This document shows, in pieces, positions 1 to 64,000 of a stretch of 64,000 nucleotides of DNA. Source of the stretch: Callorhinchus milii (taxonomy: Eukaryota); assembly GCF_018977255.1 (NCBI RefSeq), contig NW_024704742.1:67520001-67584000 (forward strand), read 5' to 3'. The first letter of the stretch is position 1. Each line of letters begins with the position of its first letter. Made by a program: the position numbers and the translations under genes. The notes below the pieces were generated by a model. The model saw only the letters and a list, made by a program, of their open reading frames with translations. It searched no databases and had not been told where the DNA came from.

Positions 1-1099
1 ACCAAAAAAACAAGCGGTAGAAAATCCATTTTAAGTTTAAAAAGAAGCAATTTTGCTTTATATTCTCCTCGTCTTCCAACCTGGAAAGGGAAAGAGATTA
101 TATATATATATATATGCATATATATAAGAGGTTCCACTCCACACTTTTGATCTGAATCGCTTACGGTTAACAAACCGATTGCAATGAAAGTGCAACAACA
201 CTGACTGACTGCACAATATATTGCGTTGCAAAGTGAGTGCTAAATGCAAACGCTTCTTAAGTGTCTCTCGTCGTAACTCCAGACCCAAACGTGTGCAAGA
301 AACGGCCAGTTCTACACCAGGGGAATGGGATACAGGTATCAAACGTGCAAAACATTTGATGGAAGCAGCACTTTTTTTAAAAAAAATTGCAGAACTTTGG
401 GATGGGACTTTAACATCTAAATACCTTCACTGTTATTTTGCTGGGAAAGAATACGTCTGGGGCGCTAAACATCATTGAGAATTTGCTGAAACCCACACAC
501 CCACTCGTACACTCACCTCCATGACTTGGGGCTGTTGTGCCCCCCCCTCTCATCTGAGAATGCAGTCACTTTCAGTTTCTAAAACGTTGATCACCTGAAA
601 ATCGTGGAACCCGTCAAAAAAATATATATATCTCACCCTTTCCTGAAGCCCTACAGCACTGACACTGACACACAGGGGGTGGGTGGCCCGAGGACACCAA
701 ACAAACCCGAGCGGCCAACACACCGTGTAATTACACTGTGGTCATTAGTTGCAAATTTGCACCAAACTACTCTACAAGAGAAGCAAAAGTTTGGCTCTCA
801 AGGGGAGGAAGAGAGAGAGAGTGTGAGTGTGTGTGTGTTTAAAAAAAACAACCCCGAGGCTGTACAAACTCATCCACGTGCGGATCAGGACTGTAGCGAT
901 TAGTTTTTGTTCCCCTGGTGTGGGTGTCCTTTTTTTTCCCACAAAAAGTACAGGAATACAACGTGAAACAGGTCCCCTCCCCGGGGGGGGGGGCGGGGGG
1001 TTAAACAATGAAGAGGTTTTATATTGTCCAATGTATATATATATATATACACGAGAGGATACAATATTAATGTTAATGTAATACACCATACATAGATAT

Positions 1100-1790
1100 A
1101 TGAGGATACAATATTAATATAATACTGTATATATACACATGACCATACAATATTAATAATACTGTGTATATATACACATGACCATACAATATTAATAATA
1201 CTGTGTATATATACACATGACCATACAATATTAATAATACTGTGTATATATACACATGACCATACAATATTAATAATACTGTGTATATATACACATGACC
1301 ATACAATATTAATAATACTGTGTGTATATACACATGACCATACAATATTAATAATACTGTGTATATATACACATGACCATACAATATTAATAATACTGTG
1401 TATATATACACATGACCATACAATATTAATAATACTGTGTATATACACATGACATTACAATATTAATAATACTGTGTGTATACACATGACATTACAATAT
1501 TAATATAATACTGTGTGTATACATATGACATTATAATATTAATAATACTGTGTACATACACATGACCATACAATATTAATATAATACTGTGTATATACAC
1601 ATGACCATACAATATTAATATAATACTGTGTATATACACATGACCATACAATATTAATATAATACTGTGTATATAGACATGGAGATACAATATTAATATA
1701 ATACTGTGTGTATACACATGACCATACAATATTAATAATGCTGTGTATATAGACATGGAGATACAATATTAATATGATACTGTCTACATA
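1100..1790. repeat. AT-rich minisatellite, ~39-41 bp unit (gaccatacaatattaataatactgtgtatatatacacat)
   Basis: About 17 tandem units are directly visible; they produce the periodic spurious ORFs on the minus strand (900..1448, 1073..1450). Confidence 0.95.
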
Positions 1791-2409
1791 CATACATATA
1801 CATACGAGGGAATACAACATTGCAAAGCGGCGATGCTCAGTGCTGGAGCGACTCACGATAACACAGCTGCTGTGTGTGGAGCTGATCAGGAGCTCTCACG
1901 ACCCTCTCCCTCTCTCCTGACACACTGTGATTTAAAGTGAATCACTGGCAGACTGCAGGGCTCTGGTGACTGTTATCAACAATTATCTAAACCCATCACA
2001 TCTCAACACCTCTCCAGACCTCTCCAGCCAGGTCCCCCCCCTCTCTCTCCCTCTCTCTCTCTGCACCACCTTTTTATCAGGACTCCACTAAAAAAAAAGC
2101 GCGCAAATCAACAACAACAACCACCACCACCACAACACCACACACAACACCACACACCAAAAACATTCACATTGAAAACAAGACACAACACGTGCACTGT
2201 TAACACACTATCAAAATAGTTCAACTTCAGGCGATTCGCTTCACTGTTTCCCAGTTTGGCTCGTTACCAATTGGCAAGTTTGTAATGTTTTAATTGCCAG
2301 TATGTATCTCTGTATCACACACACACACATATATATATGTACACAGAGTGAGATCCACACCTATCGGTGTGTGTGTGAGAGAGACTAGCCCATAGAGTAT
2401 GCATCTATA

Positions 2410-2935
2410 GTCCTGTAGCTCAGGGGTTAGAGCGCTCCCCTCACAAGCGAGAGACCCGGGTTTGATTCCCGGCCGGGCGAAACCTTGGGCAAGTTTCCTC
2501 ACTCCTTGCGCCTGATAATAATCCCTCAAGAAAAAAAAACAATGATAAATTGGTCACTTCCATCCACGACTGTTTGTGGGACACTGCTGTGCGCAATTGG
2601 CTGTTGAGTTTCGCCCACAAATGTGCAGTCAATTCACTTTACAGTCTATTCTGTGAAGCGCTTTGAGACGTCGAGAAGACGTGATAAACAACAACAACAA
2701 GATTGCATTTGTACAGCGCCTTTCACGTCGGGAGGACATCCCAAGGCGCTGGACGGTGTACAGCATTTCAGACCAGAGCTGGGGTTGGAGGGGGTAAGGG
2801 AGGGGAGGGGAGGGGGTAAGGGAGGGGAGGGGGTAAGGGAGGGGAGGGGGTAAGGGAGGGGAGGGGAGGGGGTAAGGGAGGGGAGGGGGTAAGGGAGGGG
2901 AAGAGGACTATATCAAATGCGAGGATTATTATTAT
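2410..2935 (+). mobile_element. tRNA-derived SINE (family A, short variant) interrupted by an L2 3' fragment
   Basis: A-box tagctcagggg, B-box ggtttgattcc, body ctgtttgtgggacactgctgtgcgcaattggctg; the tail is split at gacgtgataa| ... |ctatatcaaatgcgaggattattattat. Confidence 0.85.
2688..2905 (-). mobile_element. L2 LINE 3'-end fragment with expanded G-rich repeat
   Basis: (caa)n plus gattgcatttgtacagcgcctttcacgtcgggaggacatcccaaggcgct matches the reverse of the L2 3' ends at ~47600-47660 and ~58260-58310; followed by (gggggtaagggagggga)n. Confidence 0.75.
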
Positions 2936-3075
2936 ATTTTACCCTATGTATATCCATATCAATCAGTGTGTGTGTGTGTGTGTGAGAGAGAGGCACTAAC
3001 CCATAGAGCATGTGTCTATGTATCTCACACACAAACCCACAGGGATATAATCACATGTGTACATGTATGTGTACA

Positions 3076-3110
<35 letters not shown>

Positions 3111-3975
3111 CTATAGCCCACACCTGGGCTGAATTCTCATCATAGAAACCCCTTGACCTACCTGAGACGGCTTGTGCTGTGTGAACTGGAGTGAGCCCAG
3201 TTTGCCCGGGACGTGAGGTTTCCATGTCCTCTACGTTAAACGAGTCGCATGTGTGTTAAATCCAAAGGGAAGTCGATCCACGCGTTGACTGAAGAGCAAA
3301 GCGCTTTTGCTTCCGCAACTGGCGTTTTGCAGTCACACACACACACACAGAGGAGAGGAGAGAGAGAGAGAGAGAGGAGAGAGAGAGGAAAGGAGACACA
3401 GTCTCCACTTTGGGAACTTAGCAAATAAAGTTATCTGACTACCAAGAAGGTCTTCAGCAATCCCACCGGTTATTCCCCAGTGTGTGTGGGATGGGAGTGA
3501 AGGGGTGGGGATAAAGTTCCCCCCCCCACCCCCCTCCACCCCAAAAAAAAAAGTCCACCTCCTCTGTGTCAGAGAGAGAGAGAGAGAGAGAGGTCAGTCA
3601 GTCAGTCAAGTCAGGAGAGAGGGAGTGAGAGAGGGAGAGAGGAGAGGGAGGGAGTCTGGCGATGCAGTGAGGAGCTCCGGCTGCTCCTTTCCTTGCGTCC
3701 AGTTGTTGTCGAGCTAAAAGGTGGGTGGAAAGCGCCTTATAGTCACTCCAACCCCCCACCCTAATAAATAATACCTGGGCCCTCTCTGACTGGCAGCTCC
3801 CCCCCCCCCTCCCCCCCCTCTCTGGTTTTTGTTTGGGTGGTGGGGGTTTCTTTTACGTTAAAGAAAATATTTCAGGACAGATGTGGAGGTTTGCAAACTC
3901 GAGGCTCCTGAGTTTTGTGCTGTTTCCACCCAGGAATGAATCGCCAAAGGGGTTTTGCTGAGTTCCTCCTCTCCT

Positions 3976-4650
3976 CTGTGTGTGAGTGAGTGAGTGTGTG
4001 TGAGTGAGTGTGTGAGTGAGTGGTGTGTGTCTGAATCACTCTCTCGCTGATCCTGTGTGTGTGTGTGTGTGTGTGTGTGAGTGAGTGAGTGTGAGTGGTG
4101 TGTGTCTGAATCACTCTCTCGCTGATCCTGTGTGTGTGTGTGTGTGTGTGTGTGTGAGTGAGTGAGTGTGAGTGGTGTGTGTCTGAATCACTCTCTCGCT
4201 GATCCTGTGTGTGTGTGTGAGTGAGTGAGTGTGAGTGTGTGAGTGAGTGTGAGTGGTGTGTGTCTGAATCACTCTCTCGCTGATCCTGTGTGTGTGTGTG
4301 TGAGTGAGTGAGTGAGTGAGTGTGAGTGAGTGTGTGAGTGAGTGTGAGTGGTGTGTGTCTGAATCACTCTCTCGCTGATCCTGTGTGTGAGTGTGAGTGA
4401 CTGAGTGAGTGTGAGTGGTGTGTGTCTGAATCACTCTCTCGCTGATCCTGTGTGAGTGAGTGTGTGAGTGAGTGTGAGTGGTGTGTGTCTGAATCACTCT
4501 CTCGCTGATCCTGTGTGAGTGAGTGTGTGTGTGTGAGTGGTGTGTGTCTGAATCACTCTCTCGCTGATCCTGTGTGAGTGAGTGTGTGTGAGTGAGAGTG
4601 TGAGTGGTGTGTGTCTGAATCACTCTCTCGCTGATCCTCTGTGTGCGTGA
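3976..4650. repeat. Composite minisatellite: 9 copies of a constant core separated by variable (GT)/(GAGT) tracts
   Basis: Core gagtggtgtgtgtctgaatcactctctcgctgatcct repeated 9 times. Confidence 0.95.
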
Positions 4651-5255
4651 GTGTGTTTTTTTAAAAAGAAGGAGAGCAAACACACAGCAAAGTGTAGCAG
4701 TGAGAGAGGCTGGTCTTTGTGTTTCCTGATGACAAGGGGAGGAAAGGCAAGTCAGTTTCACCAGGCAAACTTCAGGCCAATCAAAGCCGAGGTGAAACTG
4801 ACAGGCACAGTTGCCTGTTGCCTCGCCAATGCCCCACGCCTGGCCCGCTTATAATAAGCATTCATAATAAATACTACTACTGCTACTGCTGCTACTGATA
4901 ATCCTTGCATTTGATATCTTGCACCTTACCGTGGCGTTGACACGGCTCAAATCGCTTGGATTTTGTGAGCGAAACGCGGCAGCCAAGTTGCACTCGCAGA
5001 CAGTGCCCCGCAGACTGCCGTGGAGTGAGTGGGCCAATTTTAGTTATTTGGGGGCGAATGTTGGCCAGGATTTCAGGAGAGAGAAACTCCCTTCTCTTTT
5101 CGAATAGTGTTGTGGGGTCTCCACTGTCCACCGAAAGACACCCGATTCCTCTCTTCAAAGCTCGTGGCAAGACTTTTTTTAAATCGGTTTGAATATACGC
5201 CTGTGGAAAAACAACAAAGGTAGATTTTTTACATATAGGTTTTATATATATATAC

Positions 5256-5603
5256 TGGAGTCCCATAGCATAGTGATAAAGGTGCTCGCCTCGCAAACAA
5301 GCGGACTCAGGTACGGATTCCCAGATGGGACGAACCTGGGCAAGTTTCCTTACACCACACACCTCTGTTTACTGAGCAGTGAATAGGAACCCGGTGGTAG
5401 TGATTGGCACTTCGCTTTCCAGTGGTAATAATCCCTCCTCCCAAAAAGTTGATCACTCAATCCACGACTGTTTGTGGGACACTGCTTCGTGCAGTTGGCT
5501 GCTGGGTTGTGCCCACAAAATACACAGTCAATTCACTTTACAGTGTATTCTGTGAAGAAATTTGAGATGTGATAAGGCGCAATATCAAATGGAAGGATTA
5601 TTA
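5256..5603 (+). mobile_element. tRNA-derived SINE family A, full length
   Basis: ggagtcccatagcatagtg head, ggcaagtttccttac body, gtgaag...ggcgcaatatcaaatggaaggattatta tail. Confidence 0.85.
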
Positions 5604-5821
5604 TATATATATATAGGTAGATTCCCTGTGACTTACACTTGGCATCCTGTAATTCCGTGGAATTGCATAGAATCATAGGTCACCCTGCTTTTTTTTAACC
5701 ATTTTTAAAAACATCTTATTAATGTAATTATATTGAATTACATGGAACGTTACCAGACAGAAACATATTTCATTCCGTCTTCCATACCCCTCTGTTTTTT
5801 TCTCCCTCATATCATTTTGTT

Positions 5822-6032
5822 TTGGTCAACCGGGTGTCTGACACATGTGGAAACCCATCACGATACTTAAAGAGTGTCCAAACCAAACTGAAAATTCTAT
5901 GCATCCCACCTGCACATGGCAATTCCGGATAACTGTTAAAATCCGATGCACATTCTCTCCCTGGAAGGACACATCCTGCTTGGTTAATTCCAGAAAGTAT
6001 TAGGCACAGCTTGGCAAGAGCCAAGGCTTCAG
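5822..6032. repeat. Unclassified ~250 bp interspersed repeat (family X)
   Basis: ccgggtgtctgacacatgtggaaacccatca...ctctccctggaaggacacatcctgctt...taattccagaaagtattaggc recurs at ~21690, 24811 (inverted), 26405, 27217 and 45512. Confidence 0.85.
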
Positions 6033-6049
6033 GACAAGAAAGTTTTTGT

Positions 6050-6368
6050 TGCATTGTTGGAGGTGCCGTCCTTTGATTGAGACTTTAAACTGAAGTCATG
6101 TCAGCCTGTTGTGGTGGATGTTAAAGTTTCCATGGTACTAGGTGAAAAGAGAAGGGAGTTGCTCTCTCCTGGTGTCCTGGCCAATGATCCCCCAAATAAA
6201 ATTGATCATTCACTTCATGGCTGTTTGTGGGACACTGCTGCACACAAATTGACTGCCACATTTTGCTCACAAAATTCACAGTCAATCCACTTTACAGTAT
6301 ATCCTGTGGAGCGCTTTGAAATGTCTCGACGACGTGATAAGGCACTGTATCAAATGCAAAGATTGTTA
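6050..6368 (+). mobile_element. SacSINE1/DeuSINE-like SINE (family B), 5'-truncated
   Basis: ggtggatgttaaagtttccatggtact...gggagtt...ggtgtcctggccaa...ctgtttgtgggacactgctg is the Deu-domain-like segment, followed by the shared tail. Confidence 0.8.
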
Positions 6369-8449
6369 TATGAATGGAAAATCAACACCAAAATAGCATC
6401 TGACTTTGTTCATAGTATCTGGATGCGAGCCAGGGTGAAAATGTCTTCAGAAACCACACTTGTTGGATTCTAACCGGTCCCATTGTTACCTTTATTTGGC
6501 TTTTGGATTTCTATTGCTGATTTTATACTGCTCCTGTTATGTTCTTGCCAGTTTAATTGGGGAAGGGGAACTATTTTGTCCTATGGGCTTGTAAATAAAA
6601 CAACAAACCCCATTCTTGCTGGGGTGTGAGTGAAGTTGATCTCAAATAAAACTGCATCTGGAAAGTGTATTGAGAGGAAAAGGAGTGCGTGTTATAACTT
6701 GGCTGCTGTTTCTGTGCACAGGTTATACTTTCCAGACTTAAGGTTCAGTCAAATAAAACCCGATATCGCTTGAATTCATATCCCAATGCAGCGGTTGCTT
6801 TCACATGTTTTCACAGCACAATTGTCCACTATGATATGTACCAGCAGTAATGATCCCGAAACCTAAACCTGCTCAATAAAGAGACAAAAACTTCCTGCTA
6901 CTGCAAGCCCAATTTACAACTGGAATATAGAGTCGTCTGTAATGTCAATCCTTGCATTTGATATACAGTAAAACTCGTATAAGTCTGATCTGTATTAATT
7001 GAATAGTCGCCTAAGTTGTACATCTGCCTATTCAAGAGTTTATATTGTATGCAGATTTGACATAATTCATACCTTGCATAAGTCATATTAAAGGTATGAT
7101 CCCAACTGATGCAACTTATGTAACTAGACAGTACACTTCACAATACAGTTTAGATTTATACAGTGCCTTTCACATCAGTAGAACGTCCCAAAGTGGATTC
7201 CTAGTGTGGGATGGGTATGGGAGTCAAGGGAGATAGGGAGGGGAAATATAATTTAATGTGGGTTCAAAGAGGTACAGTACGTGCCTTGAAATAATGAATA
7301 GAGGGAGCGATTCAGAGGGACTCAGAGATGGAGTTCCAAATATGTGATATGTTGTGAAACATCGCAAAGTGCTTCACAGGATTTATTGTAAAGTGTAATG
7401 ACTGTATACTTTATTTATAGGCAATCAAGGTAGCACAGCAATGCCCCACAAACATCCATGAAGTAAATAACCAATTTTACTTGGGGCTATTGTTGGCCAG
7501 GACAATTGTGCTGTAAATGACGCACATAATAATAATCCTTACAATTGATATAGCACCGTATCACATCGTTGTGAATCTCAAAGCGCTTCATAGAATATAT
7601 TGTAAAATGGATTGACTGGATTTTATGGACAAAACCCACAAAAATAGTCTAGGCTGTAGCATGCTCTCAGGGTATAATGCTTTCCCCACATTAGAACAAT
7701 GTATATTTCAACTATTCAGTCACATTCTCACACGTTATGATGGCACCCTTCAATCTGTCAATGCTTTATAAACACTCCGGTGCCTTCCGAACGCTGTTAT
7801 CTGAACATTACAGGGTTCAAGAATGCAGCTTGCATGTTAATCTAGGCAAGATACAATACACTCTGTGCTTTCCTTCATGGGTTTGTGTGTTACAGAGAAC
7901 AACAACTTACATTTATATAGCGCCTTTCACACAGGGCAGTGTCTCAGAGTGCTTAACAGTGTTGCTTAATAGCTTAATGGTGCCTGATGCAGAACCACGG
8001 GGAGGAAGGAGGTGACCATAAGCACGTTCAAAGCGGAAGGTCTTCAATTGGGATCTAAAAGAGGTGAAGGAGAGGGCAATACGGAGGGATTGAGTTAGAG
8101 GGTTCACATACAGACTGTTGTGCGCACAGCAACTTGCAACATGCAACAAGCTCCCAGACTGTTTTATTCTGCAGTTAACACATTCCATATCATGTGCATC
8201 TATTTTATTTAGGGAAGTCTTTGTACTATCCAGTTCCGATAAAATCGAATGCAGGAAAAATCCCACTCATAACTGAGAAGAGCTAAACAGGTTCACTGAA
8301 AAATGATGAATAACAACAACTCTTGCATTTGATATAGAATCTTAACACATCATCGAGGCGTCTCAAAGCGCTTCACAGAATATACTGTAAACTGTAGCGA
8401 CATTGTAGGTGTAAAGTGAATGGCCAATTTTTATCCGGGGGATTGTTAT

Positions 8450-8745
8450 AATAATAATCCTTGCATTTGATATAGCGCTTTTCACGTCTTCTAGACGTCC
8501 CAAAGCACTTCACAGAATAGACTGTAAAGTGAATTGACTGTATATTTGTGGGTGAACGCGGAGGCCAATTGCGCACAGCAGTGTCCCACAGTCATAGATT
8601 GAAAATTACCAATTTATTATTGTTTTGTTTTTTTGGAGGGATTATTATTAGTCTCTGTGTGGAGTAAGGAAACTTGCCCAAAGTTTCGCCCTGTCTGGAA
8701 TTGAACTCAGGTCTCTCGCTAGCAAAGCAAGTGCTCTAACCATTG
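8450..8745 (-). mobile_element. SINE family A, short variant
   Basis: Reverse complement of the copy at 29180-29500. Confidence 0.85.
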
Positions 8746-9036
8746 TTGGCCAGGACTCCCTTCTCTTTTTGAATAGTGCCATGGGATCTTTAATGTCCAC
8801 CTCAACCGGTAAATGGGAACTGAGTTTAACGTCTCATCCAAAGCAATGACAATAACTCAAAGTCATGATAACATGGGGCTTAAATCCACAACCTTCTGAC
8901 TCAGAGATGAGAAAAACAAGTTTGAAATAACATTATCGCACAATGGGAGGCACAGTGCTCCCTTGAATTGATTGAGCTATATTAAACGTAAGGATCATTA
9001 TTATTATAATAACTAATCCATATCCATTGTAAGTAG

Positions 9037-9440
9037 AGAAGTCTTGTAGCTCAGTGGTTAGACCACTTGCCTCGCAAGCGAGAGAACTGTGTTCGATTGC
9101 CAACAGGGCGAAATGTTGGGCAAGTTTCCTTACTCCACACACCACTGTTTAGTCCAGTAAGTAGGACCCCAGTTGTTAGTCGATTGGTGGATCACTTTTC
9201 CGGGGGTAATAATTTCTTCAAAAAAAACAATAATAATAAACTGGTCACTTCAATCTACGACTGTTTGTGGGGCACTGCTGTGCGCAATTGGCTGCCGCGT
9301 TTTGTCCACAAAATATACAGTCAATTCACTTTACAGTATATTCTGTGAAGCGCTTTGGGACGTCCTCCAGACGTGAAAAGCGCTATACCAAATGCAAGGA
9401 TTATTATAAGGCGTTATATCAAATGCAAGGATTATTATTA
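9037..9440 (+). mobile_element. SINE family A, full length, with duplicated tail
   Basis: tagctcagtgg A-box, gttcgattgcc B-box; the tail aaatgcaaggattatta occurs twice. Confidence 0.88.
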
Positions 9441-9804
9441 TTAACGCAGCTCATGCTTATTGTGAATGAACACCAAGCCCTGATCACACAATATTATCAC
9501 TATGGGGCTGTGAGGCAGTGATCATCATAAAGTAATAATAATTCTTGCATTTGATATAGTTCCTTAGCATATCATCAAGACATCTCAAAGCGCTTCATAG
9601 GATACACTGTAAAATGGTGTGCACCAATTTGCACACAGCAATGTCCCATAAATAGCCATGAAGTGAGTGACAAATCTAATTTGGGAATTGTTAGCCAGGG
9701 GACCATGAGAAATTAAATACATATACATGTCCGAATACATTGTGTGTATATGTGTAAATAGTTATTTTCCTCTGTAATATTTGAATCCTGAATTGATAAC
9801 GCAT

Positions 9805-10465
9805 GTAGGAACATAGAAACAGGAGGAGGCCATTCAGACCTTCGAGCCTGTTCTGCCATTTAATTAGATCATGGCTGATCTGTACCTCAACTAATCCTTT
9901 CAATTTTAATTTCCCGCTTTCACCCATATCCTTTAATCCCCTGACCTACCCAAACTCTATCAACCTCACTCTTGAAGGTATGGATGGATCGAGCATCCAC
10001 ATCCTTTTTGGGGAGAGAATTCCAGATTTCAACCACCCTTTGAGTGAAAAAAATGCTTCCTGATTTCACTCTTAAATGGCCTGGTTCTAATTTTTAGAAT
10101 ATGCCCCTTGTTTTGGATTCTCCCACCAGAGGAAATAGCTTCTCTGTATCTACCCTATCAAATCCCTTTATCATCGTGAATGCCTCAATCAAATCACCCC
10201 TCAATCTTCTAAACTCAAGGATATACAATCCAAGTTTGCGCAGCCTTTCCTTGTAACTTAACCCTTTTAGGCCTGGTAACATCCCAGTGAGCCTTCGCTG
10301 CACCCCTCCAGGGCCAATATATCTTTCCTGAGATGTGGTGCCCAAAACTGAATGCAGTCTCCAGATGGGGTCTGACTAACGCTCTATACAACTGAAGTTT
10401 CATTTCTTCCCCTTTGTATTCCAGGCCTCGAGATAAAAGCCAACATTCCATTCACCTTTTTGATT
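9805..10465 (-). mobile_element. CR1 LINE 3' portion (ORF2 C-terminus + 3' UTR)
   Basis: ORFs 10215..10451 and 10094..10345 give LQLYRALVRPHLE and VQRRLTGMLPGLKGLSYKERLRKLGLYILEFRRLRGDLIEAF...SKTRG, typical of the CR1 ORF2 end; frameshifted. Confidence 0.92.
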
Positions 10466-10589
10466 ACTTTGTAGTAAAGTATTTAAATATGGGCCATGGA
10501 GAGCATTAACTCAATGTGACATTCACTGCCAGCATGCCATTGAGGACATTATATCCTTAGTCTGTCTCTCTCTTCCTCTCTCTCAGTAT

Positions 10590-10880
10590 TAATAATAATA
10601 ATCCTTGCATTTTATATAGCACCTTTTCGTGTTGTTGAGACGTCTCAAACCGGTTCACAGAATATATTGTAAAGTGGATTGACTCTAAGTTTTGTGGGCA
10701 AAACCTGACAGCCAATTGCTCACAGCAGTGTCCCGCAAACATTCGTGGATGGCCAATTTTTTTTAGATCCACCAATCGACTAACAACTAGATTCCTACTT
10801 ACTGCTCGGTAAACGGAGGCATGTGGAGTAAGGAAACTTGCCAGAGAATTGAAGCCAGGTCCTCTCACCTGTGAGGCAAG
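10590..10880 (-). mobile_element. SINE family A
   Basis: aataatccttgcattttatatagc...ggagtaaggaaacttgcc (reverse strand). Confidence 0.8.
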
Positions 10881-12679
10881 TGTCCCTCTTAGCTGAGTAG
10901 ATACAAAGACCCTCTGTCTCCCTCCTTCCCCCCACCCCCCACAAGCTGGCTTTCTCTTTCCAGCCATCCATTGAGAAACTGACAGCTGCAAACATCTGCA
11001 TTCGGTTACATTCCGCCTCCCACTGGCCGCCAGAGTACAACATCAGCAGCAACCAGAGACCAACACCTGCCAGATCGTGGCAATTGGTGTGAAACACACA
11101 TAGAGAGGGATTCACCTCAACCAACAGCAGATAACCCGGTATGAGTCAGAAGTCATTTATTCTTGGTTCCTAACTCGGAGGTGGTGGTGGGGGAAAAGGA
11201 GAGGGAGAGGGGGAGAGCGGCTGACTGTTTATTACACATCTGTTAGAGGCAGTGATCTAATCGTTGGGATGCAATAAAATTGATGTTTCCTCTGAATGCA
11301 GGCGTCATGCACCCTCCCTCATCCTTTCACATTGTGCAGTTCATTATCTATAAACCCAGGTATTATTGTGTTCCCTTCTCTCAGCCAGGAACATATATTG
11401 ACTGTTAAGCAAGGATCAGCAGCTTGTGACCTCTGGACATTTGTGTTTTTTGGGGGGTGAAAACAAAAATTTTTTTTTTAAAAAAGTGTATCTGCCAATT
11501 GGCTTGTTTTTTGTAAAAGAAATGTAATAATAATATTTTTTTGAAATTGCGAAAAAGTTTATGGGGGATGTGCGGCAATGAATTTGAATGGTAGAACAAG
11601 TATAAGGGTGGATGTATTGAGAGACTGATATTCATTGAGATTATCAAAAAAGTGTGCAATTGGCTGCTGTGTTTCGCCCACAAAATACAGTCAATCCAAT
11701 ATATTCTTTGAAACACTTTGAGACATCTCAACGACACAATAAGGCACAATATCAAATGCAAGGATTATTATTATTATTATTAATGTATGGATCCACTGAA
11801 ATACAGATCGATGAGAGTAAAACAAGTCACGCTTCAGAACAGATTCCTAATTTCTGTTTCAAAATATCCCACTTTCAACAACAAATTATATTTATATAGC
11901 GCCTTTCACATCAGAAGGACGTCCCACTGAGCTGGACATTTAAGGGTTTGTACCTGAGCTGGGGTTTGGAATCGAGAGGGGTGGAGGGTAAGGGGAGTGG
12001 GGATAGGAGGGTGACTGAAAGCATCAAAAAGAAAAGTCTTGAGACGGGCCTTCAAGGAGGAAAGTGAGGGGGTGAGGTGGGATAGAATTCCAGATGATGG
12101 GGGCAGAAAAGCTGCAGGCTCGACCCCGATTGTAAGCGGGCAAGACGGGACAGGCTAGTGCCCACAATAATTCTGAGTCACCGTTAAGGGTGACCCACTA
12201 GGTTTGCTGTGTATCAGTTGAGGGGTATTAACCACAGCTCAAGGGGGGCTCAGGGGGGCAGCGATGAGGCATTAAGGAGAGTTTTAACTTTAACACTGAC
12301 TGTGGTATTGCCTGAATACTGCTACAATTGGAGCAGCGAAACAAGGCACCACCAAGAGAGATAAGAAGCAGGCAGGGAGGCAGGAGGAAAAGAAAGGAAT
12401 GAAAGAACAGTTGAGCATTTTTATGGTGTCTTTATCAGGTCAAAACATCCCAAACCGCTTCACGGTGATTATGTGCTTTGTCAAGTGCAGTTGTAGGCAA
12501 GCACATCGCAATGATAAGCCTTTAAGTTCCATGAAGGTGATATCCATTTTGTTGTGTGTGTGTGTGTATTTGGAAATAAATCACAACTTTATCATTAGAC
12601 AATTAAACATGTGAAAGAAACACTGTTCAGTTAGTGAACGGGAGTGTGAGCGGCAATTGTGTGAACTACAGGAGCATTT

Positions 12680-12698
12680 GAGCACCATCTAGTGGACA
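12680..12698 (-). promoter_or_regulatory. CTCF-like motif
   Basis: Minus strand reads tgtccactagatggtgctc, close to the CCASYAGRKGGCRC core. Confidence 0.5.
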
Positions 12699-12729
12699 AA
12701 TACTAAATAATAATAATAATTATTTTGCG

Positions 12730-13440
12730 TATTGCAATGTCCCACAAACAACCATGGAGTGAGTGGTGATTTTATCTAGGGGATTGTTGGCCAGAACACC
12801 GGGAGAAACTCTCTTTTTGAATAGTATCATGGAATCTTTAACTTCCACCTGAACAGACAAACGAGACCTCGATTTAACGAATCATCCGAAGGACAGCATC
12901 TCCGTCAATGTAATTGCCCCCCAACGCTGCATTGGACTGTCAGCTTAGACTGTGTGATTCCAAGTGCCAACATGCGGCTTGAATCCACAACCCTCTGACT
13001 CAGAGACGAGAGTATTACCACTGCGCCAGACTGACACACAGCCGGAGGAAAAGCAGGAAGCATTTGCATCAGAAAGATAAAAAACATAATAATCCTTACA
13101 TCTGCTACAACTTTAACGTCGGGAGAATATCACAGGATTTACTGGAAAACGTAGTGACTGCGTATTTTGTCGGTAAACACAAATTGGCACAGCAATGTGC
13201 CACAAACAGCCATGGAGTGAATGACCAATTTTATTTGGCAGGACACAGGGCTAAACATCACTTTTTAAGTAGTGCCATGCAATCTTTAACATCCACCTGA
13301 ACAGGCAGACAGGACCCAGGTTTAAAGTCTCATCCAAAGGATGGCACCTCAGACAATATATTATCCCCCAGCACTGTACTGAAATATCAGCCCAGACTGT
13401 GAGTTGAACCCACAGACCAAAGTGCTTAAAACTGGGCCAG
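12730..13440 (-). mobile_element. Two tandem SacSINE1/DeuSINE-like copies (family B)
   Basis: Both contain tctttaac(a/t)tccacctgaacag and ga(a/t)ccaca head remnants; boundary at ~13040-13090. Confidence 0.8.
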
Positions 13441-13984
13441 GAATCATGCAGAATGGAGGAGATTCTCTGTCTATTGGTAAATGGACTGATGATATGTGGT
13501 TATAAAAATTTTAAAAACCCACTGTAATAGTGACCCTCCCCACCACTTTCTCCCCCCCCACCCCTCGCCACCTCACCCCATAGTCCTCACGACTCTAGGG
13601 AACTGCTGATGACAGGCCAGCTGTTCACGCTGATCAGCAGGAGTCGAAGGGGTAGACCAGCCACTGTAGTCAAAGATTCTGTGCATATTAGTGTAGTGAA
13701 CAGGCAGACGGGACCTCGGTTTAATGTCTCATCTGAAGGATGGATGTGTAAGTGATGTGCATTCAAGATGAGATACTCCCAGGAAAGACAGTGTGGCCAA
13801 ATGCAAAGAAACAGTCTCTGTATTTTGCCACAGAAGTTTGCCTGAAGCTTTCAAGAGCGCCACCTACTGCAACACTGTGTAATTTTCATTTCCCACATTG
13901 TCAAACTGTATAAATGAGTAATAACCTTTGAGACAGCGTCTTTCATGCCAGGACGACATCTCAAACCTCTTCAGTATCAAAGAG

Positions 13985-14245
13985 ATCCAGTCTGCCTGTT
14001 CAGGTGGATGTTAAAGATCCCATTGAACTATTCTAAAAGAGCAGGGAGTTCCTCTCTCCTGGTGTTCTGGCCAACAATCCCCCAGATAAAATCGGCAACT
14101 CACTCCATGGCTGTTTGTGGGACACTGCTGTGCGTAAATTGGCTGTAGCATTCGCCTACAAAATACACAGTCACCACACCTCACAGCGTATACTGTAAAA
14201 CATTTGAGGTATCCTCTCGCCATGTCAAATGCAAGGAATATTATT
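13985..14245 (+). mobile_element. SINE family B, 5'-truncated
   Basis: gtctgcctgttcaggtggatgttaaagatccca...gctgtttgtgggacactgctgtgcgtaaattggctg. Confidence 0.8.
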
Positions 14246-14306
14246 AAAATTACAGTGTATTCCTAATAGCTCGACCCTGACTTAAGTCGTCATTCTGTCA
14301 ATATGG

Positions 14307-14540
14307 CTGATAACTCACTAAGCCTGATAATTCACCATCCCTGATAACTCACCATCCTTGATGACTCGCCAACCCTGATAGCTCACCATCCCTGATAACT
14401 CATAATCCTCAATAACTCACTATCCTTGAAAACTCACCAACCCTGATAGCACGCCATTCCTGATAATTCACCAACCCTGATAGCACACCATCCCTGATAA
14501 CTCACCATCCCTGATAAGTCCCTTTCTCTGATAAGTCGTC
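14307..14540. repeat. 17-bp minisatellite (ctgataactcaccatcc) x ~14
   Basis: Tandem units are visible directly; 11 of 14 contain TGATAR. Confidence 0.9.
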
Positions 14541-15599
14541 ACTGAGCGCTTTTCTTTTGGAGCAATGAATTATCAGGAGTTTGCTTAACAGTCAGGAAAT
14601 AAAATACTGACAGAGAGGGCACTATATAAATGCAAATTGTTGTTGTTTATCTAGCAGTAAATAGGAACACAGTTGTTAGTCGATAGCTTTCCGGGGGTAA
14701 CAATCGCTTTAAAAAAAGTAATAATTTGGTCACTCAATCCATGACTCTTTGTGGGACACTGCTGTGCACAATTGACTGCTGCATTTATCCCACAAAATAC
14801 ACACTTTATAGTATATTCTGTGAAGCTCTTTGAGATGTCTCAACAATGTGATAAGGAGTATATCAAATGCAAAATTATTATTCAGATGAGGAAGGAGGAA
14901 GCAAGGCAGAGGGATTGAGGAAGAGTTCCAAAGTTTTGGGCCGTGGTGGCTGAAAGCATGGCCTCTGATGGTGGAATGAAAGGGATGAGGGAGGGATTCC
15001 CACTGAGGCACAACGTCGGTAATCCGATAATCCTGCCAGTGCCCACTAAACACAACGTCTGTGGTTCTTGTGCTGCTTGGGAAGGGGATGGAAATGGCAG
15101 GGGCGTAACATGTAATTTCATTAAAGGAAATTATGATGCAAAAGATTTGTAAATAACAATCCCAGATGTGCCTCTGGAATACTGTTCATTGACTGATCTC
15201 AATTCTGTAAATGCTATTTGCAAAATCTCATTATCAGAGGTGCCATCCTTCACATGGTACATTAAGCTGAGGTTCTCAATGTTTGCCCCACAGCACTACT
15301 CGAAAGAGAAGGGATTTTCATTTGGAGTCCTGGCCAGCAATCTGCCAGATAAAATGTGTCATTCACTTAATTCATGGCTGTTTGAGGGATGTTGTTGTGC
15401 TCAGCCTTGTTTGCCTAAATGGACAGTCATTAAACTTTACATTAAATCTGTGAAGCGCTTTGAGACAACCTCCCTATGTGAAAGATGCTGTACCAAATGT
15501 AAGGATTATTACTTTTATTAGTTATGGAGCTCCTTTCCTATTAATGCATTGCTTGATAATTGCCAGCAGATGGCAGCATTCCCCTGCAGGTAAATGCAG

Positions 15600-16105
15600 G
15601 TAGAATCATGGAATCCTACAGCATAGAAAGAGGCCATTCGGCCCATCATGCCTGTCCTGACTCTTTAAAAGAGCTACCAACTAGTCCCACTCCTCAGCTC
15701 TTTCTCCATTTCTTTGCAGATTTTTTCTCTTCAAGTACCTATCCTATTCCCTTTTGAAAGTTGTTATTGAATTTGCTTCCACCACCCTTTCAGGCAGTGC
15801 ATTCCAGACCATAACAACTCTCTGGGTGAAAACATTTCTTCTTGTCTCCTCTGGTTCTTTTGCTAATTATCCTAAATCTGTGTCCTCTGGATAGCAACCC
15901 ATCTACCAGAGGAAACAGTTTCTCCTCATAATTTTGAATACCTCTATTAAATTTCTCTTTAACCTTCTTTGCTCTAGGGAGAATATTCCCAGCTTCTATA
16001 GTCTCTCCACATAACTAAAGTCCCTCGTCCACAATCCCTTCACCTCGCTCCTTCCCTCATCCCTGATATCATTCCTGTAAATCTTCTTTGCACCTTCTCC
16101 AAGGT
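15600..16105 (-). mobile_element. CR1 LINE 3' end
   Basis: agaatcatggaatcctacagcatagaaagaggccattcggccc... is the reverse of a CR1 3' UTR with a (ttctatga)-like tail; homologous to 39350, 41167, 49760 and 60890. Confidence 0.85.
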
Positions 16106-16279
16106 AAGGATCTTGTTTCTCCCAGCTCCTAGTGCCATCGTTTTGTTGAATCCGAGGGAAGGAATTTTTACTTTACAAATATTAGGCCTCACCATCGAGC
16201 TTTAAGTTGTTTTATTTATTTGACCAGGGCCAAAATTTGAGTTCCTCTCAGCCAAAAGGAGCGTGTTTAGCTCATCTCT

Positions 16280-17930
16280 CCCTCCTCCCTCTCACCCACC
16301 ATCACCTCCATGAAACCCACCACCTGCTGCCTTGACCCCCTCCCTACCAACTTGCTGGTCACCAGCTCCCCCTCCTCTGCCCACTACTGGCTAACGTCAT
16401 CAACCAGTCCCTTTCCTCTGGATCAGTCCATACCTCCCTCAAAACTGCTGTCATCAGCCCCCTCCTCAAAAAACCCTCCCTAGATCCCTCAAACCCCAGC
16501 CACTACCACCCTATTTCTAACCTGCCCTTCCTCGCTAAAGTCCTAGAACATGTTGTTGCCAACCAACTTCGCACACACCTGCTCCTCCCACTACCTCTTC
16601 GAACCCCTCCAGTCCGGTGTCCGCTCTGCCCACAGTACAGAGACTGCACTTGTGAAAGTCACAAACGACATCCTCTCTATCTGTGACCAGGGCTCCCTCT
16701 GCCTCCTTGTCCTCCTGGAACTCTCCACTGCGTTTGACACAGTCGATCACACCATCCTCCTCCACCTTTCCTCAGTCATCCACCTCAGTGGGACCGCACT
16801 TGCCTGGTTCGAGTCCTACCTCACAAACCGCCAGCAGTACATCTGCACAAACAGCTTTTCCTTCTGCTCTCACCCGGTTACCTGTGGGGTACCCCAGGGA
16901 TCCATCCTTGGCCCCCTCCTCTTTCTGATCTACATGTTCCCTCTTGGGGATGTCATCCGTAGACATGGGGTACACTTCCACATGTATGCGGACGACACCC
17001 AACACTATTTTTCCACCTTTCTTTGAGACCCCCAGTCCCCTAATGTTCTGTCAGTCTGCCTGTCAGATCTCAGGGGCTGGATGACCGCAAATTTCCTTCA
17101 GCTGAACGTTGACAAGATGGAAGTCATACTCTTTGGCTCTCGTCAACGTTTAAAATCTCACGGCTCTCACCTCCTCCACCTACCCGACTTCCCCCTAAAA
17201 CTCTCCCAACCTGTACGCAACCTAGGCGTTAGATTCGATCTCCAATTATCCTTCCTCCCCCACATCCGGACCCTTACCAGCACTGCTTTCTTCCACCTCC
17301 AACGGATCGCCCATCTCCACCAATACTTCTCTCCGAAAGTCGCTGAAACCCTGGTCCAAGCCTTTGTCACCTGTTGGCTGGACTACATTAGCACCCTCCT
17401 CACCGGCCTCCCATCCACTACCATCCATAAAATCCAGATTATTCAAAACTCTGCCACTCGCATTCTTACCCGCCCCAAACTCCGCTCCCTGATCACCTCA
17501 GTCCTTGCCAGACTGCACTGGCTGCCTATCCCAGAGAGGATCGACTTCCAAGATCCTCACCCTTGTATTCAAGTCCCTGTACTCCTCTGCATCCCCTACC
17601 TCTCTGACCTCCTCTCTCCTCAGCACAGTATCCATTGCCTTCGTTCCTCCGGGTCTGGCCTCCTCCTCGTCCCCCAAGTCCTCCGCTCCACCCTTGGCGG
17701 CCATGCCTTCAACCACTATGCCCCAAGGCTCTGGAATTCCCTTCCTCACTCACTTTACCTCGCTCTCTCCCTTCCCATTTTCAGGTCTCTGCTGAAAACC
17801 TTTCTTTTAGACCGCGTCTTTGGTCACCTTCCTCCCTGTGGTTCAGTCCCAGGATGCGTTACTGTGAAGCGCTCTGAGATGCCGTCCGGCGTGGAGGGCG
17901 CTATACAAATCCAAGTTGTTCTTGTTGTTG
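16280..17930 (+). mobile_element. L2 LINE, 5'-truncated, degenerate reverse transcriptase + 3' UTR
   Basis: RT motifs PLQSG...HSTETALVKVTND, AFDTVDH, GVPQGSILGPLLF, HMYADDTQ, NFLQLNVDKME, LHWLPI; frameshifts and stops; 3' end gtgaagcgctctgagatg...ggcgctatacaaat(gtt)n. Confidence 0.95.
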
Positions 17931-18846
17931 TGATCCAACTAGGCCCAAAGCTTTCAGACTAAAAGTGATGGATTTTGAACCAGTGACAATTCTCCACACA
18001 AGGGTGTGATGTGACCTGGAGGTGGCGAAGCTCCCTCGGTGAGTATGCTATCCTTCTGGATGGTGGAGGTGGCTTGGCCTTCGCCATGTTGGATACCCTT
18101 TAAGAAGAAACAACCAATTAATTGGGAACCAATGAAAGACGATCGAGAAGTATAAAGCAGGATGCAGAAAAACTAAATGAAGAAGGTTTGGTTATACAAT
18201 GGGATTATGTTTTGAGAGCTGAGAATAAAATAGTAATTTCTACATTTGAGTTGTGGAATCATAACACTCCACTCAGATAGTTCAATTAAACTTTTGTGAC
18301 TTGATGGTTTTAAGCAACACATAACAAATCTCTATTAGATGGGAAGATAAGATAGGCTGGATATTGGAAGGCAACCAGCCCAGTTACAAGAGAACAACCT
18401 CGCCTCTCATACAGACACACTAAATAAAAACAAATAACAAACTAAAGAAAAGTGACCTCATTGCACATAATTCCAATCAACAATTGTATTAAGTTACTCT
18501 TGGTGTCCTGGCCAACAACCCTCCAGATAAAATTAGTTTTTCACTTCATGACTGTTTGTGGGACATTGCTGTCTGTAAAACTGTGTTAGCCTGCAAAATG
18601 CATAGTAACTACACTTTACACATCCTTTGAGTTGCTTTGAGACATCCTCCCAATATGCAAGGATTATTATTACTATTTTCATAACACTTCCGAAAACGCA
18701 TCTTAATTTTGAAGTTTTTTTATATATTCTTTAAGAATTGCTGATGCAAAAAAATCGCATCGAACTTCAAACTAAGCTTAAAAATTTGCCAAATTCTTTG
18801 ATTAAATGAATAATATTGAAATGCAAGGATGATTTGATTGATGGCT

Positions 18847-18902
18847 TGAGTGAGTGAGTGAGTGAGTGAGTCAGTCAGTCATTGATTGATTGATTGATTG
18901 TT
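18847..18902. repeat. Compound microsatellite (GAGT)n(GTCA)n(GATT)n
   Basis: Seen directly. Confidence 0.9.
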
Positions 18903-19464
18903 TGAAGCTGGACTAATTTGAGACTCATAAAACTCTGAGCTCCTAAGCCTCAGCTTCACTCAGTGCTGTGAGCAATGCTGGGTGCAGACAATCAGCAGCT
19001 GAATACAGCACTGGGCCCACAGCTACTGCTGATGTCTCATTCTAAATATAGGACGGCAGCTTCCAACCGCAGATCGCAAAGTTGCTATTTGAGATACAAT
19101 CCAGATGAGTCTTGGGTATCGAGTAATCAACCATGGAGCCAAGCCTGGGTGAAACATACACTTGCAGAGAATTTGAGAGCGGCTGCAGATTTACTCTGGA
19201 AGCAGTCATTAAACCCAGAGAAACATTTTTATTGCACGTTGTCACGTCGAAATGCCTCATAGGCACTTTACAGTGACTTGCTGTGTAGAATAGTGATTTT
19301 TTTTATAGGCACTCGTATCTTCTAGCCCATTGATAAGCAACTTCCTATTGGTCCAACGGATTGCGTTTCATCAATACCTCTGTCGTCTGCTACTGAAAGG
19401 GACTTTCTTCCCCAGCAAAGCATACAGTGCTTGCCTGCCTTAGGGAATGACACTGACCACAATT

Positions 19465-19793
19465 AATAATAATAATGCTTGCATTTATTATAGCACCTTA
19501 TCACATCATTGAGCCAGTTCAAAGTGCTTCACAGAATATATTGTAAAGTGAATTGACTGTATGTTTTGTGGAAATGTAGCAACCAATTGCGCACAGCAGG
19601 GTCCGACAAACAGTCATAGATTAAGTGACCACATTTTTTTAAAGGGATTATTGCCCCTGGAGAGCATTCTGCCAAACAACTAACAACTAGGTTCCTAATT
19701 ACTGATAGGTAAACAGAGGTGGGTGGAGTAAGGAAAGTTGCCCAAGGTTTTGCCCCGTCTGGAAATCGAACCCGGGTCCTCTCGCTTGCGAGG
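19465..19793 (-). mobile_element. SINE family A
   Basis: Tail (aat)n gcttgcattt through to the B-box ggaaatcgaacccggg (reverse strand). Confidence 0.85.
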
Positions 19794-20339
19794 TTGATGA
19801 AGGAATCTCCCTTCTCGGTCTGTAAAGTGAATTGTTGAGCTAAGTCCTAGATTCCACTATTATGCAATAAACCCCTCTTTTTCCTGTGCCAAGTGGGAGG
19901 GGCAGAATAAAGCTCACACTCTTCGCTGTCACTCTAGTTTGGGGCTGGGGAAGTGCGAGAGAAGTGCGGCATTATTGGAAATGCCATCTTTTTCGATGAG
20001 ACATTAAAACCGAGGTCATGCTTCTTCCTGTTCAGGTCGACCTAATGATAACCAAGGCACTATTCCAAAAGAGAAGGGAGTTTCACTCGATGTCCTTGGC
20101 CAACAGTTCCCCTTTAAAAACTCCTCACTGGAGCTAGAACTGGCAAAGGGTCAATGGGCCAAATGATCTTCTCCCATGTACTGTTATTTCTCTGATTCTA
20201 TGAGCTGATAGCAATATCAATCCATGGACAGATTTGTTGCCAATTGTAACACAGGTGTAGCTTTGTCAGCCGGTGCCTAAAACATGCAGAAACCCATCAC
20301 CACGCTTAAGTCTCCAAACCAGATAACTGAGAGCTCCAC

Positions 20340-21055
20340 TTAGTCCAGGCTGATACTCTAGTGCAGTGCTGCATTGTATTGTCGGAGGTGCCGTCCTTTG
20401 GATGAGATGTTAAATGGAAGTCTTGTCTGCCTATTCAGGTGGATGTTAAAGATCCCATGCGAAAACAGAAGGGAGTTTCTCCTGTGGCCGAATGCACTAT
20501 TGAAGAGGAAGGTCTTCAGACGGGACTTGAAGGAGTCAAGAGAGGGGGTGAGGCAAGGGATTCTGAGATAGAGTTCCAGAGTGTGGGGAGGAGATGCTGA
20601 ATGCAGCAATCAATTTGGAGACAGTAGTATCCCACAAACAGCCATGACATGAACAAACAATTTTTTTTCTGGTGGATTATTGGCCAGGACACTGGGAGAA
20701 ACTCCCTTCTCTTTACAAATAGTAACATGGGATCTTTAACATTCACAGACAGGACTTCTGTCAATGTCCCATCCAAAGCCTGTCACCTTTGATAATGCAG
20801 CACTCCCCAGCACTGCACTAGACTATGATCTTAATGTGGGGCTTTAACCCACAACCTTTTGACTCAGAGAGCTACCAACAAGCCAGGCTGACACCTTAGC
20901 TCAGGTGCAGGGCTTTGAGGGACATCACTGTGCAAATTGGTTTGCCATGTTCACCTACACAACACAAAGTCACTAGACGTTACTGTATATCCTAAGCACT
21001 TTGAGATGTCCTCCTGACGTAAAAAAGCGCTATATTAAATGCAAAGATTATTATT
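20340..21055. mobile_element. Cluster of SINE family B fragments (both strands) with an L2 3' UTR piece
   Basis: Plus copy ~20340-20485 resuming ~20920-21055; L2-like (-) piece ~20490-20600; minus copy ~20600-20895. Confidence 0.7.
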
Positions 21056-21689
21056 GTTGTTCAAAGTGTGAGCCAAAGTGTTTCTCTTCTACAAACTGTA
21101 GTAAGTTTAGGAATTCCAAGTATCTCGCTCTTTGCTCCAGTGTTTGTTGCAGCAATCAGCCAACTGATGGACAAAATTAAGCTGCCATATTTCTCAGCCA
21201 TTTATCACTCACCCTCGCTCTGAAAAGTAACAGCTGGAGGGAGCATCCTGCTTTTTTTATGAGACGCTTCACATCTGGCCCTGGTTACATCAAACAGAAG
21301 GGCTCCAGTTTCAGCTGAAATCCAGATGCAGGACACCTTAAATCCTCCTGTTCTCAGGCTTGAGAACATTCTAATCTTTAATATTTAAGACTGTGAAGCA
21401 ATTTTGGAAAACCATCTTAATTTGTGTGTGTCAGGCCGGCTCAGTGGTTGAGTCAGAAGGTTATGGCTTCAAGCCCCAAGTCGGGACTTGAGTTCACATA
21501 GTCTAAGCTGAGACTCCAATGCAGCGCTGGGGTGTGTTGCATTATCGGACATGCCATTCTCCCTGGCTAACAAATTGGCTGTTGCATCCACGTACAAAAA
21601 GCACACAGTCACTACACTTTACAGTAAAACCTGTGAAGCACTTTGAGATGTCACCTGACACAAAAAGGCACCATACAATCATATTATTT

Positions 21690-21862
21690 TTGGTCAGCAG
21701 GGTTTCTGAAAACCCATCATCATGCTTAAGAGTATCCAAACCAAACACATCCCACCTACACATGGATATTCCTGTGTATTGGAATGCACACTCTCTCCCT
21801 GGATGGACGCATTCTGCTTACCTAATTCCAGACAGTATTAAGGTGCAGGCTGGCAAGAGCCA
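21690..21862. repeat. Unclassified repeat family X copy
   Basis: catgcttaagagtatccaaacc...ctctccctggatggacgcattctgcttacctaattccagacagtatta. Confidence 0.8.
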
Positions 21863-22897
21863 ATAATTGGGCACTCTGTTGGTGATTTATCAAATGTAAT
21901 GATTATTTATTATCTATATTTGAGATCATGTCTGGCGTTAACAACAACAACAACTTGCACTTATATAGCGCCCTCCACAGAGAGTAGCATCTCAGAGCGC
22001 TTAGCATTCATTATCCAGTATTGGACAATGGTGCTAAGCATTCATTATCTAGTATTCCGGTACACAGTGCAGGAGCGCGCCTACTGCAGGGTCAGGATAC
22101 CTGTTCTTGGGTTTTATATTGTCTTAAAATGTAAGGGTGTGCGGAATTTTAGAGAACAGCCTTAAATTCAGCCATAATTAGGAAGAAGATTTTCTGCAGC
22201 ACTCAAAAAGGAAGAAAACACAATCCTCGGCTTCCAAATTAACAATATTCATACCACTTGATAGAAGGAGGATGCCCTAAGGTGCTTCACATGATGTACT
22301 GCAAAGTACATCAACGCTGTGTTTTTTGGCGAAACCCAGGCAGCCAGTTTGCGCACAGCAATGTCCCACAAACAGCCAGACTGTGGTGAAGGAGAAAGAG
22401 CTTTCTGTTTGAAATTCCTACTCTATTAACAAAGAAAGAAATCAACTGCACACCCCACAGTGATGCCAAGCAGGAAATTAAGCTGCCTCAGATTTGAAGT
22501 GAAATGGTCTTTGACCAGTAAAGTCCAGCTGGATCGAAGCACAGAGGCTTCTAAAGCTGTGTTACTTAGCTTATAATTGCCAACTCCCTGCCTCTGGCAA
22601 TGCAACCTGTTCCTGCCTGATTTACAACTTCTATTTCCTGGGGTTTCACTAAACATCCCTCCTCTCTCTTGCTCTCTCTCCCCATGGGCTTTGCCTGTTC
22701 CATCTCTATCCTTCAGATAAAATTGGTTGTTCAATTCACTTCATGGATGTTCATGGGACACTGCTCAGTGCAAATTGGCTGCCAATCACCTACAATAAAC
22801 GCAGTCATTACTCGTTCCAGTAAAATCCTGTGGAGCACTTTGAGACATCTCAATGACGTAATAAGGCATTGGATCAAATGCAAGGATTAATATTATT

Positions 22898-23260
22898 CGT
22901 GGAGTCCTAAGCATAGTAATTAACACACTCGCCTCGCAAGCGAGAGGACTTGGTTTCGAGTCCCAGGCAGGGCAAAACCTTAGGTAAGTTTCCTTACTCT
23001 ACACACCTCTGTTTATCTAGCAGTATGTAGGAGCCTGGTTGTTAGTTGATTGACGAATAGCTTTCCGGGGGTAATAATCCCTCCACAAAAAAAATGTGGT
23101 CATTCAATCCATGATTGTTTGTGGGACACTGCTGTGCGCAATTGGCTGCCGCAATTGACTATACATGACTATATATATATACTTTACAATATATTCTGTG
23201 AAGTGCTTTGAGACATGATTAGTTGCTATATCAAATGCAAGGATTATTCGGATTATTATT
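22898..23260 (+). mobile_element. SINE family A, full length
   Basis: gtggagtcc head, ggtttcgagtcc B-box, complete body and tail. Confidence 0.88.
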
Positions 23261-23699
23261 AATATGTCAGCAATGCTTGTTTTTCAGTTTTCACAAATAA
23301 CAGACTGCTGAGCTCACCAAAGCAAAACAACTGTGCGCAAATGTCGTTCGACAAATCCAAATTGAACTCGCAACCATTTGAAATCAGGAATGTCTTCTGT
23401 TTTCTTCCCATTACAAGGGCAGACATTATTTCATAAAAAGAAATGCACCTTCCATGGGCTGAGCTGGCTTCGTTGACGGTGTTGGCTGATCCCACAGAGG
23501 TGGAACAGTTTGTTTAAAAGCAAAAGAAAAAGAGAGAGAAGTTAATTCCAAAAGCACTTCAGACAATATTTCACCATACACCATGCACAAGGAATCTTTG
23601 ATACACAAAGAATCCAGATGAAATGTTGTCGTTTTGGTGCAAGATAGGCATGTGCTTTGAGACATTGTATATATAATACATATATATCTAGGATACATT

Positions 23700-24490
23700 T
23701 CTCACCACATCCCCACCCCAACCAACGTGGCAGCAAGGTGGCCCGCATCTCTCAAACCTCCCTTGGTCTAGCCCCCTATTTCTGTGGACTGTTTCCCCTC
23801 TTTTGAGTACCTCACACTTTACCATCCCTCCTCTCTCTCCCAAATTCTCTTGAGTTTACCGCCCCCCCCATCCCCCCAAACCTCCTGGCTTCTTCCTCAC
23901 AAATCTCTCCTCTCATCTCTGTCCCTTTACAGAAAACGCCCATTCATAAAGGGCAATTTCAACTTCCATCTCGATTCCCCCTGACCCATCTCCCATTACT
24001 TTGCTGCCCTCCTCTCCACCCTAAACTTCACTCTCTATATAAACTCCCCGACCCACATCCGTGGCCATCCCCTCAACCTCATCATCACCCACGGCCTAGA
24101 CATCTCTTATCTGTGCATCATAGACTAGGTCATCTCAAACCCTTCCTTATTTCCCTCTCCTTTCATATCACCCTCCCCTCCTCCAAGCACCCCACCATCT
24201 TTTTCTGCCCACAGAAAAAGTTTCTCCCCGAATCCTTCATAAATGGCATATCAACCTCGGACCTTCTCTCACTCTGGCCTTCCACCCAACCGTCAAACTG
24301 TTACACGATCACCTCTCCTCAACCTTCAATACTCTTGTCCCCTGATATCCAGGTCCATCTCCAAGCCTATCCACTCCCCCCGGTAAAATAGTCATTTCCG
24401 CTCCCTCAAATCCCAAACCAGCTACTCAAGTGCAGATGGCACAAAACCGGCCTCACAGGTCACCACAGCTGTGGCTCGAGCATCCTCATA
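23700..24490 (+). mobile_element. Degenerate L2 LINE apurinic endonuclease region fragment
   Basis: C-rich; translations include IKGNFNFHLD (GDFN motif) and PTHIRGHPLNLII (PT..G..LD motif). Confidence 0.75.
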
Positions 24491-24493
24491 TCA

Positions 24494-24792
24494 TAATAAT
24501 AATAATAATCCTTGCATTTGATAAAGCGCCTTATCACGTCTTCTAGACGTCTCAAAGCACTTCACACAATATACTGTAAAATGTAGTGACTGTATATTTG
24601 TAGGCGAAATACAGCAGCCAATTACGCGCAGCAGTGTCCCACAAACAGTCGTACATTGAAGTGACCAAATTATTATTGTTTTTTTTCTTGAGGAATTATT
24701 ATCAGGCGTGATAATAATCACCCTGCCAAGAATCAAGCCCAGGTCTCTCGCTTGCGAGGCGAGTGCTCTAAACATTGAGCTACAGGACTCCA
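24494..24792 (-). mobile_element. SINE family A, short/deleted variant
   Basis: (aat)n ccttgcatttgat...tgagctacaggactccac. Confidence 0.85.
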
Positions 24793-24810
24793 CCCTAACT
24801 AACGGGTAGA

Positions 24811-25088
24811 GTGGTCCTAGCTGGACAAACAACGGGAAAGCTACCAGACAGTGATATCTCTGGGCTCCCCACACTCAAGCTTTGGCTCTTGCCAACCTGC
24901 GCCTAATACTCTCTGGAATTAGGTAAGCAAGATGCGTCCCTCAGGGTGAGAGAGAGAGAGAGAGAGAGAGAGCACATTCCATCCCAACAGTCTCTCTCTG
25001 GGATTGCCATGTGTAGGTGGAACGTGGGGAAATCTCAACTTGTTTCGAATCTTAAACACGGTGATCGATCTCCGCACATGTCAGACCA
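24811..25088. repeat. Repeat family X copy, inverted relative to the others, with internal (GA)n
   Basis: ttggctcttgccaacctgcgcctaatactctctggaattaggtaagcaagatgcgtccctc is the reverse complement of the family X core. Confidence 0.8.
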
Positions 25089-25134
25089 AAAACAAACATA
25101 ATGCGTGTCATCACTGACCTGGGGTGGGCGGCTG

Positions 25135-25365
25135 GGGAAGTGGGGGGTTGTTACAGGCGGGGAGTGGGGGGGCTATTACAGGCGGGGAGTGGGGGGGTCT
25201 GTTACAGGTGGGAGTGGGGGTCTGTTTCAGGTGGGGAGTGGGGGTCTGTTACAGGCGTGGGGTGGGGGTCTGTTACAGGCGGAGGGTGGGGGTCTGTTGC
25301 AGGCAGGGAATGAGGGGCTGTTTCAGGCGGGGAGTGAGGGGCTGTTATGGCCGAGCGAGTGGAGG
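25135..25365. repeat. G-rich ~23-25 bp minisatellite (gttacaggcggggagtggggggtct)n
   Basis: About 9-10 tandem units, immediately 5' of the CALHM1-like acceptor. Confidence 0.9.
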
Positions 25366-25397
25366 TGTTAGCTCCGGTGTGTGCCGTGTTGTGGCAG

Positions 25398-25602
25398 GCG
25401 CTGGGCTGGTGCTTCGTGCTGGTTATGACGGTGTTGGCGTTCCTGGAGAGCTGTGTGCCCATGCTTCACGCAGATGGCCTTCCTGAAGACCAAGTACTGG
25501 TCACGTTACATTGACATTGAGCGGCGATTGTTTGAGGAGACCTGCACCACGCACGCCAAGAGCTTCGCCAAGGACTGCGTCCAGAGATTCTTCGAGGGGA
25601 TG
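25398..25602 (+). pseudogene. CALHM1: CALHM1-like (calcium homeostasis modulator) last-exon fragment, frameshifted and 3'-truncated
   Basis: After gtggcag| it reads [16 protein letters not shown], then a lone G at 25446 (2-nt deletion), then [52 protein letters not shown]. This matches recalled human CALHM1 [69 protein letters not shown]. L2 sequence starts at ~25627 and no exon-1-like sequence is seen. CALHM3 is not fully excluded. Confidence 0.88.
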
Positions 25603-25626
25603 GGGGAGGGGGTGTGTGGGGGAGTC

Positions 25627-26155
25627 TCTCCCTCAGACTCACCAAATCCCTGCGCAATTTAGGTGTCAGGTTCAATCCCCAGCTTTCCTTTCTACCACGC
25701 ATCCATTCCCTGACCAGGACTGCTTTTTCCACCTTCATCACATTGCCCACCTCCGTCCATACCTCACAACCGACACAGCTGAAATCCTTGTCCACACCTT
25801 CATCACTTCCCAGCTGGACTATTCCAATGCCCACCTCGCTGGTCTCCTCAGCTCCTCCATACACAACATGTGACTAATTAAAAACTCCACCGTCCAGATA
25901 CTCACCCGCATAAAACTCCATACCCCATCACACCAGTGCTTGTCAGGCTCCACTGGCTCTCAAATGTCTCACTCATTTCCAAATCCCTTCATGCCCTCAC
26001 ACCTACTTACCTATCTGATCTGCGTACCATCCATCTCCCCACATCCATTACCCCACCCGCTGCCTCCGCTCAGCTGGCTCCGGCCACCTGCTTTGCCCCT
26101 CGTCCCCTCTGCTCCACCATCGGTGGCCGTGCCTTCAGCCACTACACTCCAAATT
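25627..26155 (+). mobile_element. L2 LINE 3' RT fragment
   Basis: [33 protein letters not shown] and LVHTFITSQLDYSNAHLAGL; homologous to 17190-17730. Confidence 0.9.
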
Positions 26156-26404
26156 ATTTGACCTTGAGGTCTAATGTGTGGGTTACGTTTAGGCGTATAT
26201 CCGTTAGTATTTGCACCACCATCTCCTCTCCCTCCCCTGCTCCACCCCTCTCCACCCCACCAATCTCACTGCTGATATCTGTGAAGCTCAGTCACAAGTA
26301 TAGAATCTCGTCAATCTTGTCATTTGACTTGTGGGAGCAGGACCGAAAACCTTAACCAAACCAAAAGCTCAGAGTAAAACCATGAGGCTGGGAGACGAAC
26401 GCAG

Positions 26405-26595
26405 TAACCAACACCGTGGTTAAGAGTATCCAAACCAGACTGAGAATTACACGCGTCCCACACGTAAATGCAAATGCCCGTATCTGGAATAGAATGCGCA
26501 CTGTCTCCCCGGAGGGACGCACCCTGCTTACCTAAACCCAGAGAGTATTCGGCACAGACTGGCGAGAGGCAAGGTTTGGGGCCCCAGAGTGTGCC
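26405..26595. repeat. Repeat family X copy
   Basis: ggttaagagtatccaaaccagactgagaatt...ctccccggagggacgcaccctgcttacctaa. Confidence 0.75.
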
Positions 26596-27216
26596 TCCGT
26601 CAGATTGTTTGACACGGCTGTTTGTGGGACACTGTTATGCGCAATTGTCTGTCGCGTTTCGTCCACCAAATATACAATCAATTCACTTTACAATATATTC
26701 TATGAAGCGCTTTGAGACGTCTCAAAGACCTGATAAGGCGCCATATCAAATGCAAGAATTATTATTATTATGATTATTATTGGCCGTATCTGGAATATTG
26801 TGAATTTCTAAATTTCAGCAACTTTAGATCAAATCAGTTTAGTGGTCTTAAGCAAACAATTGACAAATATTGTCTATTGTGTTAAGGTGCACATTCTCGA
26901 CTGATTTTTTGGTTGGTGCTATCTACCCAACATGGACCTAAGTCACACAAACTCTTTGTCTGCACTGAGGTAGCTGATATCAGCCACCGTAAACTTTCCT
27001 CTTTCAGCAGCTCACCTACTGATAGAACTTTTCCTCTCTCATATGTGATAATTGTTGGCATGTGACAATTAATATTGGTGATCAGTTTGGAATATGATAA
27101 TTATTACCTGTGCTAATTGTTGAAATGCAATAATTATCAACTCTGCTATTTGTTGAAAGTGCTCCTCAATATTTCTATTTGCCTGTTTCTTAGTGAAATT
27201 ATAATTTTTTGGGGGG

Positions 27217-27612
27217 GTCAGCCGGGTGTCTGACACATGAGGAAACCCATCACCATGCTTACGCGTATCCAAACCAAACAAAGTTTCATGCACCCCACCT
27301 ACACCCCACCTACCTCTCTGCCCTCCCTCATCCCAACCCTGCCCCCCATGCTCAGGTCCTGATCCCCGACTATTCAGCGCTTTGGGACGTCCTCCAGACA
27401 TGAAAGGCGCTTTACAAATGTAATTTTGTTGTTTGTTGTACACATGAAAATTCCAGTGATAGATTGTTGCAAGGGAATGATCATTCACTTCCTGGAGGGA
27501 TGCATCCTGTTTACCTAATTCTGTAAAGTATTAGGCGCAGGTTGACAGGAGCTTGGGGACTCCAGAGTGTGCGTTGGGGTACTGCTGGAGTTTCACCAGC
27601 TAAAGCCACATA
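27217..27612. repeat. Repeat family X copy split by an L2 3' tail fragment
   Basis: gtcagccgggtgtctgacacatgaggaaacccatcaccatgctt at 27218; resumes ~27487 with cctggagggatgcatcctgtttacctaattc; L2 tail ~27310-27440. Confidence 0.75.
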
Positions 27613-28489
27613 CCTTGCCATTGATAATGAATTTGTAACAATAAAATAGACTAGAGGATGTTTTAGCATTGCATGGGAACTTGCCTCTGTGCCAATTCCT
27701 TAAATATAAGAACATAATTCAGGAATATCTGTCACGCACAGTAGAACAGTAACCAAGATTCACATCTGTTGGGTACATTAGTCACTGAATACCATGTAAT
27801 CCCATATTCTTGCTCATGCTTTTAATTCCATGCAATGATATCATTCTCCCAAGAGGCATAGCTGGGAGGTTGTCCAAGAATGGATCTTGGATGGGATTAG
27901 AATATTTGGTTGCTGAAAGTTTATCACTATTAGATATATTTTGTGTCAGCCTGGCTCAGTTTGTAGCATTTTCGCATTTTGAGTCAGAAGGTTGTGAATT
28001 CGAGCCCCACATCAGGACTTGGAACCCATATAGTTCAGGATGACTTTCTGTGCAATGCACAGGGTGGGGGCGGGGGGGGAATGACCTGCATTGTTAATCC
28101 CTACTCTACAATGCGCCACCTCCGCTCAGCTGGCTCTGGCCTCCTGCTTGTCCGTAGTCCCCTCTGCTCCACCATCGCTGGCCGTACTTTCAGCTGCTAC
28201 ACCTCAAAAATTTGGAACTCTCTCCCTCAATCCCTTGGCCTTGCCTCCCCCTTCCCCATTTTCACACCTGAAGACCTTCCTCTTCGACGGTGCTTACAGT
28301 CACCTTCTCCCTCGCCTGAGTGAACAACAGCAACAAATTATATTTTTATAGCACCCTTCATGTCAGGAGGATGTCCCAAGGTGCTGAGTGAAGAGCACTA
28401 TACAAATGAAAGTTGTTGTTGTTGAATCTCTCTCTGGAAGCCACATCTTACCCACGTTGAGAAGCCCAGGGTCCTGGCTTCAAAATGTA

Positions 28490-28855
28490 TCATAGCATAG
28501 AGGCTAGCATGCTCGCCTCGCAAGCAAAATGACCTGGGTTTGATTCCCAGGCAGGGCAAAACCTTCGGCAAGTTTCCTTACTCCGCACGCCTCTGTTTAT
28601 CCAGCAGTAAGTAGGAACCTAGCTGTTAGTTGATTTTTCGGATTGCATTCTGAGGGCAATAATTCATTCAAAAAAAGATTTTAAAAAAATGTGTTCACTA
28701 ATCCACGACTGTTTGTGGGACACTGCTGTGCACAATTGGCTGCTACGTTTCACCCACAAAACACACAGTCAATTCACTTCACAGTATTTTCTGTGAAGTG
28801 CTTTGAAACATCTCAACAACGTAATAAGGCGCTATATCAAATGCAAGGATTATTA
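28490..28855 (+). mobile_element. SINE family A, full length
   Basis: ctcgcctcgcaagc...ggtttgattccc...ggcgctatatcaaatgcaaggattatta. Confidence 0.88.
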
Positions 28856-28939
28856 CAACAACAACTTGCATTTGTATAGCATCCTCACACAGGGCAGCAT
28901 CACAGAGCATTATTATTATTAACATGCCTGCCAACCCTG

Positions 28940-29130
28940 ACATGGACATTCAATACGTCGCTGTTTCTTCATTATCGCTGGGGCAGACTCCTGGCACTAT
29001 CTATCCCATACCATTGCTGCAAAGGACTGTAGTGGTTTAAAGAGAAGCCCTCCCAACCACTACCTTCTCAGGGCAACCAGCAACAGGCAATAAACACTGA
29101 GTGTTGCCACATTCACCCATAATCCAAGAG
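28940..29130 (+). mobile_element. Degenerate CR1-clade LINE 3' end
   Basis: ttcttcattatcgctgggg...ccactaccttctcagggcaacc...ggcaataaacactg resembles recalled CR1-type 3' ends. Confidence 0.45.
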
Positions 29131-29179
29131 GAGTAACAAATACATACTACAAGTTGCCAACTTTTCACTATATCTTTAT

Positions 29180-29500
29180 GTGGAGTCCTGTAGCTCAGTG
29201 GTTAGAGCACTCGCTTTGCAAGTGAGAGACCTGAGTTCAATTCCAGGCAGAGGGCGAAACCTTGGGCAAGTTTCCTTACTCCACACAGAGCCTAATAATA
29301 ATCCCTCCAAAACCAAACACAATAATAAATTGGTCATTTTCAATCTACGACTGTTTGTGGGACATTGCTGTGCGCAATTGGCTGCCGCGTTCGCCCACAA
29401 ATATACAGTCAATTCACTTTACAGTGTGTTCTGTGAAGCGCTTTGGGACGTCCTCCCGACGTGAAAAGCGATATATCAAATGCAAGGATTATTATTATTA
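29180..29500 (+). mobile_element. SINE family A, short variant (young)
   Basis: Intact A-box tagctcagtgg and B-box gagttcaattcc; nearly identical to the inverted copy at 59588-59922. Confidence 0.92.
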
Positions 29501-29982
29501 TAATATTTATACTATGAAGATGCAGTCAAAAGCTGGCAAAAGAAGTTGGCCTCAGCGATAATATAAGTATTACGTGTTTACGGTCATCTCCTTCCTCCCC
29601 CCAACTCAGCATCAGGCTCCTCCATTGTTAAGTGCACAGCGATATAAAAATGCAAGTTGTTCTTGTTACTGTTGTTGCTGTGAATGTAAATTGTATTGTG
29701 TAATGGGATGTGCAGTTCTAAAGACATTGCCTAAAAGATAGCTACTTTTACCGTTCAGAAATAATTCATTAAACAATAATTAAATAATTAGCTCTTATGA
29801 AATTGAGTTATGTTGGAATTCTTGGTCTGGTGTTCAGATCCTTCCGATGTGAAAGGCGCTACATAAATGCAGTCTGTTGTTGTTTTTCAGTATTAAGTTT
29901 GGTTCAATTGTCTTCTGTTCTTTCTCCCTTGTTCTCTTTTTGGTACAGATTGAAGGCTCCTCGATGTGACTACGGAGTCCTT

Positions 29983-30000
29983 TGCCACCAGGGGGAGCTC
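29983..30000 (+). promoter_or_regulatory. CTCF-like motif
   Basis: tgccaccagggggagctc closely matches the CTCF core CCACCAGGGGGCGC. Confidence 0.6.
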
Positions 30001-31319
30001 AACGCTGATGAGGAAACCAGCCTTGCTCTTCTCATGGGTCCCAGTTACAAATTTATTAACTGTTCACTGAATCGTAGAAAGTTAGGAGGACGTGATTTGG
30101 CCCATCATGTCTGTGCTGATGTACCTCTGAAGCCTGAACTCTAATCCCATTCCCCTTGCCCAGTCTTCATTCACATTCATATCTTATTAGTAATAATCTT
30201 TGCATTTGATATAGTTCCTTTAATTTCTTGCTCCCTCGATCCCCTCTTTCAAAGCATGTCTGAAAACCTCTCCTGGATCCCACCCTCAGCTTGAGTGCCC
30301 CAGATGAAATTGTAAGGCACTTTAATCCATCCTCCCAACATGAAAGGCACTATATAAATTTTAATTTATGCATGGAGACCCACAAAGTAGTGGTTAGAGC
30401 ACTTGCCTCGCAAACGAGAGGACCAGGGTTCGATTCCCGGGCATGGCAAAACCTTAGGCAAGTTTCCTTACTCCACACTCCTCTGTTTATCCAGCAGTAA
30501 GTAGGAATCGAGTTGTTAGTCTATTGGCAGATCGCTTTTTGGGGCATGTGTGATGTGTATTGTGTGCTAGCATTTGCTTCTGAAACACATTGAGGTTTAT
30601 TCCACATTATCCAACAAAGGGGGTAAAGTTTTGCAGTGCAAATGTTATGTTTCTGGAAAGGAAACACAAAATAATGCTTATGCGGCTGTCGGATATTTCT
30701 CAAATAGGACATCCGGCCCTCAGCAGCCAAAAGGTTGAACCACTCTGGTTTAAACTATTAGCCCATTTTGTGTGTGTGTGATGATACTGGTCAGCATGTC
30801 AGTCATGGAGCCTTGAGTAATAGTTGGGTAGTTGCAAATTGTCAACAATCCCTGCCCAAAAAATGTTTTCACTCAATCCACGACTGTTTGTGGGACACTG
30901 TTGTGCGTAATTGACTGCTGTGTTTCGCCCACAAAATATAGCCAATTCAATTTGCAATATATTCTGTGAAGCGCTTTGAGATGTCTCAATGACATGATAA
31001 AGTGCTATACCAAATGCAAGTGTTAGTATTATTTAATATTGTATGAAATTAAGATTATGTTGGAATTCTCGGTCGAGTGTACATACTCTCTTAACATGGC
31101 TGACCAAAAATAAAAACCACAGCAGGCAGCTTCCCAATCTACAACCAATTAAAAACAATTTAAATTTTAAAAAAATTGGTCATTCAATCCATGGCTGTTT
31201 GTGGGACACTGCTGTGTGCAATCGGCTTCTGGGTTTCACCCACAAAGTATAGTCAATTCACTTTACAATACATTTTGTGAAGCTCTTTGAGATGTCTCAA
31301 TGAAGTGATAATAATATAT

Positions 31320-31692
31320 AATAATAATCCTTGCATTTGATATAGTGCTTTTCACATCTTCTAGACATCTCAAAGCCCTTCACAGAATATACTGTAAAGT
31401 TAATTCACTGTATATTTGTGGGAGAAACCCGGCAGACAATTGCGCACAGCAGTGTCCCACAAACAGTCGCAGATTGAGTGACCACATTGCTATTGTGTTT
31501 TTTTTTGAGGGATTATTATCCCCAAAAGAGCAATCCGTCAATCGACTAACAACCGGGTTCCTACTTACTGCTAGGTAAATAGAGGCGTGTGGAGTAAGGA
31601 AACTTGCCTAACGTTTCACCCTACCTGGGAATCAAACCCAGGTCTCTCGCTTGAGAGCAAGTGCTCTTAACCACTGAGCTGCAGGATTCCAC
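31320..31692 (-). mobile_element. SINE family A, full length, tail-to-tail with a + strand SINE tail (31175-31310)
   Basis: Complete reverse copy ending ccactgagctgcaggattccac. Confidence 0.88.
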
Positions 31693-33149
31693 AAATGAGG
31701 CGCTACATCAAATGCAAGTATTATTATTGTTACAGTATTAATTTAGCAAGTTGAGAATCAGAAAACGCTGAATACAAATGGAAGCAGCTACCCTCATTTG
31801 CAAAATGGAACAGACTCCTTGTCTTAGTGTTGGAGACCAGGTAGCAGCTGAAACAGTCAGAGAGAGAGACTGCACTCTGTGAAATGCTGATAACAGCCAC
31901 AAATAGCAAGAAGCAATGAAATCATTCCCCACTGGAGTTTACGTGGGAACATTGGAATGTATAGGACCGGAAAAGACCATTTCAGGCCAGCTGGCTTCTT
32001 GCAAAGCAAAAAAAGATAATAATAATAATAACTCAATAATTCCACACTAATCCATCTCTCACAACCTTTACTGAATTGTTTACCGAATAGGTATCTTAAT
32101 ACCCCCCTGGATTTTGCTGACACAATCTGCTTCCATCATCTCCCTTGATACTGTATAACAATAATCTTTGTACTTGGTGCAGAGCCTGTTAAGTTAAGAT
32201 ATCTCAAAGGTTTTCTCAGTATGTTAAGTTAAGTGTATTGAGCTCTGCATAAAATAATTAATTCCGAACTGCACATTCACCTTCCACCTTCTGAGATTGC
32301 ATCTGGGCTCTCACAGAATCAGTGACAGGTTAAAACAAAATAAATAATAATCCTTGCATTGGACATAGCGCCTTTGACGCCGGGAGGACGTCTCAAAGGG
32401 CTTCATAAAGCTTTACTGTGAAGTGGTGTGACTATTTTTGTTCGCGAACATGGCAGCCAATTTGGCAATACAGCAACATCCCACAAACAGTCAATGTTAT
32501 ACAATTCCAAGTGATGTTGCACAAGATAACTATAAAAATATTGATACGTACAAAATAATTTGTTGCATTAAAACATATATACACATGAACGGCTGGTATC
32601 CTCCTATAGTATAATGGGGTGAAATTGTTATTGATAATTACCACAGGGAACAAATTACAAAATGCTGCAAACTTCACTCCAATGTTAGGAACATATCAGT
32701 GCCAGTTTATTTTGCAGGCGATCCACAGCAGTCAATTTCCACACAGCCATGTCTCACAAACAGCTTTGAAATGAATGACCAATTTTTGTGTTGGATTATT
32801 GGCTAGCTCGGACACTGGGAGAAACTCCCTTAAGAACATAAGAATTTGCTAGGCAAAAGGAGACCAAGGCCCATCTAGTTCTCCTTCCACCATCCTGACA
32901 GTCACTTGACATGTCACGTCCCAAACTATAATCTGTATCCTGAATATTTTTTAACAGAAATCTATCTGATTTGTTCTTGAAACAAACAACACTTTCTGCT
33001 TCCACTGTATCCCCTAGGGAGCCTGTTCCATTCCTTTACTGCTCGCTCACTGAAGTAGTTTTCCGCAGATTTGTTTTGAATTTACGCCCCTTCAATCGCA
33101 GGCCATGTTCTCTGGTTCTACTGTTTAGTACCAGATAAAATACCTTATC

Positions 33150-33392
33150 ATTATCCCTTGCCTTTTCAAATAGAGCCGTAAGATCTTTAACATCCACCTG
33201 AACAGACGGAACCCTCAGTTCAACATCGCATTCGAAGGACGGGATCACCAAAAATGCAACATACCCACAGCACTGCATTGGGAGGGACAGTCTACACTAC
33301 AGTACATCAGTTCAAAATCTCGAAGTGGGGCTTGAACCCACAACCTTCTGACTCAGAGGAGTGAGTGTGACCGATTGAGCCAGACTGACGCA
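33150..33392 (-). mobile_element. SINE family B
   Basis: atctttaacatccacctgaacag...gggcttgaacccacaaccttctgactcagag. Confidence 0.8.
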
Positions 33393-35164
33393 GTGTGACT
33401 TTTCCCCTTTTTACAGATGACAACCTTGCGCTTCAATTAGTTTGAACAGCTAATTGGCGTCGGCTGCTGGTTCGTGCACCTAGTTATTTCCGACCTATTT
33501 ATCCAGGCTGCATTTATTAAAACTTCCATAAAAACAGGCAGCAGCCAGCAACCTGGTTTACGACAGAGCCTTTATCTAGAGTAACATATAGGAATGTCTT
33601 AAAGGTACATCATGTCCATGTTAAAGTGGTTTCCAATCTTCTTTTTGGCTTCAACACTCCCCCTCCCTCCCCCTCGACTCCCTTCCACAAACCCTGTCTC
33701 CATTGTCACCGGAGTCAGGGAGGGAGGGAGGGAGGGAGGGAGAGAAGGGAAGGAAGAGTTAAAACCAAAAACTTAGTTTCTGAGCCAAAATCGGTCCCTC
33801 ATTTACTTCACGGCTGTTTGTGGGACACCTATGTGGGTAAATTGGCTGCCGCGTTTCACCCACAAAATACATGGTCAATCCACTTTACGGTATATCCTGT
33901 GAAGAGCTTTGAAACAACATGATAAGCCGCTATATCAAATGCAAGAATTATTATTATTATAATTACTAAGACGTTCTTCAGATGTGAGAGGCATTATAGA
34001 AATGTAAGTTGTATTCTATTCCCGCCACCTTGACTCCATTCCTCCCTGACTCCATATTCCCTCTCCCTAACCCCGATTCCTCTAAACCTGGTAATAAAAG
34101 CACTAACATCTCAAGCCTTTCTTTGTGAGTGATGTTCCCTCATTCCTGAGTGATATCCTAGCAAATCTACACTGCACTTTGTCATTGCTTTTATATCATT
34201 CATATTAGGATCAGGCGCAAACACAGCACTGGCAGAAAAGCCATCAATCTCACTATTCTGAACAGAGAAAGTCACATAAACAAGCGCATACAGCGGGGTG
34301 ATGGTTACCCTGTGCTGTGGGGAGCACTGGACTGGAGTGTAGACTGTAAACAATGTGTAAATAACTGCAGTATTTACACACTGTCATTGACTATTTCTCT
34401 CTTCCAGTTCCCGTCCACCCGCCCCCGCCCCCCCCACTTGACACCCCCACCTCCCCACCCACTTCGAACCCCACTAGCCGCACTCCCACCCCTCGTTCCG
34501 ACCTGAAATAAAAACATAAGCACCTACATCAACCAGGGAAAGGGGGTGGGTGGGGGGCTCGATCAGTCACTGTGTGGTGAATCAATGCTACAGTCTAGCT
34601 GAGTTCTCTCTCTCTCTCTCATTCACTCACCTCATGACTGGTTCTGTTTGCCTGATAATCAAAATTTATATAGTGAGAGCCTTTGACAAAAACTATGAAT
34701 TGGCTCTTTAGAAAGGAGCCACCGGTGCAAAGCTGGAAATGTTTGCTTTGGGGCGAGAGGGAGAGCTGGCGTCAGCCGGGGCAGAGGACATGCCAGTGGA
34801 ATGTAATATCAGGAGGAAGCAGTGGGTCATTCAATTGCTGGCAACGTGCCTGGCCACAACTGGATGTCTTTTGTGTTTGTATCCATTTATAATAATCACT
34901 GTGTGCACATAACACGCTTCTGTGTTTGCTGGGAAATACAGGGGAAAAAAAGGAGAGAGCAAGCAAGAGAGAGAGCAAAGAGATGCAAGGGAAGCAAGCT
35001 TAGAGAAAGCCTTGCTTTCTGATCCTCTCAAGGTCTCTATATTTTTCTTCTCTTCTTGTGTCTCTGTCAAGATAGGAAAAATATGTCTTCAGTCGCTTTG
35101 TTTTACTGGTTTAGCTTTTTATTTGGGGTGGTGGGGGGGTTCTGGACTGTGATATTCCACAGAC

Positions 35165-35600
35165 AACAATAATAATAATAATCCTTGCATTGGATATAGC
35201 GCCTTATCATGCTGTTGAGATGTCTCAAAATGTTTCACAGAATATAATAATAATAATCCTTGCATTCGATACAGCGACTTATCTTGTCTTCGAGACATTT
35301 CAAAGCGCTTCACAGGATGCACTGTAAAGGATAGTGACTGTGTGTTAAGTGGGTGAAATACGGCAGCCAATTGGCACCAGCAGTATCCCACAAACAGTCG
35401 TGGATTGAGTGACCCTATTTTTATGGAGGGATTATTCTCCTCCAGAAAGCAATCTGCTAATCGACGAGCAATCAGCTTGCTACATACTGCAGGTAAACAG
35501 AGGCATGTGGAGTAAGGAAACTTGCCTAAGGTTTCACTCCGCCCAGGAATTGAACCCTCTTGCTTGCAAGGCGAGTTTGCTAACAATACGCCAGGACTGC
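35165..35600 (-). mobile_element. SINE family A with extra tail
   Basis: Two (aat)n ccttgcatt tails, then body and head in reverse. Confidence 0.8.
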
Positions 35601-37994
35601 ATGACAAACCTTGTCCTGTTTGGTTTGTTCGCTGGCCCAGAGACATATCCTGATGCCTTTCAGAGTTGCCATTTTTATAATTGAGTGACTCGGAAAAAAT
35701 ATATACATTTCCCATTCTCAGCCAGTTCTCTGAGATCTGACCTCTGCCAGCCTCCACACTGCTATCACCCGCTGCTATCAGCAGGGGCTGCAGTCAATGG
35801 GTCCTTTGTTTGCACTGAAGAGAAATTTGCTTAAGCTGTCAGGAGACATGCTTAGCATGGCTCCTGACAAGTCTCCCCCCTCCCACTACTCTCCCTGAGC
35901 CAGAAGAGCACTCCCACATGGCAAGTGCCCTCCGCCTATAGTGATCCAGATTAGAGGCCGCCTATGGAGGGATTTCTCACATAAGGTGGCAAGCCATCCT
36001 TCTAAATAGCAACCTACAATGGAAAGCATTCATGAGGTCTGTAGCTGACAAGATCACCCGCTGGGAATGCTGTGATCCAGACATTGTCTTCGGAGTGTGA
36101 AAGAGGTGCATGTATGTGCGTGAGTTACGTCAGCCTCTTACAGTAGGGAATGAGTAGCAGCAATGCATTGCTGATACCCAATCCTCCTGACGTGAAAGGC
36201 GCTATACAAATGTAATTTGCTGTTGTAGTCCTCCCAACATGAAGCTGCAATAGAAATGTAATTTGTTGTTGTTGAGACTCGCAGAGCACTCAGTTTTAAT
36301 TTAATAACCTGTGCTTCAAATGAGGCATTAAACCGAGGCCCCTTCTGCCTGTTCGAGTGGATCTTTCAGGTGGACGTTTATGATCCCATGGTGCTATTCG
36401 AAAAGAGAAGGGAGTTTCACCCAGTGTCCTGACCAACAATCCCCCAGATAAAATAAAACCCTGTTCAGGTGTATGTTAAAGATCCCATGACACTTTTCCA
36501 ATGTGCCTATATATATTGTATATATACGGCACATGTCACTCTCAAAATGTTGCAATATCTCACGTAATGAATTTGTCCCAGAACAGGTGGAAATTCTAGG
36601 ATGTTTCCATTGTTTGGTTGGCATGAATGTATCTCCACAAAACTCATGCAAACAGCCTTCAGGAATTCAACGTGTAAATGTATGCCCCTCATCCCAATAC
36701 ACTGATCTCAAGTTAGAGTTCAGGTCTGAGGTTCGAGTCCAGATCTCAGATTACAATCTAGGTGTTATGTTGGAATCCAGATCTCAGATTAGAGTCCAGA
36801 TCTCATGAGTCAAAGTGGCCAAACCTGCAGAAAGCACAAGGTCACAAGGCGTCAATAACAGACTCCTTTTCCGTCCTGGAAACTTTCATGATATAATTTT
36901 AACATTTCATATTTTTTCCTTAAGTCAGCGACCTTAAGCACACTGGAAACAATGGAAAATCCCTGCCTTGTTCTGCTCCAGGAACACTGGGAAACAGGAA
37001 CCGAAGAGGTCATTCAGCCCATCGAGCCTGTTCCACCGTCTTATTAAATCTTAACTGATGTTTTAATCCTAATGCCCTCTTTTGCCATGCTCTTTTATAC
37101 TTCTATTACCCAAGTATCAGTCTAGCTCTCATTTCATGCTCACCTGTACAGCTTTCTGAGAGGTGGTGGGGTGGGGGGTTGGGGAGGGGGCAGTGAATTT
37201 CACATCTTAACAACACTAAAGTGGGGATCTGTGACTTGCCAAAGTTACTGCACAAAGTGACACCTGGTCAGAATAATACACAGATTTACCCCTTCCCCCC
37301 CTCACCACTCACACACATACACACTCACACTCAAAAGCACCCGACAGCTGCTTGATATATGATATAAACAGCACGGCAGTAAAGGGGAAAGAGTTGTTGC
37401 TGGAAGGAAGCTGTGTGCTGTGGAACTGCAGGGAAGCAGTGGGTGAAGGACATTTATTTTCTCAGCTGTGCCTTTTTGGCTCCGAGCTGCATTGTCACGT
37501 GGTCCACTCGTTTGCACCTGTGTGATCACACATCAAGATATCAGAGATTCGCAGGGAAAGGTTTCAATTCTCCAAACAACTCCCTCCCCCCCAAAATAAT
37601 TTGGTCACTCAATCCACGACTGCTTGTGGGACACTGCTGTGTGCAATTGGCTGCTGCATTTCACCCACAAAATATACACGTAATTCACTTTAAAATATAT
37701 TCTGTGAAGCGCTTTGAGACGTCTCAATGACTTGATAAGGCACTATATTTGATAAAAGCAGCTGATGTCATCAGGTATCTGACATGTCCCTCCAGGGAGA
37801 GAGTGGGGAGTGGTCAGGCTCAGGATAATGGCACCTTCTACATTCGAGTGGCTAATGACATATATGAGCAATGGCTACTTGTGCTGGGAATTATTGGTGG
37901 GTGACCAGTGCCAACCAGCACCCTCCAATATTCTCCAGTATTACCCCGGCAAGAGGAGGTCAGACGAGGGGCAAGAACAATAGCAAATTGTTAA

Positions 37995-38197
37995 CAGCGA
38001 TCTGGAATGCACTGCCTGAAAGGGTGATGGAAGCAGATTCAATAGTATCTTTCAAAAGAGAATATATATTTAAACAGGAAAAAATTGCAAGGCTATGGGG
38101 TAAGAGTGGGGCAGGTGGACTAGTTGGGTAGCTCTTTCAAAGAGCCGGCACAGGCACAATGGGCCGAATGGCCTCCTTTTGTGCTGTATGATTCTAT
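37995..38197 (+). mobile_element. CR1 LINE 3' end
   Basis: AIWNALPERVMEADSIVSFKRE, then gggccgaatggcctccttttgtgctgtatgattctat. Confidence 0.85.
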
Positions 38198-52257: not shown

Positions 52258-52636
52258 TGTGGAGTCATAGTGATTAGAGCACTCGCCTCGCAAACGAGAG
52301 GGCCCGGGGTGGAATTCCAGGCAGGGCGAGACCTTAGGCAACTTTCCTTATGCCACGCGCGTCTGTTTACCTAGCAGTAAGTAATAATCTGGTTATTAGT
52401 TGATTGGCGGATTACTTGTCCAGAGGTAATAATCCCTTCAAAAAAATAATCAATAAAGAATAATATGGTCACTCAAACCACAAGTGTTTGTGGGACCCTG
52501 CTGTACGCAATTGGCTGCCACGTTTCGCCTACAAAATATAGTCAATTCCGTTTACAATATACACTTACTGTGAAGCACTTTGTGATGTCTCAATGACGTG
52601 ATAAGGCGCTATATCAATTGCGAGGATTATTATTAT
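52258..52636 (+). mobile_element. SINE family A, full length
   Basis: gtggagtcatagtgattagagcactcgcctcgcaaac...gaggattattattatt. Confidence 0.88.
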
Positions 52637-52664
52637 TTTAATCTCTATCCAATGCCTATTAATA

Positions 52665-52914
52665 GGGAGAGATTCCATCTGGATCTAGGCTTACTTTATT
52701 AATACAGCATTTCACAGCAGCATTCAGAATTTGGCAGATGCTTCAATACACCCTTAATTCTGAAACCTTTTTTTCTGAAAGTTTCTTTTTGGAAAAAAAA
52801 CTACAGAAAAGCGGCTTTAAAGGTTAAGACCGAATTCAATGATTTGCCAAATTCTGGATGCTCTTAAACTCTACATAAACAGAGTAAATCTAAACCCAGG
52901 TGGAATTTCTCCCC
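52665..52914. mobile_element. Palindromic MITE, PIF/Harbinger-like
   Basis: Left gggagagattccatctggatctaggcttact pairs with right agtaaatctaaacccaggtggaatttctcccc; inner gcattcagaatttggca pairs with tgccaaattctggatgc; flanked by ata/ata (3-bp TSD). Confidence 0.7.
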
Positions 52915-53067
52915 ATAAATGGGTTATATAACCCTCCAGTGGCTCCTTTGAATATAAATGGGATTGAAGCCAAGAATTTCGTTTACAAAGAGGAACCAGA
53001 CAGAGTGACTCTTATGGAAGATTCTTATTGAAGCATTTGAGATCCTAATGGGCTAGGATAAACTATA

Positions 53068-53441
53068 ATAATTATAATCCTTGCATTTGATATAGTGCCT
53101 TATCATGTCTTCAAGTCGTCTCAAAGCGCTTCACAGAAAGAACTGTAAAGTGAATTGACTGTATATTTTGTGGACCAAGGCAAATTGTGCACAGCAGTGT
53201 CCCACAAACAGTTGTGGATTGAGTGACCAAAATTTTTCTTGAAGAAATTACTACCCCCGGAAAAGCAATCCGCCAATCGACTAATAGCCGGGTTCCTACT
53301 AATGCTAAGTAATCAGAGGCCTAAGGAAAAAGTAAGTAAGGTATAAGGAAACTTGCCTAACATTTTGCCCTGCCCAGGAATTGAACTCAGGTCCTTTCGC
53401 TTGCAAGAGAAGTGCTCTAACCAATACGTGCAGGACTCCAC
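53068..53441 (-). mobile_element. SINE family A, full length
   Basis: Reverse copy ending caggactccac. Confidence 0.88.
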
Positions 53442-54368
53442 AACTGAAGACTAATAACATGTTTAACAACATTTAGAACAAGGGCCACAGTCTCAAGCTG
53501 AGACAAGAGATAGAGAAGAGAGGCACGAGACAAAGAGAGAGAGGTGAGAGAAAGAGGTAGAGAGAGGGAAAAATAAACTAGAAGTGAGAAACCGAGAGAC
53601 TAAAAGAGAGCGATTGAGAGAATAGTTGTTGTACGCAATTTGCTGCAGCGTTTTGTCCAAACGCTCAATTCACTTTACAATATAAACTGTGAAGTGCTTT
53701 GAGACATCTCAACAACATGAAAAAATGCTATATCAAATGCAAGGATTATTATTATTATACAAAGTGGGTGAAGACCCCCAAAAGTGGTCGGATTTACCAC
53801 TTTACGGATTTACATCCGGATTTATTACTTGTGCAAAAAATCCCACAGCCAAGACTCATCCAGAATTGAAATGTTAAGCCACCTTCCACTTGACCTTGAT
53901 GGGTGGCGTCAGGGTATCAGCGAGAAATGTAGAAAGATTGTTTTATCTAATCCAAACTCTCACTTTCAAAACAATCCTTGCTACACCTCTCCCTTTCCCC
54001 ATAAGCAAATTGCTCACATACTACTAATAATAATCCTTGCATAATGCTTTATCACGTCTTCAAAATGACTCAAAGCGCTTCACAGAATACACTGTAAAGC
54101 GAATTGACTGTGTATTTTGTGGCCGATATAGTGCTTTATTATGTTGTTGAGACGTGGCACCGGAGGGGCTTAGCTGTTCCATAGATAACATTCTATTGCA
54201 ACGCAACTTTGATCTGGGACATTAGTCTGAACAGCTCCATATTCCTGGTATCAGATGGAAACCAAATGCTGAACCCAACCTTTGAGTCATTTATCCTACA
54301 ATACACTAAAGAATTATTGGCTCTACTCTCTTGGTCAATGGAAGGTCACGCAATTTGCTGCTGTTGAG

Positions 54369-54598
54369 TAATGGTGGCCAACCTTTTTGTTTGGCCAACC
54401 AAATACAGTACATTTTCTTGATTGATATTTCTTGGTTCATGGCCACACCATAAACATTGCCCCCCCCCAGTAGCTCCTGGAAATAAAACATTGATTTGAA
54501 ACAGACTCACCTAAATTAGTGGGAATGTTCGGCAAGCCACTTCTTGACATTCCCGTAGGCCACCTCCAGCCCTCGAGCCATGGGTTGGCCACCACTTG
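54369..54598. mobile_element. hAT-type non-autonomous DNA transposon (MITE)
   Basis: Perfect 12-bp inverted repeats tggtggccaacc (54372-54383) / ggttggccacca (54583-54594); flanked by ctgttgag / ctgtagag (8-bp TSD, 7/8 match). Confidence 0.75.
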
Positions 54599-55859
54599 CT
54601 GTAGAGATTTAAGGAGACATTTTTCATTGCCACACATCAGCTTTCCCCCTATATCTTCAATGCAATGAATCCTAGTTATACTTGGTAAGATCAGATACAG
54701 CACCTCAGAGTCCTGAGCTATATTTAGGATTCAATACATTTCTCACAATCTTAGGCACAAGATCTAAAATTTAAGATTCGTAGGAATTGTGGAGAATTCT
54801 TAAAAATCCGTCTTAATTTGCAAGCTGTTTTCTGTGCTGGTTTTACTTTTTTTCTATCTCCCACCCTACCCACCCTCCACCCCCCAAACAAGTCTTACTA
54901 GCTTAAACATTTCAACTTGTCTCTTGTGTTTTACACTGCAGCAAAGTGTCATTTTATATCACAGAAAAATCTCTGGCAACACATTCCCACTGGACGCGCA
55001 TTAAATTTGAAAAGAAAAATGTCAGTTAATTTTCCAAGCTAAGATAAGGTGTTTGTGAAATTTACACCAAAATCTATAACCCTCCTAAAAGCATCTGAAA
55101 GAGAAGGGGGGAGAGATTAGATCATTTTGAGGAGAAAGTAGATTGGAATGACATTTGGTTCTACCTACACAAGGTCTGCATTTGGAATCAATTGAAAGAA
55201 GTCCAGTGTAGTCTTACAAGCTCCATTCCTCTCCTATAATTATGACCAGAAGCGCTTCACTGTGCACTCAGTGTGATACTGAGCTGGAAATCTTAATGGA
55301 TGCATTTGACTGGGTTCTACATCACTCACTCATTATAGGACTTAGCCAGAGTACTGTGCCTATATGTTTTAGTTATTTTCTAAATCACCCTGAATTGGAC
55401 AAAAAATTATTCAATGTGTTGCATTTGCTGATGCAGAAAATGCAGGAGACATTCAAAGGTATCATTGAAAATACATTAATAATAATAACTTGCAGCTCAT
55501 TTTCACGTCAGAGGACAACTCACAAGATCACAAGATTGGTTTGAATAAAACAGACCCTTCCACCCATCTGATCTCATCCCTCCAGAACACATGGCCACCC
55601 ACCCTAACCTTTTCCCATCACAGCATTAAGCTGTTTCTTAAATGAGTCCCAGCTTCCCAGCCTCAACCACCCCTCCTGACAACCAATCGTTAATTACCCT
55701 CTGGGTAAAGAAATGCTTCCTGAAACTGTGCTTTGCAAATTTATACCTACAATAATAATAATAAAATTGCATTTGATATAGCACCTTATCACGTCTTTGA
55801 GAAATCTCAAAGCGCTTCACAGAATATACTGTAAAGAGAATTGACTGTGAAATTTGTAC

Positions 55860-56300
55860 AATAATAATACATCTTGCATTTGATACAGCACTTTATCACG
55901 TCATCAAAACATCTCTAAGAACTTCACAGTACGTACTGCAAAGTGTATTGAATGTGTATTTTATAGGCGAAAAGTGGTGGCAAGTTTCATCACAGTAATA
56001 TCCCACAAACAACCATGGAGGTAATGATCAATTTTATTTGGGGGATTGTTGGCCAGGACATCAGGAGAAACTTCCTTATCTTTTTGAATAGTGCCATGGG
56101 ATGTTTAGCGTCCAACTGAACAGACAGCCAGGCCTCGGTTTAACACCTCATCCAAAAGACTGCACCTCCAACAATGTAGCACATCCCCAGCGCTGCATTA
56201 GAATGTCGTCTTAGACTATGTGATTCCAAGGCCCAACATGGGGCTAGAACCCACAACCTTCTGACTCAGAGGCCATACTGCTACGCATGATCCAGACTGA
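55860..56300 (-). mobile_element. SINE family B, full length
   Basis: Reverse copy with Deu-like middle and head gaacccacaaccttctgactcagagg. Confidence 0.85.
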
Positions 56301-56369
56301 CATGGACAGGAAGGAAGGAGGGAAGGAAGGAAGGTCATCCGTATCATTGGAATCAATCCACATGCATGC

Positions 56370-58678
56370 AGATGAAACCCAAATCTACTTCTCCTAAAGC
56401 TGTGAGTCCCAGTCCATTGATCTCCTGTCTGATGGACATCAACGTCTGGATGAGTGTAAATTTCCTGCACCTGAACGTCGGCAAGACAGAAGCCATACTC
56501 TTTGGCTACCATCAACATCTTCTCTCCTGCGGGTTTGAACTACTCCCAGGGCTCTCCCTCAGACTAACCAAACCCGTGTGCAACCTAAGTGTCAGGTTCA
56601 ATCTACCACACATCCATTCCCTGACCAGGAATGCTTTTTTCCACTTGCATCACATTGTCCACCTCCATCTGTACCTCACAACCAAAGCAGCCAAAACTCT
56701 TGTTCATACCTTTGTCACTTCCCGAATGGACTATGCCAATGTCCTCCTCACTGGTCTCCCAAGCTCCACCATATACAAAATTCAACGAATTCAAAACTCC
56801 GCTGCCTGGACATTCACCTGCACAAAACTCTGTAAACATTATACCAGTATAAAACATTATACCAGTCCTTGTCAGGCTCCACTGGCTCCCAATTACAGAA
56901 TAGATCAATTTTAAGATCCTTTCACTTGTTTTCCAAGGTCCTGGAACAAGTCATTGCATCCCAGCTTTGCTCCTTCCTCTCCTGCCACTCCCTTCACAAA
57001 CCCCTCCAATCGGGTTTCCATGCCACCCACAGGACAGAAACAGCTTTGGTCAAAGTGACAAATGACATTTTGTCCATCTGCGACCAGGGCTACCTCTGTC
57101 TTTTTGTCCTCCTTGACCTCTCTGCTGCCTTTGATACTGTTGACCACTTTGTCCTCCTCCACCGCCTCTCCTCTCACCTCAACTTTCATGGTTCTGTCCT
57201 TGAATGGTTCAGATCCTACATTTCACACAACCTCCACAAACGGTTTCTCCTCTAGCCCCTGAACCATCTTGTGTGGTGTTCCTTGGGGCTTTGTCCTCGG
57301 TGCTCTCCTATTCAACCTGTACATGCTCCCTCTTGGTAATATGTATGCGGATGATGCCCAAATCTATCTCTCTGCCTCCACCCTTGACTCCAGGATCACT
57401 GCTGTCATGACAGAATGTCTGTCAGACATCACGTTCTGGATGAGAGCTAACGTTCTTCAGTTGCACTTCTACAAGACCGAGGCTCTCCTGATTTGCTCCT
57501 GTCAGCGCCTCAACATCTCAGCGGCTGACACATTACCATCCAAGGATGCACACTCCACCTTACTAAGCCAGTCCGGAACCTTGGCATCTTGTTTGACTCA
57601 ACTATCCTTTCTACCCCACATCCGTGCCATGACCCGCTCTGCCTTCCCCCCATCTCTGTAATATCATCCAGCTCCACCAATGTCTCACACCGCAGGCCAC
57701 CAAAACTCTCATACACAGATTCATAACATCCAGGCTCGACTATGCAACCTTCCTGCTTGCCGGCCTCCAGAATGCCTCCCTCCATAGGCTGCAGATCAGC
57801 CGGAAATCTGCAGCCCATGTCCTCTCCCGCACAAGGCTGCGTGACCCTATAACCCCATCTTCGCTTAACTCCACTGGCTTCCCATCACACAGAGGATATT
57901 GCTCAAAATTCTGGTCTTCACCTTCAAAGCCCTCCATGACCTTGCTCCCCCCACTACTTCTGCAATCTCCTAACCCCCTAGCAACCTACCCGCTCAATCC
58001 ACGCAGCGGGTTCCGGCCTGCTTCATGTTCCCTGCCTCGCCAACCCCGCCATTGGCGGGCAGGCCTTCAGCCACTCTGCCCCCACCCTCTGGAACTCCAT
58101 CCTGTCATCCTTCTGCCTTAACCCCTCCCTTGCCTTTTTTAAGACCTATCTCAAGACCCTCCTCTTCAACTGTGCCTTCAATCACCCTCCTTCCCCCCCC
58201 GCCCTCTACCCTCCCCTATCCTGAACCCCAGCTGGGGTCCGAAACAATGATTGTCCAGAACCTTGGGATGTCCTCAAGACGTGAAAGGTGCTCTACAAAT
58301 ATAATTTTGTTTTTTTCAAATCCCTTCATGCCCTCACACCTCCCTGCCTATCCAAATTGCTTACACTTCACTCCACCACCCACTACCTCTCCTTGGCTGG
58401 CTCTGGCCTCCTGTTTGTGCCTCATCCCCTCTGCTCCACCATCAGTGTCCATGCCTTCAACTGCTATGCCCCAAAACTCTGAAACTCTCCTCCACAACCC
58501 CTTTGCCTTGCCCCCCTCCCTCCCCACTTTAAATTCCTGCCTAAAGATCTTCCTTTTTGATCGTGCTTGCAACCACCTCCCCCTCCCTAGATGTCAAACT
58601 CCACCACTGTCAAGCTCTCTGGGATGCTACATAATGTGAAGGGTACTATATAAGTGCAAGTTGTTGTTGCTGTTGTTA
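56370..58678 (+). mobile_element. L2 LINE fragment (56370-56931 + 58316-58678) with a second L2 (56932-58312) nested inside
   Basis: Outer: LMDINVWMSVNFLHLNVGKTE...aagatcctttcacttgttttc| resumes |caaatcccttcatgccctc. Inner: SKVLEQVIASQL, PLQSGF, LDLSAAFDTVDH, MYADDAQIY and its own 3' tail at ~58260-58312. Confidence 0.85.
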
Positions 58679-58680
58679 AT

Positions 58681-58842
58681 GGAAGGACGGATGGATGGAA
58701 GGAAGGAAGGAAGGAAGGAAGGAAGGAAGGAAGGAAGGAAGGAAGGAAGGAAGGAAGGAAGGAAGGAAGGAAGGAAGGAAGGAAGGAAGGAAGGAAGGAA
58801 GGAAGGAAGGAAGGAAGGAAGGAAGGAAGGAAGGAAGGAAGG
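58681..58842. repeat. (GGAA)n microsatellite
   Basis: Long, nearly pure GGAA tract. Confidence 0.98.
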
Positions 58843-59587
58843 ATCTTTGTTGAGCCTATAACATCAAATATCTTGAAGACTTTTTGCGAATGGCAAAGTC
58901 TCTCAAACAAATGACCAGATTACTTGCCAAATTACTGTACAGCTATGCAGATAGATGTTGTTATGAAAAGATGGCAGGGTGGGCAGTTCAAAGGATCAGT
59001 TCAAATGGGCCAAAGAGCCCTCTTTATCTGAACCTCTTGTGACATGAGATGAACGATCAATTGATCTGGAGAACCATCATCTGGGACACTGGGAGAAACT
59101 CCCTTCTCTTCTTGAGCTAATAAGATTGCATCATGATTTGCAATCTTATTCTTATAAATCTTATAAATGAGATAAAACCATTCGCATGGTTTTATTTAAT
59201 TTAAATTAACTTAATTCAAGAGGGAACTAGATGTTTGGTGAAGAATTTAAAGGGAGGAATGGGAGGTGAGACACAAAACTACAGTAGGATTCTGGATTAA
59301 TTATTTTAGTGTATTGATTTTTTTCACCATCAGAATGATGACCAAAAGATTGGTCAAAGAGGAAGGTGTTGAGATGAACCTTGAACAATGTGAGGGAGGG
59401 AGTAAATTAGACAGACTCCGGGATGGAGTTCCAGACAGCGGGGGGAGATAAGGGAAAGCTTGACTGCCAATGTTGGGGCAGGTAGGGCGGGGGGCATGAA
59501 GCAGGCTGAGCGAAAGGAACAACCAGGTCAGTAAGGTTTCAGGAGGTCACAGAGGTAGGGTGGGGTGAGACCATGGTGAAATTTAAA

Positions 59588-59922
59588 TAATAATAATAAT
59601 AATATAATAATAATAATCCTTGCATTTGATATAGCGCTTTTCACGTCAGGAGGACGTCCCAAAGCGCTTCACAGAACACACTGTAAAGTGAATTGACTGT
59701 ATATTTGTGGGCGAACGCGGCAGCCAATTGCGCACAGCAATGTCCCACAAACAGTCATAGATTGAAAATGACCAATTTATTATTGTTTTTGGTTTTGGAG
59801 GGATTATTATTAGGCTCTGTGTGGAGTAAGGAAACTTGCCCAAGGTTTCGCCCTCTGCCTGGAATTGAACTCAGGTCTCTCACTTGCCAAGAGAGTGCTC
59901 TAACCACTGAGCTACAGGACTC
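59588..59922 (-). mobile_element. SINE family A, short variant (young)
   Basis: Near-identical reverse complement of 29180-29500. Confidence 0.92.
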
Positions 59923-60429
59923 CCTTACTACAGGACTCATCTTAATTAATGATAATCCTTGCATTCGATGTAGAGTTTAGAACTCCTTCGAGACATCTCA
60001 ATGCCATTCAGTCACAGGGCTCACTGTAAAAGTGTGGTCGCTGTGTGCTTTGTAGGGAAAAGCAGATGATATAATAATAATCCTAGCACTTGGACCAGCG
60101 CTTTATCAAGTTGTGAAGCCATCTCAGAGCACTTCTATATTTCTGTAAAGTGTAGTTACTGTGTATTTTGTTGGCAGAAGGGGACTGCCAATTTGCACAT
60201 AGCAACGACCCAGATTGATTGCTCAATCCTCGATTGGTTGCTGCCACATTTCGCCCAGAAAATACACAGCTATCATGTCTCGCCCACAAAATACAGAGTA
60301 AATTCACTTTGCAATATATTCTGTGAAGTGATTTGAGAAATCTCAACAGTGTGATAAGATGCTATATCAAATGTAACGATGATTATTATTAATATATTTA
60401 TTTGATCCCTGTATTATTCTGGGTTACAG

Positions 60430-60621
60430 GTTCCTTGCTACTCGTACGGACAGAAGCTATCGAAGCTGGCGATCCTGCGGATAGCATGTAATTACATCCT
60501 GTCCCTGGCCACACTGGCAGACATGGACTACAGTTCCGACCACGGCAACATGAGTTTCTCTGACTGTGTGGAGCAATGCACCAGGACGTTGCAAGCGGAG
60601 GGCAGGTCAAAAAAGAGGAAG
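60430..60621 (+). CDS. ATOH8: Atonal bHLH transcription factor 8, internal coding exon (exon 2)
   Basis: Bounded by ttacag|GTT and AAG|gtgagt; 192 bp, phase 0/0. Translates to VPCYSYGQKLSKLAILRIACNYILSLATLADMDYSSDHGNMSFSDCVEQCTRTLQAEGRSKKRK, nearly identical to the recalled vertebrate ATOH8 bHLH loop/helix 2 and C-terminus (human VPCYSYGQKLSKLAILRIACNYILSLARLADLDYSADHSNLSFSECVQRCTRTLQAEGRAKKRK). ORF 60523..60942 is in this frame. Confidence 0.97.
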
Positions 60622-60889
60622 GTGAGTGTGAAGCAGGTTCTAGGACCACGCAACCACCCTGTCTCTCCCATAGCCTGTCCACCTTTCCCTCTATTTATAC
60701 CCAATACATCACTAGGTTTGGATTGTCGCCTTGTGACTGGCGCCCTACAAATTCAAGGATTAAACCCAAAAAAAGAAACTGTTTTTAAAGAGCGAGTCAC
60801 TGCCTTTTGCACATTTGCTACTTTATTATATGTAAATGTTATATACGTTTCATCCGCAAAATATACAGTCAATATATTAGATAATTATT

Positions 60890-61030
60890 TGGGGAGGACA
60901 AGTTTGCAGGGCTATGGGGCGAGAGTGGGGGCGTGGGAGTGAATTAGGTAGCTCTTTTCAAAGAGCCAGCACAGACACGATGGGCCGAATGGTCTCCTTC
61001 TGTGCTGTATAATTCTATGATTCTACGATT
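60890..61030 (+). mobile_element. CR1 LINE 3' end inserted in a SINE tail
   Basis: gcagggctatggggcgagagtgggg...gggccgaatggtctccttctgtgctgtataattctatgattctacga; flanked by SINE tail pieces cacagtc-like / ttcactttacagt. Confidence 0.8.
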
Positions 61031-61849
61031 CACTTTACAGTATCTTGTGTGAAGTGCTTTGGGACATCTCGACAACGTGATAAGGATTAGTTAAAAAAGC
61101 TTTTGCACATTTGCATCATTTTTATGTGTAAAAAGCCTTTATTTAGTATATAGAAAAGCCTTTTGCTTATTATTACAATAATATTTGCTACTTTTTATAT
61201 GCAAAAAGAGTTCTACACATTCGCTACTTTCTAAGATGTTGAAAAAGAGCCTTTTGCACATTTGCTATTTTTTTTACACATGTATATGTAAGTATGCAAT
61301 TGCCTTTCCCCTGCCTTGTGCCCCCACCCCCCCACCCCCCTCTGTTTATCTCAGAGGCTGTGTTTGACACGAGCAGAGGGGGGGGGGCTCTTTAACAGCA
61401 GTCTCAGGGCAGAAACATTTCAGAACAGTGAAGTCATTTGTTTTTATTTGAAGCAAAGAGACCAATGGAAGGGTTGGCTGTTTAGTTGGTTGTTAGTTTG
61501 TGGAAGGAGTGGGGAGGGGGGGGGGGAAGAGAGTCATTTTTTTAAAGTAAAATAGTTCAGACAAGGTTACCAACCAACCCCGCTGGGTGCAATAGACGAG
61601 GTAGTCTATTCATTGGCAACAACAACAAAAAATACCTCTTTGCACAGACTTAATCGGCTCCGGGTTTATAAAACGCCTCAGTGTTTTTTATGACAACCTG
61701 TAGAAGCGCTTAATGCAAAGAGCTTTTGAGTTAAATCCCCACAGAAGCCGCTTCAAGTGCTTCCAGCTTTTAATATGACCCAGTCCATAATTTTATCTCT
61801 CAAAAACATCAGCGTTTGTATTTTTTTTTCCCCTTTACTCTCTCTCCCT

Positions 61850-61871
61850 CTCTCTGAGCACATCTTTATAT

Positions 61872-61906
<35 letters not shown>

Positions 61907-62150
61907 ATTCATAAAAATATTAGACTTATGGAGCAATTCATTAAAGTCCCTCTCTTTTTATCTCTGAGCAAATATTCAATATATATATATATATAAGAAT
62001 ATTAGACTTGTAGAGTAATTCACTCCTGTGTGTCTCTTTCTCTTTGTCATTCTCTCTCTCTGAGCAATTATTCCCTATACACACATATATTTATAAGTGT
62101 ATTAGACTTGCAGAGTAATTCATTAAACTCTCTCTCTCTCTCTCTCTCTC
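61850..62150. repeat. Three degenerate ~80-100 bp tandem units (tctctgagca...attagactt...aattca) with embedded microsatellites
   Basis: attagactt(a/g)nnga g(c/t)aattca at ~61919, 62001 and 62101. Confidence 0.7.
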
Positions 62151-63582
62151 CAGTTAAGCTTTCATTCTGATTTTCTGACAATGGGCGCTTTTAAACTCTG
62201 TCTGAACTTCCTTCACATTCTTTTATATTTCAAGCCCTGATGGTGTGCAATAAATCAGGGCTTGTGATCTTGCCCCCGTGTTGTTTTGGGCTGAGGGTGG
62301 GGGGGGGAGGGGGGGGGGTTGTGGTGCGTGTGTGGGGGTGGGGGTGAGTGTTGGGATAGGAGAGGGGAGAGGCAGAGGGAGAGAGGGAGAGAGTGAATGA
62401 ATGGAGGATGGTTAGAGGAGGCTCTGGTATTTGTTCAGTCCCAGACTCCAGATGTTCAGCTGCTGGTGTGGGAAGCGTTGCTGGCGCCACTCGGGGCAGA
62501 GGGCAAGGCAGAGGCACGCGATTTGGGGGAAGAAATATTCAGTCACACGAAACATTTGGCACATTCCCCAGCACTCGGCTGGACATCTGTTCCAAAAAAA
62601 CTTTTTTAATAGCTGCTTTCTGAGCGGGATACACTGACTGCAGCTGTTTCATGTGAAGGAGAGAGAATTAGAGGGAGGGGGAGAGAGAGAGAGAGAAAGA
62701 AGGGAAACTTATACAGCCACAGTATAACTCTACGTGAATAGAGTTGTTACAGTCTTTATAACGCAGTAAAATAAATCTCTCAAAAAAAATGTTTATCATT
62801 AGCACAGAAAAAGGAAAGTCTTTAACTTTTTTTTGGAGCCCTCGGATTTGTTGGTAAAAGAAAAGTTTGCCTTTTTTTTACACACCAGTTTTAGTTGGTT
62901 TGTTTTAATTTGACCCAAGGTTAGTTACAGAGAGAGAAAAAAAATCAGGAGTTTATTTAAAGAGGTGGCGAGGGAATTTTAACACAAGCCAATTCCAACC
63001 AGGGTCAAGAAAGTAGCATTTTCAGAATTCAGCAAAATGTTGAATTCAGTCTTAACTTCAAAGTTTTTAACTTTTTCCCTCTGTAATTCACAAGAGTGTT
63101 TCGATTGAAGAAAACCCCTTCGGCTTATTTGATTTGTTCCTTTCAGAATACCTTGCACTACACCCCCCCACCTCCCACTCCATCGCAGTGTTAAGCTGGT
63201 TTTTAAAATGATCCTTAAGAGAAAGGTTCAGAGAAAATCAGTTTCAAAATTAAAGGCCGTTGCTTAAGAGTCTGACACAAAAATACACAGTCACTTAAGT
63301 TTACAATATATCCTGTGAAGCGCTTTGAGACATCTCAACGATGTGATAAGGCGCTATATCAAATGTAAGGATTATTATTATTTATTATTATGGCCATCCT
63401 AAAATGCTACATAAACAGAGTGAATCTAGAGTGTTTCGTGCTATTGTGATAATAGCACACCCACCCAGTGGTGCAATGTAAAGTGACACAATTGTCACTT
63501 TAATTTTCCTGAATTAAGATACCCACTCCCACACAAAGTCACTGATTCACATTGGGGGTAAGGTTCTGTCAGGGCCAGTTTA

Positions 63583-63928
63583 ATAATAACAATCCTTGCA
63601 TTTGATACGGCTCCTTATCACGTCGTTGAGACGTCTCAAAGAACTTCACAGAATATATTGTAAAGTGGATTTACTGCATATTTTGTGGGCGAAACGTGGC
63701 AGTTAATTGCACACAGCAGTGTCCCACAAACAGTCGTGGATTGAGTGATCAGTCANTTTTTTTGAGGGATTATTAGTCCCTGAAAGCTATCTGCCAATTA
63801 ATTAACAAGTGGGTTGCTAGGTAAACAGAGGTGTGCAAAGTAAAGAAACTTGCCTAAGGTATCAAACTCGGGCTAGGGCCTCTTGCGTGTGAGGCAAGCG
63901 CGCTAACCACTATGCTACAGGACTCCAC
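63583..63928 (-). mobile_element. SINE family A, full length
   Basis: Reverse copy ending gctacaggactccac. Confidence 0.88.
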
Positions 63929-63929
63929 A

Positions 63930-64000
63930 GTCATCAGGAAGAACAGGATTCCATGGTTGATTTTCTATCCCTTCCTAGCCCAGGGACACTGAGTACAATT
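63930..64000 (-). mobile_element. AmnSINE2-like ancient SINE fragment
   Basis: Minus strand aattgtactcagtgtccctgggctaggaagggatagaaaatcaacc resembles recalled AmnSINE2 aattggcctcagcgcccctgggctagggaggggaaaaatcagcc. Confidence 0.4.

Follow-up and report, generated by a model that had tools for sequence, protein, structure and literature searches.

A frameshifted fragment of the CALHM1 last exon upstream of ATOH8 exon 2 in Callorhinchus milii, probably a dispersed partial duplicate

We analyzed 64,000 nucleotides (64 kb) of the Callorhinchus milii genome, positions 67,520,001 to 67,584,000 of contig NW_024704742.1; this whole stretch is called the window, and its first letter is position 1. Positions 25398-25602 of the window code for 16 and then 52 residues of the last exon of CALHM1, split over two reading frames, which is about a fifth of the CALHM1 protein. 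CALHM1 is the channel through which taste cells for sweet, umami, and bitter release ATP. We take the 16-codon part to be transmembrane helix 4 (TM4) and the 52-codon part to be the end of TM4 and the C-terminal helix. The features of the locus are as follows.

24482-24793, minus strand: tRNA-headed SINE, CmiSINE-like by description (PMC5499810), with an Rfam tRNA match at 24718-24789
24800-25100, minus strand: copy of a dispersed repeat present in at least six copies in the window
25110-25134, plus strand: approximate start of the foreign single-copy DNA, placed by a depth drop in run X1 and by the end of the dispersed repeat near 25100
25135-25347, plus strand: G-rich minisatellite with a 24-nt unit in 8.8 copies (TRF score 252)
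25348-25397, plus strand: intron-like G/T-rich end including the CAG, with no match to exon-1 codons -10 to -4
25395-25397, plus strand: acceptor-like CAG, read directly before the CALHM1 piece
25398-25445, plus strand: CALHM1 last exon, codons 1-16 (Pfam profile positions 180-201 of 252; 15 of 16 residues as in Pristiophorus CALHM1, P0006)
25446, plus strand: frameshift, a single base outside the codons between the two reading frames
25447-25602, plus strand: CALHM1 last exon, the next 52 codons in the second frame (Pfam, PDB, and shark CALHM1 matches)
25603-25625, plus strand: G-rich link of 23 nt, a divergent exon continuation or filler
25626-26153, plus strand: internal LINE piece from after the reverse-transcriptase domain, without a 3' tail, 68-74% identical to copies at 17190 and 56552
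about 26395-26600: inverted counterpart of the dispersed repeat (71-nt arms, 82%)
60430-60621, plus strand: ATOH8 exon 2, encoding the second half of the bHLH domain (Pfam HLH, 2.2e-6), with a phase-0 acceptor and a strong donor

Judged by its sequence, the fragment is CALHM1 in origin, rather than CALHM2 or CALHM3. The Pfam family Ca_hom_mod (PF14798) matches it with an E-value of 2.2e-16 over profile positions 200-250 of 252; the score is 60 bits, where the cut-off is 25. Solved CALHM1 chains in the PDB match the fragment with an E-value of 6.9e-24. The proteins most alike to the 52-residue part are shark CALHM1 proteins, with 83-85% identity (100 of 100 candidates passed). Over all 68 residues, 58, 57, and 56 are identical to CALHM1 of Pristiophorus (P0006), Heptranchias (P0008), and Cetorhinus (P0003), respectively, compared with 34-36 for four CALHM3-type regions; proteins named CALHM2 are 34-38% alike to the fragment. 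In a phylogeny of the kind proposed by a preliminary description of the window, built from 29 of the 144 CALHM1 regions and four CALHM3 regions, the fragment falls within CALHM1 near the sharks on a long branch (0.27), with support of at most 62 at nearby nodes, and the CALHM3 regions are set apart with support of 100. These results bear out the CALHM1 identity given in that description, and its layout of a CAG, 16 codons, a leftover base, and 52 codons in another frame is correct. An ancient ohnologue or a relic of CALHM3 was also considered and is ruled out, as the fragment is too near shark CALHM1. All ESM Atlas scores are under 0.8. No whole two-exon frame with four helices and a tail is present: the frame is shifted, and neither exon 1 nor the C-terminal tail of CALHM1 was found elsewhere in the 64-kb window by tblastn and HMM searches, for which the queries were CALHM1-like proteins over 300 residues and an HMM built on them.

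The start of the fragment coincides with the conserved CALHM1 exon boundary and phase, which it shares with shark CALHM1 (Pristiophorus, Heptranchias, and Cetorhinus). Unlike shark CALHM1, it is partial and frameshifted, carries four novel residues, and lies away from the CALHM1/CALHM3 cluster. Open frames in other genomes leave exon 1 or enter the last exon at the same point (P0304, P0305, P0318), which confirms an earlier statement that the fragment begins where the last exon begins. The likeness to CALHM1 stops at this boundary or at most 9 bases beyond it. To encode exon-1 codons -10 to -4, the upstream DNA would need 13 base changes, compared with 10.1 on average for 1216 random CAG sites. 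Because these codons match no better than random CAG sites do, this DNA does not derive from exon 1, in agreement with the preliminary description, and an intron-bearing copy is therefore more probable than a retrocopy that was cut at most 9 bases from the exon junction. A single change brings codons -3 to -1 into agreement with exon 1, as it does at 22% of the 1216 CAG sites. The CAG may be either an intron acceptor or the exon-1 Gln codon, since Ser-Gln closes exon 1 in all 126 CALHM1 proteins examined, which were chosen by that pattern. The acceptor CAG of the preliminary description is thus present, but it does not by itself prove an intron. An intron-exon boundary appears to be retained as in an unprocessed pseudogene, and we infer that the upstream DNA is of intron origin.

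The locus itself is real. In sequencing run X1, a single 680-letter contig covers 24991-25694 and spans the minisatellite, the exon piece, and the LINE joint. As one public contig crosses both junctions, the misassembly considered in the preliminary description is not what we see. Compared with the window, the contig has five other letters and 26 gap letters, with a net loss of 24, and it is 24 letters shorter over the minisatellite stretch, as expected of one unit fewer. If gaps are counted as letters, 25 are omitted and one is inserted in X1; the count permits one added letter at most, so that X1 cannot hold both bases that the preliminary description read as deleted at 25446. For X1, we take the frameshift from this gap count and not from the letters themselves (17 indel rows lie outside the listing), and the break there may be a one-base loss. 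Within the 205-base exon piece, X1 and the window differ at three positions, two silent and one replacing Val with Ala. X1 may come from the same sample as the window, which would weaken its independence; it does differ at the five letters above, and its depth is about 10. Four of 24 runs were compared over 24975-25760 at 82% likeness. X1 has no second copy over the exon, and X7 (organism B), X10 (organism C), and X17 (organism A, presumably RNA) are blank over 25218-25568; since contigs show presence only, these three were counted neither for nor against any reading. Copies in relatives may fall near the 82% limit, and the record filter drops some entries.

The fragment sits in a foreign position. 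ATOH8 exon 2 (89-95% identical to ATOH8 proteins) is on the same strand and has the same acceptor phase, as the preliminary description stated. Its placement inside an ATOH8 intron holds in that the fragment lies upstream of exon 2; exon 1 lies outside the window, where 120 ATOH8 proteins used as tblastn queries gave no match to it, and a location within ATOH8 intron 1 is probable. Pfam was run on the 300 most single-copy of 366 frames chosen from 841 open frames, and the matches are ATOH8, the CALHM1 fragment, two reverse-transcriptase pieces, and one sub-threshold match, with no further gene upstream of ATOH8 exon 2. If 1-60429 is geneless, ATOH8 intron 1 would be longer than 60 kb. The first 500 bases of the window have a CpG observed/expected ratio of 0.76 and are perhaps the tail of an exon-1 island. 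There is no second CALHM match in the 64 kb, neither CALHM3 nor CALHM2. In eight of eight elasmobranchs with both contig sizes given, CALHM1 and ATOH8 are on separate chromosome-size contigs (for example, 53 Mb and 199 Mb, respectively, in Heptranchias), and CALHM1 shares a contig with CALHM3 in four of four. One lizard carries the two genes together on a 242-Mb contig (P0227, P0165). The view that the fragment lies away from the CALHM cluster is therefore upheld. Among the public models, P0001, P0221, and P0271 are CALHM3-CALHM1 fusions (gar, Metynnis) or have a repeated CALHM3 last exon (Pristiophorus), probably through annotation read-through between neighbors.

The single-copy DNA extends over about 25110-25625 and consists of 25 bases, the minisatellite, 50 G/T-rich bases, the exon piece, and the 23-base link. 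At 25110, the depth in X1 falls from repeat level (at least 134) to about 10. The minisatellite has no second copy within the 64-kb window and is probably part of the donor's intron. G-rich words like those of 25137-25217 are deep in the run of organism B (up to 536) and low in that of organism A, and this read depth suggests that arrays related to the minisatellite occur elsewhere in relatives' genomes. If it continues the exon, the link would correspond to a region in which CALHM1 proteins are variable, after residue ~253. A minisatellite unit was tried as the source of the link and rejected, as 77% of shuffles score equally.

On the right, the fragment abuts the LINE piece, which has the same orientation, and the two overlap by 2 bases. 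We take this LINE to be L2-type. The copies at 17190 and 56552 adjoin RVT_1 matches, and relatives of the piece continue on unlike sequence at 25626. No rest of the CALHM1 last exon was found beyond it by tblastn and HMM. The preliminary description had the exon truncated by an L2: a LINE does adjoin at 25626, but with no exon remainder behind it, it is not seen to be what cut the exon. Farther left, the plus-strand stretch 23690-24480 is pyrimidine-rich and single-copy, and by eye its frames look like the decayed remains of a LINE endonuclease, in colinear order with the piece at 25626; one old LINE as host would make the segment an insert, and Pfam matched 0 of 5 frames there. Pieces of a second LINE family, presumably CR1-like, lie at 9953-10375, 15741-15848, 41951-42058, and 49752-49862 and were met via a bird protein model whose tail derives from a repeat. 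The dispersed repeat is ~280 bases long (5810-6090, 21690-21900, 24800-25100, 26395-26600, 27200-27620, and 45500-45790) and very abundant in all four runs examined, and two inverted copies flank the CALHM1 piece. CmiSINEs of Callorhinchus milii are described as having tRNA heads (PMC5499810); the window is rich in SINEs of this kind, ARAGORN calls tRNA-Ala on four of five such SINE heads in it, and these heads are the only matches of Rfam and ARAGORN. Tandem arrays occur at 3976-4653 (67-81-nt units on GT/GA repeats with a constant core), 1106-1792 (39-nt, AT-rich), and 2787-2901 and 14307-14517 (17-nt).

The fragment shows the disabling changes and the lost constraint of a pseudogene: the frameshift, a stop after 38 codons, and changes in 5 of 38 near-invariant columns. 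Four of its residues are absent from all 144 CALHM1 regions, among which 116 have no private residue, 20 have one, and eight have more (three of these being poorly aligned tails). The decay amounts to 7 base changes at 160 replacement sites, or 4.4% (95% range 1.8-9.0%). With a substitution rate of 1.0-1.1e-3 per site per million years (PMC5499810), the fragment would be at most ~40 million years old (range 16-90). This age is an upper bound because, measured against 15 close proteins, rays (5-7) and the coelacanth (5) carry about as many private residues as the fragment (6; sharks 0-2), and part of the apparent decay may be lineage change. The fragment would thus be younger than the SINE peaks at 12.6-17.2% and than the split from Chimaeridae 187 million years ago (both PMC12952989). 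The CpG observed/expected ratio is 0.79 in the fragment, 0.39 in the window, and 0.67 in the working ATOH8 exon, so it says little on age. The recent origin suggested in the preliminary description is thus consistent with the low decay, while its argument from dense CpGs is weak. Most likely the fragment is dead and does nothing.

We consider it likely that part of CALHM1, with intron sequence attached, was duplicated to this dispersed site and is now dead. Some 0.5 kb (25110-25625) would have been copied from a GC-rich parent, comprising the end of an intron with the minisatellite and the first ~205-228 bases of the last exon. It would have landed among repeats on a large chromosome, probably inside ATOH8 intron 1. 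The simplest routes would be a DNA patch at a break or the leftover of a longer duplication. The copy here would never have included exon 1 or the C-terminal tail, and the frameshift and several changes at invariant residues would have followed. The fragment has a GC3 of 0.84; this and the G-rich minisatellite fit a donor on a small GC-rich chromosome or at a chromosome end, where GC and simple repeats are reported to be high (PMC10620051). This copying route is putative, as is an intact parent elsewhere in the genome. Fragments of unprocessed (duplicated) pseudogenes, and templated insertions where DNA has broken, are a recognized class. The fragment resembles them in its kept boundary, disabling change, missing tail, lack of a target duplication, and short joint overlap; it differs in that its parent is not located and the flanking intron is unmatched.

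Neither a spliced joint, a poly(A) tail, nor a convincing target duplication was found around the fragment, which agrees with the preliminary description in that the hallmarks of a spliced retrocopy are absent; its further point, a duplicate or transduction made at the DNA level, is at most probable, since DNA and unspliced RNA as templates are inseparable without the parent. An RNA-templated copy through the LINE machinery, from an unspliced CALHM1 transcript by template switch or from a spliced mRNA cut at most 9 bases from the junction, is a reading we regard as unlikely. The shared sense and 2-base overlap with the LINE piece would suit it, as would the three upstream codons that fit exon 1, but that fit is as common at CAG sites as noted above, a cut so near the junction is improbable, and the LINE piece is internal, with no 3' tail, poly(A), or target duplication. 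LINE template-switch chimeras such as U6-L1 (PMC5499810) likewise have host sequence fused to the 5' side of a LINE piece of matching orientation; here, unlike in U6-L1, the LINE piece has no 3' end, there is no target duplication, and the host part is intron plus exon. The intact LINE 3' end and the single duplication around both parts that mark a template switch are thus absent, although later deletion could hide both. If the RNA-templated route is true, the fragment would still be dead, and the route alone would differ. Transport as cargo of a composite element, with the inverted repeat copies at 24800-25100 and 26395-26600 moving the enclosed segment, seems very improbable. These copies do bracket the minisatellite, the fragment, and the LINE piece in inverted order, but they are 81% alike whereas the left one is 84-88% alike to other copies, the repeat is common in the window, no target duplication is seen, and the right end is cut by a SINE. 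Compared with these, a dispersed partial duplicate remains the reading we favor.

Other rivals concern what the fragment is rather than how it came. That the locus is an assembly artefact, or that a sequencing error disguises a real nested CALHM1 gene, is hardly credible: G-rich DNA is prone to errors and the frameshift is deduced from counts, but the independent X1 contig crosses both junctions, the 25 kb upstream are without exon 1, the C-terminal tail is missing, and invariant residues are changed. The preliminary description also saw a possible cryptic exon giving an ATOH8 chimera or a nonsense-mediated decay (NMD) isoform. Such a use by ATOH8, whether as a cryptic exon, a poison exon, or an alternative last exon, has very little to recommend it, and a chimera or regulated NMD form is unlikely from the splice signals. 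The shared strand, the kept phase-0 acceptor, the probably intronic position, and a variant poly(A) hexamer at 25877-25882 speak for it. Against it, the acceptor at 25397 is average (10 of 20 pyrimidines, as many as at 59% of 1772 YAG sites, compared with 13 for the ATOH8 acceptor), no branch-point motif was found upstream of it, and no donor within 400 bases scores above 1.8 bits, compared with 8.0 for the ATOH8 donor (simple counts and a donor matrix). A usable pair of acceptor and donor is therefore lacking; moreover, the frame from 25398 ends at 25512 after 38 codons, of which only 16 are CALHM, one of the three window/X1 differences in 205 bases is a replacement, and ATOH8 exon 1 is not seen in the window. 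The remaining rival is that nothing else of CALHM1 survives in this lineage, the cluster gene having been lost after the copying, which we think quite unlikely. No holocephalan CALHM1 appears among the 100 proteins matched, the 120 listed of 329, or the 20 clusters examined, and sharks, rays, lungfish, and coelacanth are present among those matches. However, no holocephalan ATOH8 appears among the 120 listed of 570 either, though the window encodes ATOH8; since this control also lacks holocephalans, such protein searches cannot show that the parent is absent, and the plain reading is that it is present but unseen. A long-read assembly of the elephant shark is reported to contain 93.1% of single-copy genes (PMC12952989), elephant-fish T1R6-2/T1R4 to respond to amino acids (PMC10781636), and mammalian CALHM1/3 to be essential downstream of T1Rs (PMC12703716), all of which argue against loss. 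We found no paper linking CALHM1 to chimaeras in the open-access literature, and the word 'calhm' is absent from one supplementary file each of PMC12952989 (a short file) and PMC3964593. As the decay of the fragment is low, an intact CALHM1 would have existed long after the 187-million-year Chimaeridae split. If the loss is true, the fragment would be the only CALHM1 fossil, the loss would have happened no more than a few tens of millions of years ago, and a jawed vertebrate with working T1R receptors would signal through a channel other than the CALHM1/3 of mammals.

If the fragment is a dispersed partial duplicate, as we favor, its import is likely small: another dead piece of a gene among the many repeats of an intron. 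A tblastn match at this locus should not be taken for the CALHM1 orthologue. The fragment is also the only holocephalan-type CALHM1 sequence that we met, and it may serve as a probe for the parent gene in an unassembled GC-rich region.
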